Shown: positions 1 to 64,000 of the stretch, piece after piece
How the letters are laid out: every line of letters starts with the position of its first letter
How positions within the stretch are numbered: the first letter of the stretch is position 1
Assembly: GCA_049510745.1 (NCBI GenBank)
Contig: JBEKYR010000003.1
Coordinates: 189,269-253,268 of the forward strand
DNA length: 64,000 nt
Direction of reading: 5' to 3'
From: Verrucomicrobiota bacterium
GTDB taxonomy: Bacteria > Verrucomicrobiota > Verrucomicrobiia > Limisphaerales > Palsa-1400
Notes under the pieces: model-generated
What the model was told of the DNA's origin: nothing
The model's database searches: none
The model's input: the letters and a program-made list of their open reading frames with translations, nothing else
Made by a program: the position numbers and the translations under genes

Positions 1-2
1 GC

Positions 3-278
3 GGGCACAACGAGTGGGCCAATATCCGCATTGTCGAACTGATCTGCGATCTCATGGACGAGTTGGCACCGCACTTGGGCGGCAACTCCCGCCGTCTGAT
101 CACCTTTGTGCGGGACCGCCCCGGCCACGACCGCCGCTATGCCATCGACGCCGGCAAAATCGAACGGGAATTGGGATGGAAACCGGCGCATACTTTTCAG
201 AGCGGCTTGCGAGAAACAATTCAGTGGTATCTGGGCAACCAGGATTGGGTGCAGCGCGTCAAAAAACAGAAGAATTAG
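3..278 (+). CDS. rfbB: dTDP-glucose 4,6-dehydratase, C-terminal part (gene starts before the window)
   Basis: Open frame from position 3: [20 protein letters not shown]...[29 protein letters not shown]...[10 protein letters not shown], the typical RfbB/RmlB C-terminus. Confidence 0.93.
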
Positions 279-289
279 ACCCGCCAGGC

Positions 290-306
290 TGTCGGAAAAC
301 CTTACA
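290..306 (+). promoter_or_regulatory. Candidate enhancer-binding-protein site (TGT-N11-ACA)
   Basis: TGTCGGAAAACCTTACA about 145 bp upstream of the sigma-54 motif at 450; spacing is typical of sigma-54 activator sites. Confidence 0.45.
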
Positions 307-448
307 GGTTTACAGCATCGAGGGGTTTCCCCGGCAATGCGGCCCGTAAATCGCAGTTGGCTCAAAAAAGACGTTAGCGATTGAACGTGAGTTGGATACA
401 AGGCAAACGCCCGCTCCGTGCCAGCCATTTCTCCGCCAAAAGAGAGTT

Positions 449-465
449 TTGGCACGATGATTGCG
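449..465 (+). promoter_or_regulatory. Sigma-54 (RpoN) -24/-12 promoter
   Basis: TTGGCACGATGATTGCG matches TGGCACG-N4-TTGC exactly, about 100 bp before the 563 start. Confidence 0.75.
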
Positions 466-562
466 GTAAAACCCCACGCGGGACCGTTGTTAACGGTGTT
501 TCCGGCTATTTCGCGGTAATTTTGTTTCATGCCCCGAGCAGAGACTAAAGGTTTGTAAGGAT

Positions 563-1552
563 ATGATCCTGTTATTAGGCGCCAGCGGATACGTTGGCAA
601 GACTTTCGCCAGCGAGTTGCGAAGGCGGGGCCATTCCTTTATCCCGCTGACCCGCCGCGCCTTCGACTACACGCGGTTTGATTTCCTGTTCGATTATCTT
701 CGCACCATGCGGCCGGTCTTTCTCGTCAACGCCGCCGGTTATGCGGGCAGCGGGAACGGACACGTGACGGCGGCAGAACGGGAGAAGATGATCGCGGCCA
801 ATGCCATCCTGCCGCAGATGATCGCCCGCGTCTGCCTGATGACCAACACCCCCTGGGGGCATGTGTCTTCAGGGTCGATCTATTGCGGCGCCAAAGTCCT
901 GCGCCGGGGAACGGTGGAAATTGAAAGACACCTCGGACGGCCCGATCTGCTCGACCTCTTTGAAACGCATCCCGAAAGGTTCCGCGGCTTTACGGAATGG
1001 GACGAGCCTAATTTCTCCTTCCGCTCCGCCCCGTGCGATTTCCACAGCGGAACCAGGGCTTTGGCGGAGGAAGCCATCCGCGACCTCGGTCAAAGTTACA
1101 TCTGGCGGCTGCGGCAACCCTTCAATGAGCGGGACGAACCCTGCAACTGGCTCTCCCAAGTGCGGCGCAACGACGAGGTTCATGACAACATTAACTCGTT
1201 TTCCCACCTGGAGGATTGCGTCAAAGCCTGCCTGGACCTCTGGGAAATACGGGCGCCCTTTGGCATTTACAATGTCACCAATCCCGGCGCCATGACCCTC
1301 CGCCACGCCGCCGCCGAGATGCAACGCATCGTCAAATCCGGTCCGCATGTGCTGCCGGGTGAAGAGCAGGAGACGGCCAAATCGCCCAGGTCCAACTGCA
1401 TCCTCGACGCCGCCAAGCTGCTCAAAACCGGCGTCAAGCTGCGCCCCCTTTCCGAGGCGTTTGAGGATTGCCTCGACCGGCTGCGTCTGACTTCGCGGAC
1501 GGCAAGAACATTCGATGCGGTTTCCAGATACCCGGCCCTGGCCTATCACTAG
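563..1552 (+). CDS. RmlD/RfbD-like NAD(P)-dependent sugar-nucleotide reductase/epimerase (SDR) with altered catalytic motif
   Basis: GASGYVG Rossmann motif, VNAAGY, HVSSGSIY, GIYNVTNPG, PRSNCILD; follows rfbB. The expected YxxxK reads HSGTR. Confidence 0.8.
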   Translation: MILLLGASGYVGKTFASELRRRGHSFIPLTRRAFDYTRFDFLFDYLRTMRPVFLVNAAGYAGSGNGHVTAAEREKMIAANAILPQMIARVCLMTNTPWGHVSSGSIYCGAKVLRRGTVEIERHLGRPDLLDLFETHPERFRGFTEWDEPNFSFRSAPCDFHSGTRALAEEAIRDLGQSYIWRLRQPFNERDEPCNWLSQVRRNDEVHDNINSFSHLEDCVKACLDLWEIRAPFGIYNVTNPGAMTLRHAAAEMQRIVKSGPHVLPGEEQETAKSPRSNCILDAAKLLKTGVKLRPLSEAFEDCLDRLRLTSRTARTFDAVSRYPALAYH

Positions 1553-1651
1553 GCGGGGGCGCAAGGGCCTCGCGGCCTCAACATAGTCGGTCGAAACTTC
1601 CCGGCGATGCCGGGCACGCCAGACCAATACCCGAAAGAAAAGAGTCATTCT

Positions 1652-2575
1652 ATGCCTGATCCTGAACCTGCCGTCCCTGCCCGCCTCGTTTTCCGCCGCC
1701 AACTGATCCTGCTGGCGGTGGTCGCGGGGCTGTTGCTCCTGTGCTTTGGCCGGCCATTGCTGCAATTGATCACGTTCTCGCTGCACGACGAATTGTTCTC
1801 GTACATCCCCCTGATTCCGTTCATCAGCGCCTATTTCATTTGGATCAACAGGCAACGTTTTGTGCCCGACCTCCTGCCTTGTTGGTTTGGGGCCATTTTT
1901 TTTGGCCTCGCCGGCTCGGCTCTCGTCACCGGGTATTGGATCGCGGCCCGGTCCGGGTGGCTGCCGGCGAAGCAGGATTACCTCTCATTGATGACGCTGT
2001 CCTTTCTTTGCTTTTTCTGGGGCGGCTGCCTGGCGCTGCTCGGATCGAAGATGCTGCGGCAGGTGCTCTTTCCCGCCGCCTTCCTTATCTTTGCCGTGCC
2101 GCTTCCGACGGTTTGGATGGCGCCCATCGACACGTTCTTCCAATACACCTCGGCCACCGCCGCCCAGGGGTTCTTCGGCCTCTACGGCACCCCGGTGCTC
2201 CGGGACGGACTGGACCTGCATTTGCCGGGTTTCGCCTTGACAGTCGCTCCTGAATGCAGTGGCATTCATTCCACTCTGGTTCTGTTTATGACCAGCTTTA
2301 TGGCGGGTTATTTGTTTTTGGATCGGTCCTGGCAACGCGCCCTTTTGGTGCTGGCGGTCGTCCCTTTGGCCATCCTCAGAAACGGTTTCCGCATTTTCGT
2401 CGTCGGCGAGTTGTGCGTTCATATCGGTCCCGATATGATCAACTCCCCCATCCATCGAAAAGGCGGGCCGATTTTCTTTGCCCTGTCGCTCATTCCGTTC
2501 TTGTTGTTTCTGGTTTTTCTGAGAAGACTCAACCCTGCTGCGCGGCCGCCGCTCAAACCGGAGCCGCAACCCTGA
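1652..2575 (+). CDS. Exosortase family protein (resembles the verrucomicrobial XrtC type)
   Basis: Multi-TM protein with Cys (VAPECSGIHS), Arg (ILRNGFRI) and His (SPIHRKGG) in exosortase triad order. Start may be 1607 or 1652. Confidence 0.85.
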   Translation: MPDPEPAVPARLVFRRQLILLAVVAGLLLLCFGRPLLQLITFSLHDELFSYIPLIPFISAYFIWINRQRFVPDLLPCWFGAIFFGLAGSALVTGYWIAARSGWLPAKQDYLSLMTLSFLCFFWGGCLALLGSKMLRQVLFPAAFLIFAVPLPTVWMAPIDTFFQYTSATAAQGFFGLYGTPVLRDGLDLHLPGFALTVAPECSGIHSTLVLFMTSFMAGYLFLDRSWQRALLVLAVVPLAILRNGFRIFVVGELCVHIGPDMINSPIHRKGGPIFFALSLIPFLLFLVFLRRLNPAARPPLKPEPQP

Positions 2576-2576
2576 T

Positions 2577-5500
2577 ATGATTATGAGGATGTTTCATCGT
2601 CAATGGCCTCGCTTCCTGGCGCTGGCCTTGTGCCTGGCGCTGGGTGCCGGATGCACCAAGGCCGCGCGGGCCAAAAGACTCTTGGCTTCCGCCGAACGCG
2701 ATTTTCAAACTCAACGCTACGATGCTGCGGAGGTCGAGTACGAAGCCGTGCTGCGCTTGTCGCCCCTCAATCCGGTGGCCATTCGCCAGTTGGGATTGAT
2801 CTATTTCGAGGAGGGCCAGATGCCCAAAGCCTACGCCTATTTGGTCAAATCCCACGAACAGGATGCAAAGAATCCCGGCGTCCAACTCAAACTGGCGCAA
2901 ATCTATCTCGGCGCCGGAAAGGCCGCCGAAGCGGCGGACCTGGCCCAAACGTACTTGCAAACTGACCCCACCAATGAGCACGCCCTCCTGGTTCTGGTCG
3001 ATTCGGCCCGTTCCTCCGCTGCTTTGGCCACTGTTCGCAGCCAGATTGAAGAATGGGCGCACGGGGGCAAAGACGCCGCCGCCTATCACGCGGCTCTGGG
3101 CTGGATCGATTTGCGGCAACAAAAAACGGCCGACGCGGAAATCGAATTGCAAACAGCCCTGCGCCTGGATCCCAAGCTCAGTACCGCTCACCTCGGCATG
3201 GCCAGCGTCTATTTCGCCCGCAAAGACACCAATAACCTGGCGCAGGCGCTCAAGACGGCGGCCGACTTGTCTCCTCCTCGTTCTTCCACCCGGCTCAAAT
3301 ACGTGGAATACAAGCTGCAATTCGGCCCCGCGGACGAAGCCAAACAAATCCTGGAAGACATTACCCGCCAGGCCCCTGACTATATTCCGGCCTGGAACCA
3401 CCTGATGAAGATCGCCTACTCCGAGCGCAAATACGATGACTGCGCCGCCTGCGTGGCCAAAATCCTCGCCCGCGACCCCTCCAACATGGACGCCCTCCTG
3501 CAATCCGGAAACCTGGCCCTGGCCAGACACAAGGTCGCCGACGCCGTCAGCCAGTTCGAACGCCTCGACGCCAACGTCAATCGAAAGGCGCCGCAGGTCA
3601 AGTACTATCTGGCCCTGGCTTATTTGCTCAACGGGGAGACGGCCAAAGCGACGGCCAGCCTCCGCGCCGCCCTGGCCTTGGAGCGCGGTTACGCTCCCGC
3701 CCTCCTTCTGCTGGCGGAACTGGACGTTCGCGCCGGCGATTCGCCCGAAGCGGTCACGCTCCTGACCCAGTTGATCAAGAGCCAGCCTGAGAACGTCCAG
3801 GCGCATTTGCTTCTGGCCCAGGCTTATTTGGCCCTGCGGCAGATCGATCAAGCCTTGGTAGTCTATGTCCGCATGGCCCGGTCCTTTCCCAGGAACGCCC
3901 AAATCCCGTTCTTGATCGGCCGCGTTTATGAAAGCCAGGGAGACATCGCCCACGCGCGCGAAGCCTATGAGAGGTCGCTCGTGTTGCAACCGGGTTACTT
4001 GGCCGCTTTGGAGAACATTACGGACCTGGACTTGGCCGCACAGCGCTTTGACGACGCCGATGCGCGGGTGACGGAGGAAATAAAAAGAACTCCAAAGGCG
4101 GCTGAACCCTGGCTCTTGCAGGGGCGCATCCGCTGGGCTCAAGGGCAGACCAACGAGGCGGAGTCGGCCATGTCCAAGGCCGTGGGACTCAACCCGGATT
4201 ACCCCCCGGCTTACCTGGCCCTGGCTCAATTCTACCTGGCGGCCCACGAGGAAGAGCAGGCCTTGGATCGCTTGAACCGTTTGGTCGCCAAAACCAACGA
4301 TGCCACCGCCCTGATCGAGATCGGCATGATCCATCAGGAACAGCGCCAGTTCGAACCGGCCCGCGCCGCCTACGAAAAGGCGCTCGCTGTCAACCCTAAA
4401 TTATCCGCGGCCTTGAACAACCTCGCCTACTTGTACTCCGAATTCCTCGGCAACCTCGACCGCGCCGCCCAACTGGCCCAATCGGCCCGGGACCTGCAAC
4501 CCTTCAGCCCCTACACGGCCGACACCTTGGGCTGGATTCTCTTCAAGCAAGGCCAATACCCTCGCGCCCTCACCCTCCTGCAGGAGAGCGAGGAAAAACA
4601 GCCCAACGATCCCGAAGTGGCCATGCACCTGGGCATGGCCTACTACATGATGGAGGAGGAAGACCTCGCCCGCCTCTATTTGCAGCGCGCGGTGGACAGC
4701 CGCACGGACTTCCCCGCCAAGGAGCAGGCGCGCCAATGCCTGGCCTTCCTGGCCATCGACCCGCAGAAGGCCACTCCCGCCATGATTGATGACTTGCAAA
4801 AGCGAGTGCATGAGAACCCCCACGACCCCATACCCCTGACGCGCCTGGCCGCCATCCAGGAGCGCCAGGGCGAGTTGGATAAAGCCTCCCAAGCCTATCA
4901 ATCCCTCATCCAGCAAAACCCCCGGGATTTGCAGGCCATCATCAAGCTGGCGCGGCTCTCTGCCGGACCGCTCAAAGACCCCCGCAAAGCGCTGACCCTG
5001 GCCAAGTCAGCCCATGACTTGGCGCCCAATGATCCCCGCGCCGCCAGCCTGCTCGGCGAGTTGGTCTTTCAAAGCGGCGATTATCCCTGGGCTTTGAGCC
5101 TGCTGAAAGAAGCGGCCAATCAATTGACCAATCAACCCACTGTGCTCTACGACCTTGCCTGGGCCTATTATGCCGCCGGCCGCGCCGCCGAGGCGGATGC
5201 CAACATGGAAGCGGCCGTCGCTTTCAGCAACGCCCTGCCCACCCTGGAGGACGCCCGGCAATTTCTCGCCCTGCGAGCCGCCGTCAAAGACCCGGCCCAG
5301 GCGCGCGCGGCCGGCGCGCAAGCGCAAAGCATTCTGCAGAAACAGCCCCGCTATCTGCCCGCTCTCATGGTCTCGGCTCTGTTGGACGAGCAGCAGGGCG
5401 CCTCCAAAGAAGCCGCCGACATCTATACGCAAGTCCTTAACGACTATCCGCTCTTCACCCCGGCCCTGCGCCAATTGGCCATCCTCTACACCCGCAGCGG

Positions 5501-5810
5501 GGAGAATGACAACAAGGCCTATGACCTGGCGGAGAAGGCCCGCAGCGCCGCGCCTGATGATTTCGAGCTGGAGCGGGCCTTGGGTATTCTGGCCTGCCGC
5601 CGGGGCGACGCCACCCGGTCGGCGCAGTTATTGCAGGGGAGCGCGCAGAAATTCCCCGACGACGCCGAGTTGCTCTACTATTTGGGCCTCGATTTCTACA
5701 AACTCAAGCAGCCCAAGGAATGCAAGCAGACCTTGCAGCGCGCCCTGGCCCTGAACCTGCCGGACAAACTGGCGGGCGAAGCCCGGCGCATTCTGGCGCA
5801 GTTGAAGTGA
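2577..5810 (+). CDS. Large TPR-repeat lipoprotein (PrsT-like, exosortase-associated)
   Basis: Lipobox LGAGC, many TPR units, and a NNLAYLY...DTLGWILF segment typical of PrsT-like proteins; starts right after the exosortase stop. Confidence 0.85.
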   Translation: MIMRMFHRQWPRFLALALCLALGAGCTKAARAKRLLASAERDFQTQRYDAAEVEYEAVLRLSPLNPVAIRQLGLIYFEEGQMPKAYAYLVKSHEQDAKNPGVQLKLAQIYLGAGKAAEAADLAQTYLQTDPTNEHALLVLVDSARSSAALATVRSQIEEWAHGGKDAAAYHAALGWIDLRQQKTADAEIELQTALRLDPKLSTAHLGMASVYFARKDTNNLAQALKTAADLSPPRSSTRLKYVEYKLQFGPADEAKQILEDITRQAPDYIPAWNHLMKIAYSERKYDDCAACVAKILARDPSNMDALLQSGNLALARHKVADAVSQFERLDANVNRKAPQVKYYLALAYLLNGETAKATASLRAALALERGYAPALLLLAELDVRAGDSPEAVTLLTQLIKSQPENVQAHLLLAQAYLALRQIDQALVVYVRMARSFPRNAQIPFLIGRVYESQGDIAHAREAYERSLVLQPGYLAALENITDLDLAAQRFDDADARVTEEIKRTPKAAEPWLLQGRIRWAQGQTNEAESAMSKAVGLNPDYPPAYLALAQFYLAAHEEEQALDRLNRLVAKTNDATALIEIGMIHQEQRQFEPARAAYEKALAVNPKLSAALNNLAYLYSEFLGNLDRAAQLAQSARDLQPFSPYTADTLGWILFKQGQYPRALTLLQESEEKQPNDPEVAMHLGMAYYMMEEEDLARLYLQRAVDSRTDFPAKEQARQCLAFLAIDPQKATPAMIDDLQKRVHENPHDPIPLTRLAAIQERQGELDKASQAYQSLIQQNPRDLQAIIKLARLSAGPLKDPRKALTLAKSAHDLAPNDPRAASLLGELVFQSGDYPWALSLLKEAANQLTNQPTVLYDLAWAYYAAGRAAEADANMEAAVAFSNALPTLEDARQFLALRAAVKDPAQARAAGAQAQSILQKQPRYLPALMVSALLDEQQGASKEAADIYTQVLNDYPLFTPALRQLAILYTRSGENDNKAYDLAEKARSAAPDDFELERALGILACRRGDATRSAQLLQGSAQKFPDDAELLYYLGLDFYKLKQPKECKQTLQRALALNLPDKLAGEARRILAQLK

Positions 5811-5817
5811 CCGGCCC

Positions 5818-6378
5818 TCATTTCATGACCAGCCGGTAAAAGCGCATCTTCAGGTTGGCGCCCTGCGGGTCTTGATACTGCACCCACCCGTTGGTCGTGG
5901 CCGATGTCTGCCAGATGGTGCTCCAGGTTCTTAGATTGACAGAAGCCTGAACCTGGTAGGAGTGGCCCGGAGCGACGGGAAAGCTGATTTCGGCCGGCGA
6001 CCGCAACTGCGCTTTGGGCGCCACGTTGAGAATTCCCGGAACGATATAGGAAATCTCGTTGGACGGCGGGCTTTCGACCTCGTGCGCGTTATAGGCCTTG
6101 ACAATTATATAATTGGTCTGGCCCTCCCGCAACCCGGAGATCGTGATGCTCGTGTTCGTTCCGGCATTCTTCTGCCCGGTGTAATCGCCGCTGCTCTCAC
6201 CGTAATAGACCATGTAACCGGCCACGTTCTTGTCCGGGCTGGGATTCCACACCACCGACAGCGTTTGCGCCGCTTGTGTCCGCCAACAAAACACCAGCAG
6301 CAACGCCAGGGCCGCGGCCAACGTCCGCCCCTGCCCGGTTCTGGCGCTGCTTGAGTTTTTTGTTGCATTCCCATCCAT
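5818..6378 (-). CDS. Secreted fibronectin type III domain protein with RFYR-type C-terminal domain
   Basis: Signal peptide, then WNPSPDKNVAGYMVYYG...GLREGQTNYIIVKAYN..ESPPSNE (FN3), ending YQVQASVNLRTW...RFYRLVMK. Confidence 0.8.
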   Translation of the reverse strand: MDGNATKNSSSARTGQGRTLAAALALLLVFCWRTQAAQTLSVVWNPSPDKNVAGYMVYYGESSGDYTGQKNAGTNTSITISGLREGQTNYIIVKAYNAHEVESPPSNEISYIVPGILNVAPKAQLRSPAEISFPVAPGHSYQVQASVNLRTWSTIWQTSATTNGWVQYQDPQGANLKMRFYRLVMK

Positions 6379-6391
6379 ACGCCTTTGCTCT

Positions 6392-6408
6392 TGCACCGGC
6401 CATGCCAA
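6392..6408 (-). promoter_or_regulatory. Candidate sigma-54 promoter for the FN3 gene
   Basis: Minus strand TTGGCATGGCCGGTGCA has GG-N10-GC spacing just upstream of the 6378 ATG. Confidence 0.45.
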
Positions 6409-6778
6409 CCCTGGCACGTTTTCGCGCTCGCATTTTTGGGGGAATTACGTCTCGGATTTGCGAAGCGATTCCTCCGCTCCAGCCGCCTTCGCCAAACGTC
6501 CCAAGCGCTTCATTTTGAGCGAATTAGGCGATGGCGCAGGCGGAGGGCGCACGGGGCCGCGGGCGGCTCGGATTACCCCCTGCAGCTTTGCGAATTTATT
6601 ATTTTTTTTGGAGCGCTGGACGCTCCTTTGGAGTGTCCTCCCACCATCCACCGCGCGGGGGCTTTTCCATTTCTTGGACAAATTATCTTGCAACTTTGCG
6701 CCGGGCCTTCTTGACTTTAGTCCGTCAATCCTGAACCTTTTGTCTGGCGCCCTTGGCGGCGCTGGAAGGAGAAAAAAA

Positions 6779-7435
6779 ATGTTGAACCGTATGAATCAGA
6801 AAATGAATCGCGCCGGCCTCACCGTCCTGGCGCTCTCGCTGTGGGCGGCCCTCCTGGGGTGTCAGAGCACCACTCCAACCCCTCCGCCCCATTCGCCCGG
6901 CGCTGCAACCTCCGCCGCCCAGCCCGCGGCCCATCCGGAGTCCCTTCTTTTGCAGGAGGGCGATGCCATTCATATCTCCTTTCCCGGCGCGCCCAATCTC
7001 AATTCCCTTCAGACCATCAGGCGGGACGGCAAGATCACCCTCGATCTGGTGGGAGAAGTCAACGCCGCCGGCCTGACGCCGCGCGGCCTGGAGGAGGAAC
7101 TGATCAAAAAGTTCGGCGATCAACTCGTCGTCAAGGAAGTCTCCGTCACCGTCCAGTCCTCCACTTTTATTGTTTATGTGACAGGCTGCGTCCTCAAGCC
7201 GGGCAAGCTCATTTCCGACCGCCCCCTCAGCCCGCTTCAGGCCGTCATCGAGGCGGGCATCGACCATGACAAGGCCAATTTAAAGGCGGTCACCGTCATT
7301 CGCGACACCGACAACGGTCAACGGCAGCAGTTCAAACTCAATCTGAGCAAGGAATTGCGGGGCCAGCCGACTGAGACTTTTACCCTCAAACCGCTTGATG
7401 TCATTTTCGTTCCCGAAAAATTCAACTGGTTTTAG
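6779..7435 (+). CDS. Polysaccharide biosynthesis/export lipoprotein (Wza/OPX-like, short)
   Basis: AAGGAG RBS before ATG 6779; lipobox LLGC; Poly_export motif LQEGDAIHISF...IRRDGKITLDLVGEVNAAGLT followed by an SLBB-like domain. Confidence 0.85.
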   Translation: MLNRMNQKMNRAGLTVLALSLWAALLGCQSTTPTPPPHSPGAATSAAQPAAHPESLLLQEGDAIHISFPGAPNLNSLQTIRRDGKITLDLVGEVNAAGLTPRGLEEELIKKFGDQLVVKEVSVTVQSSTFIVYVTGCVLKPGKLISDRPLSPLQAVIEAGIDHDKANLKAVTVIRDTDNGQRQQFKLNLSKELRGQPTETFTLKPLDVIFVPEKFNWF

Positions 7436-7450
7436 CCGCCCTCCACCCCG

Positions 7451-7912
7451 TCAGATCATGTAATCCAGAACCGACGCCGGCGCCTGCTCCAGGCGCCGCG
7501 CCCGTTCGCACAAATCCGCCACCGTCACCCGTTCCATGATCTGCACCACCGCCTGGCGCACTTCCTTCATCACTTCCCGGATCGGGCACCGCGCTTCATC
7601 CGGGCAGGTGCAGCGCTCGTAAAACCGGTCGCTCACGCAACTGACCGGCGCCAGCGCCCCCTCCACGTGCCGCACCACCGACGCCAGGGTGATGTGTTGC
7701 GGCGGCCGCGCCAGACGGTAGCCCCCGGCCGCCCCCCGCCGGCTTTCCACCGCTCCCATCGCTTTCAAGTCGTTAAGGATTTGTTCCAGGAACTTCTTCG
7801 GAATGTTTTGCTCCCGCGAAACGGCATCGATGCGCACGACGCCCTCGCCATAATGGAGACCCAAAACCAATAACGCCCTCAAAGCATATTCTCCCCGCAC
7901 AGAAAGTTTCAT
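7451..7912 (-). CDS. Rrf2 family transcriptional regulator (CymR/IscR-like)
   Basis: MKLSVRGEYALRAL...IPKKFLEQIL...SRRGAAGGYRLAR; Cys cluster SCVS...CTCPDEARC; divergent from the sulfate operon. Confidence 0.92.
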   Translation of the reverse strand: MKLSVRGEYALRALLVLGLHYGEGVVRIDAVSREQNIPKKFLEQILNDLKAMGAVESRRGAAGGYRLARPPQHITLASVVRHVEGALAPVSCVSDRFYERCTCPDEARCPIREVMKEVRQAVVQIMERVTVADLCERARRLEQAPASVLDYMI

Positions 7913-7987
7913 TTGAATGAATCATATCAATTCTAGTAATTCGGTCAAGATTAACGGCGGATTCCCGGGTGATAAAAAAGAATTTAA

Positions 7988-8024
7988 AAATCCCTATTGA
8001 CGCGATAGGGATTTCTGCTATTGT
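7988..8024 (+). promoter_or_regulatory. Rrf2-type operator palindrome overlapping a sigma-70 promoter of the sulfate operon
   Basis: Perfect inverted repeat AAATCCCTAT-N7-ATAGGGATTT (7988-8014) contains TTGACG (-35); TGCTATTGT (extended -10) follows. Confidence 0.7.
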
Positions 8025-8033
8025 CGCCGAAAT

Positions 8034-9440
8034 ATGAGCACATTACTTCATGTCGTTCGGCGACAAAGAAAGATCAACTCATGGCTGGCTGCCGCTTGCT
8101 CCGGGGCGCAGGTTTTGGCCCTCAGCGTGGCGGCGGCTCCAACCACAGACCAAACCACCAACGAGATTGAAATCTTGAAAAAGCAAATCCAGGCCTTGAC
8201 ACAGAAAGTCGATGAACTGGAACTCAAGCAGGGTGCGGAGACCGAGACGCACAAGGCCGCCCCGTTCATCACGGCTGGCGAGACCGGGTTTTCCATGCAA
8301 TCGGCCAACTCGAATTTCGTCTTGAAGCTCTCGGGCTTCAGCCAGGTGGACGGGCGCGACTACGTCTCACCGGCAATAGGAGCCAAGGACACCTTTACCA
8401 TCCGCCGAATGCGCGCCATCGCCAGCGGCACGGTTTATCACGATTTCGACTATTACATGCAGGTCGATTTTGGCTCGGGCACCGTCAGCTCGACCACCAA
8501 CAACGCGTTTCTGCAGGACGCGTATGTCAATATCCACCCGTGGCAGGCCTTCCAGGTGCAGGTGGGCAAATTCAAGGAGCCGGTCAGCCTGGAAATCCTG
8601 CCGCTGGATCAATACCTGTGGTTCCTTGAACGCGGCTTCCCCACCGAATTGGCCCCCAACCGCGACGTCGGCGCCGAAATCCACGGCGACCTCTGGAACG
8701 GCGCGCTGACCTATGCCGCCGGCGCTTTTAACGGCGTGCCCGACGGCGGCAGCGGCGACGTCGAGGTCGCGGACAACGACAAGGACGCGGTGGGGCGCGT
8801 CATCACGTTCCCATTTCGCAACACGCAGATCGACGCGCTGAAAAACTTTGGCTTCGGCATCGGCAGCAGCTATGGCATTCAGGCGGGCACGACCACGCCG
8901 ACCTTCGCCACAGTCGGCCGCCAGACTTTCTTCGGTTACAACAGCACGGTTAGCGAAAGCGGCCAGCACCTGCGGCTTGACCCGCAAGGTTATTATTGGT
9001 GGGGTCCGGTCTGCACCTACTGGGAGTACGCCATTTCCGACGAGAAGTTCGTTCTCCCAAGCAAGAAGAGTGCGGCCTACTTTGAGAACACGGGTTGGGA
9101 CATCGACGCCTCGTGGTATCTGACCGGCGAATCGAACGTCTTCGGCGTGTTGCCGACGGTCGCCAGCCCGTTCCGCTTTGACGGTTCCGGGTGGGGCGCC
9201 TTCCAACTGGCGGCCCGTTTCGGCCAGCTTTCGCTCGACCCCGCCGCTTTTCCGCTCTATGCCAAGGCCGGTTCGCCTGAGAGAGCCACTTCCTGGAGCG
9301 TTGCCTTGAATTGGTACCTCAATCACAACGTCAAATGCATCTTTGAATACTCCCAAACCGCCTTCTCCGGCCCCAACCGCACCGGCGTCGCGGCCCAGGA
9401 CGAAAAAGCTTTGCTGGGACGCCTGCAGTTTGGATTCTGA
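8034..9440 (+). CDS. OprO/OprP family anion-selective porin
   Basis: N-terminal coiled coil, FTIRRMR, LQDAYVN, QVGKFKEPVSLE, FLERG, PNRDVG, LNWYLN, terminal F. Confidence 0.85.
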   Translation: MSTLLHVVRRQRKINSWLAAACSGAQVLALSVAAAPTTDQTTNEIEILKKQIQALTQKVDELELKQGAETETHKAAPFITAGETGFSMQSANSNFVLKLSGFSQVDGRDYVSPAIGAKDTFTIRRMRAIASGTVYHDFDYYMQVDFGSGTVSSTTNNAFLQDAYVNIHPWQAFQVQVGKFKEPVSLEILPLDQYLWFLERGFPTELAPNRDVGAEIHGDLWNGALTYAAGAFNGVPDGGSGDVEVADNDKDAVGRVITFPFRNTQIDALKNFGFGIGSSYGIQAGTTTPTFATVGRQTFFGYNSTVSESGQHLRLDPQGYYWWGPVCTYWEYAISDEKFVLPSKKSAAYFENTGWDIDASWYLTGESNVFGVLPTVASPFRFDGSGWGAFQLAARFGQLSLDPAAFPLYAKAGSPERATSWSVALNWYLNHNVKCIFEYSQTAFSGPNRTGVAAQDEKALLGRLQFGF

Positions 9441-9452
9441 CGGCCCGATGAC

Positions 9453-10460
9453 ATGACGCGACGCTTATGCATGCTTACGGTCGCGGTGGCGCTGGCGGCG
9501 GTGGCCGCCTGCGCCGGCAACTCCATCTCCCTGCTCAACGTCTCCTACGATCCAACGCGCGAGTTTTACCAGGAGATCGACACCGCTTTCGCCAAGGAGT
9601 GGAAGGCAAAGACCGGGGACGAGGTCTCCATCCACCAATCGCACGGCGGTTCGGGAAAGCAGGCCCGGTCCGTCATTGACGGTTCGGAGGCCGACGTCGT
9701 CACGCTGGCCCTGGCGTGGGACATCGACGCGCTGCATGACCAGGCGCAACTGCTTCCCGCAAACTGGCAGCAACGGCTGCCCAGCAACAGTTGCCCCTAC
9801 ACTTCCACCATTGTTTTTCTGCTGCGTCACGGCGGGAAGACAACCGTCAAGGATTGGGACGATCTGATCCGTCCGGGTGTCAGCGTGGTCGCCCCCAATC
9901 CCAAGACCTCGGGCGGCGCGCGGTGGATTTACCTCGCCGCCTACGGCGACGCGCTCAAAAAGAATCATGGCGACGCCGCGGCCGCCCGGCGCTTTGTCGA
10001 ACAACTCTACCGGAACGTTCCGGTGATGGACGAAGGGGCGCGCGGCTCGGTCACGACCTTTGCCCAGCACGACATCGGCGACGTGCTCCTGAGTTGGGAA
10101 AACGAGGCCTGGTTGGTGGTTGATCGCTTCGGGCGCGGACGGTTCGACATCGTCTATCCTCCGCGCAGCATCCTGGCGGAACCGCCGGTGGCGGTGGTGG
10201 ACAAGTTTGCCGACGCACACGGCACGCGGGCGGTGGCGGAAGCCTATTTGCGATTCCTCTACACCCCGGCCGCGCAGGAGATCGTGGCCCGGCATCATTT
10301 CCGCCCGCAACTCGACGAGGTCGCCCGCCGCCACGCGACGGACTTCCCGCCGATGCAACTGTTTACATTGGCCGAAGTCTTCGGGAGTTGGAAGGAGGCG
10401 CAAAAAATCCACTTCGATGAGGGAGGCATCTTTGACCAGATCGCGCGCAGCCGCCGGTGA
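9453..10460 (+). CDS. sbp: Sulfate ABC transporter substrate-binding protein
   Basis: [48 protein letters not shown]. Confidence 0.95.
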
Positions 10461-11283
10461 GAGCGCCGCGCCGTCCAATCCGCTGCCCGGCTTCCCCCTG
10501 ACGCTCGGGTTCACGGTATTTTATTTGACAGTGATTGTGCTGGCGCCGATCGCGGCGCTGGTGCTCAAGGCCTTGCGCCTGCCGTGGGCGCAACTGTGGG
10601 AACTGGCCACCAACCAACGCGCCCTGGCCTCCTATGAATTGAGCCTGGGCGCCTCCCTCGCCGCCGCCCTGGTCAACGCTCTCTTTGGCAGCCTGCTCGC
10701 CTGGGTGCTGGTGCGTTACCGGTTCCCCGGCCGCCGCCTCATCGACGGCTTGATTGATTTTCCCTTTGCCCTGCCGACGGCTGTGGCCGGGTTGACCCTG
10801 GCCGATTTGTTTTCCGCGCATGGCTGGCTGGGGCAATTCCTGGTGCCCCTGGGCATCAAAGGGGCCTTCACCCGCCTGGGCGTCGTCATCGCGCTGACGT
10901 TTGTCGGCTTGCCCTTTTCCGTGCGCACGCTCCAGCCGGTGCTGGAAACGCTGGAGGTGGGGGTGGAGGAGGCGGCCGCCTGCCTGGGGGCGGGCCGACT
11001 GCGGACTTTTCTCAGCGTCATTGCTCCCACCTTGCTGCCCACCATCCTGACCGGTTTTGGCCTCTCTTTCGCGCGGGCGCTGGGGGAATACGGCTCGATT
11101 GTTTTCATCTCGGGCAACCTGCCCCAAACGGAAATCGCCCCCACCCTCATCGTCATGCGCCTCAATCAATACGATTACACCGGCGCCATCGCGGTCGCCC
11201 TGGTCCTGATGATCTTCTCCTTCGCCCTCCTTCTGACTCTGAACATGCTGCAGGGCTGGGCCGCCCACTTCCAGGAACCATGA
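10432..11283 (+). CDS. cysT: Sulfate ABC transporter permease CysT
   Basis: [41 protein letters not shown]. Probable TTG start at 10432 preceded by GGAGG, overlapping the sbp end. Confidence 0.92.
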
Positions 11284-12122
11284 CACCCGGCGCCCCACAG
11301 AGTTTCGCGCCCCCGCCGGACCGGCCGGTGGCAAAATGGCTGCTCATCGGCGTGGCCGCGTTGTTTTCCGCCGTTTTTTTGCTCCTGCCGCTGCTCAATG
11401 TTTTCGTCCAGGCCTTTTCCTCCGGCTGGGGGCCGTACTGGAAGGCCCTGTCCGACCCGGACACCGGCTCCGCGATTCGCTTGACACTGCTGGTGGCCGG
11501 GATCAGCGTGCCTCTCAACGCCGCTTTTGGTCTGGCCGCTTCCTGGGCCGTCGCCAAGTTCGATTTTCGCGGCAAGGCCCTGCTGCTCACCTTGCTGGAC
11601 CTGCCTTTTTCCATTTCGCCGGTGGTCGCCGGATTGCTCTTCGTCCTGCTCTTCGGGGCGCGCGGCTTCCTGGCCCCATTGCTGGAGGCGCACCACCTCA
11701 AGATCATTTTCGCCCTGCCCGGCATGGTGCTGGCCACCATTTTTGTCACTTTTCCCTACGTCGCGCGGGAATTGATCCCGGTGATGCAGGCGCAAGGGCG
11801 CGAGCAGGAGGAAGCGGCGCTGACCTTGGGGGCCAGCGGATGGAAGACCTTCCTGCACGTCACGCTGCCTTCGGTCAAATGGGGCTTGTTTTACGGCATC
11901 ATTCTCTGCAACGCCCGCGCCATGGGCGAATTTGGCGCCGTCTCGGTCGTTTCCGGCCATATCGCCGGCCAGACGGACACCTTGCCATTGCGGGTGGAGA
12001 AGCTCTATTATGAGTTTGATCCGGCCGCCCCGTTCGCGGTGGCTACGCTGCTGGCTTTGCTCGCCCTGGCCACCGTGCTGCTCAAGGCATTTCTCGAATG
12101 GAGAAGCCGGCGCGAATCGTAG
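11280..12122 (+). CDS. cysW: Sulfate ABC transporter permease CysW
   Basis: DLPFSISPVVAG, FPYVARELIP, EEAALTLGASGW, NARAMGEFGAVSVVSG; ATGA overlap with cysT. Confidence 0.95.
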   Translation: MTPGAPQSFAPPPDRPVAKWLLIGVAALFSAVFLLLPLLNVFVQAFSSGWGPYWKALSDPDTGSAIRLTLLVAGISVPLNAAFGLAASWAVAKFDFRGKALLLTLLDLPFSISPVVAGLLFVLLFGARGFLAPLLEAHHLKIIFALPGMVLATIFVTFPYVARELIPVMQAQGREQEEAALTLGASGWKTFLHVTLPSVKWGLFYGIILCNARAMGEFGAVSVVSGHIAGQTDTLPLRVEKLYYEFDPAAPFAVATLLALLALATVLLKAFLEWRSRRES

Positions 12123-12158
12123 TAGAATGCACGGCATGTCAGAACCCAAGCGCGCCGC

Positions 12159-13262
12159 TTGAGCATCGAATTAAAGAACGTCACCAAGCGTTACGGCCAG
12201 GTGACTGCGGTTGAGGACATCAACTTCGCGGTCACCGAGGGCGAATTGCTCGCCTTGCTCGGCCCCAGCGGCAGCGGAAAAACCACCATCCTCCGCCTCA
12301 TCGCCGGCCTGGAAACCCCCGCCAGCGGCGGCATCTTCATCCGCGGCGCCCAGGTCAACAGCGTCCCCGTGCAGCAGCGCAACATCGGCTTCGTTTTCCA
12401 GAACTACGCCTTGTTCAAAAACATGACCGTTTTTCACAACATCGCCTTCGGCCTGAAAATCAAGAAGTGGGGCCGGCCCCGCATCGTCGATCGGGTCGGC
12501 GAACTGGTCGCTTTGCTGGAATTGGACGGCCTGCTGGAGCGCTATCCCCATCAATTGTCCGGCGGCCAGCGCCAGCGCGTTGCCATTGCCCGCGCCCTGG
12601 CGCCGGGGCCGGATGTCCTGCTGCTGGACGAGCCGTTTGCGGCGGTCGATGCCCAAATCCGCCAGGAACTGCGCCAATGGCTGGTCCGCCTCCACCAGGA
12701 CCTCAAGATCACCGCCATTTTCGTCACCCACGACCAGGAGGAGGCGATGGAAGTGGCCGACCGCATCGTGGTTTTTTCCAAGGGGCGCCTGGAACAGATC
12801 GGCACCCCGCGGGACGTTTATGAAAAGCCGTGCAATGAGTTTGTGGCGCGGTTCGTCGGCGTGCTCAACGTTCTGGAATTGGAAGTCCGCGGCGGGCTGG
12901 CCCGGTGTCAAGACTTGGAATTCCCGGCCCACGGCCTGGCCGACGGCCAGAAACTGCGCATCGGCTTCCGTCCTTACGCCGTCCAGGTCTCCGCCGACCC
13001 GGCCGCCTTGCGCTATCCGGCCCTCTTGCGGCGCACTTATTTTCTGGGCGTCATGCTCCGCCTGGAAATCGAACTGCCCGGCGGCCTTGTCATCCGTTCG
13101 CGCATGAGCAAGGAGGATTACACGCGTCTCGGGCTGGCCGATGGACGCCCGGTTTCATTTCAAATCCGCGCCTATCGCGTCCTCTCCAGGGAGGGCGAAC
13201 CGCTGGCGGATGAAGTCGCCACCACCCACGAGGTGCAGCCTCATCTGGGCGAGGGGATTTAG
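12159..13262 (+). CDS. cysA: Sulfate ABC transporter ATP-binding protein CysA
   Basis: GPSGSGKT, LSGGQRQRVA, LLLDEPF, VTHDQEEA, TOBE-like tail; TTG start. Confidence 0.92.
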   Translation: MSIELKNVTKRYGQVTAVEDINFAVTEGELLALLGPSGSGKTTILRLIAGLETPASGGIFIRGAQVNSVPVQQRNIGFVFQNYALFKNMTVFHNIAFGLKIKKWGRPRIVDRVGELVALLELDGLLERYPHQLSGGQRQRVAIARALAPGPDVLLLDEPFAAVDAQIRQELRQWLVRLHQDLKITAIFVTHDQEEAMEVADRIVVFSKGRLEQIGTPRDVYEKPCNEFVARFVGVLNVLELEVRGGLARCQDLEFPAHGLADGQKLRIGFRPYAVQVSADPAALRYPALLRRTYFLGVMLRLEIELPGGLVIRSRMSKEDYTRLGLADGRPVSFQIRAYRVLSREGEPLADEVATTHEVQPHLGEGI

Positions 13263-13266
13263 GAGC

Positions 13267-13606
13267 TTATCCCTCCGGCGGCCCCGTCGCGAGCGCTCCC
13301 TTGCAATCAGGACAACTGGAGCAGCCCCAAAACTGCTGGCCGATCTTCGTGCCTTTGCGTGCCGTGCGAAGCAGCATCGGCTTGCCGCACTTCGGGCAGG
13401 ATTTCCTGTCGGACTTGTCCACCCTGTCCGACCCGTCAGATTCTCTCCCCTGACTCCGCGCCCGGTAAAGCTTCTCGGTGAATCCTCCGTTCTCCAGAAA
13501 AGTCCGCCCCTGGCTTTCGATCTGGCGCTTGAGCAGATAGGCCGCCTGGTTCACGGCGCAGAGCATCGCGTTGCCCGCCAGCTCCAGCGCAGCCTGTTCC
13601 ACAGCA
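13267..13606 (-). pseudogene. 5'-truncated four-helix-bundle suffix-domain protein with topoisomerase-type C4 zinc ribbon
   Basis: NQAAYLLKRQI...FLENGGFTEKLYRAR followed by CPKCGKPM...FWGCSSCPDCKG; the usual N-terminal four-helix bundle is not present upstream. Confidence 0.65.
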
Positions 13607-13769
13607 TGCGGCTGAGGGACCCCGCTACGAAACGCGTGCCGCCACAGCCGATCGCCTTCCATAAGCGAACCAAGCACAGTTTTTCGGTTTGGATCCCGTC
13701 ACTAAAATCTGCCGTGCCAAAAGCTTGTGAAAACCTAAAATCACCCGTAAATTCTGCGCTGGATTCAGA

Positions 13770-14990
13770 ATGATGATGAAAATCCAACCGAGTTCTCTAT
13801 TTCACCGGTTGGCCATTCCTTCGGTTGGCTTTTGGCGAACCGTGTACCAGTCCTTCCTACGCAGTATAGGGGCACTTATTTTTACCTTGCCTCTCGATGC
13901 TCTCTCCCAGGCTAATTACGCGACTCCTTATACTTTCACCACCCTGGCCGGAAAGGCTGGCGCTCACGGAAGTGCGGACGGGAAAGGGCGTTCCGCGCGG
14001 TTTAACGATCCTCACGGCGTGGCAGTGGACATTGCGGGCAACGTCTATGTGGCAGACACGGAGAACTGCACTATCCGCAAAGTAACCCCAGATGGAGTAG
14101 TGACAACCATCGCCGGGCGGGCGGGCCAGTCTGGAACCAATGACGGTGTGGGGAGCAACGCGCGGTTTTATATCCCTTACGGGGTGGCTGTGGATAGCGG
14201 TGGCAACGTCTATGTGGCAGATACAGGCAACAGCGCAATCCGCAGAATCACGCCGGCAGGCATGGTGACCACTTTGGCTGGAACGCCGAAGCCTTTCAGC
14301 CCAGACAATAATGATTGGGCCAGCACGGATGGCAGGGGGAGGGCCGCAAAATTTAATGGTCCTACCGGGTTGGCTGTGGACAGCGCGGGGAACGTTTATG
14401 TGGCCGACGAAAATAGCCACAAAGTCCGTAAAGTGACGTCAGCAGGAGAGGTGACCACTCTGACTGGTTTGGCCTCGGCTGGCAATGCAAATGGCACAGG
14501 GAAGGCCCTACGATTCGAGCTGCCTTGGAGCGTGGCTGTTGACAGCGAAGGCAACGTCTATGTAGTCGACGACAAACACACCATCTACAGAGTGACGCCA
14601 GCAGGAGTAGTGACGAATCTGGCTGGACAGGAGTGGGAGTTCAACCCTCTCGGCAACATTTCTAGCGGCAGGGACGGCGAAGGAAGCACAGCGCGTTTTG
14701 CTGGTCCAAGCGGGCTTGCACTGGACAGCGCCGGCAATATCTTTGTCTCAGATTCAGGTGACCAAACGATTCGGCTTGTGACACGGATGGGAGTGGTGAC
14801 GACCATTGCCGGTCTGGCGGGCCATCCGGGCAAGGCGGACGGGAAAGGGAGCAAGGCGCGATTTGGTGCCCGCATGGTTTGCCCATCAGGCGAGTTTGAC
14901 ATTGGTCCCAACAGCGTGGCCGTGGATAGCGCGGGCAACGTCTATGTCGCGGACACAGGCAACCACACGATCCGCAAAGGACACAGGTAG
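13770..14990 (+). CDS. NHL-repeat beta-propeller protein, probably secreted
   Basis: Six repeats of F..P.GVAVDS.GNVYVADT.N..IRK(V/I)TP.G.VTT.AG; visibly lower GC than neighbours; start uncertain. Confidence 0.88.
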   Translation: MMMKIQPSSLFHRLAIPSVGFWRTVYQSFLRSIGALIFTLPLDALSQANYATPYTFTTLAGKAGAHGSADGKGRSARFNDPHGVAVDIAGNVYVADTENCTIRKVTPDGVVTTIAGRAGQSGTNDGVGSNARFYIPYGVAVDSGGNVYVADTGNSAIRRITPAGMVTTLAGTPKPFSPDNNDWASTDGRGRAAKFNGPTGLAVDSAGNVYVADENSHKVRKVTSAGEVTTLTGLASAGNANGTGKALRFELPWSVAVDSEGNVYVVDDKHTIYRVTPAGVVTNLAGQEWEFNPLGNISSGRDGEGSTARFAGPSGLALDSAGNIFVSDSGDQTIRLVTRMGVVTTIAGLAGHPGKADGKGSKARFGARMVCPSGEFDIGPNSVAVDSAGNVYVADTGNHTIRKGHR

Positions 14991-15160
14991 CAGAGAGGGA
15001 GGAAGAAAACAGTTTTTCTCTGCGCGCTCTGCGCCTCTGCGCGAACAGGCTGGTTTCCTCTATTAGGTTAGCCGTCCAAGGGGGAGTATATTTGGACCGC
15101 ATACACTATTCTGCCAAATCCCCAATGAATTCGGCCAAGCGAAGTTTTTGTCGTGCGCCC

Positions 15161-15329
15161 TTCCGATAAGATTTTCTCCGGCAGAGGCTGGGAGCGCGGA
15201 AAAAGAGTTTTGACAGGATGAACAGGATGGACAGGATGAAGGGGGAATTCTCTTTTCTGAATCCATTCTTAATCCTGTTAATCCTGTTCATCCTGTCCGT
15301 CTCTTTTTGGTTGCGGCTCCGTCGCGCTG
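15161..15329. repeat. Dispersed palindromic element, copy 1 (3+3 nine-mer arms)
   Basis: Near-identical to 63110-63259; (RACAGGATG)x3 ... (MATCCTGTY)x3 inverted arms. Confidence 0.9.
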
Positions 15330-15404
15330 CGCTTGCCCCAGGTCCTTGCCCCAATGGGTGGGTTTGACTTGCCGCCGGATTTCGGGCATGACTGGCGCCA
15401 CATT

Positions 15405-16955
15405 ATGAAATCCACATTTTGCTTCGTTCTGGGACTGGGTCTCAGTCTTTCCGCGGCGCTGGCCCAGGAGCCGGCGGCGTCCTTCAATGCCTTACTGATC
15501 GTCAAAGCCAATCAGCCGGGCGCGGTCATCAACCGCAACATCTACGGGCAGTTCTCCGAGCATCTCGGTCATTGCATCTATGAAGGCGTTTGGGTGGGCG
15601 AGGACAGTTCCATCCCCAATACCCGCGGCATCCGCAATGATGTCGTGGACGCCCTCAAGAAATTGAAGGTGCCGGTCTTGCGCTGGCCGGGCGGCTGTTT
15701 TGCCGATGAATATCATTGGAAGGATGGCATCGGGCCGCGCGACAAACGGCCTTCCATGATTAACACCCATTGGGGCGGCGTGGTCGAAAACAACGCCTTC
15801 GGCACGCACGAATTCATGGACTTTTGCGCCCAGATCGGCGCCCAACCCTATTTCTGCGGCAACGTCGGCAGCGGCTCCGTCCAGGAAATGATGGAGTGGG
15901 TCGAATACGTCAGCTCCGACGCCAAATCCCCCATGGCCAATCTCCGCCGGCAAAACGGCCGCGAGGAACCGTGGAAACTTCCCTTCTTCGGCGTCGGCAA
16001 CGAAAGCTGGGGCTGCGGCGGCAGCATGACCCCGGAGTTTTACGCCGAGAATTTCCGCCGCTATAACACCTTCGTCAAGGATTACCCCGGCAACAAAATT
16101 TTTCGCATCGCCTGCGGCGCCAACGGCGCCGATTACCGCTGGACTGAAGTGCTCATGACCAACGCCGCCCGCCAGATGAACGGCCTTTCCCTCCATTATT
16201 ATTGCGGCACCGGCCGCGAGAGCCGTTCGGCCACCGAGTTCTCCGAGGGCGACTGGATTTACCTGCTGCACAGCGCCGCCCGCATCGAGGATCTGGTCGG
16301 CCGCCACTCCCAAATCATGGACCGTTACGATCCGCAGAAACGCGTCGGCCTCATCGTCGATGAATGGGGCGCCTGGCACGCCGTCGAACCAGGCTCCAAC
16401 CCCGGCTTTCTTTACCAGCAAAACACCCTGCGCGACGCCCTGGTCGCCGGCCTGACCTTGAACGTCTTCAACCGCCACTGTGACCGCGTGAAAATGGCCA
16501 ACATCGCCCAGCTCATCAACGTCCTCCAGGCCATGATCCTGACCGACAAGGAAAAGATGCTGTTGACTCCTACCTACCACGTCTTCGAGATGTACAACGT
16601 CCATCAGGACGCCATCCTGCTCCCCTCCGAACTGGCGTCGCCCGATTACCGCCTCGGCGCGGAGGCCATCCCCGCCCTCTCCGCCTCCGCCTCGCGCGAC
16701 AACGACGGCAAAGTCCACATCTCCCTGACCAACGCCGATCCCCACCGCGCGGCCAACTTGTCCTGTCAATTGGACGGGATGACGGCCAAGTCCGTCACGG
16801 GCCGCGTCCTGACCGCGCCGGCGATCAATTCCCACAACACCTTCGGCGCGCCCAACGCGGTCCAGCCCCAGGCGCTGGACGGCGCGACCGTTGAGGGCGG
16901 AAAGCTCTCCGTCACGCTCCCGCCCAAGTCGGTCGTCGTGCTGGAAGTGCTCTGA
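15405..16955 (+). CDS. abfA: Alpha-L-arabinofuranosidase (GH51), signal peptide
   Basis: [55 protein letters not shown]. Confidence 0.93.
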
Positions 16956-16963
16956 GCTATTCC

Positions 16964-17749
16964 ATGTCTTTTTTCTTTGTCTTTCTCGGATCGGGGACTT
17001 CGCAGGGAGTCCCCATCATTGGCATGGACTATCCGCCGGAATTCCTGGCCAACCCGAAAAATCACCGCACCCGGCCTTCGATTTACGTCGCGACCGGGCA
17101 GGTCAAACTGGTGGTCGATACCACCCCGGAATTCCGCCTGCAAATCCTGCGCGAAAACATCCGCTGGCTCGATGCCGTGGTTTTCACCCATGCCCACGCC
17201 GACCACATCATGGGTCTGGACGATTGCCGGCGCTTTTGCGACTTGCGCGGCGGCGCGGCCCTGCCGATTTACGCCAGCGAGCCGACAATGGCCGATTTGC
17301 GGCGCGTGTTTAAATACGCCTTCGAAGCCGAAACGACCCCAAAGGGTTACTTCAAGCCTGAGCCGCATATTGTCGATGGGCCGTTTCGCCTGGGCGATCT
17401 GGAGATCATCCCGCTGCCGGTTCCGCACGGGCGCTCCGGGACCAACGGCTATCTTTTCGTCCAGGACGGCAGGAAGCGGCTGGCGTACTTGAGCGATTGC
17501 AAGGAGGTGCCGCCGCCCGTGGTCGAGCAGGTCCGCGGCGTGGAAGTCGCCGTGCTGGACGCCCTGCGCCGCGCGCCGCATCCGACGCACATGTGCCTGG
17601 ATGAGGCGCTGACGGCGGCCCGCCGGATTGGCGCGGCTCGCACGTGCTTCACCCATTTGACGCACGATTACGACCATGACATCGCCCAGGCCGAACTGCC
17701 CCCGGGCGTCGAATATGCCTATGACGGTTTGCGTATCGATCTGGTCTAA
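16964..17749 (+). CDS. MBL-fold metallo-hydrolase (PhnP-like phosphodiesterase)
   Basis: [40 protein letters not shown]. Confidence 0.88.
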
Positions 17750-17755
17750 GGAAAT

Positions 17756-19405
17756 GTGAGCGATGTGTTCGTGAGAGTTTTTTGGGCTGTGCTGCTTTGC
17801 CTGGCGCTGGGCCTCCGCCCGCTTTGCGGGGCGGATTCCGGCCGCTCGGTCGTTCTTATTTACAACTCGCTCCTGCCCGAATCCAGGGACGTTGCCCGCC
17901 ATTACGCGGCCGTCCGAAATGTTCCGCCCGGCCAAATCATCGGCCTGGACCTGCCCGCCGGAGAGACGATGACGCGCGCCGAGTACCGCGGTGAGTTGGA
18001 GGCGCCGCTGCTGGATTTCCTCCAACGCCAGACGCTGATGGTCTTTCCGCCGGCCGCCGCCTCCACCAACACTGTCAAACCCATCGAAGCCAAAGTGCGC
18101 TACGCCGTGCTCTGCTTTGGTGTGCCCCTGCGAATCGCCGAGGACTCCTCGTTGCGCGAACCGGGCGCGGACACCCTTGCCGAAGGCGTCCGCCGCAACG
18201 GGGCGGCGGTCGATTCCGAGTTATGCCTCCTCCCATCGCGGGACCCGGCCCGCCTCCTGGCCGGGCCGCTGCTCAGTCCGTGGTACGGGACGACCAACCC
18301 CCTGGCTTTGAGTCCGACCAACGGCCTGCTCCTGGTCGCGCGCCTGGACGGTCCCACCGCCGCCATCGCCCGCCAATTGGTGGACAAAGCGATCGACGCG
18401 GAAACCAACGGCCTTTGGGGCCGCGCTTACTTTGACCTGCGCGGCCTGACCAACGGCGATTACAGGAAAGGCGACGATTGGATCGGGGCCGCCGCCGACA
18501 TGACCCGCCGTTTTGGCTTTGAAACCGTGGTCGATAACCAGCCGGAAACTTTCTCCGCCGCCTTTCCCATGAGCCAGATTGCCCTCTACGCCGGTTGGTA
18601 CGATGCAAACGTCTCCGGCCCCTTCGCGCGGCCCAAGGTCGAGTTCATGCCGGGCGCCTTTGCCTACCATCTTCACTCGGCCAGCGCGCAATCCCTGCGG
18701 ACCAGCACCGAACATTGGTGCGGCCCGTTGCTCGCCGCCGGCGTGACCGCGACGATGGGCTGCGTCGATGAGCCGTATCTGGACGGCACTCCCAACGTGG
18801 CGGTCTTCTTCGCCCGATGGTTGCTGGAAGGATTCAGCTTTGGCGAGGCCGCCTACGCCTGTCAACACGCCTTGTCCTGGCAGACCACGGTGATCGGCGA
18901 CCCGCTCTACCGGCCCTTCGGCAAGGACCCGCGCGCGCAACACCAAGCCTTGCTCCGCCGGCACAGCCCGTTGATCGAATGGTCCCATCTCCGGGTCGTC
19001 AACTTGAACCTGGCGCTCGGCTCCACCCCCGCCGAACTGGCCCAATACCTCAAGGAACAGGACGCCACCCGCCGCAGCGCCGTGCTCAACGAAAAACTGG
19101 CGGACCTCTGCCAGGCGGCGGGTCAATACGATGCATCCATCGCAGCCTGCCGCCAGGCCCTCCGCCTCGATCCGACCCCGCAGCAACGGGTGCGCCTGAC
19201 GTTCAGCCTGGCCGACAAGCTCGCCGCCGCCGGCAAAGACTCGGAAGTCCTGGCGCTTTACGACAGTTTCCTGAAAAAAAACCCGGACTACCCGGACTCC
19301 CTCGCCCTCTACAAAAAGCTGCAGGCGCTGGCCACCCGGCTCCACCAGCCCGCCCAGGCCGAAGAATACGCGCGGGAAATTCAAAAGCGGACGCCGGCCA
19401 AGTAA
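17756..19405 (+). CDS. TIGR03790-like protein (exosortase-genome associated) with C-terminal TPR
   Basis: VARHYAAVRNVP, AAVDSEL, VARLDGP, YAGWY, GAFAYHLHSASA, TMGCVDEPYL, LSWQTTVIGDPLYRPF. Confidence 0.8.
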   Translation: MSDVFVRVFWAVLLCLALGLRPLCGADSGRSVVLIYNSLLPESRDVARHYAAVRNVPPGQIIGLDLPAGETMTRAEYRGELEAPLLDFLQRQTLMVFPPAAASTNTVKPIEAKVRYAVLCFGVPLRIAEDSSLREPGADTLAEGVRRNGAAVDSELCLLPSRDPARLLAGPLLSPWYGTTNPLALSPTNGLLLVARLDGPTAAIARQLVDKAIDAETNGLWGRAYFDLRGLTNGDYRKGDDWIGAAADMTRRFGFETVVDNQPETFSAAFPMSQIALYAGWYDANVSGPFARPKVEFMPGAFAYHLHSASAQSLRTSTEHWCGPLLAAGVTATMGCVDEPYLDGTPNVAVFFARWLLEGFSFGEAAYACQHALSWQTTVIGDPLYRPFGKDPRAQHQALLRRHSPLIEWSHLRVVNLNLALGSTPAELAQYLKEQDATRRSAVLNEKLADLCQAAGQYDASIAACRQALRLDPTPQQRVRLTFSLADKLAAAGKDSEVLALYDSFLKKNPDYPDSLALYKKLQALATRLHQPAQAEEYAREIQKRTPAK

Positions 19406-19409
19406 GAAC

Positions 19410-19793
19410 TTATTTTTTCCCTTTCGGGTACTTCACGCCGCCGCGGTTGAGCATCGCCCTTATTACCGCATAAACCCTCTCCTGCTCCTCCGGCGGCGCC
19501 CGCCGCAACATCTCGATCAGGCCGCGCTCCCTCTGGCTCAGCCTGCCGTGATCCGGCTTGGGCCCCGCCTGCCCCTCCTTCAACTCAAAGGCCGCCTCGA
19601 ACAGGTCCGGCCGCTCGCTGGCAATGATCAACTTGAGCAATTGCAGCATGGTTTGCGTCGGCCTGTTGGGGTGATCGGGATTGACCAGATGATTGATGGC
19701 GCTGGGGGTTTTGCGCAACCGCCGCGCCGCCTCGCTCTGCGTCCATCCCATCAGGTCGATCAACCGCTTGAATTCAGCCTTTTCGGGGTCCAT
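19410..19793 (-). CDS. XRE-family HTH regulator (phage-type repressor)
   Basis: MGWTQSEAARRLRKTPSAINHLVN helix-turn-helix; divergent from the gam operon. Confidence 0.75.
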   Translation of the reverse strand: MDPEKAEFKRLIDLMGWTQSEAARRLRKTPSAINHLVNPDHPNRPTQTMLQLLKLIIASERPDLFEAAFELKEGQAGPKPDHGRLSQRERGLIEMLRRAPPEEQERVYAVIRAMLNRGGVKYPKGKK

Positions 19794-19804
19794 TTTTAAA
19801 AAAA

Positions 19805-19864
19805 TGTTATCGGATAACAAATAATCGCTTGACTTTATCGCATAATATCTGTTACCTGATAACA
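19805..19864. promoter_or_regulatory. Three 15-bp operator-like palindromes in the divergent promoter region
   Basis: TGTTATCGGATAACA (19805, perfect), CTTTATCGCATAATA (19833, degenerate), TGTTACCTGATAACA (19850); TTGACT at 19829. Confidence 0.65.
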
Positions 19865-19954
19865 GTATGACGCTGCGGCGCCGGAATGCAATGAAAAAAA
19901 GTGGAAAAAACAGCGGCCGGCGCGGTGTCGCGGCCGCGGGCGGGGGCTTTTCGC

Positions 19955-20185
19955 ATGAAAAAAACTGAGGCGACAGACATTTTGGCCCGGCATGTGCTCT
20001 CAGCCCTGCCGGATTCGGTGGCGGCCCGCCGCCAACTCCTCTCCGCCGTGCTGACGGTGTGCCCCGCCTCGCGCTACGCCGGCAGAATCTCTCTCATGCT
20101 CGAACACCTCGAACAACACGCGACCATCAGTTCCAAATTCCAACTTCAATGCGCCCAACGCGCGCCTGAAACTTATGATGAATGA
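19955..20185 (+). CDS. Hypothetical protein (first gene of the gam operon)
   Basis: 76-aa ORF MKKTEATDILARHVLSALPDS..., overlapping the next start. Confidence 0.5.
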   Translation: MKKTEATDILARHVLSALPDSVAARRQLLSAVLTVCPASRYAGRISLMLEHLEQHATISSKFQLQCAQRAPETYDE

Positions 20186-20792
20186 ACTTATTCAAACCGG
20201 AAAATCTTTGGAGGCTGTGTCCCATGACCCACCCACCCAAACCCCCAATTCGGCCCCGCGCCACCGGCGCGCGGCCGAATCCCACCCCGGTGAATTGGAG
20301 ACAACGGACACGGTTGCCAATTCACCGGATTCTTTCGACCCCGTCCTTCGCGCCGTGGAGGAATGCCGCGCCAAACCGGCCGGCGATTTCCAGCGCATCG
20401 TCGTCGTCCTCGCGCCGCCGGACCGCGCCCGGTCGCGCCTGTGCGGCGCGTTGGCCCAACGCTGCGGCGCGACCCTCGTCACCGCCGCATCGATCCGCCA
20501 GCGCCATCTCTTGGAGCAAGTGATGCGCCCGTGTTTCTACGGCGGACGCCCCGTCCTGGCCATCGATCAGGCCGAGTATCTGGGGCGCGAGGAACTCGAC
20601 ACCCTCAAGCTGCTCATCAACCTGACACCCGTCGTGCTTGTGCTCCTGTCCACCGCCCAGGCCTACCGTGCCTGGGATCAGCGTTGGCCGATTGAAGCCC
20701 GCCAAATCCGCCGGCGCGCCCATCTGGTCCTCGAACGGCGGCCCATTAGAGAACTACTCAGTCAATTCATCAGTGAATGGAGGAAATCCTGA
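20175..20792 (+). CDS. Degenerate MuB/AAA-like ATPase
   Basis: Walker B-like VLAIDQAEYL and LDTLKLLIN..PVVLVL; the Walker A position reads LAPPDRARS (no GKT). Confidence 0.55.
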   Translation: MMNELIQTGKSLEAVSHDPPTQTPNSAPRHRRAAESHPGELETTDTVANSPDSFDPVLRAVEECRAKPAGDFQRIVVVLAPPDRARSRLCGALAQRCGATLVTAASIRQRHLLEQVMRPCFYGGRPVLAIDQAEYLGREELDTLKLLINLTPVVLVLLSTAQAYRAWDQRWPIEARQIRRRAHLVLERRPIRELLSQFISEWRKS

Positions 20793-20794
20793 AA

Positions 20795-21343
20795 ATGAGC
20801 AAAAAAGAAAAAGTCCCGACCTGCCTGGTGCTCTCGCGCGAGGCGCTGGAAGCCGCAGTGGCGGAAGTTGCCACCCTGAAAATTCAATACGCCGCCGCCA
20901 AGGCGGCCCTGGAACTGGAAGTCGCCGCCGTGCAGGAACGGCGCCAGGAACACCTGCTCGCCCTGGGCAAACAAATCGAATCCAGGGAAGCGGGCGTCTT
21001 CATCTTCTGCCAGCAACACCGCTCGGAATTGTTCCCGGACAAAAAGTCGATTGACCTTCTCCTGGCCACCGTCGGCTACCGCACCGAGCCGCCCAGCGTC
21101 GAGAAATGCTCCAAGAAAGACACCTGGTCGGCCATCGCCAAGCGGCTCGAGGCATTGGACTGGGGCGTCCGCTACATCACCACGCCCGATCCCGAAGTGG
21201 ACAAAAAGGCGCTTCTGGCCGACCGCGACCGCCTGACCGCCGGGCAACTCTCCGAAGCCGGCATCCGCTTCGAGCAAGACGAATTCTTCTACATCACCCC
21301 CAAATCGGACGTCGCCGAAAAAACCGTGATGGAAGCGGCGTAG
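20795..21343 (+). CDS. gam: Mu Gam-like host-nuclease inhibitor (DNA end-binding)
   Basis: N-terminal coiled coil, KKSIDL..ATVGYRTEPP, PEVDKKALL, GIRFEQDEFFYITP. Confidence 0.85.
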   Translation: MSKKEKVPTCLVLSREALEAAVAEVATLKIQYAAAKAALELEVAAVQERRQEHLLALGKQIESREAGVFIFCQQHRSELFPDKKSIDLLLATVGYRTEPPSVEKCSKKDTWSAIAKRLEALDWGVRYITTPDPEVDKKALLADRDRLTAGQLSEAGIRFEQDEFFYITPKSDVAEKTVMEAA

Positions 21344-21350
21344 GATTCAG
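21333..21350 (+). repeat. 18-bp direct repeat, copy 1 (gam 3' end)
   Basis: AAGCGGCGTAGGATTCAG vs AAGCGGCGTAGGAGTCAG at 21827-21844 (17/18). Confidence 0.8.
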
Positions 21351-21378
21351 AAACCCCAAAAATAAAGGAAAAAGAAAG

Positions 21379-21837
21379 ATGAAAAAATCTGATGTCCGTC
21401 ATTATCAGGACGACTACCGCCGCGCCATGCACCTCGCAAACGACGTCAAGGCAAAGCTTCGCCGCCAAAGAATCACCTTGGAGGAGGCCGCCTACGAAAT
21501 GTTCCTATCCCTGGCCACCATCTGGAAGATAACCGTTGGCCGTCCGGTTTTCAGCGACACCGAAAAAACCGTCCGCAACTGGCTCCAAGGAATGCACCCG
21601 CGCCACCGCACAGACCTGCGCATCGCCAAGGTCATCAAGAGAGACAACCGGCTCACCCCACAAGGAAAAGCGGCGCTCTTGGGCAGACTCCTTGAGGACA
21701 TCTCCCAAACCTTCAGCGGGCATCTCCGCGACCCTCACCCGCCCCGAAAGCCCTTTCCGCCCGTCATAATCACCCGAACTCCACAACGACCCAACCCGGA
21801 ACCAAAACAAATCTTGCAGCCTCAAAAAGCGGCGTAG
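21379..21837 (+). CDS. Hypothetical basic protein
   Basis: AAAGGA upstream of ATG 21379; 152-aa ORF, no family recognised. Confidence 0.6.
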   Translation: MKKSDVRHYQDDYRRAMHLANDVKAKLRRQRITLEEAAYEMFLSLATIWKITVGRPVFSDTEKTVRNWLQGMHPRHRTDLRIAKVIKRDNRLTPQGKAALLGRLLEDISQTFSGHLRDPHPPRKPFPPVIITRTPQRPNPEPKQILQPQKAA

Positions 21838-21844
21838 GAGTCAG
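21827..21844 (+). repeat. 18-bp direct repeat, copy 2
   Basis: Matches 21333-21350 and includes the stop codon of the 21379 ORF. Confidence 0.8.
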
Positions 21845-21957
21845 CCTGTGCATTTTTTCGTCTATGTCGGCAGTCAAGGCTGGCCTGCCAACCATAGCTC
21901 GCGCCGAGCGAGCGAAGGTTGGTCAAGGTCAGTCAAGGCTGCTCAACCGCCTATCCC

Positions 21958-21985
21958 ATTCACTGATTCACTGATTCACTGATTC
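21958..21985. repeat. (ATTCACTG)n micro-array, 3.5 units
   Basis: Direct reading; the same unit occurs at 61533-61588. Confidence 0.9.
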
Positions 21986-21996
21986 TTCTATTGTTC

Positions 21997-22275
21997 TCAA
22001 CGGACCAGATGGAAAAACCCGATAATGAACACCGCCACGACGGCGATTGCGATCGCCCACCAGTACCACCTTATCCCATGCGGCACCGGGGATTTTTTTA
22101 CGTCCAGTTCGCGTTTGACGAAGTCATCGTAGTCGAACGAATCGTCCGGCAGGTTCAGGCCGCTGGCGTAGGCCTCCTCGGACCAGCCGGTCTGTTCGTC
22201 CGCGCCGCATTCCGGGCAGGCCTTCGCGCCGGCGGGGACATCCGCTCCGCAGTTGGGACAGTTTTCCGGGGTCAT
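21997..22275 (-). CDS. Small zinc-ribbon protein with C-terminal TM helix
   Basis: CPNCGADVPAGAKACPECGA, acidic linker, hydrophobic tail. Confidence 0.75.
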   Translation of the reverse strand: MTPENCPNCGADVPAGAKACPECGADEQTGWSEEAYASGLNLPDDSFDYDDFVKRELDVKKSPVPHGIRWYWWAIAIAVVAVFIIGFFHLVR

Positions 22276-22326
22276 GCGCGCGGGAGTTCGCCGGCGGCGG
22301 CAGGCCGCCGCCCCGATGCCGGCTCG

Positions 22327-23091
22327 TCAGTGGGGTTTGGACTGGGAGAATTCCCCGACAATTCCCCGGCCATTCCACATGGCTGGGGACACCGCAGCCG
22401 GGTCCACGCTCCAGCGGGCGGCAAGTTGATTGACCTTTTCCGCAGTGGCGGCCAGCGCCTCGCGCAGAGCAAACGGATTCTGCTCGCCGCCATAGTCCAG
22501 GCACAGCATCTGCAATTCCTTCTCCGCCGCCGTGACCGGCCCCTGGTTCCACAAGGTTTCCCCCGCCCAGGCGTAGGCGCGAAAGACGTGGCCTCTTTCC
22601 ATCAGCGCCCAGCAATGATAGTTGACCACCCGGCTGACGCTGAAAAACTGCAGATGACCCAGCTTCCGGCTGAGGCCGGCCAAAAAGCGGTAGCACGCAT
22701 CCACATCCTCCGCCGGTTCGGGCAAACCCGGCCCGACCACCAGCACCCACCCGGAAATCGGCGGGGAAATGAACAGCTTGTCCTCGCGCGCTTCGGCCAG
22801 GCCCTCTTCCCACGAGCACGGCGTCGGACGGTGCAGATTGAGCGCCGCTTGCACGACGGACGCTCTGGAGGCTTTGACGGCCAGCCAGCGGCTCGGCTGC
22901 TCAAACGGAGAAGAACGCGACGCGCCGGAAAGGGCGGACGACGCCGGCATTTGGCCTGGGAACGGTTGCGACTTCAACCGCGACGCCCGGCGCCAGGCGC
23001 AGCAGATGAAGAATATCCCGGCTCCCAAAACGATCCCCAATGGAATCAGCATCAGGAGCCACGCAACTTCCTTGATCTCCGCCGGGCTCAC
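22327..23091 (-). CDS. Hypothetical membrane-anchored protein
   Basis: N-terminal TM helix plus a globular domain (LFISPPISGWVLVVG, RAYAWAGETLWNQG); GTG start. Confidence 0.7.
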   Translation of the reverse strand: MSPAEIKEVAWLLMLIPLGIVLGAGIFFICCAWRRASRLKSQPFPGQMPASSALSGASRSSPFEQPSRWLAVKASRASVVQAALNLHRPTPCSWEEGLAEAREDKLFISPPISGWVLVVGPGLPEPAEDVDACYRFLAGLSRKLGHLQFFSVSRVVNYHCWALMERGHVFRAYAWAGETLWNQGPVTAAEKELQMLCLDYGGEQNPFALREALAATAEKVNQLAARWSVDPAAVSPAMWNGRGIVGEFSQSKPH

Positions 23092-23309
23092 ACTACGCCT
23101 AAATTACTCTCTGTTTATCCTTCTTCAATCGGAAATCTCATTTTTCCGGCAAAAAACTGCCGGGATAATGCAATATCTTGAATCCTCCGGCGCCATTTGG
23201 CAGGCTGGCGGGCAATTTTTGACACTCAGGATTGGAGGCCTTCGCTGGATTGAACGACTGGCGCTGGCAGGATCAGGCAACGCGCCGGCAAAGCAAAAAA
23301 TAACCGGGT

Positions 23310-24560
23310 TTGACATTTGTGAGAGCCACTCAGAAAGAAGTCTTGGCCATCGCCATTTTCTGCGTCACCTATCTGCTCATCAGCGGGCGGAGCTTGAAGA
23401 TATTGCCGCTGAACCGGCCCGCGGCAGCGTTGTTGGGCACGGTCCTGATGGTGGCCTGCGGGGTCGTGACTCCGCAGCAGGCTTATCGATCCGTCGATTA
23501 TGATACGCTGGTGTTGTTGCTGGGAATGATGCTCATCAGCGCGTATCTTTTCCTGGCGGGATTTTTCGATTGGGCGGCGCACTGGATTTTGCGGCGCGCC
23601 CAAACGCCGCAAGCCCTGCTGCTCTATTTGCTCCTGGCTTCCGGGGTTCTCTCGGCCTTGCTGGTCAACGACGCCGTTTGTCTCATGCTCACTCCCCTGG
23701 TGGTGGCGGTGATCGTTCGTGGCAAACTGCCGCTGCCGCCCTATCTGCTGGCGTTGGCCATGAGCGCCAACGTCGGCAGCGTGGCGACGCTGGTGGGAAA
23801 TCCGCAAAACATGATCATCGGCCATCTCTCGAAAATTCCTTTCGCGCGGTTCTCCGCCTCTCTCTTGCCGGCCGCCGTCGCCGGACTGGTGGTCCAGTAC
23901 CTCATTCTGCGAATCGGCTTTCGCAAGATACTTGGCGAAGCTGCCCTTTGCCGACCGGAAGCCGAACCGGCCAAAGTGGATCGCCGGCTTCTGGTGTTGA
24001 CGTGCGTTGTCCTGGTGCTGGTGTTTGCCGGCTTCGTCGCGGGCCTCGATTTGTCATGGACGGCGCTGGGGGGCGGGGTGGTGCTGATGGTGCTGGGCCG
24101 GCGCGACACCCACGAGGTGCTCAAGTTGGTGGATTGGCACCTGTTGGTTTTTTTCGCCGGGCTGTTCGTCGTCGTGGAGGCGCTCGGCGCCACTGGGTTG
24201 CCCGGCCAAATCTATCAGCATTTTCGCGGCGTCTTTGGAGTTTCCGCCTCGAGTCAGGCCTGGAATCTGGCTTGGTTCTCCGCGCTGGGATCGAACCTCT
24301 TCTCGAACGTTCCCTACGTGCTCCTGGCGGGGAAATGGATGAACAGCTTCGCGCACCCGGACTTGATGTGGAAAGTCATGGCGCTGGCCACGACGTTCGC
24401 GGGCAATCTCACCATCCTCGGCTCGGTTGCCAACATCATCGTGCTGGAATCGGCCCGCCGGCACGTGCAATTTGGCTTTTGGGACTATGCCCGATACGGC
24501 ATCCCAGTCACGATCCTGACGACAGTTGTGGGCCTGTGTGTTCTCCTGTTGCTCGAATAA
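23310..24560 (+). CDS. ArsB/NhaD/CitMHS-superfamily anion transporter
   Basis: [56 protein letters not shown]; many TM helices. Confidence 0.85.
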
Positions 24561-24613
24561 ATGGAAACAAACCGGGCCAAAGGCAGAGAATTCGCAACCT
24601 CACGCGGTGATTC

Positions 24614-26887
24614 TCAATCGCCCTGACCGAGCACGCCGCCCTGGCTGGCATTGCCGACCATCTTCCGGTAGCGCGCCAGCCACCCGGTGAGTTGGCGTTT
24701 GACGGGTTGGAAGGCTTTCTTGCGCTCGGCCAACTCGGTTTCCGGCACGCCGATGTCAATGCGGCGGTTGGGGAAATCGATGCGGATTCGGTCGCCGGGT
24801 TTGAGCAAGCCGATGGGGCCGCCTTCTGCCGCTTCTGGCGAGACGTGGCCAATACAGGCGCCGGCAGTGCCCCCGCTGAAGCGACCGTCAGTGATGAGGG
24901 CGACTTTGTCGCCAAGCCCCATGCCGGCGATGTAGCTTGTGGGCGAAAGCATTTCCTGCATCCCCGGACCGCCCCGCGGACCTTCATTGCGGATGACAAC
25001 CACGTCGCCCGCTTTGACTTTCCCGGCCAGGACGCCTTCGCAAGCTTCCTCCTGGCTCTCGAAAATCACGCACGGCCCCTCGAAGACAAAGTTCTGGCCG
25101 CAATTCTTCTTGAACTCGGCGCTGATGCCGGCGGTTTTAACGACACTGCCTTCGGGCGCCAGTTGACCGTAAAGAATTGCCAGGCCCCCGTCCGGCGAAT
25201 AAGCCGTCGCCTGGGTGCGGATGCAGTCATAAGCGTCGAACCTGAATGCCGAATCGTAAGGAACCAGTCCCGACGGTTGCGCCGCGCTTAAGCGGTCAGG
25301 CCGGAATTCCAGGTAGGCCCGGTGAATCTGGCCGTTTTTGAATTTCGAGACGCGCTGCAAACAGAGCCGTGTCTTGGAGCCGCCTTTGGAGTATTGCCAC
25401 ATGAGGAGCACGGGCGTGCCTTTGAGAGCGGCCAATTCGGCGCGCACCAGGCCTTTGGCCTCCGCCAGCTTTTGCTCCAACCCCGCGCGAATGGCCTCCC
25501 GTCCCCTCAACACAGTCTCCGGCGCAACCACCACTTCGGCATCGTCGGTAAAGAGCAGGGACTGTGTTTCGGCGTCGCCCGCGTTCCAAGCTGCGGCTTT
25601 GCGCCAAAGCGTGATGGCGTGGCCATCGGCGGGCAGGAACATCATGGGCTTGGGCGCCAGATTGCCGCTTTCGGTGCGGGCTGCGGGGCCAAGTTTGTCC
25701 GCCGGGTCGAGCACGATGGCGGAGGCGCCCGAGACACGGGCGGCTTTCGCACAAGGCAGGCAACTCTCCGACCGCACATCCCAGTCGTCGATGTTCCCGC
25801 CCAGCGTCTTGCCGGTGACGGTCCTGCACGAGGTGTTCAGGGCCCCGGCCCGTTTCAACTCGCCAAGAATGGTGTGGATGCCGCCGGCACGATGGATGTC
25901 TTGCAGGTGGTAGCTCGCAGAGGGTGAGACTTTGCACAAGCAGGGGACGCGCCGGGAAATGGCGTCGATGCGCGCGATGTCATACGGGATGCCCGCTTCG
26001 CGCGCGATGGCCAGCGTGTGCAGAATGGTATTGGTGGAACCCCCCATCGCGACGTCCAGGCTCAGGGCGTTGTCGAACGCCTCGAGTGTGGCGATGTCGC
26101 GCGGCTTCAGGTCCGACTCAACCAGCTTGATAATCTGCCGGGCGGCCCAGCGGTAGAGGCTTTCGCGTTCTTTCGATACGGCAAGGATCGTGCCGTTGCC
26201 GGGCAAGGCCATGCCGAGCGCCTCGCACAAACAGTTCATCGAGTTGGCGGTGAACATGCCCGAGCAGGAACCGCAGGTCGGGCAGGCGCTCTGTTCGAGC
26301 TTCTTCAAGTCCGCTTCGGTGATTTTGCCGGTCTGCAACTGGCCGACTCCTTGAAAGACAGAGATGAGATCCGATGTTTTCGCCGCGGGTTGCAGATGCG
26401 CCGGAAGCTCGCCCTGCCCGGCGGCAGCTTCCGCGATGCCCGCAGCCATCGGCCCGCCGCTGACAAAAATGGCCGGGATGTTCACGCGCATGGCGCCCAT
26501 CAACATGCCGGGGACGATCTTGTCGCAGTTCGGGATGCAAACCATCCCATCGAAACAATGCGCCATGACCATGGATTCGACGCAATCGGCAATGAGTTCG
26601 CGCGAGGGCAGCGAATACTTCATGCCGCCGTGGCCCATGGCGATCCCGTCATCAATGCCGATCGTGTTAAAGATGAACGGCACGCCCCCCGCCTCACGCA
26701 CCAGGCGCTTCACCAACATGCCAACTTCGTTCAGGTGGGCGTGGCCGGGGATGCAATCGGTGTAGCTGTTGCAGATGGCGATGAACGGCTTGTTGAAGTC
26801 CTCTTCTGACTCGATGGAGCCGGTGGCCCGCAGCAGGCTGCGATGCGGCGCGCGTTCGGCGCCTTTTTTAATCATGTCAGAGCGCAT
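24614..26887 (-). CDS. ilvD: Dihydroxy-acid dehydratase with an internal SnoaL/NTF2-like insertion
   Basis: [81 protein letters not shown]; 757 aa. Confidence 0.95.
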
Positions 26888-26937
26888 AGTGTTTTCATTT
26901 TGCGTGGGAAGGGGAAATCTCCCGTCCACGCAGTCGT

Positions 26938-27009
26938 GTTGGTAGGAGTTATCAGCTCGGAAATACTCCGGCGGTTTTCCCTTGCAGGATGGCAAACTCC
27001 ATTGCCGAT
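26938..27009 (-). ncRNA. Fluoride riboswitch (crcB motif) in the ilvD leader
   Basis: Minus strand GGCAATGGAGTTTGCC...AAACCGCCGGAGTATTTCCGAGCTGATAACTCCTACC: P1 GGCAA/TTGCC, pseudoknot GGAGTT/AACTCC, conserved AAACCGC and GCTGAT..CTCCTAC. Confidence 0.88.
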
Positions 27010-27020
27010 GGATCGCGCTC

Positions 27021-27049
27021 TCAATACAGGTTCTCGAAATCATTGGCAA
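27021..27049 (-). promoter_or_regulatory. Candidate sigma-70 promoter for the riboswitch-ilvD transcript
   Basis: Minus strand TTGCCA-N17-TATTGA, placing +1 a few nt before the aptamer. Confidence 0.45.
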
Positions 27050-27187
27050 GCGATTTCAGGGCGTTTTCAGGGTTGGATTTTTCATCCGTTTTTGGGCGTG
27101 ATTACTCTGCACGATTTGTTGCGGGCGCAAGTCGAGAAGGCGGGCGGATAGCAAACCACCGGTGTTTTTTGACGCGCCCGGACCCGT

Positions 27188-28393
27188 TCAATCCCAAGGG
27201 ATCATCGGCACGGTCGCGCCGGCGGCAAGGGTGGTCTTCGGGGGAATATCCACCAACCCGCTGGCCCGCGCCATCGCGCTGAGGAGGTGGGAGGATTGAC
27301 CGCCGGCGGAGCGGATCGCGCCAAGGGCGTCGAGCGTGACGCGCGCAAACTGGCGCCGTTCGCCGGGATTGGCCAGCGGTTCGGACAACGTCGCCGGAAT
27401 CGTCCTTGGGAACACATCGCGCGCGCCCTGCATCCGCAGCAACGCCGGCCGCGCCAGCAGGAAGAAAGTGACCAGCGCGGAGGCGGGATTGCCCGGCAAC
27501 CCGAAGAACAGCTTGTCCTTCCATCGCCCGAAAGCAAACGGTTTGCCCGGCCTCATCGCCACGGTCCAGAAATCCAGCCCCCCGCCGATGGCGGTGAAGG
27601 CCGCCTTGACCCAATCCATTTCGCCGACCGACACTCCGCCAGTGGTGATGACCAGGTCGCATTGCGCCAGCGCCCCTTCCAAGGCCGATTGGGTCGCGGC
27701 CAGATCATCCGGCGCCAGGGGATAAAGGGTGGGAACGGCGCCGGCCTGTTGCGCCAGGGCGGCCAGGCCGGCGCGATTGCTTTCGTAGATCGTGCCCGGA
27801 GCCAGGGGCTGGCCCGCTTCGCGCAATTCGTTTCCGGTCGCCAGCAACCCCGCCGTCGGACGCCGCCCGGCGCGCACGGAGGAAATTCCCGCCGCCGCCA
27901 GCAAGCTCAGGCGCGCGGCCGTCAGTTTTTCGCCGGCCTCCACCAGCCGCGCCCCGGCTTTCACATCCCCGCCGCGGAATCGGACGTTCTCCCACGGGGC
28001 GGCGCGCTGGGCAAAGAGCGCGCGCGCCGGGTCTTGCGCGTTCAGCCGGACCTCCTCCTGCATGACGACGGCGTCCGCGCCGGGCGGGAGGATCGAGCCG
28101 GTGAACACCCGCGCGCACGTCCCCGCCTCCACGCATTTGTCAAATATAACCCCGGCGGGCGCGGCGCCAATGACCCGCAACGCCACGGGCGAGTCCGCCG
28201 ACGCGGAGACCAAATCCGCCGCCCGCACCGCGTAACCGTCCATGGCGGAATTGTCGGCGGGCGGCAGGTCCACCGTGGAGAGCAGAGGCTCGGCGACGAA
28301 GCGGCCCAGCCCCTCGCGCAGCTCGACCGTTTCAAAGGGCAGGGGTTGGACGGCGGCCAGAATCTGCTCGCGGGCTTGCTCCAGGCTCAACAT
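27188..28393 (-). CDS. moeA: Molybdopterin molybdotransferase
   Basis: DNSAMDGYAV, FTGSILPPGADAVVMQE, ATGNEL, ITTGGVSVG, MRPGKP, GLPGNPAS. Confidence 0.93.
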   Translation of the reverse strand: MLSLEQAREQILAAVQPLPFETVELREGLGRFVAEPLLSTVDLPPADNSAMDGYAVRAADLVSASADSPVALRVIGAAPAGVIFDKCVEAGTCARVFTGSILPPGADAVVMQEEVRLNAQDPARALFAQRAAPWENVRFRGGDVKAGARLVEAGEKLTAARLSLLAAAGISSVRAGRRPTAGLLATGNELREAGQPLAPGTIYESNRAGLAALAQQAGAVPTLYPLAPDDLAATQSALEGALAQCDLVITTGGVSVGEMDWVKAAFTAIGGGLDFWTVAMRPGKPFAFGRWKDKLFFGLPGNPASALVTFFLLARPALLRMQGARDVFPRTIPATLSEPLANPGERRQFARVTLDALGAIRSAGGQSSHLLSAMARASGLVDIPPKTTLAAGATVPMIPWD

Positions 28394-28404
28394 TCTCAAT
28401 CCCC

Positions 28405-30144
28405 CTATTCGGAGGAGGTGGTCAGAAGGGTCTGCTCCAGGGTGGAAAAACCGTCCCTCACCTTTTCCAGGCCGACGGTGCGGAGCGTTTTCATGCCCTG
28501 GGCGATGGCGATTTTGGCCAGTTCCTGCGCGCTGGCGCGCTTGATGATGAGTTTGCGGAGTTCATCGCTCATGGTCATCGCCTCGATGATGGCCAGGCGG
28601 CCGGAGTAGCCGGTATTCTTGCAGCGCTCGCAGCCGCGCCCGCGGTGAAGTTGGGCGCCCGCAAAGTAGTTTGGATCAATGCCCAAATCCTCGAACATCT
28701 TGTCCGGGTAGCTCACCGGTTCCTTGCAACTGGAGCAAATCCGGCGCATCAACCGCTGCGCGCAGGACAAAATCACCGCCGACGAAATCAAAAACGGCGC
28801 GATCTCCATGTCATCCAGCCGCGCAATCGCGCCCGCGGCGTCGTTGCAGTGCATGGTGCTCAGGACCTGGTGGCCGGTCAGGGCGGACTCGACCGCGATT
28901 TCCGCCGTCTCCGTGTCCCGGATTTCCCCGATCATGATGATGTCCGGGTCCTGGCGCAGGATGGAGCGCAGGGCGTTGGCGAAGGTCAGGCCAATCTCCT
29001 TCTTGACAGGCACCTGGTTGACGCCGGGAAGCTGGAACTCGACCGGGTCCTCGACCGTCACGATGTTGAATTCCGGCCCGTTCAACTCGTTGAGGGCGGA
29101 ATAAAGGGTCGTGGTCTTGCCCGAACCGGTCGGGCCTGTGACCAGAATCAGGCCGTGGGGCGCATCGACCGCGGCTTTGAAACGCTTGAAGGTTTCGGCA
29201 TCGATCCCCAGCTTGTCCATGCTGGCGGAAAGGTTTGACTTGTCCAGCACGCGCAAGACGCATTTTTCGCCGTGAACGGTGGGCAGAAAGGAGACGCGCA
29301 AATCGACGTCGCGGCCGCCGACGCGCACGCGCATGCGTCCGTCCTGGGGCAGGCGCCGCTCGGCGATATCGAGGCTGCTCATGACTTTGATGCGGGAGGT
29401 CAAGGCCACCTGCAGGTTCTTGGGCGGGGGCGGCATGTCCACCAGGCCGCCGTCGATACGATAGCGCAGCCGCACCATGCCTTCGAACGGCTCGATGTGG
29501 ATGTCGCTGGCGCGGTCTTTGATGGCTTGCACCAGAATGAGATTGGCCAGCTTGATGACCGGCGCCTCCTCGGTCGAGGCGGTCAATTGCGCCAGATCGG
29601 TCGTTTCGGCCGCCTCCTGGGTCACCTCCAGGTTGTCCGCCTCCGCTTCCGCCTCCGCCTGCTTGGCGGCGTCCTGGATGATTTCCTCCATGCTGGTGGA
29701 GCGGGCCCCCTCGAGGTTGGCCAGTTTGTCGAGGATGGCCTTTTCCGAAGCGATGAGCGTGGAGACTTCCAACTTGGTCATGCGCTTGATGTCGTCCACC
29801 GCCAAAACGTTGAGCGGATCCGCCATGGCCAGAAAGAGCCGGTTGCCCAGCCTGGAAATGGGAAGGACCTTGTAGTTGGTCGCCATGTCGCGCGGCACCA
29901 AGTCCGCCACCTCCGGCGCCAGGCCCAGGCGGGCCACGTTGATCGGCGGGGTGTTCAAGACCCGGCCCATCGAGACGACCAGGTCGTTGTCCGTGACGTA
30001 GGCCTTTTCGATCACCAGTTTGAGGAAGCGCGTGCCCTCCTTTTTCTGCTTCTCCATCAACTCCTCGACTTGCGCCGTGTTCAGCAAGCCGTCCTCGACC
30101 AGGGCGTCGGCGATGCGTTCTCCAAGTGACTTGACAGGCGGCAT
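28405..30144 (-). CDS. pilB: Type IV pilus/T2SS assembly ATPase (PilB/GspE family)
   Basis: ASDIHIEP, RRLPQDGR, GPTGSGKTTTLY, VEDPVE, LRQDPDIIMIGEIRD, Zn motif CSSC...CERC. Confidence 0.88.
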   Translation of the reverse strand: MPPVKSLGERIADALVEDGLLNTAQVEELMEKQKKEGTRFLKLVIEKAYVTDNDLVVSMGRVLNTPPINVARLGLAPEVADLVPRDMATNYKVLPISRLGNRLFLAMADPLNVLAVDDIKRMTKLEVSTLIASEKAILDKLANLEGARSTSMEEIIQDAAKQAEAEAEADNLEVTQEAAETTDLAQLTASTEEAPVIKLANLILVQAIKDRASDIHIEPFEGMVRLRYRIDGGLVDMPPPPKNLQVALTSRIKVMSSLDIAERRLPQDGRMRVRVGGRDVDLRVSFLPTVHGEKCVLRVLDKSNLSASMDKLGIDAETFKRFKAAVDAPHGLILVTGPTGSGKTTTLYSALNELNGPEFNIVTVEDPVEFQLPGVNQVPVKKEIGLTFANALRSILRQDPDIIMIGEIRDTETAEIAVESALTGHQVLSTMHCNDAAGAIARLDDMEIAPFLISSAVILSCAQRLMRRICSSCKEPVSYPDKMFEDLGIDPNYFAGAQLHRGRGCERCKNTGYSGRLAIIEAMTMSDELRKLIIKRASAQELAKIAIAQGMKTLRTVGLEKVRDGFSTLEQTLLTTSSE

Positions 30145-30150
30145 AACGGA

Positions 30151-30996
30151 TCAACGATAGGCTTTGGCCAGCACGCGCAGCAAATCGGCCGGCGCGGCCA
30201 GATACCAGAGCAGCCGGGTTTTGAGTCTCTCCTCCAGGTCCGCGGCGGCTTGTTTGTTGAAGGGGTTGGCGGTGGCGACCATGATGGTTTTGCTCATCCG
30301 GTCAAAGGGCGCCACGCACCAGCGCTGGCAAATCTCGCGCGAGGCCGACCGCAACAGGTCGATGTCCAGTTCGTATCGCTCCAGCGGAATATAGGCCAGG
30401 CGCGAACGGTCCGAGAGCAGCCTGAGCGAGGTCTCCACCGGCACCAATTGCCGTTCCCCAAGGTTGTGAATGAACGGCTCGACCGTTCTTGTCGGCGGTA
30501 TCGTCAGACTGGGCACGGGCCAGCAGGCCTCAAAATCGCCGACCGAGATGATCTTGCCCTCGACAAAATACTTGAACATGAGCTGGCGGCCATCATCGAC
30601 TTCCGGCTGGGCGGCGGCTTTGCCGGCGCCTTTTTTGGTCAGAGTGGTGGAGCTGCTTTTGACCGGCGCCTCCGCTTCCGGCGGGCGGTTGGTCAGATTG
30701 TTCGCCTTGCTCTCGATTTGCGCCATGGCCGCCACCGCGTCCTTGTCATCGGGGTGGCGCTGGAGGACGGTTTCGAATTCGAGGATGGCCGAAGAAAGCT
30801 GGCCCAACTGCACATAGGCCTGGGCGATGCGTTTGGAGGTGTCGATGACTTCCTTCTCCATCCCCAGCTTGAGATAGGCTTCCTTGAGGATTTCCAGCGA
30901 TTGATAATCCTGCGGCTGCGATTGAGTAATGACCTCGAACATCTCAATCGTCTGCCGCAATTGCGCCTCTTCGCCCGGATTTAATGTGCCAAGCAT
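30151..30996 (-). CDS. TPR plus GspE N-terminal (MshEN-like) domain protein without ATPase
   Basis: TPR-like N-terminus; C-terminal LAYIPLERYELD...CVAPFDRMSKTIMVATANPFN resembles the PilB N-domain. Confidence 0.65.
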   Translation of the reverse strand: MLGTLNPGEEAQLRQTIEMFEVITQSQPQDYQSLEILKEAYLKLGMEKEVIDTSKRIAQAYVQLGQLSSAILEFETVLQRHPDDKDAVAAMAQIESKANNLTNRPPEAEAPVKSSSTTLTKKGAGKAAAQPEVDDGRQLMFKYFVEGKIISVGDFEACWPVPSLTIPPTRTVEPFIHNLGERQLVPVETSLRLLSDRSRLAYIPLERYELDIDLLRSASREICQRWCVAPFDRMSKTIMVATANPFNKQAAADLEERLKTRLLWYLAAPADLLRVLAKAYR

Positions 30997-31112
30997 GACC
31001 AGGTTTTGACTGTGTCACACTAACCGAGGGGCGGTCCCAAAGCAATCTTGTTTCGCGGCGGTTGGATTTTGTTTTCTTTTCGGCGGCGGAGACCTTAAAA
31101 AGACAGGCGGCA

Positions 31113-31808
31113 ATGAAGACATTCGCTGAATTGGGGTTTCCAGGGCGGCTGATCGCCGTCGAAGGGTTGGATGGCTCGGGTAAATCGACGCAGATTTACC
31201 TGCTCAAACGCTGGCTGGAACTGCAAGGGCTGAAGGTCTTTTTCAGCGAATGGAATTCCTCGGCGCTGGTCAAAAATGCCACCAGCAAGGGAAAGAAGCG
31301 CGAGCTGCTCTCGCCCACCACCTTCAGCCTGATCCATGCGACCGATTTCGCCGACCGCTACGAGCGCCAATTGGTCCCGCTCTTGCGCGGCGGATACATC
31401 GTCCTGTGCGACCGCTACATTTTTACCGCCTTCGCCCGCGACACCGTCCGCGGCTGTCCGTCCGAATGGGTGCGCGGCATCTACGATTTTGCCGCGATGC
31501 CCGACTTGGTGTTCTTTTTCAAGGCGCCCCTGGAGATTTCCCTGCAACGCATCCTGGACGGGCGGCCGCAGTTGAAGTACTTCGAGGCGGGGATGGATTT
31601 GCGGCTGTCCAGCGATCCGTATGAGAGCTTTCGGATTTTCCAGGGCCGCATCCTGGAGCAATATCTGGCCATGAGCGCGGATTTCAAGTTTCTGGTCGTC
31701 GATGGCAGCCAGCCGATTGAAGCGCAGCAAAACATCGTGCGCGACCTCATTGCGGCCAAGCTGGACCTGGGCAAGTTCGCCAAGCTCAAACGCCACCAAA
31801 AACCATGA
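31113..31808 (+). CDS. Thymidylate-kinase-like P-loop kinase, subunit 1
   Basis: LIAVEGLDGSGKSTQ, VLCDRY, PDLVFF. Confidence 0.85.
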   Translation: MKTFAELGFPGRLIAVEGLDGSGKSTQIYLLKRWLELQGLKVFFSEWNSSALVKNATSKGKKRELLSPTTFSLIHATDFADRYERQLVPLLRGGYIVLCDRYIFTAFARDTVRGCPSEWVRGIYDFAAMPDLVFFFKAPLEISLQRILDGRPQLKYFEAGMDLRLSSDPYESFRIFQGRILEQYLAMSADFKFLVVDGSQPIEAQQNIVRDLIAAKLDLGKFAKLKRHQKP

Positions 31809-32554
31809 AACGCACGCGCCCCGCCTCCACCCGAAAACCCCACCCGGGCATCGTCGTCCCGCGGCCCAAGCCGCGGCGCTTTTACGGCCAGGGGGTGCCG
31901 GGAGTGGACCTCTCCAAACTGGCCGGCAAGTTGATTGTGGTGGAAGGGGCCGACGGGTCGGGGCGCTCGACGCAGATCGCCCGGCTGGTCGAATGGCTCG
32001 AAGGCAGCGGACACGCCACCGTGCAGGTGGGGCTGAAGCGGTCCACGCTGGTCAGCGAAGAATTGGACCAGGCGCAGCAGGGCAATATTCTCAGCCACAC
32101 CACCTTGAGCCTGTTTTACGCGACGGACTTTGCCGATCAACTGGAAAACATCATTTTGCCCAGTCTGCGCTCGGGCTTCATGGTGCTGGCCGACCGCTAC
32201 ATTTACACGTTGATGGTGCGCGACATGGTGCGGGGCATGGACGCGGCGTGGCTGAGGAACCTTTATGGCATTGCGCTGGTGCCGGACGTGGTGTTTTATT
32301 TGAACGTGCGGCCCGAAGAACTGGTGGAGCGAACGTTCGCCAAAAAGCAGGCGCTTGATTATTGGGAAAGCGGGATGGACTTGGGATTGTCGCGCGATAT
32401 GTTCGACAGCTTTCTGCAATATCAGGCGCTGGTCGCGGCCAAGTTCAAGGAGTTGCAGCGCACCTACGGCTTTACCATCGTCGATGGCCACTGTTCGGCC
32501 GACGAAATCAACGTCGAATTGCGCCGGCGCATTGAAAGCGTGCTGACCGGATAA
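31805..32554 (+). CDS. Thymidylate-kinase-like protein, subunit 2 (P-loop Lys replaced by Arg)
   Basis: LIVVEGADGSGRSTQ, VLADRY, PDVVFYL; ATGA overlap with subunit 1. Confidence 0.85.
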   Translation: MKRTRPASTRKPHPGIVVPRPKPRRFYGQGVPGVDLSKLAGKLIVVEGADGSGRSTQIARLVEWLEGSGHATVQVGLKRSTLVSEELDQAQQGNILSHTTLSLFYATDFADQLENIILPSLRSGFMVLADRYIYTLMVRDMVRGMDAAWLRNLYGIALVPDVVFYLNVRPEELVERTFAKKQALDYWESGMDLGLSRDMFDSFLQYQALVAAKFKELQRTYGFTIVDGHCSADEINVELRRRIESVLTG

Positions 32555-32583
32555 CATGATCCACCCCTCTCCATTGTCCTAAC

Positions 32584-33570
32584 ATGGCCGAAGCCACCAC
32601 CAAAGCGGAGCATTACGTCGGCGTCGATCTGGGCGGCACCAAGATTCTGGCCGGGGTGTTCGACGACAAGTTGAACTGCCTGGGGCGCAGCAAAATGAGC
32701 ACCAAATCCGAGCGCGGCGCCGAGGAGGTCATCGAGCGCATTGCCCGCTGCGTCCGCGACGCCGTCGATGAATGCGATCTGGACCTCAAGCAAGTGCGGG
32801 CAGTGGGACTGGGCGCGCCCGGGGCGGTCGATGCCGAAACCGGCCGGGTGATCTTCGCCCCAAACCTGCAATGGCAGGACGTGCCCCTGAAAAAAATGCT
32901 GGAAAAGCAGTTGGGCGGCGTGCCCGTGGCGGTGGAAAACGACTGCAACAGCGCGACGCTGGGAGTTTTTGAAAAGGAACTGCAATCCAAACCGCGGCAC
33001 CTGGTTGGAATCTTCATCGGCACCGGCATCGGCGGCGGCCTCATCCTGGACGGGAAATTGTATTCCGGTTTCAACGGGACGGCGGGGGAGGTCGGACACA
33101 TGGTGATCCAGGTGGGCGGGCCGAAATGCAGTTGCGGCAACCGCGGCTGTTTTGAGGCCGTGGCCAGCCGCGGCGCCATCTTCCGCTCCCTGCACGCCGC
33201 CATCAAGGACGGCCAGAAAAGCGTGCTGACGGAAATGCTCGGGCCGGACTTGACCGACTTGCGCAGCGGGGATTTGCGCAAAGCCATTCGCAAGGGCGAC
33301 AAGTTGGTGGAAAAAATCGTGGAAGAGGCCGCCGAATACACCGGGATTGCCGTCGCCAATTTGATCAATGTTTTCAACCCCCAAATCGTTGTCCTGGGCG
33401 GCGGCGTCATCGACGCCCTCGGCGATGAGATGATGGCCATTATCGTCGAAACCGCCGAGGATTATTCCATGAGCGGCACGAACAAAGGCATCGAAATCGT
33501 GGCCAGCAAGGAAGGCGATGACGCCGGCATCATCGGTGCCGGCGTCCTGGCGCGCCGGGCCACAAAATAA
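32584..33570 (+). CDS. ROK family sugar kinase (glucokinase-like)
   Basis: GVDLGGTKI, ENDCN, GTGIGGG, AGEVGH, CSCGNRGCFE. Confidence 0.9.
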   Translation: MAEATTKAEHYVGVDLGGTKILAGVFDDKLNCLGRSKMSTKSERGAEEVIERIARCVRDAVDECDLDLKQVRAVGLGAPGAVDAETGRVIFAPNLQWQDVPLKKMLEKQLGGVPVAVENDCNSATLGVFEKELQSKPRHLVGIFIGTGIGGGLILDGKLYSGFNGTAGEVGHMVIQVGGPKCSCGNRGCFEAVASRGAIFRSLHAAIKDGQKSVLTEMLGPDLTDLRSGDLRKAIRKGDKLVEKIVEEAAEYTGIAVANLINVFNPQIVVLGGGVIDALGDEMMAIIVETAEDYSMSGTNKGIEIVASKEGDDAGIIGAGVLARRATK

Positions 33571-33635
33571 CGAGTTACCGCCCGCATCAGACATTGAAGG
33601 CGCCATCGCCGGCCGCGAGGGTCCTTCCAGCGAAA

Positions 33636-34589
33636 ATGGCGACTATGAACCGCACCAATCCACAACGCCGCGCCGTTATCGACATCGGCACCAACTCCGT
33701 CAAGCTGTTGGTGGCCGATCTGGCGGACCAATCGCTGGCGCCGGTTTCCGAATCCAGCAAGCAGACGCGGCTGGGGGCCGGGTTCTATGGAACTCGCCGG
33801 TTGCTCGAGCCGGCCATCGCCTTGACGGCGGACGCCGTGGTGGAGTTCTCCAAGACCGCCGCCGAACTGGGCGCGTCCAACGTCCGCCTCATCGCCACCA
33901 GCGCCGCCCGCGACGCCCTCAACGTCTCAGCATTGAGCGACGCCATCCGCCGCCGATGCGGGTTGGAAATGGAAATCCTCTCCGGCGACAAGGAGGCGGA
34001 CTGGGTGTTTCGCGGCGTTACCACCAACCCGAAGCTGGCGCAGTCACCGGTGCTGGTTTTGGACGTGGGCGGCGGGAGCACGGAGTTCATCGTGGGCGAC
34101 CACGCGGTGCCGCAATTCCGCAGCAGCTACGGCCTTGGGACGGTGCGGTTGCTGGAGCAATTGCGGCCCTCCGACCCGCCGGGGCTGCGGGCGTTGATCG
34201 GCTGCCGGGTATGGCTGCGGGATTTTTTGAGGGCGGAGGTGGTGCCGCTGCTCAAGCCGGCCTTGGACGCCTGCCAGCGGCCCGTTCAATTGGTCGGCAC
34301 CGGCGGGACGGCCACCATTCTGGCCCGCATCGAGACGCGGATGACGGGTTTCGATCGCGACAAAATAGAAGCCACCGCGCTGACCCTCGATCGCATCCGC
34401 GCCCACGCGGAGTCGCACTGGCAAATGACCCTGGAGGAGAGGCAGAACATTGTTGGCATGCCGCCCAAGCGCGGGGACGTCATTCTCACCGGCGTGGCCA
34501 TCTACGAGGCGATCATGGAGCAGTTTGGGTTCAAGCGATTGGCCGTCAGCACGCGCGGCTTGCGGTATTGGGCGTTGCTGCACCCCTGA
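33636..34589 (+). CDS. Ppx/GppA family exopolyphosphatase (short form, no HD tail)
   Basis: AVIDIGTNSVKLL, ATSAARDA, DVGGGSTE, GTGGT, RGLRY. Confidence 0.9.
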   Translation: MATMNRTNPQRRAVIDIGTNSVKLLVADLADQSLAPVSESSKQTRLGAGFYGTRRLLEPAIALTADAVVEFSKTAAELGASNVRLIATSAARDALNVSALSDAIRRRCGLEMEILSGDKEADWVFRGVTTNPKLAQSPVLVLDVGGGSTEFIVGDHAVPQFRSSYGLGTVRLLEQLRPSDPPGLRALIGCRVWLRDFLRAEVVPLLKPALDACQRPVQLVGTGGTATILARIETRMTGFDRDKIEATALTLDRIRAHAESHWQMTLEERQNIVGMPPKRGDVILTGVAIYEAIMEQFGFKRLAVSTRGLRYWALLHP

Positions 34590-34659
34590 CGGCGCGCGCG
34601 GAAAGGCATCCTCTCTTGATGAAACCAACACGGTCGCCGGCAAGGCAAAAACCCGGAAT

Positions 34660-34693
34660 AAAAAAAGGGCGGACGCCATTGCAGCGTCCGCCC
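34660..34693 (-). terminator. Intrinsic terminator (minus strand)
   Basis: 10-bp stem GGGCGGACGC/GCGTCCGCCC with a 7-nt loop, followed by T7 on the minus strand. Confidence 0.8.
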
Positions 34694-34780
34694 CCCAACA
34701 ACCAAACTAACCAACCCTTGACCTCAGCAGCATGACTGGGTGGGAAAACCAAAAACCCACCCAGCCTCTTCACTGAGGCT
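34660..34780 (-). ncRNA. Candidate structured small RNA, about 120 nt
   Basis: Nested stems CCTCAG/CTGAGG and CTGGGTGGG/CCCACCCAG, GU-rich loop and linker, own terminator, AT-rich TATATTAT just upstream; neighbouring genes are on the opposite strand. Confidence 0.6.
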
Positions 34781-34976
34781 ATAATATATGACGCACATTT
34801 TTGGCTAATGTTCAAATTCTTTTTCACACTTTTTTGCATGATTTTTTGCAGACTATGGGGGACGGGAGCTGGCCCAAAAACGGCCTTCCCTTGTTCCTTT
34901 TCCGAGATGATGCCTGCATTCGCGCGAAAATGGCGGTTTTCCGCCCTGTTGACCCAATGCCCCGGCCTTTTTGACC

Positions 34977-36353
34977 ATGCGTATTACTAACCTGAACCCC
35001 GATTCCGAGATCGGCGCCAGCGCCTGGCTGGTCGATCTCGACAATTGCCGCCTGCTGATGGATGCCGGCATGCACCCCAAACGGGATGGCCGCGACGCCC
35101 TGCCCCTTTATTTCCATTTGGATGGCAAGGACTTGGACGCCATCGCCGTCTCCCATTGCCATCACGACCATGTCGGCTCGCTGCCGGTGGCCATGCGCTA
35201 TTGCCCAACCGCCCACGTGCTGATGACCGAGTTGAGTGGTTGCCTGGCCGGTCGCGTGCTGCACAATTCAGTCAACGTCATGATCCGGCAGCGGGAGGAG
35301 TACGGCATCCGCGATTACCCCCTGTTTTCCCATGACGAAGTCGAGGAGAACGAAGGGCGCTTCCAAGGATTCAAGTACGAGCGCGAAGTCGAATGGGCCG
35401 GGTTCAAAAAGACCCGCGCCGGGCTGGCCTCGCCCACCCTTGAATTCTTTGACGCGGGCCATGCGCTTGGTTCCGCCGGCCTGCTGGTCCGCGGCGGGTC
35501 CCAGAGCCTTTTTTACACCGGCGACGTCTGTTTCCACGATCAAACCATCCTCAAGGCCGCCCGCTTCGGCGAGATTCGGGCGGACGTTCTGATCATGGAA
35601 ACCACCCGGGGCAACCGTGTGGCGACGCCGGGTTTTACCCGCGAAGCGGAAATTGAGCGCCTGGCCCAATCCATCCTGCGGGTCCTGGCGCGCCGGGGAT
35701 GCGTGTTGATGCCCGCCTTCGCCCTGGGCCGGACGCAGGAGATGCTGGCGCAATTGGCCCTGATGATGCGGGCCGGCCAAATCCCGCGCCAACCCATTTA
35801 CATCGGCGGCCTGGGCCGGGTGTTCACCGAGATTTACGATCAGAAAGCCCACCTGGCCAACCGCCAACTGCCCAATCTCGAACTGACCGAAGAACTGCAG
35901 TTGATTGTTTTGGAGAAGGAGGAACTTGACAGCATCAAGCTCACCGGCGGCCGCATTTTTGTCCTCACCGCCGGCATGTTGACCGAATGCACCCCCGCCC
36001 ACGACCTGGCCCTGCGCATGATTGGCGACAAGCGGCAGTCCGTGTTTTTTGTCGGCTACGCCGATCCCGACACGCCCGGCGGTCGGCTCAAGGCGTCCAA
36101 GCCGGGGGACACGTTTTTGTTCAGCGCCGGCGGCGGGGAGGTGACGCGGTTGTGCGAGGTGGATGAATTTGATTTGACAGCGCACGCGAGCCGGGAGGCG
36201 TTGCTGGATTTCGTGGGTTCGGTTTCTCCGCGCGTCGTCCTGCTGGGGCACGGCGAATTGTCGTCGCGGCAATGGTTCGAGGAACAAATCCGCGCCCGGC
36301 ATCCGCGCATCCGGGTCATCCAGCCCGCGCCGGGGCTGGAGGTCGAGGCGTGA
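34977..36353 (+). CDS. Beta-CASP MBL-fold ribonuclease-like protein
   Basis: SHCHHDHVGSLP, AGHALGSA, YTGD, METT.G, PAFALGRTQE, AHA...LLGHGE. Confidence 0.88.
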   Translation: MRITNLNPDSEIGASAWLVDLDNCRLLMDAGMHPKRDGRDALPLYFHLDGKDLDAIAVSHCHHDHVGSLPVAMRYCPTAHVLMTELSGCLAGRVLHNSVNVMIRQREEYGIRDYPLFSHDEVEENEGRFQGFKYEREVEWAGFKKTRAGLASPTLEFFDAGHALGSAGLLVRGGSQSLFYTGDVCFHDQTILKAARFGEIRADVLIMETTRGNRVATPGFTREAEIERLAQSILRVLARRGCVLMPAFALGRTQEMLAQLALMMRAGQIPRQPIYIGGLGRVFTEIYDQKAHLANRQLPNLELTEELQLIVLEKEELDSIKLTGGRIFVLTAGMLTECTPAHDLALRMIGDKRQSVFFVGYADPDTPGGRLKASKPGDTFLFSAGGGEVTRLCEVDEFDLTAHASREALLDFVGSVSPRVVLLGHGELSSRQWFEEQIRARHPRIRVIQPAPGLEVEA

Positions 36354-36432
36354 CGCCGGGTCGCAGGCAGGGAGACGGCTTGACTTTCGGCGCGTTTGCC
36401 GCTTCTTTGGAAGGAGATAATAGACAGGAAAT

Positions 36433-37566
36433 ATGAAATTCTCACGAGTTTGCGCTGCTTTGGTTTTGTTGGGCTTGGGCGCTGCCGCCGCGCGGTTGGC
36501 GGCTCAACCCGCGCCTCCTCCCGTCCCCGGCGCGGCTGGCGCCAGCGTGACTTCTGCCCAGCCCGCGGATGCCGGTTCCGGCCCGCTCATCCAGTTCGAC
36601 GGCAAGGAATACAACTTCGGCAAGGCGGAAGCCGGCGAGGTAGTCAAACACGTCTTCATCGTGACGAATGCCGGTTCCCAAGTTCTTGAAATCACCAACG
36701 TCCATCCTGGGTGCGGCTGCACAACGGCGGGGAATTGGTCGCGCCAGATCGCGCCGGGCCAGACGGGCACCATCCCCATCGAGTTCAACAGTGCCCGCTA
36801 TTCCGGCTCGGTCACCAAGACCATTGCCGTCTATTCCAATGCCAAGGATCATCCGCAGGAAACGCTCTCCCTGCAAGGCACCGTCTGGAAGGTGCTTGAG
36901 GTCAGCCCGCAAACGGCGACCATCAATCTCCTGCCCGATGCCACCAACAGCGTCTCGACCACCGTGCGTATCACCAACCAATCCGATCAGACGATTGCGA
37001 TTTCCGACCCAACCAGTTCCAGCAAGTCGTTCACCGCCGAGCTGAAGACCACGACACCGGGCAAGGAATATGAACTGGTCATCACGGCCGTGCCGCCGTT
37101 TCCCGTCGGCAACACCCCTGGCACGATTAGCGTGAAAACCAGTCTTCCTAGCACGCCGGTTCTCAATGTCTTCGTCACGGCGATGGTCCAGCCCGAAATT
37201 TTGGTTTCGCCGCAGAAACTGACGTTGGGGCCATCGCCCAGTGTCTGGACCACCAACCGCCTTTTTATTCGCGGCAATGGCGCCTCTGTTCTTACCCTCT
37301 CCGACCCGGAATGCAGCGATGCCAGGGTTCACGTTCAAATCAGTCCGATTGGCACTCGTGGCATGTACAATTTGGTGATCGCTTTGCCGCCTGACTACCA
37401 AATCGAGCCGGGTCAGCAGGTGGAAATCAGCGTCAAATCAAATTACCCCCGCAATCCGGTGATCAAAGTGCCGGTGGTGCAGTTGCCCCGCACCGCCGCC
37501 GTCGCCCAGCCGGTCTTGCGGAGCAGCGGAGTCCAGGCGGTCCCGCAAACCGCGGGCCATCCCTGA
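36433..37566 (+). CDS. Secreted DUF1573-domain Ig-like protein
   Basis: Signal peptide; YNFG...HVFIVTNAG..LEITNVHPGCGCT...IAPGQTG. Confidence 0.8.
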   Translation: MKFSRVCAALVLLGLGAAAARLAAQPAPPPVPGAAGASVTSAQPADAGSGPLIQFDGKEYNFGKAEAGEVVKHVFIVTNAGSQVLEITNVHPGCGCTTAGNWSRQIAPGQTGTIPIEFNSARYSGSVTKTIAVYSNAKDHPQETLSLQGTVWKVLEVSPQTATINLLPDATNSVSTTVRITNQSDQTIAISDPTSSSKSFTAELKTTTPGKEYELVITAVPPFPVGNTPGTISVKTSLPSTPVLNVFVTAMVQPEILVSPQKLTLGPSPSVWTTNRLFIRGNGASVLTLSDPECSDARVHVQISPIGTRGMYNLVIALPPDYQIEPGQQVEISVKSNYPRNPVIKVPVVQLPRTAAVAQPVLRSSGVQAVPQTAGHP

Positions 37567-37585
37567 GGCAGCGGGGACTGGGACC

Positions 37586-38227
37586 GTGCCGAGCCGAACT
37601 TCCACCGCGGGCAGAATCCTTTTGGAAGCAGTGGTCGTGGCGCTGGCGGGGGCCGCTTTCGCCTTTGCCGCCAATGAACTCTCGCCGCGCGGACTGGCGT
37701 TGGGGCGCAATTATTTTCCCGGCGGCGCCCGGCAATCGGTTTCGCCGCCGAAACTCACTCAGACGCCACCCGCCGGCGCGCCCACAACCAACGCAGACCC
37801 CGCCGCCGCCGAGATCGAGCAGCGGTTGAAGGACAAAGGGCTGCAACCAATCGACCGGCTCGGGGCGGAACGCCTCTTTCGCGACCCGCGTTTTGAGCAG
37901 GGATTGGTCGTCTTTGTGGACGCGCGCGACGCAGACCACTACCGCGAAGGCCACATTCCCGGCGCTTACGAACTGGACCCGTATCATCCGGAAAAGGAAC
38001 TGAGCAATGTCCTGGCCGCCTGCCAATTCGCCGCGCAGGTGGTGGTTTACTGCACAGGCGGAGATTGTGAAGACGCCGATTCGACCGCCATTCTGCTGCG
38101 CGACGCCGGCATCCCGAATCAAAACCTTCTCGTCTTTGGCGGCGGATTCACCGAATGGACCGACCGCCATCTGCCGGTGGAGCCAAGCGAGCGCAACAGC
38201 GCCCGCGCGCCAGGCCAAAGCAAATGA
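37586..38227 (+). CDS. Membrane-anchored rhodanese-like protein
   Basis: FVDAR...YREGHIPGA, VVYCTGGDC, GGFTEW. Confidence 0.85.
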   Translation: MPSRTSTAGRILLEAVVVALAGAAFAFAANELSPRGLALGRNYFPGGARQSVSPPKLTQTPPAGAPTTNADPAAAEIEQRLKDKGLQPIDRLGAERLFRDPRFEQGLVVFVDARDADHYREGHIPGAYELDPYHPEKELSNVLAACQFAAQVVVYCTGGDCEDADSTAILLRDAGIPNQNLLVFGGGFTEWTDRHLPVEPSERNSARAPGQSK

Positions 38228-38784
38228 ACGGCAATGCTCCAGCCCCTTCGGCCGTTCCGTTTTGGCCCGACAAAGCGATGGACCTCAGCGCGGTGGCGGC
38301 GCGGTGGTATCTGGGCGGTTTCTTCGTTTATACGGGGCTGGAGAAGGTGGCGGACCCGGTCGCTTTCCTCAAACTGGTGCGGCAGTATGACCTGGTCCAC
38401 ACCGCATTCCTCTTGAACGCGATCGCCGCGGCGTTGCCGTGGTTCGAGGTCTTTTGCGGGGTGATTCTGCTGGCGGGCATCGCCGTGCGCGGCGCGGCGC
38501 TGACTCTGGTGAGTATTTTGATTCCTTTTACCGGGGTCGTCTGGCATCGCGCCCTGGTTTTACAGGCGGCCAAAGGCCTCTCTTTTTGCGCCGTGAAGTT
38601 CGATTGCGGATGCGGCACCGGGGAGGTTTATATCTGCGAAAAATTGCTGGAAAACTTCGGTCTCATTCTGCTGGGGGTCTGGCTGCTTGCAGGCCGCGGC
38701 CGGCAATGGTCCGCGCGCTACTGCGTGCTCACCCGCGCCGCTCTGTCGCAAAGCTCTCAACCGGTCGTCCCCGGCGCGGATTAG
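38224..38784 (+). CDS. MauE/DoxX family membrane protein
   Basis: LGGFFVYTGLEKVADP, LPWFEVFCG, DCGCG. Confidence 0.82.
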   Translation: MNGNAPAPSAVPFWPDKAMDLSAVAARWYLGGFFVYTGLEKVADPVAFLKLVRQYDLVHTAFLLNAIAAALPWFEVFCGVILLAGIAVRGAALTLVSILIPFTGVVWHRALVLQAAKGLSFCAVKFDCGCGTGEVYICEKLLENFGLILLGVWLLAGRGRQWSARYCVLTRAALSQSSQPVVPGAD

Positions 38785-40118
38785 ACCGAGCAGGGCGCCA
38801 GGATGGCGGTGCTCATGCCGTGGATGATTTTTTTGTCCGCCGGGCAGATCGTGGCCAGGACGCCCGAGAGGTTGGCGCGGGCGGCGTCGCCTTCCCCGGT
38901 GACGAAGTAATAAGGGCACAGGCGCACCCGTCCGGGCATATCGACCACTTGTTGTTTCTCGAAGTCGAACCACTTGGCCTGCGCCAGGGCGGGCTTGTGG
39001 TAGCGTTGTAAAACATACGGCGATGTGGGAAAGGAACGGATGGCCCCGTCCACCGCCGCCGCCCAATCGGCCGTCGATAAATCGCTTCCCAGGAAGACGC
39101 CGCGCGCGCCCCAGGCTTTGTCGGAAAAGCCGGACACCTTGAGAATGAGATCGCGCTCGCGCTGGGAGAGGGCCTTGAGCTGGTGCCAATCCGTCAAGTT
39201 CAATTCCGGCAGCGCGGCGTGCGGCGGCAACGGGGCCGGGTCCACGATCCAGGTGTAGGGGACCAGGCGCCGCAGGCGCTCGGAAAAGCGTTCGCCCAAT
39301 TCCTGCCGCCAAAAGCCGCGCAGATGGCGGTTCCAAAGCAGGCCGAAGAGCATTTTTTCCTCGAAAACCGGCTTGGGCGGGGCCGTCAGTTGAATCCGCC
39401 CGGACCGGGCCATGTCAATTATAGTATCCGCGTTCGGAACGTTCGGCAGATCGAACAATTCAAAAAAACGATAGACCGCCTCGCCGGGCTTGAAACCGGT
39501 GAAGCGCCCGTCGCGCACCTGGAACCTCCCGCCCAACTGGCCGGCCAGCCAAACCATTTCCGGACGATAGGTTTGCGCCTCGTCGGAAACAACAATGTGG
39601 ACGGAGGAAGCGCCGCCAAAGATGCCGGCAAAGCCCCGCGCCATCCCGTCGGCGCCGCCGATGACCGGGCCGGCGCCCGCCGGCAGGGCCGCGTAGGTTT
39701 GGTTGAGCCAGGCGGTCAAGCCGATGCCGCCGGGGACGCTGTCCAACTCCGTGATGCACGGGCCGGTGTCGGTCAGGAGGATGTCCGGGCGGAGGACGCG
39801 CGGCAGGTCATTTTTGAAAGCGGCGTCCCGCTGTGTTTCCAGGAGGGCGGCGGGCTTGCCCAGGTCCAGCCACTGCGCGACCCAGCGCGGCTGTTTGCCG
39901 GCAAGGCTTTGGCGGTAGAGCAGGTTGACGCTGCGATTGAACTGCAAGAGCAGCCGGCCCAGGCCTTCGAGTTCGTCCGCCAACGGCCGGCCCAGGGGAA
40001 AGGGCGCGGGGGCGACGCGCCACTCCTGCCCGCTGAACAGCCCCTCCCTGGGCAGGCGGGCGCGAATAAAAGAAGCGTCGGCGGCGGCCGTTTCCAAACT
40101 GGCGGGAGAGTCAATCAT
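38781..40118 (-). CDS. Conserved hypothetical protein, ATP-grasp/glutathionylspermidine-synthase-like ligase fold
   Basis: LRPDILL...ITELDSVPGGIG, YRFFELFD, LILKVSG..AWGARGV, YVLQRY, RVRLCPYYF. Confidence 0.6.
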   Translation of the reverse strand: MIDSPASLETAAADASFIRARLPREGLFSGQEWRVAPAPFPLGRPLADELEGLGRLLLQFNRSVNLLYRQSLAGKQPRWVAQWLDLGKPAALLETQRDAAFKNDLPRVLRPDILLTDTGPCITELDSVPGGIGLTAWLNQTYAALPAGAGPVIGGADGMARGFAGIFGGASSVHIVVSDEAQTYRPEMVWLAGQLGGRFQVRDGRFTGFKPGEAVYRFFELFDLPNVPNADTIIDMARSGRIQLTAPPKPVFEEKMLFGLLWNRHLRGFWRQELGERFSERLRRLVPYTWIVDPAPLPPHAALPELNLTDWHQLKALSQRERDLILKVSGFSDKAWGARGVFLGSDLSTADWAAAVDGAIRSFPTSPYVLQRYHKPALAQAKWFDFEKQQVVDMPGRVRLCPYYFVTGEGDAARANLSGVLATICPADKKIIHGMSTAILAPCSV

Positions 40119-40144
40119 ATTTAAGCCCCGGCGAGGCGGGAACG

Positions 40145-41431
40145 TCAGGAACGCAATTGCCCGCTGCCGAAGCCCAGCCATTTGTAGGAGGTCAACTCCT
40201 CCAGGCCCATCGGGCCGCGCGCCCCGATCTTGTCCGTGCTGATCCCGATCTCGGCGCCCATGCCAAATTCCGCGCCGTCGGTGAACCGGGTCGAGGCGTT
40301 CCAATAGACCGCCGCGGAATCGACCCCCGCCAAAAACTCGCGCGCGTGGGCCTCGTTGCGCGTGACAATGCTGTCGGAATGCGCGGAGCCGTAGCGGTTG
40401 ACGTGCTCGATGGCCTGGCCGACGCCATCGACGACGCGGATGTTCAAAATGTAGTCGTTGTATTCGGTAAAAAAGTCCTGCTCGGAGGCGGCCCTGATGG
40501 CGCCGCCGCCCGGCGCCAGGCTCGATTCCAGAATTTTGCGCGACGCCTCATCCGCGCGCAACTCGACTTTTTTTCCCTGGAGCCGCCGGCCCATCACCGG
40601 GAGGAAGGCGGGGGCGACGGCGCGATCGACCAGCAACGTTTCCATGGCGTTGCAGACGGCGGGCCTCTGGCATTTGGCGTTAAAGGCGATTTCCTCCGCC
40701 ATTTTCAGGTCGGCGTCCGCATCGACATAGACGTGGCAGACGCCCTTGTAATGTTTGATGACCGGCACTTTCGAGACTTCGGCCACGGCGCGGATCAACC
40801 CCTCTCCGCCCCGGGGCATGCACAAATCCACATATTGTGTCAACGCTAATAATTCCCGGATGGCCTCGCGCTCGGTCGTGGGGACGACCTGGATGGCGTG
40901 GGCGGGAAAGGCGGGCAGTTGCCGGGTGGCGGCGCGCACCAGCGTTTCGGCGATGGCCTGGTTGGATTGCAGCGCCTCCTTGCCGCCGCGCAGGATGGTG
41001 GCGTTGCCGGACTTGAAACACAGGCTGGCGGCGTCGGCGGTGACGTTCGGACGCGATTCGTAAATGATTACCACCACGCCAATCGGGGTGGAAATTTTCT
41101 GCAAGCGCAATCCGTTCGGGCGGGTGCGGTCGTCGAGCACGCGTCCGACCGGATCGGGTAGCGCGGCTACATCGCGCAAGCCTTTGGCCATGCCGGCGAT
41201 GCGCTTGTCGTCCAGTTTCAAGCGGTCAAGCATGGCGCTGGAGAGGCCGTGCAAGGCGGCCGCCTCCATGTCGAGATCATTGGCCTGCTGGATCGCCGCG
41301 CGGTCCGCCTCGATGGCATCGGCCATGGCCAGAAGGCAGCCGTTCTTTTGGCTGGTCGTCAACTGGGCCAACGGGCGCGACGCCTCGCGGGCCTGTCGGG
41401 CCAGGCGCGTCATTTGTTCAGTCAAAGTCAT
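40145..41431 (-). CDS. proA: Gamma-glutamyl phosphate reductase
   Basis: IYESRPNVT, ILRGGKEA, PRGGEGLI, CNAMETLLV, NASTRFTDG, GISTDKIGARGPMGL. Confidence 0.96.
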   Translation of the reverse strand: MTLTEQMTRLARQAREASRPLAQLTTSQKNGCLLAMADAIEADRAAIQQANDLDMEAAALHGLSSAMLDRLKLDDKRIAGMAKGLRDVAALPDPVGRVLDDRTRPNGLRLQKISTPIGVVVIIYESRPNVTADAASLCFKSGNATILRGGKEALQSNQAIAETLVRAATRQLPAFPAHAIQVVPTTEREAIRELLALTQYVDLCMPRGGEGLIRAVAEVSKVPVIKHYKGVCHVYVDADADLKMAEEIAFNAKCQRPAVCNAMETLLVDRAVAPAFLPVMGRRLQGKKVELRADEASRKILESSLAPGGGAIRAASEQDFFTEYNDYILNIRVVDGVGQAIEHVNRYGSAHSDSIVTRNEAHAREFLAGVDSAAVYWNASTRFTDGAEFGMGAEIGISTDKIGARGPMGLEELTSYKWLGFGSGQLRS

Positions 41432-41474
41432 GGCGGCAAGTTAAGGCAGAATCCGCCCGGACGCCAGCCGGGCC

Positions 41475-42218
41475 TTATTTCTGGACACCTGGTTTCCGGC
41501 GCGGTGAACGGCGCAAACCGTTTTGGAACAAGAGCCGCCAGACCATGGCCAGCGCCTCCCAGACAATTCTCCGGGACATCTTCGAGTACCCTTGAAACCG
41601 CTCGCTGAAAATGATCGGGATTTCGACGATGCGCATCCCCTGCCGCCAAAGCTTGTGGGTCAATTCGATCTGGAAGCTGTAGCCGTCGGACAGGACGGCG
41701 TCGAGGTCGATGGCTTGGAGGGCGTGGCGGCGGAAGCACTTGAATCCGCCCGTCGGGTCGGTAAACGGCATGCCCGTGATGAGGCGCACGTAGCGGGCGG
41801 CGCTGGTGCTGAGCAAGAGGCGTTTCATCGGCCAATTGATGACGCGAATGCCGTTGCAATAACGGGAGCCGAGAACCAGATCGGCGTCCTGGGCCGCCTC
41901 GATAAACCGCGGAATATCGTCGGGATTATGGGAAAAATCGCCATCCATCTCCATAATGAACTCGAACTCGCGTTGCAACGCCCAGGCAAAGCCGGCGCAA
42001 TAGGCCCGGCCCAGCCCGTTCTTCTCCGTTTCATGCAGGACGTGGACGGCGGCGCTCTTGGCGGCCAGTTCATCGGCGAGCTGCGCGGTGCCGTCGGACG
42101 AATTGCCATCGACGACCAGCAGGTCCACGCCGACGGGAAGTTTGGAGAGACGGTCAACCAGGGCGGGAAGATTTTCCCGCTCATTGTAGGTCGGAACGAT
42201 CACCAGCGTTTTATTCAT
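41475..42218 (-). CDS. Polyprenol monophosphomannose synthase-like GT2
   Basis: PTYNERENL, GLGRAY, EMDGDFSHNP, GSRY, DPTGGFKCFRR, GYSFQIE. Confidence 0.88.
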   Translation of the reverse strand: MNKTLVIVPTYNERENLPALVDRLSKLPVGVDLLVVDGNSSDGTAQLADELAAKSAAVHVLHETEKNGLGRAYCAGFAWALQREFEFIMEMDGDFSHNPDDIPRFIEAAQDADLVLGSRYCNGIRVINWPMKRLLLSTSAARYVRLITGMPFTDPTGGFKCFRRHALQAIDLDAVLSDGYSFQIELTHKLWRQGMRIVEIPIIFSERFQGYSKMSRRIVWEALAMVWRLLFQNGLRRSPRRKPGVQK

Positions 42219-42361
42219 TTATCAAACCTCGCCCGGCAGGGCTGCCATCAGGAAAGCCAAGTTGCCCCCGGAATTCAAGGCCCAATTCGGGCAGGCACCT
42301 TTGAGGTTTTTTGGTTGTGGGGAGGTTTGAAAGCAACTACAGCTTGAAAAGAACAAACAGC

Positions 42362-45055
42362 ATGTCAGCAAGAAATTCCGGCACATTATTATTGGTGCGA
42401 CGGCCCGGACGGATTCCCGGACTTGGTCTTTTGCTGTACATGACGATTATCGTCTCTGGCGCTCAAGTGACCGCACCCTCCGCGCCGGTTTCATCCAAGG
42501 CGACCGCAGGCCTCACCGTTCGCGTCGATGCATTGTCCGCCGCACCGCGTCTGATGGTCAACGGTCGGCCCGTGCGCTCGCGAATGTTCTTTGGCGGACC
42601 CGGTTCCGCCTCGGTCAAGATCGAACCCGCGGGCCGGTCCGTCGAGTTCGAGTTCATCGCCGAGAATGATTCGCTGGGCGCCAGCACTCTCCACTTCTGC
42701 TTCGGCCAGACTCCGGGGGATGTGTTCCTGGACAACATCCGCATTGTGGAGGTGGCTTCCGGCAAGAACGTGGCGGCGATTTCCAATTTCGAGGGCGGTC
42801 CGGATTCGCTTTCTCGTGCTTGGACTTTCTGGCTTTCCGGAGCAGCGAACACAGTTGGCACAGCCAAGGTCAAGCCATCCGTTGGTCACTACGGCACAGG
42901 CGGCCTCCACGTGACGCTCCGCCGGCCGCCTGCCGGAGAGTGGCCCGACTGGCAAACCTACCACCTGCCCAATTTGTCTATCGTTCGAGGAAAACACTAC
43001 CGTGTCACATTCTGGGCGCGGGCGGAACCCGCGCGCAACTTGGCCGTGGCACTCCATGGACCGGGCGATTCATTCGTTCATTTGGACGGTCTGCCGGGTG
43101 TGTTCGAGTCGCAAATCAAAATGGCTGCGACGGCCGGCGTGGACTTCGTCAGTTTCCCTGTGGGCATGCCTTGGCCTGCCCCAGGAGAGCCTGCCGATTG
43201 GAGCTTCGCTGATAACGCCTGCGAGCAAGTTCTTAAAGCAAACCCGAAAGCTCTCCTTCTCCCGCGATTCGTCGCGGACCCGCCGGATTGGTGGCGCAAG
43301 GAACACCCCGGCGAAGTTATGACCTGGGAAGATGGTTCCCAGCAGCACCAAGCGGTTGTCGCGTCACCGCTCTACCGCCGTGATGCCGCCGCACGCGTGG
43401 CGGCTTTGGTCGAGCACCTTGAGAGCAAGTTCGGCGACCATGTGGCGGGCTACCACCCTTGCGGCCAGAACACCGAAGAGTGGTTCTACCAGGGCACATG
43501 GGGGAACCTTCTGAATGGGTACGCACCTGCCGACACGATTGCCTGGCGTGACTGGCTTCGCGCCCGGTATGGAAACGACGCATCGCTCGAGGCCGCGTGG
43601 CACGATCCGGGCGCAACGCTGAACGGCGCGGAGGTGCCGACGCCATCCCAGCGTCGCGCCTCACCCGCCGGCGTCCTGCGCGATCCCGCGACCCAGAAGG
43701 CGCTCATTGACTTTGCCGATTTCCAGCAACAGGCCATGGCCGAGTTGGTCTGTGACCTGGCCCATGCGGCGCGTCAGGCTTCGCACCGGCGCAAACTTGT
43801 CGTGTTCTTCTACGGTTATGTTTTCGAGTTCGGTCCGGTCGGCTTGGGGCCTTCGACTTGCGGCCATTACGCGCTGCGCCGCGTCCTGGACTGCCCGGAT
43901 ATTGATGTGCTCTGCTCCCCCATCTCCTACTTTGACCGCGGCATTGGAGGCAGCGCGCCAGCCATGACCGCCGCTGAAAGCGTCGCTCTCGCCGGCAAGA
44001 TGTGGCTCTTCGAGGATGATACGCGGACCTATCTGAGCGGCGGCGTGCTTCCCGGCCAGTTCGGCCAGGCGAAGGATCTTGCCGAGACCAAATCGATCCT
44101 TCTCCGCAATGTGGCGCAGGAAGCCACCCGCAACTGCGCAACCTGGTGGATGGACTTGGAAATGACGGGCTGGTTTAACGACACACAACTTTGGGACGAG
44201 ATGCGACGGCTCGCCCCGGTGGACAACGCCTTCCTGCAAAGGCCTGTGCCTTACCGTCCCGAGGTTGCCGCCATTATTGACGAGCGTTCCATGCTTGAAA
44301 CCTCAGCCAGCGCCTGGACGGTTACTGAACCCGGCATCTCTCAGGCGCGCCGGCCGTTGGCGCGAATGGGCGCGCCGTACGGACAGTACCTCCTCGACGA
44401 CATTGTCCGCGGCCGAGTCCGTGCGAAGCTCTGCGTTTTTCTCAACGCATGGCAGCTTTCGACCGCCCAGCGAAAGGCCATCCGCGCGAACACCCGCGGG
44501 GCCTGCCGCGTTTGGTGTTACGCCCCCGGCCTGCACGACGGTGACCGCACTTCACCAGAAGCGATGCAGGAGCTTACCGGGTTCCGCTTGGTACGCGCGT
44601 TCCCCGACAAAGCTTGGGCCACTCCAACGGACCAGGGCAGGCGCCTCGGATTGCAGTCTTCATTCGGAGTCGATGCGCCCGTGACTCCCTTGTTTGCCGC
44701 GGATGACGCAACTCCCGCGGAAATTCTTGCGACCTACCCGGATGGCACTGCCGCTGTCGCGCTCCGCAAGACCCCGGACGGTTGGTCCCTGTTTGTGGGC
44801 GCGCCCGGTTTGACGTCTGATTTGCTTCGAATCGCGGCGCGCAAGGCGGGCGTTCATCTCTATACGCAGGCCGATTGTAATGTTTATGCCAACGGCCCAA
44901 TTGTGGCTCTGCATGCCGCCCAAGACGGTCCCATCACACTCGACACCGGCCGTAAAGGGGCAATCCACGACGCGCTCACGGATGAATTCGTCGCTGACGG
45001 ACCACGCATCACGCTCCTAATGAAGAGAGGCGACACCCGGGTGTTGCGCTACTAA
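42362..45055 (+). CDS. Large glycoside hydrolase (GH42/beta-galactosidase-like) with carbohydrate-binding-like insert
   Basis: GKHYRVTFWARAE (CBM4/9-like), GYHPCGQNTEEWFY, CSPISY, EDDTRT, WWMDL, trimerisation-like C-terminus; start uncertain. Confidence 0.65.
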   Translation: MSARNSGTLLLVRRPGRIPGLGLLLYMTIIVSGAQVTAPSAPVSSKATAGLTVRVDALSAAPRLMVNGRPVRSRMFFGGPGSASVKIEPAGRSVEFEFIAENDSLGASTLHFCFGQTPGDVFLDNIRIVEVASGKNVAAISNFEGGPDSLSRAWTFWLSGAANTVGTAKVKPSVGHYGTGGLHVTLRRPPAGEWPDWQTYHLPNLSIVRGKHYRVTFWARAEPARNLAVALHGPGDSFVHLDGLPGVFESQIKMAATAGVDFVSFPVGMPWPAPGEPADWSFADNACEQVLKANPKALLLPRFVADPPDWWRKEHPGEVMTWEDGSQQHQAVVASPLYRRDAAARVAALVEHLESKFGDHVAGYHPCGQNTEEWFYQGTWGNLLNGYAPADTIAWRDWLRARYGNDASLEAAWHDPGATLNGAEVPTPSQRRASPAGVLRDPATQKALIDFADFQQQAMAELVCDLAHAARQASHRRKLVVFFYGYVFEFGPVGLGPSTCGHYALRRVLDCPDIDVLCSPISYFDRGIGGSAPAMTAAESVALAGKMWLFEDDTRTYLSGGVLPGQFGQAKDLAETKSILLRNVAQEATRNCATWWMDLEMTGWFNDTQLWDEMRRLAPVDNAFLQRPVPYRPEVAAIIDERSMLETSASAWTVTEPGISQARRPLARMGAPYGQYLLDDIVRGRVRAKLCVFLNAWQLSTAQRKAIRANTRGACRVWCYAPGLHDGDRTSPEAMQELTGFRLVRAFPDKAWATPTDQGRRLGLQSSFGVDAPVTPLFAADDATPAEILATYPDGTAAVALRKTPDGWSLFVGAPGLTSDLLRIAARKAGVHLYTQADCNVYANGPIVALHAAQDGPITLDTGRKGAIHDALTDEFVADGPRITLLMKRGDTRVLRY

Positions 45056-45166
45056 CGCATCGATCCTCTGATATTAATCCATTGAAAACGCCAGGGCTTC
45101 AGATAATATCATTGGATTTAGTATTTGGAATTGAGCAGTCTGCGCAAGTTTAAAACGCCTTATTTC

Positions 45167-46591
45167 ATGTCGTGCCTCGCGCCAACCGAAGTCCAACCAC
45201 GGAGTCGAATTAACAGGCTGTTGTCTTTATTCCGGTGGAAACCGTTTGAGACCACGACCGCGGAAGGGTTGGCGCGAGAACGGCATCGGCGGATTGTTTT
45301 GTCAACCGCCGCCTCCGGGTTGGCCAAGGGGGTATCGGTGCTTGCAAACCTGATTATTGTCCCCATGACGCTGCACTACCTGGGCGAGGAGCGCTACGCG
45401 ATGTGGGCGATGATCAGCAGTCTGTTCATCACGTTGAATTCGGCTGACTTGGGGATCGGCAACGGTTTGCTGAACCTGGTGGCCGCAGCCAGCGGAAAAG
45501 GCGACAAGAAGCTGATAAAAAAATACATTTCGAGCGGGTTTTTCATGCTGTTGGCGGTTGGGGTTGGAATCGCCGCGATGCTGCTTGTGGCGCCGGCCTT
45601 CATCCCCATGGCCAGGGTTTTCAACGTGTCGTCCGGCTTGGCGCGAAGCGAGGCGGGCAGGGCGGTGGGTGTCGTTGCGGTGGTATTCGGCCTGGGGATG
45701 CCGTTGCTTGTGGCGCTGCGCTTTCAGGAAGGGCTGCAGGAGGGGTTCAATTCATACCTGGCGTATATGGCGGGGAACATCCTGGCCTTGGTTTTTGCGC
45801 TCATGGTGGTCAAGTTGAAATTGGGGTTGCCCTGGCTGGTGCTGAGTCTGCTGGGGGGGCCTCTGGTGGCAAACCTGGGTATCTTCATCGGTCAGTTTTT
45901 TGTGTACAAACCGTGGGCGCGTCCGGCGTGGGCTGATTGCGGCCTGGAAACGACGCGGAGGGTGATAAAGACGGGTTTGATTTTTTTTCTGCTCAACATG
46001 TTGGCGCTTTTTGGGGTTCAGGCGTTGGATCCATTTGTCATTGCCCACGTGCTTGGCCCCACGGAAGGCGCCCGTCAGGTGACCGCCTATTCGGTCGTCC
46101 AAAGGCTCTCACAAATCGCGTTTCTTTATTGGGCGCTGACCCAGGCGCTCTGGCCGGCTTACGCGGAGGCTATTGCCCGGCAGGACTTCAACTGGGTGCG
46201 CAAAACGATCCGGCGTTCGCTGTGGTTAAGCGTGGTTCTGGGCGGTTCGATGGGATTGGGCATCTATTTTTTTGGAGACTGGATAGTGCGGATTTGGGTG
46301 GGGCCTGTTCTGCAGGGTCCGGAAGGCCGACTGCTGCTGCTGAGTTTTGCCGCTTACATTCCGATCAACAGCGTAGTCGGCACCTTGTCGGTTGTTCTCA
46401 ACGGTGGGATGTTATTGCGACAACAATTGGTCTTCTTGCTGGTCACGACCGCGGTGGCGGTGGCGCTGAAAATAATTTTATGCCGGGTGTGGGGAGCCGC
46501 GGGGGTGGTATGGGGGACCAATCTTGCTTTTAGCATATGCTTTATCCCGCCGGCTGCGTCGCTTTTACGGAAAACATATTGGCCACGTTGA
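45167..46591 (+). CDS. Wzx-like oligosaccharide flippase
   Basis: VPMTLHYLGEERYAMW, ADLGIGNGL, LWPAYAEA; about 12 TM helices. Confidence 0.82.
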   Translation: MSCLAPTEVQPRSRINRLLSLFRWKPFETTTAEGLARERHRRIVLSTAASGLAKGVSVLANLIIVPMTLHYLGEERYAMWAMISSLFITLNSADLGIGNGLLNLVAAASGKGDKKLIKKYISSGFFMLLAVGVGIAAMLLVAPAFIPMARVFNVSSGLARSEAGRAVGVVAVVFGLGMPLLVALRFQEGLQEGFNSYLAYMAGNILALVFALMVVKLKLGLPWLVLSLLGGPLVANLGIFIGQFFVYKPWARPAWADCGLETTRRVIKTGLIFFLLNMLALFGVQALDPFVIAHVLGPTEGARQVTAYSVVQRLSQIAFLYWALTQALWPAYAEAIARQDFNWVRKTIRRSLWLSVVLGGSMGLGIYFFGDWIVRIWVGPVLQGPEGRLLLLSFAAYIPINSVVGTLSVVLNGGMLLRQQLVFLLVTTAVAVALKIILCRVWGAAGVVWGTNLAFSICFIPPAASLLRKTYWPR

Positions 46592-46763
46592 TGCAGTGTA
46601 GGAGGGGCCGGTCAAACGATCCTTGACGACCGTCCCGCTGAGGATTAGGCTCTTGTGCGTGATGCAATGCGAGATAGTTGTGAGACCGCCGACGACAGAG
46701 CGTTTTGAGAGGGTGTGAGCCGTGCTTGGACTGCGAACCAGAATTAAAAAATGGGCAGGTAAG

Positions 46764-47090
46764 ATGTCTAACGCCCGTGCGCTGCCGGCGGAACTCAAGG
46801 TGCCGTTGAAACTGCCGCAGTTGCGGGAGATGAATCTGTCCCGGACTGTCACCTACTTGTATTGTGATTATTATTTTGAACATTTTCTTCCGCAATTGTT
46901 TAACGAACATCGCGCCTATTTCGCCAAAGCGGGCCGGGGGTTCGGCGAAGATGTCTTTCATGCCATGTGGTTTCTGTTGTTTGAACATTTCCGTCCAGCC
47001 AACGCTCTCGAAATTGGGGTTTACCGGGGACAGACGATTACGCTGATGAAACTGTTAAGCCGCCACTTCAATTTCCAATGCGAAATATAA
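46764..47090 (+). pseudogene. 3'-truncated class I SAM-dependent methyltransferase
   Basis: RGFGEDVFHAMW...ALEIGVYRGQT motif I, then a stop about 15 codons later, overlapping the next methyltransferase. Confidence 0.6.
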
Positions 47091-47740
47091 CCGACCGGGT
47101 CACTTATATTGTTAACGAATGCAAAGGTAAACGAGTCTTGCACTTGGGCTGCACAGACTGGCCTTGGACCGAGGAACGAGTCAAGAATGGCCTTTTGCTG
47201 CATCCGAAACTCCATGAAGCGGCGTCGTTTCTGGTGGGGGTGGATGCGGATCCGGCGGGTGTGGACGCTTTTCGGAAATTGGGGTTCTCGGAAACTTACG
47301 TGGATAATGTTGAGGTCTTTTCCAATCCGGCGGTCTGCAAGGAGACATTTGACGTGATAGTTGCGGGAGAAATCATCGAGCACCTGGAGAACCCCGGCTT
47401 GTTTTTCCGCGCCGTCCAGAAGCTAATGACCCCTACCACGGAGCTTATTATCACTACGATCAACGCATATTGCTTCTTCCGTTTCGTTTATTATGTATTG
47501 CGGCGAGAGGATGTGCATCCAGACCATAATTATTACTTTTCGCCCATGGTGCTCAGAAAACTGATCACCCGATGCGGTCTGGAGGTGACCGATTTTAAAC
47601 ATTACCCGATCGGCAGGGAAATCCGGCCAATATGTCCGCGGAAGATCCTGTACCTCGATGACATATCGCGGTTGTTCTTTCCTCACGCTAGCGATGGAGT
47701 GATTTTTAAGGCTCGACTTCCCCGCCCACCGGCGAAATAA
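47078..47740 (+). CDS. Class I SAM-dependent methyltransferase
   Basis: RVLHLGC, VGVD, FDVIVAGEIIEHLENPG, VHPDH. Confidence 0.82.
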   Translation: MRNITDRVTYIVNECKGKRVLHLGCTDWPWTEERVKNGLLLHPKLHEAASFLVGVDADPAGVDAFRKLGFSETYVDNVEVFSNPAVCKETFDVIVAGEIIEHLENPGLFFRAVQKLMTPTTELIITTINAYCFFRFVYYVLRREDVHPDHNYYFSPMVLRKLITRCGLEVTDFKHYPIGREIRPICPRKILYLDDISRLFFPHASDGVIFKARLPRPPAK

Positions 47741-47767
47741 TGGAAGAAGTTGGAGTGTTGTCATTGT

Positions 47768-48799
47768 ATGCGCGTATGTATCGTTCCAGAGTATCCGATG
47801 AGCCTGATGACGGGTGGATTGCAGGTTCAGGCGGTCGAAACGTGCCGGGCGCTTTCCTCCGTGGATGGAAATATGTCGGCGGAACTTTTTGATTGGTCGA
47901 AAACGGAAACCCCTCCTGACCTCTATCACTTTATTGGGTTTCCAAGTCACTTGCATAGAATTGCCGAACTGGTGCATCAAGCGGGCCGACCTTATCTTAT
48001 TACAGTGTTATTAGGGGGGCCGCGCAGTTCGCTTCGCCTGCGGATGGCGGCAGCCCGGCGTTTAGCAGGCTCTATGCTATCGGGCGAGAAGGATCGCGAC
48101 AAGGCGATTTCGCGCGCCGCTTCCATTGTTACGATCACGGAAACCGACGCCACGGCGGCTCACGTAATCTTCGGTGTGGAAAAGAGAAAGATCGCGGTGG
48201 TGGCTAATGGCGTTGCCGGAGGTTTTTTCAAATGTACTCCCGAGGCCTGGCACAAAACTTATGGAACTAGTGACTTTGTTCTATGTGTGGGAGCCGTGCA
48301 GCAGCGGAAAAATCAGCTCCTCCTGGCACAAGTGTGCAACCGCCTGAAACTGGCTTTGCTTTTGCTCGGGCCGGTGTTGCCTGGAGAAAGGGGATATGCT
48401 CAACGCGTGGGCGAAGCGATGCGAGAGAACGAGCCGCTCGGCGGCCGGTGGTTAGAGCACCTGCGCAACGAAGACGCGCTGCTGCTGTCGGCTTACGCGG
48501 CCTGCCGGGTTTTCGCGCTCATCAGCAGCGCCGAAACGCAACCGCTCAGCGTGATGCAGGCGATGGCGGCGCGAAAACCGATTCTGTTGCTCAAAGCGCC
48601 CTATGCGGAAGACAAACTTTTTCGGAGGCTTCCCCAAGCCTCTTCATGCGAGTTGGAAGCTGTGGCCGACGCATTAAAGCAGGTTTGGGATGGCGGAGCA
48701 GCAACTGAACTTTCGCCGGATTACACATGGCATGGCGTGGCGCGGCGGCTGCAAACGATCTATGGCGCGGTCCTGAATTCGAAAGAAGGAATGATTTAG
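47768..48799 (+). CDS. GT4 glycosyltransferase
   Basis: GGLQVQ, VVANGV, VGAVQQRKNQ, ETQPLSVMQAMAA. Confidence 0.82.
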   Translation: MRVCIVPEYPMSLMTGGLQVQAVETCRALSSVDGNMSAELFDWSKTETPPDLYHFIGFPSHLHRIAELVHQAGRPYLITVLLGGPRSSLRLRMAAARRLAGSMLSGEKDRDKAISRAASIVTITETDATAAHVIFGVEKRKIAVVANGVAGGFFKCTPEAWHKTYGTSDFVLCVGAVQQRKNQLLLAQVCNRLKLALLLLGPVLPGERGYAQRVGEAMRENEPLGGRWLEHLRNEDALLLSAYAACRVFALISSAETQPLSVMQAMAARKPILLLKAPYAEDKLFRRLPQASSCELEAVADALKQVWDGGAATELSPDYTWHGVARRLQTIYGAVLNSKEGMI

Positions 48800-48867
48800 A
48801 CGAACTCCTCACAGTATCATGTGGAGCGGCTAAAGGCTGGTTCACTGGCGCAGCATTCATAAACGAT

Positions 48868-49671
48868 ATGTTATTTTCAATTGTCACACCGTCGCTCAAT
48901 TGCAAGGATTTTATTGCCAGCAACATCGCTTCCATTCGCAAACAGGGCTTTGGCCCGAACGAATTGGAACATTGGGTAATCGACGGCGGATCCACAGATG
49001 GAACGCTCGACATTTTATCAAGCGAGACCGATGTGAAATGGATTTCGGAGCGTGACAAGGGGCTTTCCGACGCTGTTAATAAAGGCATTCAAAGGGCTGC
49101 GGGGGAGTGGATCATCTGGTTAAACGCTGACGACTACTTGGCGGACAACGCCCTTGCGACGTTTCTGGAGTACACACGCAGGCATCCGGACATTCGGATT
49201 TTCTGCGGTGATGAGACGATTCTGCGATACGATGGGTCGGTCGAACAAACGGTGCCAGGCTGGGACTACAACCTGAAAGATTTATTGGGAACCAAAACGG
49301 AGATGAATCAGGCTTCAACGTTTGTGCATCGCGAAGTGTACCAAAAGATCGGATTGCTGGATGTTTCAGTTCGCGACGCCATGGATTACGAGTGGCTGGT
49401 GCGGGCGATGCATCATTACCGGTGCGTGCCAATCCCTCATGTTTTGGCGTTTTATCGCCGGCGCCCTGGTTCAATTATGGACGCGAACACAGTAACATTT
49501 TTCAAGAGATTTCTGGTTCTGCGCCGACGTTACCATCAACCGCGGCTTTCACGGGGAGAATTCCGAATCCTGTTTTACATTTACACCGATCCGCTGCGAA
49601 GGATTCCTTGGCTTCGGCGGTTTATGCGGCGGATCAAAGGACTTTTTGGGAAAGCTCCGTTGCATCCCTAA
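48868..49671 (+). CDS. GT2 glycosyltransferase
   Basis: SIVTPSLN, IDGGSTDGT, DAVNKGI, WLNADD, MDYEW. Confidence 0.88.
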   Translation: MLFSIVTPSLNCKDFIASNIASIRKQGFGPNELEHWVIDGGSTDGTLDILSSETDVKWISERDKGLSDAVNKGIQRAAGEWIIWLNADDYLADNALATFLEYTRRHPDIRIFCGDETILRYDGSVEQTVPGWDYNLKDLLGTKTEMNQASTFVHREVYQKIGLLDVSVRDAMDYEWLVRAMHHYRCVPIPHVLAFYRRRPGSIMDANTVTFFKRFLVLRRRYHQPRLSRGEFRILFYIYTDPLRRIPWLRRFMRRIKGLFGKAPLHP

Positions 49672-50755
49672 AGCGCGGCTTCGGACCAACGTTTGGGCAA
49701 AGAATGGCGCAAAGCTGTTGACGGGTCGTCTCAAGGGCAAACTGTTTCTCGAAAGTCCGCCGGGCCTCCCAAAGGCTTGAAGGCGGCCTATAGGAATGGG
49801 CGAGGCTGACGGCTTTTGCGAGACCTTCGGCCGTCAGATCGGCGCGAAAAATGCCCTCTTGGGACAGGTCGTTGAGAAATGTATCATGAGCGACAACCAT
49901 GCGGCAGCCCTTGGCGAAGGCTTCGAGCATAACGATGCCAAACGACTCCAGCCGTGAAGCATGAATAAAGATGTCATTGTACCCGAGATGCTCCGACCAT
50001 CGTTCATCCCAATCGTGGAGACACATTCGAGGATTCTTTTTGGCCAGTTCGACGATTCGTTGCTGATAGCCGGGGTCGAGAGGCTCGGGCGAGAATCCGT
50101 AGATATGAAGAGATCGCGGCGCGGCGTCGCCCGCCGCGTTAAACGCTTCGATAATCAGATGAGTGTTTTTTATGGGGAGAATGGCGCCGCAGGCCACGAG
50201 GCTGCCTTCGCCAGGTTCGGGACAATTTGGCCACCGAATTGTGGGCATGTGAATGTGGGCGGTCTGAGGGGCAACACCAAAATGCCGGCAGGTCGCCGGC
50301 GAGTTGAAAATGACAGTGGCCTTGGCCAGACGCCAAAGAAGGCGATGGAAGCCAGTTTGGCGCCAGTGGCCGTGGACATGGATCAGCACAGGGCATCGGC
50401 GAAGCAGGCGGAGTATCGGGGTAAGAATCGTTCCTGCCCGGGAGTGAGCGTAAAGGATCGAATTCGGATGCTTGCCAATCCAACGATACAACGGAAGAAA
50501 GTCAAGAACAGCGCCCCTGAGGTCCGTAAGTATGTTAACGTCGATTGTTTTGGCATTCCCCAAACAAATAAAGTTCTCGTTTTCCGGAGTGTATTCGACG
50601 TGTTTCCAAACACATTGCCGAATCCCCCCCAGGTCCGTTTGGAGAAGTTGCCGCACGTAGCTCATCAACCCGCCGCGTGGATTGCCGCCTCCAACCAGAT
50701 GCAGGAGCACGGGTTTGGAAGATGCACCCACCTTGTCATCCGCATCGGCTTTCAT
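49634..50755 (-). CDS. GT4 glycosyltransferase
   Basis: GGLMSY, HSRAG, HVHG, IKNTH, ESFGIVMLEAFAKG. Confidence 0.8.
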   Translation of the reverse strand: MKADADDKVGASSKPVLLHLVGGGNPRGGLMSYVRQLLQTDLGGIRQCVWKHVEYTPENENFICLGNAKTIDVNILTDLRGAVLDFLPLYRWIGKHPNSILYAHSRAGTILTPILRLLRRCPVLIHVHGHWRQTGFHRLLWRLAKATVIFNSPATCRHFGVAPQTAHIHMPTIRWPNCPEPGEGSLVACGAILPIKNTHLIIEAFNAAGDAAPRSLHIYGFSPEPLDPGYQQRIVELAKKNPRMCLHDWDERWSEHLGYNDIFIHASRLESFGIVMLEAFAKGCRMVVAHDTFLNDLSQEGIFRADLTAEGLAKAVSLAHSYRPPSSLWEARRTFEKQFALETTRQQLCAILCPNVGPKPRFRDATELSQKVL

Positions 50756-50757
50756 TG

Positions 50758-52242
50758 TCAGGCAAGCTGGCCGGCCAGGGCCGGCTTAACAAGAGCGGGC
50801 GGCGCTATGGCTCTTCTGGCTTCCCAGCGCCGCAGTTGGCGGATGAACAGGCCTAACGCGAAAAGGAACCAAAGAAACGGGTCATTTATGTCCGTCCCGA
50901 TTAAAATGGACGGCACATAAGCCAGGAGCATGGCGCAAACAAAAGAGTAAGCTTCAGCCACCTCGGGATCTGCCTTCTGGAGCGACCAACCGCGGCGCGC
51001 ATTGGCGATGATTTGACTGATCAAGATATAAATGAAAAGAAGCGATGCCGGAATGCCTAGGGCCAGGGCGCCCGCCAGGTAGCCATTATGAACACCGCCT
51101 GTCACAAGATTCATATCCAGACTCTCATCCTCCGATTGGAAGTCCGTTTCGAACACATTTTCAAGCCCGCCATAAGCTATGCCAATGAGAGGGTGCTCGC
51201 GGATTTCATCCACCGCTCTCTGCCATCGGACCTCGCGCCATTCCAGGTTGGCGTCGGCGCCGGTGACTCTCGATAAGGCCGGGCTGAGCAGAGCAAGCGG
51301 GCGGAAAATCCCGGTCTGAGGGAGTCGGCTTAACATGGTTCCCGCGAAAAACCCGCCAACGGCAACGGCGAGGACCACTCCGGCGGTGGCTGCGGCCAGC
51401 CGGATTTGCCGGCGAAGCAAAGGAATGGCGATAACAACGATCAAGGCCGCGCCAAACGTACCGCGATTTCCCCCGAAGAAGATGGCGGAAAATCCGAGCA
51501 TAACGAGCGCCCACCGGGCGAGGCGTTTGAGCTTGAGCAGATTGGGAAGCAACGCCAGAGAAAACAGGATAACACCAAATTGCGGGAGCACCACAAAGCG
51601 CAAAAAGCCGTTATCGAAACGATCGACGTACATCCCCAATCGCGTGAAGAGGATTGCCAAAGCCATGCTCCTGCTGAGCGTCGAAGCCACGAAGAGAAGG
51701 ATAAAGAAGATCGAAACATAAGCCAGCCACCGCATGAGCTTCAGGAGGCCCGCACGGTTGGCGACGAAGCGACCCAGGAAGATGAGCACGCCGAATGAAA
51801 GGGCGTAACCAAGCCAGGAACGGAATCCGGTGACATTCCTTCCGAAGCCCATCAAGTTGGGGAGGGACGGCTTCATGCAGTAACGCACGAGAACCCAGGC
51901 AAAAAACAGACGCATGGAAAAATCCAGGGCCTTGAATTGAATGGACTGTGTCTTGTGCTGCAGGCCGCGTTGGAGCCAATACTTCAAAGCGCAAATACCC
52001 AGCGCTATAAACAAGAATGGGAAATTCCAGATAAACGGCACGGGAAGCGAAAATGGCACCAGAAGGCCGAAAGCGAACAAAGGAACGTACCCCGGCATGA
52101 TCACCAATGTGGCCACAATAGTCAGGCCGGCCGAAAGTATTAAAAGCCCATAGTTTGCCGTCGCAACCGAAATCCCCGCGCAAAGGGCCAGGAAAACCGC
52201 GGCGGCAAAGGTCAATAGAACTGTAAGTTGACGTGGTCTCAT
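50758..52242 (-). CDS. O-antigen ligase/Wzy-like polymerase
   Basis: Multi-TM; GGNRG, WREVRW, HPLIGI, VHNGYL..LALGIP. Confidence 0.8.
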   Translation of the reverse strand: MRPRQLTVLLTFAAAVFLALCAGISVATANYGLLILSAGLTIVATLVIMPGYVPLFAFGLLVPFSLPVPFIWNFPFLFIALGICALKYWLQRGLQHKTQSIQFKALDFSMRLFFAWVLVRYCMKPSLPNLMGFGRNVTGFRSWLGYALSFGVLIFLGRFVANRAGLLKLMRWLAYVSIFFILLFVASTLSRSMALAILFTRLGMYVDRFDNGFLRFVVLPQFGVILFSLALLPNLLKLKRLARWALVMLGFSAIFFGGNRGTFGAALIVVIAIPLLRRQIRLAAATAGVVLAVAVGGFFAGTMLSRLPQTGIFRPLALLSPALSRVTGADANLEWREVRWQRAVDEIREHPLIGIAYGGLENVFETDFQSEDESLDMNLVTGGVHNGYLAGALALGIPASLLFIYILISQIIANARRGWSLQKADPEVAEAYSFVCAMLLAYVPSILIGTDINDPFLWFLFALGLFIRQLRRWEARRAIAPPALVKPALAGQLA

Positions 52243-52380
52243 TTCTGATCCGGCGAGGGAACGCGCAACGCCCCACCGCCAGGGCCGCACAGCATTTCAC
52301 ACAACCGCTCAATTGGCCAGAAGTTTTTTCAAATCGCAAGCAAGGCGCCCAATTTGCCAGGCCGGAAGACGGAGACGGAT

Positions 52381-52668
52381 TCAGTGGGTTCCATCAGGGG
52401 ACGTGGCGTTCACAATGTTCATCCCGCCTTCGACCTCAATGACCACCACCGAGGCGTTCTTGTCCGGAGGCTCAATGCCGGCCAGGTCCAGGGTGAAGCC
52501 CGTCGCCTCGGTTTTGACCGTTGGCGTGCCGCTGCCGCCGAGCAGATGCGCCCGACGCACTTGCGCCATCACAGGCACGCGCAAGCGACCATCGGCGGGC
52601 CAGTGGCGCACGATGCAGAAAAGCCGGTCGCTGTTCTTGCTGCGGGTGCCCGCTCCCAGCGTGTTCAC
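52381..52668 (-). pseudogene. C-terminal fragment of an alpha-L-fucosidase-like (GH29) glycoside hydrolase
   Basis: LFCIVRHWPADGRLRVP...RAHLL...PPDKNASVVVIEVEG resembles the GH29 C-terminal beta-domain; no catalytic domain upstream. Confidence 0.5.
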
Positions 52669-52754
52669 CGGTTGAAATTCACTCGACTGAATGGTTAAGC
52701 CTATGCAAGCCTGTCCCTTTAATCAATAATGATTCCAATGATTGTTTCCTCTCT

Positions 52755-53924
52755 ATGACGGAGCGTCGCGTTCTATACGTGAACAACAGCGCTGATATTT
52801 ATGGCGCCAGCCAGTGTTTGATCCGGCTGCTGAAGGCATTGGACCGCACACGTTACATTCCCCTGGTTCTGCTGCCCGAGGACGGCCCTCTGCGGCAGAG
52901 GATTGAAGCCTTGGGGGTGGAGGTCGTGTTCCATCCCAGGCTCAGCATCATCACTCGCCGCGCTTTCCGCTTCCGGCGAATGCTCGTTTTCTGCCTCGAA
53001 TTCCCCGCGTCGGTTTTGTTCCTGTGGCGGCTGATCCGGCGGCGGAAGATTGATCTGGTGCATACAAATACGGGCGCGATGGTTTCTCCGGGATTGGCCG
53101 CGAAGCTGGCCGGGGTGCCGCATTTGTGGCATATCCGCGAATCATTTCAGGACTTTCGGCAGTTGTGGAAGCCTTATTCCAGTTATATCCTGTGGTCTTC
53201 GGATGCCGTCGTCGCCATTTCGCAAGCGGTCGCCAGCCAGTTCGCCGACCCCTCAAAGATCACCGTTGTTTATGACGGTTGTTGCGTGGATGAGTTTCAA
53301 TCAAGCGATGCTCAAGCGGGCCGGGACTTCCGCCGCCGGTTTGGACTGGGAACGGATTTTATCGTCGGGTGTGTCGGCAGGATTAAACTCCGCCACAAAG
53401 GCCAGGAGGTGCTGGTCCGCGCCGCTGCCATCCTCAAAGCCAGAGGACTCCGCCCGAAGGTCCTCATCATTGGCACGGCCCACCCAGGCAACAAAAGCCA
53501 TTTGCAGAGCCTGGAGGATCTCATCCGCGAATCGGGTTTGCAGGATCAGGTCATTCTTACGGGCGAGTTGGATGATGTCAGACCGGCTTACGCGGCCATG
53601 AATGTATTGGTGCTGGCTTCGGCCCAGCCTGAGGGGTTGGGGGCCGTGATAATGGAAGCGATGGCCATGAGGGTTCCTGTCATTGCCACCAATATCGGCG
53701 GTCCGCCCGAGGTGGTGCAGGATGGGGTCACCGGCTTTCTGGTTCCGCCCGCGGACCCGGAAGCGCTGGCGGACAAGATCGAGTTGCTGATGAACGATCC
53801 CAAGCTCGGTGAGCGGCTGGGTCAAGCGGGACCGAACAGGGTCATGGAACGCTTTTCTGTTGGAGAAATGATCCGCAAAATTGAGGCTCTTTACGGCAAA
53901 TGCATGCGCCAGCCCGCGAATTAA
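52755..53924 (+). CDS. GT4 glycosyltransferase
   Basis: DIYGASQCL, VHTNT, WHIRE, VGRI..HKGQ, EGLGAVIMEAMA, GGPPEVV. Confidence 0.88.
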   Translation: MTERRVLYVNNSADIYGASQCLIRLLKALDRTRYIPLVLLPEDGPLRQRIEALGVEVVFHPRLSIITRRAFRFRRMLVFCLEFPASVLFLWRLIRRRKIDLVHTNTGAMVSPGLAAKLAGVPHLWHIRESFQDFRQLWKPYSSYILWSSDAVVAISQAVASQFADPSKITVVYDGCCVDEFQSSDAQAGRDFRRRFGLGTDFIVGCVGRIKLRHKGQEVLVRAAAILKARGLRPKVLIIGTAHPGNKSHLQSLEDLIRESGLQDQVILTGELDDVRPAYAAMNVLVLASAQPEGLGAVIMEAMAMRVPVIATNIGGPPEVVQDGVTGFLVPPADPEALADKIELLMNDPKLGERLGQAGPNRVMERFSVGEMIRKIEALYGKCMRQPAN

Positions 53925-53938
53925 TTTGATGCTTTACT

Positions 53939-54973
53939 ATGATCGCCAAACCGAAAGTCTTTCTCAGCAAACTTGCCGATGGTTATGCCGCACCCGTCGC
54001 GGCCGGCCTGGCTGGCGTCGGCTTTTTCGATGCCGTCCGCCCCGGCGCAACCGTTTTTCTCAAGCCAAACTTCACTTTCCCCACCTACCGGCCCGGGGTC
54101 ATGACCTCCTTTGCGTGCATCAAAGCCACCACCGAGTGCCTGCTGCAGCACGGATACAAGGTCATCATCGGCGAGGCCGAAAGCGGCGGCTACAACCCCT
54201 TCTCCATGGATGCCGTTTTCGAGGAAATGGGAATGAACGAATTGGCCCGGCAAACCGGCGCCCGCCTCGTCAACATCAGCTACACCGAACCCGAAATCCT
54301 GAAAATCAAGGTCGGCCTCCGAAAACTCTCCATCCCCATGCCCAAGCTGCTCCTGCATGAGATAGACGCTTTCATCACCATGCCTGTGCCCAAGATCCAC
54401 ATGAACACCCGCGTCTCCATGTCCATCAAAAACCAATGGGGCTGCATCCAGAACCCCGCCGAGCGGCTGAAACTCCATCCCTTTTTTGCCGAAGTCATCT
54501 TTGAAGTCAACCGCCGGCTCCCCAAGGCCCACTCCATCATTGATGGCCGCTTTGGCTTGAACGGCACCGGCCCAATGCGCGGCGACGTCGTTGATCTGAA
54601 TTGGCTGCTGGTCTCCAACGATTTGGTCGCCGCCGACCGCCTTTGCTGCAAAATCATGCAAATTGACGAACGGAGCGTCCACTACTTGCAGTATTTCCGC
54701 CGCCAGGGCTGGTGGACCGCTTTTTCCGAAATCGCGCTTAACCAGGACTGGGAAGCCTTCAAAAGCGTTCAGTTTTATCTCACCCGCCAGTGGACCGATC
54801 TGCCCGGTCTCTTTTGTTTCAACAACTCCTTTCTGGCCTGGCTGGGCTATCGTTCCCCTCTCGCCGGGTTGGCCCACCGCCTCCTTTATCTCTTCCGCGA
54901 ACCGTTCTATGACTACAACAAAGAACGGACCACCCTCGACGGAAAACGCGGGCCGCCCAAACCGGAAGCGTGA
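53939..54973 (+). CDS. DUF362 domain protein
   Basis: VFLKPN, IIGEAESG, PVPKIH, SMSIKNQWG, IIDG...GPMRG, DLVAAD. Confidence 0.8.
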   Translation: MIAKPKVFLSKLADGYAAPVAAGLAGVGFFDAVRPGATVFLKPNFTFPTYRPGVMTSFACIKATTECLLQHGYKVIIGEAESGGYNPFSMDAVFEEMGMNELARQTGARLVNISYTEPEILKIKVGLRKLSIPMPKLLLHEIDAFITMPVPKIHMNTRVSMSIKNQWGCIQNPAERLKLHPFFAEVIFEVNRRLPKAHSIIDGRFGLNGTGPMRGDVVDLNWLLVSNDLVAADRLCCKIMQIDERSVHYLQYFRRQGWWTAFSEIALNQDWEAFKSVQFYLTRQWTDLPGLFCFNNSFLAWLGYRSPLAGLAHRLLYLFREPFYDYNKERTTLDGKRGPPKPEA

Positions 54974-55116
54974 GTTTTCCCACCGAAGCGACGTCCCAAC
55001 TTGGTCGCCAATGTCCCGCAACTTTACCCTTTGAACCCGCCGGGCGGCCCGGTATCCTTGCGCCCTCGGGAACGAAGTTCTCGCGAACGAGCCTGCAGGC
55101 TTGTCGTTCCCGGATT

Positions 55117-57114
55117 ATGAAACTGATTAAAGTCGGCGCCGCGGTCTTGAACCAAACGCCTTTGGATTGGGAGGGAAATCGGAGGCGCATTCTGGCGGCT
55201 TTGGCGCAGGCCCGCCAGGAAGGGGTCAGCCTCTTGTGCCTGCCCGAACTGTGCCTCACCGGCTACGGTTGCGAAGACGCTTTTCATTCGGCCAACACCG
55301 CGCGGATGGCCTGGCTCAGCCTGCAGGAGGTGTTGCCGGCGACGCGCGGCATGGTCGTCTCCTTTGGATTGCCCGTGCTGCATCAAAACGGCCTTTTCAA
55401 CTGCGCCTGCCTGGTGGCCGACGGCGTCATTGCCGGGTTCGTGGCCAAGCGATTCCTGGCGGGCGACGGCATCCATTATGAGCCGCGCTGGTTTAAACCG
55501 TGGCCACCCGGAGTGCGCAGCGAGGCGCGCATCGACGGGCGGAGTTATCCGATCGGGGACTTGTCGTTCAGTTGCGGGGACATCCGGATCGGATTCGAGA
55601 TTTGCGAAGATGCCTGGGTGGCCAACCGGCCCGGGGCGGCCCTGGCGCTCAAGGGGGTGGACTTCATCCTCAATCCCAGCGCGAGCCATTTCGCCTTTGG
55701 CAAGCTGGAGGTGCGCAAGCGATTTGCCCTGGAGGGTTCGCGCGCCTTCGGCGCCAGTTATGTCTATGCCAACCTGCTGGGCAACGAGGCCGGACGGGCC
55801 ATTTACGACGGCGGCGCCCTGATTGCGGTGGGCGGGAACCTGGCGGCGGCCGGGCCGCGTTTTAGTTTCCAGGAAATGCAAGTGACCACCGCGGTGGTCG
55901 ATGTGGAAGCCATACGGATGAGCCAGGCGCGGACGGCCAGCTTCCAACCTCAAATCACCGGTGTGGATGAAAACAGGATCCACGTGCCGTTTGTTTTTCC
56001 GAAAGCGCGCCTGGAACCGCCGCACATCGAAACGCCGGAATGGGAGACCGGCCCTGATGTGAAGGAAGAGGAATTCGCCCGGGCCGAGGCGCTGGCGCTC
56101 TTCGATTACCTGCGGAAGTCGCGCTCGCACGGTTTTGTGGTTTCGCTCAGCGGCGGGGCCGATTCGGCGTCGGTGGCGTGCCTGGTGCATTTGATGGTGG
56201 CGCTGGCCGTGCAGGAGCTTGAGGCGGAGCAGTTCGCCGGGCGGCTCGGTTACGTGCCTTCGCTGGACGGGGAGAAATCTGTCAAGGCCCTGACCGGCAG
56301 GCTGCTCACCACCGCGTATCAAAGCGCCGACAATAGCGGCGCGGTCACGCGCGAGGCCGCGCGCGCGGTGGCGGAGGCGCTGGGGGCGTGCCATTATCAA
56401 TGGAGCATTGGCACGCTGGTGCGGGATTACGTGCAAATCGTCGAGGCGGCCATGGGCATCCGCATCAATTGGCAGGATCACGATATTCCGCTGCAAAACA
56501 TCCAGGCCCGGGTGCGGTCCCCCGGCATCTGGCTGGTGGCCAATCTCAAGAACGCGCTGCTTTTGTCCACCAGCAACCGCTCGGAGGCCGCCGTTGGTTA
56601 CGCGACAATGGATGGCGACACCAGTGGCGGACTCAGTCCGCTGGCCGGGATCGACAAGGCCTGGCTGCGGCAGTGGCTCAGATGGCTGGAAACCAAGGGG
56701 CTAGCCGGTTTGTATCCGATTCCCGCCTTGGCGGCGGTCAATGAGCAGGCGCCCACCGCCGAGTTGCGGCCGGCCAGTTGCAAACAAACCGATGAGGAGG
56801 ACTTGATGCCTTACGACGTGCTGGACGCGATCGAGCGGGCGGCGATTCGGGACCGCCGTTCGCCGGCGGAGGTTTTTGAGGTGCTCGTGTTGCAGTATCC
56901 ACAAGAGACGCCCAAGCAATTGGTCTTTTGGATCAACCGCTTTTTCAAGCTGTGGTGCCGCAACCAATGGAAGCGGGAACGTTACGCGCCGTCCTTCCAC
57001 CTGGACGACGAGAACCTGGACCCAAAGACCTGGTGCCGGTTTCCGATACTGTCCGGCGGATTCGAGGTCGAATTGCGCGAATTAAACAAACGCGCCGACG
57101 CGCCCGAACGTTGA
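55117..57114 (+). CDS. nadE: Glutamine-dependent NAD+ synthetase
   Basis: Nitrilase domain (PELCLTGY, EICEDAW) plus SLSGGADS, QNIQARVR, TSNRSE, PTAEL, QWKRER. Confidence 0.95.
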   Translation: MKLIKVGAAVLNQTPLDWEGNRRRILAALAQARQEGVSLLCLPELCLTGYGCEDAFHSANTARMAWLSLQEVLPATRGMVVSFGLPVLHQNGLFNCACLVADGVIAGFVAKRFLAGDGIHYEPRWFKPWPPGVRSEARIDGRSYPIGDLSFSCGDIRIGFEICEDAWVANRPGAALALKGVDFILNPSASHFAFGKLEVRKRFALEGSRAFGASYVYANLLGNEAGRAIYDGGALIAVGGNLAAAGPRFSFQEMQVTTAVVDVEAIRMSQARTASFQPQITGVDENRIHVPFVFPKARLEPPHIETPEWETGPDVKEEEFARAEALALFDYLRKSRSHGFVVSLSGGADSASVACLVHLMVALAVQELEAEQFAGRLGYVPSLDGEKSVKALTGRLLTTAYQSADNSGAVTREAARAVAEALGACHYQWSIGTLVRDYVQIVEAAMGIRINWQDHDIPLQNIQARVRSPGIWLVANLKNALLLSTSNRSEAAVGYATMDGDTSGGLSPLAGIDKAWLRQWLRWLETKGLAGLYPIPALAAVNEQAPTAELRPASCKQTDEEDLMPYDVLDAIERAAIRDRRSPAEVFEVLVLQYPQETPKQLVFWINRFFKLWCRNQWKRERYAPSFHLDDENLDPKTWCRFPILSGGFEVELRELNKRADAPER

Positions 57115-57182
57115 CTGGGACGCCGGCGGTGTTGATTTCATATTCAGAACGCGGTCCATCGGAACCGGTCGCACATCGCCTT

Positions 57183-58493
57183 TCATGGCTCGGCATTGAT
57201 CGCAGCAGCGCGTTGGCCGCAGTTTGGCAACCTCCCTTTGATCATTTCCGACATCCAAGCCGGAATCGTCGCAACAAGCAGCATCACGAGCATGGCAAAA
57301 AGCGCCCAACTGAAAAGCGCGGCGAATGGAACGGTCAACCTTCGAAAAAGCTGGCCAGCAAGCGCAATCCAGTTGGTCCACATCGCGGCAATGACGCACC
57401 AAAGAGCCCCGGTTGCCAGCCGTTTCGGCGCGTGGCCATCCTTGATCCAGTTGAGCAGCTGCGGGACGGTCAGCAATAGAAAGATGAACCGATAATTGAA
57501 GTTGCTTCCCAGCAGAAAAGTGCCCGCGTAAACCGAGGCGCCGATGCGAAAGGCGTCCATTTGCCGGGTGGGGGCGGTTGTTGGCTGACATCGTCGCAAA
57601 CCGCACAGGACGGACCACGCCAAAACGATGACCGTCATTCCAAGACCGAGAGCAAAGATCCAGGGCAGATATCCAGGATGCTGGCCTCGAAAACGAAGTG
57701 AATCCTCGATCTTGTAAGCGAACGTGAGACACCCATAGGCGGCAAACGGCGGACGAGGAGTTGACTTGGATATCTGACGGATGTCGGGAAGGGTAAAAAG
57801 AACGTAGGCCAAAAAGATGACGGCCACGAGACTGATAGTGATGAAGGCCAGTCGTTTTCGCTCCCGCAATGCCACCAAAAGTGAGAATATGGGATATAAC
57901 TTAAGAAACCCGGCCAGCAAAAGCAGGCCATATGCAATGGGACGGCGAGAGGGTAGCAATAAGACAACACACGCCAGAAGCGCGAAGATGATGAGATCAC
58001 AATTGCCCCTTTCCACCGCCAGCATCGCCGCAGGCGAGCACAAAAGCAGCGCGTATAACCACCCCTCGCCCGGTGTCAGACGGCCTATGACCAAGAACAC
58101 CGACAGCCAGAACGCGGCCACTGCACAGCAGGCCAGCATCACGGTATGCCTTACTCCCAATCCCAAATGGGATGGGAGCAGCCAAAGCCGCGGGTAATTG
58201 AGGATCGTGCCGGAAGGGTCTCCCGGGTTGTCATAAAGCGGGTCCCGCCCCATCCGCACGCTTTCCCACGCGCCCGTGATGGACCGCGCGTCCACAAACC
58301 CCGGACTTCGAGATTCGACACCCAGCCAACGCCAGGCTTTAACGGCAACACCGCCATACCCTGCCAGACAGATCATCACCACGCACGAGAACAGCGCGGC
58401 GGCCACGATCATGCGCCCGTCCAACCGCGGAGGCCGTTCCAGCCAGCCGGATTGGCGATTTGAGCCGAGACTACTATTCTGCGCGGTTGACAT
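57183..58493 (-). CDS. GT-C fold membrane glycosyltransferase (GT87/DUF2029-like)
   Basis: FVDARSIT, LNYPRLW, AVERGNCD, LKLYP, NFNYRFIFL; multi-TM. Confidence 0.65.
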   Translation of the reverse strand: MSTAQNSSLGSNRQSGWLERPPRLDGRMIVAAALFSCVVMICLAGYGGVAVKAWRWLGVESRSPGFVDARSITGAWESVRMGRDPLYDNPGDPSGTILNYPRLWLLPSHLGLGVRHTVMLACCAVAAFWLSVFLVIGRLTPGEGWLYALLLCSPAAMLAVERGNCDLIIFALLACVVLLLPSRRPIAYGLLLLAGFLKLYPIFSLLVALRERKRLAFITISLVAVIFLAYVLFTLPDIRQISKSTPRPPFAAYGCLTFAYKIEDSLRFRGQHPGYLPWIFALGLGMTVIVLAWSVLCGLRRCQPTTAPTRQMDAFRIGASVYAGTFLLGSNFNYRFIFLLLTVPQLLNWIKDGHAPKRLATGALWCVIAAMWTNWIALAGQLFRRLTVPFAALFSWALFAMLVMLLVATIPAWMSEMIKGRLPNCGQRAAAINAEP

Positions 58494-58704
58494 GAACACC
58501 CAATAACAGTTTAAGAGGGGGGCCGTCAATGGTTTTGTCAAACAGCGGGGATTAAGGCGCCTTCTCCCTCGCCCGGAGTGTGGAGGCTTTCCTCAGTTTT
58601 TGTGCCCTGTTTCTGTTGGCCCCGCCCTGTGCCACAGTCTGTCTCTGCGGACTGGGTGCCAATTATTCTTGCGTTCACCACGATGCGTCTCGAATATCCA
58701 GGCA

Positions 58705-59445
58705 ATGAACCCTGGCAACGGCCCCGGACCGCGACCCAAACTTGGAGTGACAGTGCCCTTGGCAAATGAAGAAGGCACGATCAATCGCTTCGTGGACGCG
58801 GTGCTGCTTCATTTACAGGGGCAAGACCGGCTCTACTGCGTGATGGACAACGTTTGCAGGGATCGGACGAAGGCGATCATCTCGGAGCGGGCGGCAGCGG
58901 ACCCGCGGGTACTGTTAGTATGGTCGCCCGGGAACCGGTGCGTGGTGGACGCCTATTTTGCAGGATACCGCGCGGCCTTTGGCGAGGGTTGCGAATGGAT
59001 TTTGGAGATGGACGGCGGATTCAGCCATTTGCCCGAACAGATACCGCAGTTTATTGAGGCGATGGAGCAGGGTTTTGACTATGTGGGGGGCAGCCGTTAC
59101 CTGCCGGGAGGCAGGCACGACAGCCCGGTGAGCCGGGTCATCGTCAGCCGGGGCGGCACGGTTTTGGCGAAGCTTTTTCTCGGATCGAAAATGAGCGACA
59201 TGACCAGCGGATTCGAGTGCTTCAACCGCAAGGCCATGGAAGTGGTTCTGCGACAAGGGGTCGAGAGCAAGGCGAATTTCTTTCAAACCGAAATTCGGCA
59301 CATGATGCACGATTTGCGCTGGCACGAGGTGCCGATTCGCTATCACAATGAGAATTATCGAATCGGGCGCAGCAGCATTCGCGAAGCATTTCGGATTCTG
59401 TGGAAACTACGCGCCACGGCACGAATCAAATGGAGGAACCATTGA
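58705..59445 (+). CDS. GT2 polyprenol-phosphate glycosyltransferase-like
   Basis: VPLANEE, EMDGGFSHLP, GSRY, DMTSGFECF, FFQTE. Confidence 0.82.
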   Translation: MNPGNGPGPRPKLGVTVPLANEEGTINRFVDAVLLHLQGQDRLYCVMDNVCRDRTKAIISERAAADPRVLLVWSPGNRCVVDAYFAGYRAAFGEGCEWILEMDGGFSHLPEQIPQFIEAMEQGFDYVGGSRYLPGGRHDSPVSRVIVSRGGTVLAKLFLGSKMSDMTSGFECFNRKAMEVVLRQGVESKANFFQTEIRHMMHDLRWHEVPIRYHNENYRIGRSSIREAFRILWKLRATARIKWRNH

Positions 59446-60470
59446 ATCAAAACCAGTTTTATGCGGTCGTCACCACCATTCAAGCGCCGACGGCCGCCAT
59501 GCGCAGGCTCGCGCGGGTCGTTGGCGGATGCGGGGGGCGATTGGTCGTGGTGGGAGACAAAAAGGGGCCGGCGGCTTACCCGGTTCGCGAGGTGGAGTTG
59601 GTGACGCTGGAGCAGCAATTGAAGATGCCGCTGCGTCTGCCGCGCCTGCTTCCGGTCGGTCATTACGTGCGGAAGAACCTGGGCTATCTCCTGGCAATGA
59701 GCCGCCAGGCGCCCTGCATTTACGAGACCGATGACGACAACGCCCCGACGGCCCGATGGAGACCACGCGTCCGAAGTGTGAAGGCAATTCCGGTGCGCGG
59801 TTCGGGTTGGCACAACGTGTATGGCCATTTCAGCAGCGAGCATGTCTGGCCGCGCGGGTTTCCGTTGGAAGAGGTGGAAGCCTCGCGGGCTTGGAAGCCG
59901 CGCGCCGGTTCCCCCGCGAAGGTGGCCAACAGCCCGATCCAGCAGGGATTGGCCGACGGCAACCCTGATGTGGATGCAGTCTGGCGATTGCTGCTGTCCC
60001 GCGACGTTCGGTTCAAGAGCAGGTCCAGCCTGGCGTTGGGGCGCGGGGCGTGGTGTCCGTTTAACAGCCAAAACACGTGGTGGTGGCCCGAGGCGTACGC
60101 GCTGATGTATCTGCCAAGTTTTTGCACCTTCCGCATGACGGATATTTGGCGGAGTTTTGTGGCCCAACGCTGCCTTTGGGAAATGGATGGCGCGCTGGCC
60201 TTTCACGCCCCGGATGTCATTCAAGACCGGAACGAGCACAACCTGCTGCGGGATTTTCAGGATGAAGTGCCCGGATACATCAACAATGCCCGCATTTGCG
60301 CGGTGCTGGAAGGCGTGAAACTGGAACCCGGCAAAGAGGCGGCGGGCGCGAACCTGAGGCGCTGTTACGAAGCCTTGGTCCGGGAGGCAGTATTTCCCGG
60401 CAAGGAACTGCGCCTGGTGGATGCATGGCTCACGGATTTGAAGAGGATTTCGCGAGGCCTGGCTGTGTGA
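59442..60470 (+). CDS. STELLO/DUF288-like (GT75-related) protein
   Basis: VVTTIQAPT, VVVGDKKGP, RKNLGYL, IYETDDDN, WPRGFPL, QQGLADGNPDVDA, PFNSQNT, FRMTDIWR; TTG start with GGAGG, overlapping the upstream stop. Confidence 0.8.
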   Translation: MNQNQFYAVVTTIQAPTAAMRRLARVVGGCGGRLVVVGDKKGPAAYPVREVELVTLEQQLKMPLRLPRLLPVGHYVRKNLGYLLAMSRQAPCIYETDDDNAPTARWRPRVRSVKAIPVRGSGWHNVYGHFSSEHVWPRGFPLEEVEASRAWKPRAGSPAKVANSPIQQGLADGNPDVDAVWRLLLSRDVRFKSRSSLALGRGAWCPFNSQNTWWWPEAYALMYLPSFCTFRMTDIWRSFVAQRCLWEMDGALAFHAPDVIQDRNEHNLLRDFQDEVPGYINNARICAVLEGVKLEPGKEAAGANLRRCYEALVREAVFPGKELRLVDAWLTDLKRISRGLAV

Positions 60471-60582
60471 CGCATGCACCATCCTCCAGTTTTTAAGAAC
60501 GACAGCTTTTCGCGGCGGGGACAAACGCGGTGATTTAAACGTATGTCTCACGGAAATTTCAACGGAAGACCGATCCATTGCC

Positions 60583-61356
60583 ATGATTGAGGCCAACACC
60601 GCCAATGTTCTGGGAGTCGCGGTCAGCCCGATCAACATGGAGATCGCGGTCGAGCGGATCGCGCGGGCCTTGGAGAAAAGGGAGAAGGGTTATATTTGTG
60701 TGACCGGAGTGCATGGCGTGTCCGAAGCGCAGTCGGACGCCGGGTTTCGGCAAATCCTCAACCGGGCTTTTCTTTGCACGCCCGACGGCATGCCGCTGGT
60801 CTGGGTGGGCCGCTGGCAAGGGCAACGGCAGATGGACCGCGTTTATGGGCCGGACCTGATGCTGGCGGTGATGCAGCTTTCGGAACAGACGGGTTGGCGG
60901 CACTTCTTTTACGGCGGCGCCAATGGGACGGCGGCAGCATTGAGGCAAAGACTGTTGGAGCGGTTTCCCAAGTTGCAGGTCGTGGGAACGCATGAGCCGC
61001 CGTTTCGGCCCTTGAACGCGGCCGAGGAGGAGAGCCTCAAAGAGAGCATCCGCCTGGCCCGGCCCGACGTGATGTGGATCGGGTTGAGCACGCCAAAACA
61101 AGAGCGGTTCATGGCCGAGCATTTGCAGAAGCTGGAGGCGACGCTGATGGTTGGCGTCGGGGCGGCCTTCGATTTTCACGCGGGCAAGGTGCGGCAGGCG
61201 CCGCGCTGGATGCAGCGTTGCGGGCTGGAATGGTTATTCCGGCTGGGCTGCGAGCCGCGCCGTCTTTGGAAACGCTATTTGAAGAACAATCCGTTGTTCG
61301 TGTGGCGCATCTTCTGCCAGTTTGCGGGCCTGAAAAAATTTCCTTTGAATGAATGA
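60583..61356 (+). CDS. WecB/TagA/CpsF family glycosyltransferase
   Basis: TPDGMPLVW, RVYGPDL, IGLSTPKQE, GVGAAFDF, QRCGLEWLFRL..EPRRLWKRY. Confidence 0.92.
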   Translation: MIEANTANVLGVAVSPINMEIAVERIARALEKREKGYICVTGVHGVSEAQSDAGFRQILNRAFLCTPDGMPLVWVGRWQGQRQMDRVYGPDLMLAVMQLSEQTGWRHFFYGGANGTAAALRQRLLERFPKLQVVGTHEPPFRPLNAAEEESLKESIRLARPDVMWIGLSTPKQERFMAEHLQKLEATLMVGVGAAFDFHAGKVRQAPRWMQRCGLEWLFRLGCEPRRLWKRYLKNNPLFVWRIFCQFAGLKKFPLNE

Positions 61357-61428
61357 GCGCCCCGGCGTCGGCGGTTGCGGCTGGAGCAATTTCATGAAAA
61401 CTGTAGCCGCTGAGGCGTAGGGGTTTTG

Positions 61429-61490
61429 GGGAGTGCGGGCGCCCTCGCCCGCCGTGTTCGGCGCCTCGCCGAACACATTTTCCGCCGAAC
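61429..61490. repeat. REP-like nested palindromes
   Basis: GCGGGCG..CGCCCGC and GTGTTCGGCG.CGCCGAACAC, with a second CGCCGAACAC. Confidence 0.55.
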
Positions 61491-61532
61491 ACCGGCTACA
61501 CTATTTCTTAAACCGCTCTAATCCAATCTTTC

Positions 61533-61588
61533 ATTCATTGATTCATTGATTCACTGATTCACTGATTCACTGATTCGCTTATTCATTC
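61533..61588. repeat. (ATTCAYTG)n micro-array, about 7 units
   Basis: Direct reading; overlaps the stop of the SBBP gene; same unit as 21958-21985. Confidence 0.9.
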
Positions 61589-63052
61589 TCTTATAAGGTA
61601 AAAGCGCCGGTCGAACGCGGGGGCGTTCGTGTCGTCGTATTGCGCCACGCCGTTGGTGTCGGCCGTGACGTTGCCGAGGTCCTGCCAGGTTTGCAAGTTC
61701 GTGCTGGCTTGCACGTCGAAGCTCTCGCCGGACAACCCTTGCGCCTGCAAAAGGATCGTGCCGTCCGAACGGCGTTGGATCGTCACCGGCGAGTATTTGA
61801 TGAGCACCATTTCGGTATAACCGTTTGTCTCAGTCTCATACCCGGCCACATAGACGCTTCCGGCGTTGTCCACCTCAATCGCGTTGCCCGCGTCATTCCC
61901 ATGCCCGGGGCCGTCATACCGCCGCACCCAAAGCTGATTGCCGTTGCTGTCATACTTGATCGTGACAATATCGTTGCCTGTAGTCGCATTCGTGGAGAAT
62001 CCCGTCACGTAGGCATTGTCGCCCTGATCAACGGCAATGGAAGTGGCCGTGCCATTCCCCACCGGAGTCGTCGGATAAAAGTTTGTCCATACGTAGCCTC
62101 CGTTCGTGTCCAGCTTGTAGGTTGCATAGCTATATTGATCCGGGTATGTGTACGCAAATCCTCCTGTTAAGAGGAGGTTGCCTTGACTGTCGAGCGCAAT
62201 TCCACATGCCACGCTGGCAATGCTCCCCGTTGGATTATCAGCAATGGCTCCACCTACACCATTGCTATTGTATACATATGTAACATAAGGCAATGAAGGT
62301 GCGCCGATATAATTTGCTTCAATGTAAACGTTATTGAATGAGCCAAGCAGAACTCCAACCACCTGAACATCATATTCTTCGGGGCCAGGTGAATCCACTT
62401 CCCAAAGCTGTTGGCCGTTCATGTCATATTTTATCATCCACATGTCTGTTTGAACGTTAAACCGAGGCACAGTAACGCCCTCCATTCCAGCGACATAAAC
62501 ATTACTGGACGAATCCACCGCCATTGCCTGTGACAAATTCGGCAATCCTTGGTAGGTCCTCGTCTGTGACCATAAGTTGCTTCCTGTTGGATTCAGCTTT
62601 ATCGTCGTAAAGTTATTTGAGGCGCCAGTGATATAGATGTTCTGGCCGGGGTCGGCCACGATAGCTTGCCCGCTGTACGGCTCGGTCCACAGCAAATTCC
62701 CGTTGGCATCATATTTCACTGTCACTGCACTTCCAGTTACAAGAACATTGTTGCCGCTGTCCAATGCAAATCCCGTCGGACTGGCTGTCGGAAAATTTGT
62801 CGAGTCATATCGCGCCGCCCAAAGCTGGCTGCCGCTGGGGGTGTACTTTACCACGACATATCCCGTGTTCGTATTAGCGTTTGCCGAAACTCCCAGCACA
62901 TAGATATTTCCGGAGGAATCAAGCGCCATTTTCAACGCCTGGTGGTTGCCATTGGCAATCCCGTTGTTATATTTTGCCACCCATGCCTGTTGTATCTGCG
63001 CGAATGCGGGGGTGCCCACAAAAGCAAACAGGATGATTAGCCGCAAACACAT
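61583..63052 (-). CDS. Secreted SBBP-type beta-propeller protein with RFY-type C-terminal domain
   Basis: Signal peptide AFAQ; repeats (A/V)D..GNxYVTG...KYD.NG..LW; tail FDVQASTNLQTW...RRFY. Confidence 0.85.
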   Translation of the reverse strand: MCLRLIILFAFVGTPAFAQIQQAWVAKYNNGIANGNHQALKMALDSSGNIYVLGVSANANTNTGYVVVKYTPSGSQLWAARYDSTNFPTASPTGFALDSGNNVLVTGSAVTVKYDANGNLLWTEPYSGQAIVADPGQNIYITGASNNFTTIKLNPTGSNLWSQTRTYQGLPNLSQAMAVDSSSNVYVAGMEGVTVPRFNVQTDMWMIKYDMNGQQLWEVDSPGPEEYDVQVVGVLLGSFNNVYIEANYIGAPSLPYVTYVYNSNGVGGAIADNPTGSIASVACGIALDSQGNLLLTGGFAYTYPDQYSYATYKLDTNGGYVWTNFYPTTPVGNGTATSIAVDQGDNAYVTGFSTNATTGNDIVTIKYDSNGNQLWVRRYDGPGHGNDAGNAIEVDNAGSVYVAGYETETNGYTEMVLIKYSPVTIQRRSDGTILLQAQGLSGESFDVQASTNLQTWQDLGNVTADTNGVAQYDDTNAPAFDRRFYLIRE

Positions 63053-63109
63053 AGATTCAAGAATTCCTTCTTTGTGATCTTTGCACTGCAATCCATCAGA
63101 ATCAAGCAT

Positions 63110-63259
63110 TTCCGGCAAGATTTTCTCCGGCAGAGGCTGAGAGCGCGGAAAAAGAGTTTTGACAGGATGGACAGGATGAAGGGGGAATTCTCTTTTCTGA
63201 ATCCATTCTTAATCCTGTTCATCCTGTCCGTCTTTTTTTGGTTGCGGCTGGCCGCGCTG
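63110..63259. repeat. Dispersed palindromic element, copy 2 (2+2 nine-mer arms)
   Basis: Near-identical to 15161-15329, one 9-mer shorter on each arm. Confidence 0.9.
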
Positions 63260-63671
63260 GGTTGTTCTGCGCCCTTCAAAAAAGGTACAAAAAGACTTGT
63301 TTATACAGAAATCTGTGTCATATTCCACACGTGCGAGCACTCGCTCTTTGACATAAAGCGGAGTCGCCGGGAAACCTCCTGCCCCTCGCCGCAGGAAAAG
63401 CCCCAGGCATGTGACGGGATTTGATACGGGCTTGTGACGGCCTATGTTACGGTTTAAGTCCCTTGTTATCAACGATTGTGACGGGTGTGACGCCTTTTTC
63501 GACCCCAAGGGTGTGCAGATGCCTGAATGGCCCAAGCCAGGGAGATGAGTTTTGCCACAAAGGAACATAAGGAGCACATAGGCAGGAACTTATATTCTTT
63601 TCTTTGTGATCTCTGTCATCACTTGCGGCAATCTCCTCTTTGCTTGCGGCTCTGCGGCTTACGCGCTCCTC

Positions 63672-63788
63672 GTCCGCCGCCCTGTCCGCCATCCAGTCCG
63701 CCAAAGCTCGGCCCCGCCGAGCGACGGCGGAAGCTCAGTCCCCCGGAGCGACGGCGGACCCGTCCACCATAGCTTTAGCGACGGCGGA
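63672..63788. repeat. Nested REP-like palindromes
   Basis: GTCCGCC x3 (63672, 63684, 63696) and AGCGACGGCGGA x3 (63720, 63746, 63777). Confidence 0.7.
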
Positions 63789-63801
63789 TTGGCCCCGCGT
63801 C

Positions 63802-63870
63802 AAATCAAGCCGATTTAAGGTGATTTAAGCTAATTTAAGGTAGTTTAGGTAATTTAAGGTAAATCAAGCC
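63802..63870. repeat. Degenerate 10-mer tandem array
   Basis: AAATCAAGCC, five RATTTAAGGT-like units, then AAATCAAGCC again. Confidence 0.8.
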
Positions 63871-64000
63871 CCCCTCTCCCCCATCGATTTCGTAAGTTGA
63901 TTTAGCGGTTTTTACCTTATGCCATAAGAATCAAGGGGTTAAGATCGGGAGGGGCACTTTCGCATTGGCAGAGGATTTTCTTTTTCGCTTGCCATCTGGC

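What the first reader, a model, noticed from the sequence alone, without database searches (positions are those of the whole stretch)
26887..27049. Fluoride riboswitch controlling ilvD
Seen: the ilvD leader carries all hallmarks of a crcB-type aptamer. P1 is GGCAA/TTGCC around TGGAGT, followed by AAACCGC, a CGGA/TCCG hairpin and GCTGATAACTCCTACC, with pseudoknot GGAGTT/AACTCC. A plausible promoter lies just upstream, and a further hairpin (26901-26932, no U-tract) sits between aptamer and ATG. Known: these riboswitches typically switch on Fluc/CLC-F exporters and Mg2+-dependent, fluoride-sensitive enzymes such as enolase; IlvD is a Mg2+ and Fe-S dehydratase. Inference: branched-chain amino-acid synthesis is a fluoride target in this lineage, and the cell up-regulates IlvD or uses a tolerant variant. 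I do not recall ilvD as a standard member of this regulon, and no exporter follows on this strand.
Basis: partly seen in the sequence, partly recalled or inferred. Interest (0 to 1): 0.88.

Follow-up and report, generated by a model that had tools for sequence, protein, structure and literature searches.

The report
Fluoride riboswitch before ilvD gene
A genuine fluoride-sensing RNA switch sits directly in front of this soil bacterium's only dihydroxy-acid dehydratase gene, an unreported pairing that hints the enzyme is a weak spot for fluoride, although the pairing is confined to one small clade and often decays there.

Summary
Rfam's fluoride model (RF01734) matches window 27015-26936 (minus strand) at 43.5 bits (gathering score 34), 48 nt upstream of ilvD (26887-24614). 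This is the genome's only canonical dihydroxy-acid dehydratase. It is an unusual 757-aa form with an NTF2/SnoaL-like domain nested between its two core domains.

A second aptamer in the genome precedes crcB-DUF190 as usual. The ilvD pairing is rare. It precedes ilvD at 1 of 29 aptamer places in 41 related genomes, at 0 of 20 fetched from a 151-genome phylum sample, and in 0 of 80 ilvD loci from other phyla.

The same leader is intact in one peat-metagenome contig (42.3 bits) and recognisably decayed in two relatives. On the gene tree this points to one ancestral gain and repeated loss.

The expression platform is not a classical terminator. A weak helix using the pseudoknot strand, followed by a U-rich tract, competes with a conserved, covarying hairpin. 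I read it as a leaky fluoride-ON attenuator (confidence 0.55). That IlvD itself is fluoride-sensitive remains inference.

Seven literature searches found no report of this pairing. This scan noted a similar pairing before in another genome (e1-6814245).

The parts
27021..27049 (-). Promoter-like element: TTGCCA (27049-27044), 17-nt spacer, TATTGA (27026-27021)
   Evidence: Read. Conserved in the L143 and G021 leaders. Similar CTTGC[AC] box before 7 of 26 other fluoride leaders. Fails the strict sigma-70 scan. Not shown to be a promoter.
26936..27015 (-). Fluoride riboswitch aptamer (RF01734)
   Evidence: 43.5 bits against gathering score 34, E 8.6e-10, model 1-64. Found again in the whole-genome search. 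74 of 80 bases identical to the L143 aptamer.
26991..27006 (-). P1 hairpin GGCAA/TTGCC; its loop carries the 5' pseudoknot strand GGAGTT (27000-26995)
   Evidence: cmscan alignment; sequence; P1 is the consensus helix of 34 aligned aptamers.
26958..26970 (-). P3 hairpin CGGA/TCCG with loop GTATT
   Evidence: Sequence; RNAfold. Rfam marks two non-canonical pairs at the base of this helix.
26941..26956 (-). Conserved 3' core GCTGATAACTCCTACC; AACTCC (26950-26945) is the 3' pseudoknot strand
   Evidence: cmscan alignment; columns invariant in 34 aptamers.
26909..26948 (-). Helix A, terminator-like: CUCCU (26948-26944) pairs with GGGAG (26923-26919) around a small CACG/CGUG hairpin, then U-rich AUUUCCCCUU (26918-26909)
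   Evidence: -10.2 kcal/mol, z -2.3. It is in the MFE of the transcript ending at the U-rich tract and is lost when the pseudoknot strands are blocked. L143 has a better version: -11.6 kcal/mol, then GCUUUUUCUU. It is homologous in position to the terminator/SD arm of the family's canonical leaders. Function inferred.
26901..26932 (-). Hairpin B: outer stem TGCGTGG/CCACGCA, inner GGGA/TCCC; mutually exclusive with helix A; no U-tract
   Evidence: -15.8 kcal/mol, z -3.5. 2 of 10 pairs show compensatory changes among 3 sequences. 30 of 35 bases kept in G021, where the aptamer has decayed.
24614..26887 (-). ilvD, dihydroxy-acid dehydratase, 757 aa (long form); no Shine-Dalgarno-like sequence before the ATG
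   Evidence: TIGR00110 765.4 bits against cut-off 618.15. Pfam ILVD_EDD_N 33-364 and ILV_EDD_C 554-750. The only other PF00920 gene in the genome is a YjhG/YagF-type xylonate dehydratase.
25232..25777 (-). About 180-aa insertion in IlvD (residues about 371-552) holding an NTF2/SnoaL_2-like domain
   Evidence: Absent from four aligned ~553-aa IlvDs. SnoaL_2 in 21 of 24 homologues. AlphaFold2 pLDDT 80.3. Foldseek top hits are NTF2-like proteins and ketosteroid isomerases, E about 1e-6.
27188..28399 (-). Context: upstream moeA (molybdopterin molybdotransferase), same strand, stop 173 nt before the aptamer
   Evidence: Pfam MoeA_N, MoCF_biosynth, MoeA_C.
23310..24560 (+). Context: convergent CitMHS/ArsB-type transporter gene, which makes ilvD monocistronic
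   Evidence: Pfam CitMHS 246 bits.

Best explanation
This is a functional fluoride-ON riboswitch leader that tunes expression of the cell's only dihydroxy-acid dehydratase. Shown: a full-scoring fluoride aptamer stands 48 nt before ilvD on the sense strand, behind a conserved promoter-like box. Inferred mechanism: without fluoride, the 3' pseudoknot strand CUCCU (26948-26944) is free. It pairs with GGGAG (26923-19) to form a weak terminator-like helix just ahead of a U-rich tract, so part of the transcripts stop. With fluoride, the Mg-fluoride-stabilised pseudoknot holds CUCCU, helix A cannot form, polymerase reads on, and the stronger hairpin B (26932-26901) then locks GGGAG away. Helix A and its U-tract are weak in this genome, so the switch should be leaky. 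That gives basal IlvD for branched-chain amino-acid synthesis at all times and more IlvD when fluoride rises. The most likely purpose is to compensate for inhibition of this Mg2+- and Fe-S-dependent dehydratase, as is proposed for riboswitch-controlled enolase. The leader looks derived from a canonical fluoride leader. It was gained once in a small clade of the long-form ilvD and has since been lost or decayed in most members.
For: Aptamer: 43.5 bits against 34; it keeps all 12 columns that are invariant in 34 aptamers of the phylum. A homologous leader in metagenome contig L143 has an aptamer at 42.3 bits before the same ilvD. G000 and L143 differ at 6 of 80 aptamer positions, against 18.2% divergence at ilvD third codon positions (rough binomial P 0.006), and the changes keep the pairing. 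Helix A is in the MFE of the nascent transcript in both G000 and L143 only when the pseudoknot strands are free. It corresponds in position to the terminator/SD arm of the family's canonical crcB leaders, CUCCUACCG / CGGNAGGAG + U6-7 + AUG. Hairpin B has 2 compensatory pair changes among 3 sequences. ilvD is the sole canonical DHAD: 2 PF00920 genes in the genome, the other of YjhG/YagF type. ilvC and ilvB are present, so a tight OFF state would be lethal without supplied amino acids; that fits a leaky switch. In relatives the same aptamer class precedes other fluoride-sensitive or fluoride-related genes: enolase, metallophosphoesterase, CLC, Na+/H+ exchangers. An enolase-linked aptamer in G006 is the closest in sequence (82%).
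Against: No experiment or RNA data: no RNA run was listed. Helix A is only 5+4 base pairs (-10.2 kcal/mol) and its tract AUUUCCCCUU is a poor terminator tail. The terminator scan found nothing in the leader. Hairpin B is thermodynamically favoured in both states, so switching would have to be kinetic. The pairing is evolutionarily unstable. Within the 8-member in-group it is intact in 2, decayed in 2 (G021: no Rfam hit at E<=5, 59 of 80 identity, about neutral; L142: 5' half gone) and replaced in 4. The only other intact copy (L143) precedes an ilvD with a 2-nt deletion at codon 95, which may be an assembly error or a dead gene. No published evidence that fluoride inhibits DHAD was found (listing only). 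The promoter is not established.
Confidence: 0.55

Rival explanations
1. Evolutionary leftover. The aptamer still folds and may bind fluoride, but the expression platform has degenerated, so ilvD is in effect constitutive. The element is on its way to the decayed state seen in relatives.
For: The terminator-like helix is weak and its U-tract poor. Hairpin B forms in both states in MFE folds. The leader is decayed in G021 and L142 and replaced in G017, G001, L144 and L145, which shows that loss is tolerated. An ON switch before an essential single-copy biosynthetic gene is awkward.
Against: The aptamer scores as high as the genome's crcB aptamer (43.5 against 44.8 bits). It has diverged less from L143 than synonymous sites have. 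Where constraint was lost (G021), it decayed at about the neutral rate. So the intact state in G000 and L143 looks maintained.
Confidence: 0.22
2. A functional fluoride switch that acts after transcription, on translation initiation or mRNA stability rather than by termination. Its means would be hairpin B and the A-rich, Shine-Dalgarno-less start region, or a Rho-dependent route using the C-rich, G-poor spacer CUCCUACCAACAC.
For: Hairpin B is the best-conserved part of the leader and covaries. It persists in G021 without a working aptamer. ilvD has no SD-like sequence here or in relatives. There is no canonical terminator.
Against: Hairpin B does not overlap the aptamer or the start codon. 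No alternative pairing that occludes the AUG is conserved: the AGAGCGC/GCGCUCU pairing predicted is absent from L143 and G021. Persistence of B without the aptamer argues that B has a fluoride-independent role.
Confidence: 0.15
3. The switch works, but IlvD is not itself a fluoride target. More IlvD serves a secondary need under fluoride stress. Examples are acid stress (branched-chain amino-acid synthesis diverts pyruvate and consumes reducing power) or restoring flux when enolase inhibition starves the pathway of pyruvate.
For: Fluoride stress is coupled to acidification, and Na+/H+ antiporters are the second most common riboswitch-linked genes (review PMC11139923, passages read). Such exchangers are common behind aptamers in relatives. 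[quoted passage not shown]
Against: Only ilvD is under the switch, not ilvB, ilvC or the leu genes; those lie on other contigs. That fits a single sensitive enzyme better than a pathway-level response. No data either way.
Confidence: 0.25

Closest known systems
Fluoride riboswitch (crcB motif, Rfam RF01734) with terminator-type expression platform, as before crcB in Bacillus cereus (example recalled, not from a call) and before crcB-DUF190 in this same genome (G000 contig C12, L001)
   Same: Same aptamer class: P1, P3, pseudoknot and conserved core, scoring above the gathering threshold. The 3' pseudoknot strand CUCCU can pair with a downstream GGGAG, as in the canonical terminator/SD helix.
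   Different: The regulated gene is ilvD, not an exporter. The terminator helix is reduced to 5+4 pairs with a poor U-tract. The ancestral SD-like GGGAG lies 32 nt from the start codon. An extra conserved hairpin (B) stands between it and the ATG.
Fluoride-riboswitch-controlled enolase genes (reported as frequent in review PMC11139923; one such enolase leader in relative G006, L030)
   Same: A housekeeping Mg2+-dependent dehydratase-type enzyme placed under a fluoride-ON switch, presumably to out-titrate inhibition. The G006 enolase aptamer is the closest in sequence to the ilvD aptamer (82% over 66 nt; enolase confirmed by Pfam).
   Different: Enolase inhibition by fluoride is textbook knowledge. 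For dihydroxy-acid dehydratase I found no such report (listing only). Enolase is a recurrent regulon member; ilvD is not listed in the passages read.
Usual control of ilvD and ilv operons: T-box leaders in Bacillota (PMC12452182, passages read) and leader-peptide attenuation in enterobacteria (recalled)
   Same: A cis-acting RNA leader before ilvD; ilvD is often monocistronic.
   Different: The signal here is an inorganic toxic anion, not amino-acid or tRNA charging status. No T-box or other Rfam family matches. The only small upstream ORF (MKTLCALT) is not conserved in L143.
   Same: Same pairing, and also the genome's only dihydroxy-acid dehydratase (an AI note that I did not check).
   Different: Different DNA: it did not appear among the look-alikes of this IlvD. 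If it holds, it would be an independent recruitment.

Membership tests
Fluoride riboswitch aptamer (RF01734) | Covariance-model score at or above Rfam's gathering score (34 bits) over the full model | tested here: met
   43.5 bits, E 8.6e-10, model 1-64 of 64, not truncated; same hit in the whole-genome search.
Fluoride riboswitch aptamer (RF01734) | P1 and P3 helices plus pseudoknot between the P1 loop (GGAGUU) and the 3' strand (AACUCC) | tested here: met
   Read directly: GGCAA/UUGCC, CGGA/UCCG, GGAGUU/AACUCC. Rfam flags two non-canonical pairs at the base of P3.
Fluoride riboswitch aptamer (RF01734) | Conserved core nucleotides (AUGG..GUU; AACCGCC; CUGAUGACUCCUAC) | tested here: met
   All match the Rfam consensus except G to A in GAUGA. 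Most aptamers of this family share that variant. 12 columns are invariant across 34 aligned aptamers; that set includes this one.
Fluoride riboswitch aptamer (RF01734) | Lies in the 5' leader, sense strand, of the regulated gene | tested here: met
   Aptamer ends at 26936 and the ilvD ATG is at 26887, same strand. The transcript start was not mapped.
Fluoride riboswitch aptamer (RF01734) | Expression platform whose alternative helix uses the 3' pseudoknot strand | tested here: inconclusive
   Helix A (CUCCU/GGGAG) is predicted, is conserved in L143 and depends on free pseudoknot strands. It is weak, with a poor U-tract, and the terminator scan was negative.
Fluoride riboswitch aptamer (RF01734) | Selective binding of fluoride (with Mg2+) and fluoride-dependent gene activation | not testable with these tools
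   Needs in-line probing or ITC and reporter assays.
Dihydroxy-acid dehydratase IlvD (TIGR00110 equivalog) | Whole-protein score above NCBIfam's curated cut-off | tested here: met
   765.4 bits against 618.15. Also NF002068 at 759.1 against 644. Models for Edd, arabinonate and xylonate dehydratases score below their cut-offs.
Dihydroxy-acid dehydratase IlvD (TIGR00110 equivalog) | Conserved catalytic and cluster motifs of the family | tested here: met
   PNCDK (119-123), [17 protein letters not shown] (202-218) and DGRFSG (667-672) are invariant in all 28 aligned long and short IlvDs. The roles of these motifs are recalled, not tested.
Dihydroxy-acid dehydratase IlvD (TIGR00110 equivalog) | Usual two-domain length of about 550-620 aa | tested here: not met
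   757 aa, owing to a ~180-aa insertion between the two Pfam domains plus two short insertions. This is a variant architecture, not a reason to exclude it from the family.
NTF2-like / SnoaL_2 (PF12680), for the inserted domain | Pfam match and alpha+beta cone fold | tested here: met
   This protein scores 26.7 bits, just under the cut-off of 27, but 21 of 24 homologous inserts match (best E 3.4e-10). Model pLDDT 80.3. Foldseek top hits are 1tuh and ketosteroid isomerases: probability 1.00, target-normalised TM 0.6-0.7.

The most novel reading that the evidence does not exclude
Dihydroxy-acid dehydratase is a physiologically relevant fluoride target, a Mg2+/Fe-S dehydratase hit in the way enolase is. 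A clade of peat-soil bacteria (probably Verrucomicrobiota) once carried a 'fluoride island', aptamer-ilvD-aptamer-crcB-DUF190, which is still intact on metagenome contig L143. Together with the unrelated case noted earlier by this scan, ilvD would then be a repeatedly recruited and so far unreported member of the fluoride regulon.
Probability: 0.3. Interest if true: 0.65.

Novelty: new member of a known kind. Interest (0 to 1): 0.45.

Why it matters
Genes behind fluoride riboswitches have been the main guide to what fluoride damages in cells and how cells cope: exporters, enolase, pyrophosphatase, pH homeostasis. An ilvD under such a switch nominates a Mg2+/Fe-S dehydratase of branched-chain amino-acid synthesis as a further sensitive point. 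A simple enzyme assay and a reporter can test this. The finding also shows how a riboswitch leader is captured by a new gene and then rebuilt: terminator eroded, new hairpin gained. Within one small clade the leader is then repeatedly lost, which says something about how weak or conditional the selective benefit is.

Tried and rejected
1. RNA evidence: the look-up of sequencing runs (kind rna) on 24600-27300 listed no RNA holder. So there was no test of transcript start, 3' ends or expression, and read laying was not used.

2. A long-range pairing AGAGCGC/GCGCUCU that would cover the start codon appeared in the MFE fold. I rejected it. It is not conserved in L143 or G021, and its 5' strand probably lies upstream of the transcript start.

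3. An 8-codon upstream ORF (MKTLCALT) and in-frame GTG starts inside hairpin B were considered as leader peptide or alternative start. They are not conserved. All 24 long IlvDs begin with MRSD.

4. Hairpin B as a U-less terminator: rejected, because the family's own fluoride leaders use classical hairpin-plus-U6-7 terminators.

5. 'Tolerant variant' because of the NTF2 insertion: rejected as a fluoride-specific feature.

6. Wider search for the pairing:
- regex scan and a family-tuned covariance model R1 on 80 ilvD loci from many phyla: no aptamer upstream. There was one E 0.79 hit in L093, on the other strand and downstream.
- Rfam on 10+20+8 loci.
- leader DNA against all 31 genomes of the family.
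- RF01734 on 151 genomes of the phylum, with 20 of 22 foreign hits inspected and two not fetched (G102, G160).

7. Literature:
- 'fluoride riboswitch' with ilvD, dihydroxy-acid dehydratase or dihydroxyacid dehydratase: 0 papers each.
- fluoride + ilvD + riboswitch: 3 papers, none on this (passages of one read).
- dihydroxy-acid dehydratase + fluoride: 17 papers, 12 listed, titles and abstract starts only, none about inhibition.
- Baker et al. 2012 and its gene tables were not read (recalled only). Its supplements could list ilvD.

8. One call failed on my wrong coordinates. The correct ones were used.
Full report
OBSERVATION. Scanning window 24000-30000 against all 4227 Rfam families gives one significant match: RF01734 (fluoride riboswitch, crcB motif) at 26936-27015 on the minus strand. 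It scores 43.5 bits against a gathering score of 34, with E 8.6e-10, and covers the full 64-position model. The two other listed matches are far below their thresholds.
- P1 GGCAA/TTGCC
- P3 CGGA/TCCG
- the conserved GCTGATAACTCCTACC
- the pseudoknot strands GGAGTT/AACTCC
- a further hairpin at 26932-26901 without a U-tract

The ATG of the downstream gene is at 26887, 48 nt after the aptamer.

THE GENE. The ORF 26887-24614 encodes 757 aa. It matches the NCBIfam equivalog TIGR00110 (ilvD) at 765.4 bits against a cut-off of 618.15. The models for Edd, arabinonate dehydratase and xylonate dehydratase score below their cut-offs. Pfam places ILVD_EDD_N at residues 33-364 and ILV_EDD_C at 554-750, with a weak SnoaL_2 match in between. 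The genome is 5.6 Mb in 85 contigs and 94% complete. It holds only two PF00920 genes; the other is a YjhG/YagF-type xylonate dehydratase (TIGR03432, 1123.7 bits). ilvC and the large subunit of acetolactate synthase are present elsewhere. So the switch stands before the only canonical dihydroxy-acid dehydratase of an organism that appears to make its own branched-chain amino acids. A missing second copy in the unassembled 6% cannot be excluded. Upstream on the same strand is moeA (stop at 27188). Downstream is a convergent CitMHS-type transporter gene. ilvD is therefore monocistronic and no exporter follows.

THE REST OF THE FLUORIDE REGULON. The genome has one other RF01734 match (44.8 bits). 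It precedes crcB and DUF190 (Pfam), which is the textbook arrangement.

In 41 related genomes (the window's genome plus 40 relatives), 21 have a match at E <= 0.001, at 29 places. I inspected the ORF after each. They are:
- crcB
- DUF190
- a CLC
- Na+/H+ exchangers
- an enolase (G006)
- a metallophosphoesterase (G016)

Representatives were confirmed by Pfam; the others I read by eye from their N-termini. Only the window's own aptamer precedes ilvD.

In an even sample of 151 genomes of the phylum, 17 have matches. I fetched 20 of the 22 places outside this genome. None is followed by an IlvD-like ORF: they precede crcB, MFS, outer-membrane efflux and Na+/H+ exchanger genes (three confirmed). 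Conversely, 80 ilvD loci from many phyla, each with up to 1.5 kb upstream, have no aptamer by regex or by a covariance model built from 34 aptamers of this phylum.

Record titles of the best long-form hits and Acido-Lenti-1 RNA hits suggest that the phylum is Verrucomicrobiota. This is an inference, not an identification.

THE LONG IlvD. Full-length relatives of the 757-aa form occur in 10 of the 41 genomes:

| IlvD type(s) present | Genomes |
|---|---|
| Long form only (includes this genome) | 8 |
| Both forms | 2 |
| Only a ~580-aa IlvD of about 40% identity | 26 |
| No match at 1e-60 | 5 |

The long form is closest to the ~553-aa Bacillus/Chlorobium type, at 61-66% identity. It differs from that type by a ~180-aa insertion between the two core domains and by two short insertions. 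The insert matches SnoaL_2 in 21 of 24 homologues. It folds with mean pLDDT 80.3. It resembles NTF2-like proteins and ketosteroid isomerases (Foldseek probability 1.00, E about 1e-6). This form is the sole IlvD in 7 other relatives that have no aptamer before it, so it is a housekeeping variant of this order and not a fluoride-specific one.

THE LEADER ELSEWHERE. Rfam finds no aptamer upstream of the long ilvD in the nine other genomes that have it. In G001 an aptamer with crcB lies directly downstream of ilvD instead.

A metagenome scan with the insertion as query returned 22 true long-ilvD loci. One of them, L143, carries the same leader: an aptamer at 42.3 bits, 48 nt before ilvD. It also carries a second, different aptamer (35.9 bits) after ilvD, before crcB, DUF190 and a NuoH-like gene. 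In that contig ilvD has a 2-nt deletion in a CGCGCG run at codon 95, which may be an assembly error or a real frameshift.

The leader of G021 is homologous over its whole length (80% over 221 nt; alignment), but its aptamer is broken. It gives no Rfam match at E <= 5 and only 31 bits with the family-tuned model, against 70.6 bits for the crcB-linked aptamer of G001. Several otherwise invariant bases are changed. L142 keeps only the 3' part of the leader.

On a maximum-likelihood tree of 12 ilvD genes, the eight closest form a clade with 100% support. The leader-bearing members are scattered in it: G000 and L143 intact, G021 and L142 decayed. L143 is sister (100%) to L144, which has a tRNA gene in the leader's place. 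The simplest history is one gain in the ancestor of this clade, followed by repeated decay or replacement.

IS THE APTAMER MAINTAINED? G000 and L143 differ at 6 of 80 aptamer positions, while their ilvD genes differ at 18.2% of third codon positions. Taking third positions as a rough neutral yardstick, six or fewer changes has probability 0.006. The changes keep the pairing. In G021 the aptamer is 59 of 80 identical, about the neutral level (71% at third positions), yet the spacer and hairpin are 30 of 35 identical. So the aptamer looks constrained where it is intact, and hairpin B is kept even where sensing is lost.

EXPRESSION PLATFORM. The family's canonical leaders are simple. The 3' pseudoknot strand CUCCUACCG pairs with CGGNAGGAG, which is followed by six or seven U and the AUG (-18.1 kcal/mol for this genome's crcB leader). 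This acts as a terminator and as a Shine-Dalgarno mask at the same time.

The ilvD leader keeps a reduced copy of this design, helix A:
- CUCCU (26948-26944) pairs with GGGAG (26923-26919) around a small CACG/CGUG hairpin (-10.2 kcal/mol).
- AUUUCCCCUU follows it.
- In L143 the helix is better (-11.6 kcal/mol, 11 pairs) and is followed by GCUUUUUCUU.

In folds of the transcript ending at the U-rich tract, helix A is in the minimum-energy structure of both leaders. It disappears when the pseudoknot strands are blocked to mimic the fluoride-bound state.

Once the next 20 nt are made, the stronger hairpin B takes GGGAG away (26932-26901, -15.8 kcal/mol, z -3.5). B has two compensatory pair changes among three sequences. 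There is no Shine-Dalgarno-like sequence before the ATG here or in relatives.

I therefore read the leader as a leaky transcriptional attenuator derived from a canonical fluoride leader, with B as a later addition that stabilises the read-through state or the mRNA. This step is inferred. The helix is weak, the consensus terminator scan finds nothing in the leader, and a post-transcriptional or Rho-dependent route is not excluded.

PROMOTER. TTGCCA-17-TATTGA (27049-27021) fails the strict scan. It is conserved in L143 and G021. A similar CTTGC[AC] box stands 33-45 nt before P1 in 7 of 26 other fluoride leaders of the group. In L143 this stretch is also the end of an upstream open frame with no Pfam match, so part of its conservation may be inherited coding sequence. 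The transcript start is unmapped.

WHAT IS KNOWN. Three searches pairing 'fluoride riboswitch' with ilvD or with either spelling of the enzyme name returned 0 papers. A search for fluoride, ilvD and riboswitch together gave three papers, none on this pairing (passages of PMC12452182 read concern T-box control).

I read passages of the 2024 review PMC11139923. It lists exporters, Na+/H+ antiporters, pyrophosphatase, HAD phosphatases, enolase and formate hydrogen lyase as riboswitch-associated genes, and chorismate mutase as a common gene in fluoride-exporter neighbourhoods. The words dehydratase, branched, valine, leucine and isoleucine do not occur in it.

A search for the enzyme together with fluoride listed no title or abstract about inhibition. 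I could not read the original 2012 regulon tables, and they might list ilvD among rare members.

This scan has one earlier AI note of a fluoride riboswitch before the only ilvD of another genome (e1-6814245). It is not a sequence look-alike of this locus, and I could not check it.

VERDICT. The interpretation 'fluoride riboswitch controlling ilvD' is supported at the level of genome architecture and conservation. The physiological inference, that IlvD is a fluoride target, is plausible by analogy with enolase but untested. The 'tolerant variant' idea is not supported. This is a new member of a known kind: a known riboswitch class on an unreported gene, in a small clade where the pairing is evolutionarily fragile. 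Interest is moderate.

Noticed in passing
window 25232-25777 (-), inside ilvD: A complete NTF2/SnoaL_2-like domain (~180 aa with linkers) is nested between the N- and C-terminal core domains of IlvD. It is conserved in 24 long-form homologues across an order-level group and in a Fimbriimonadaceae MAG. Its function is unknown.
   Followed up: partly
L143 1074-5378: A peat-metagenome contig carries aptamer-ilvD-aptamer-crcB-DUF190-NuoH-like, i.e. ilvD flanked by two different fluoride aptamers (42.3 and 35.9 bits). Its ilvD has a 2-nt deletion in a CGCGCG run at codon 95.
   Followed up: partly
L034 (G001) 1124-1211 and L146 3954-4041: In the same-genus relative G001, and in an apparently matching metagenome contig (same upstream sequence), the long ilvD is followed directly by a fluoride aptamer (33.3 bits, just under Rfam's cut-off; 70.6 bits with model R1) and crcB. 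ilvD and the fluoride locus are thus neighbours even where ilvD has no aptamer of its own.
   Followed up: partly
L148, L151, L152, L157, L158, L160, L161, L162: about 40-80 nt before the ilvD ATG: More distant long-form ilvD genes share a CGTGACA box, then about 17 nt, then TAC..T or TAA..T. This is a likely promoter of a type different from the one before the riboswitch leader (printed).
   Followed up: no
L001 1570-1612 and the leaders printed: The family's canonical fluoride leaders combine terminator and ribosome-binding-site masking in one helix: the 3' arm CGGNAGGAG is the Shine-Dalgarno sequence, and the U6-7 tract runs straight into the AUG.
   Followed up: partly
L013 (G016) and L030 (G006): Fluoride aptamers in relatives precede a calcineurin-like metallophosphoesterase and an enolase (Pfam). 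The enolase-linked aptamer is the nearest sequence relative of the ilvD aptamer (82%).
   Followed up: partly
L189, L191, L193, L196, L203, L205 (genomes G139, G157, G178): One genus of small genomes (2.3-2.4 Mb) in the phylum has three fluoride aptamers per genome. Two of them stand in tandem operons before an outer-membrane efflux protein (OEP) gene and an MFS transporter gene rather than crcB.
   Followed up: no
window 28405-30996 (-): A T2SSE-type secretion ATPase with an MshEN domain is preceded by a TPR protein that also ends in an MshEN domain. Two adjacent MshEN domains (known as c-di-GMP-binding; recalled) may be worth a look.
   Followed up: no
window 27021-27083 (-) and L143 361-1137: The stretch just upstream of the aptamer in this genome reads ...[17 protein letters not shown]. 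It is homologous to the end of a longer open frame in L143 (...ALKMLADEFENLY...) that has no Pfam match. The leader may have been carried here together with the tail of a neighbouring gene.
   Followed up: no
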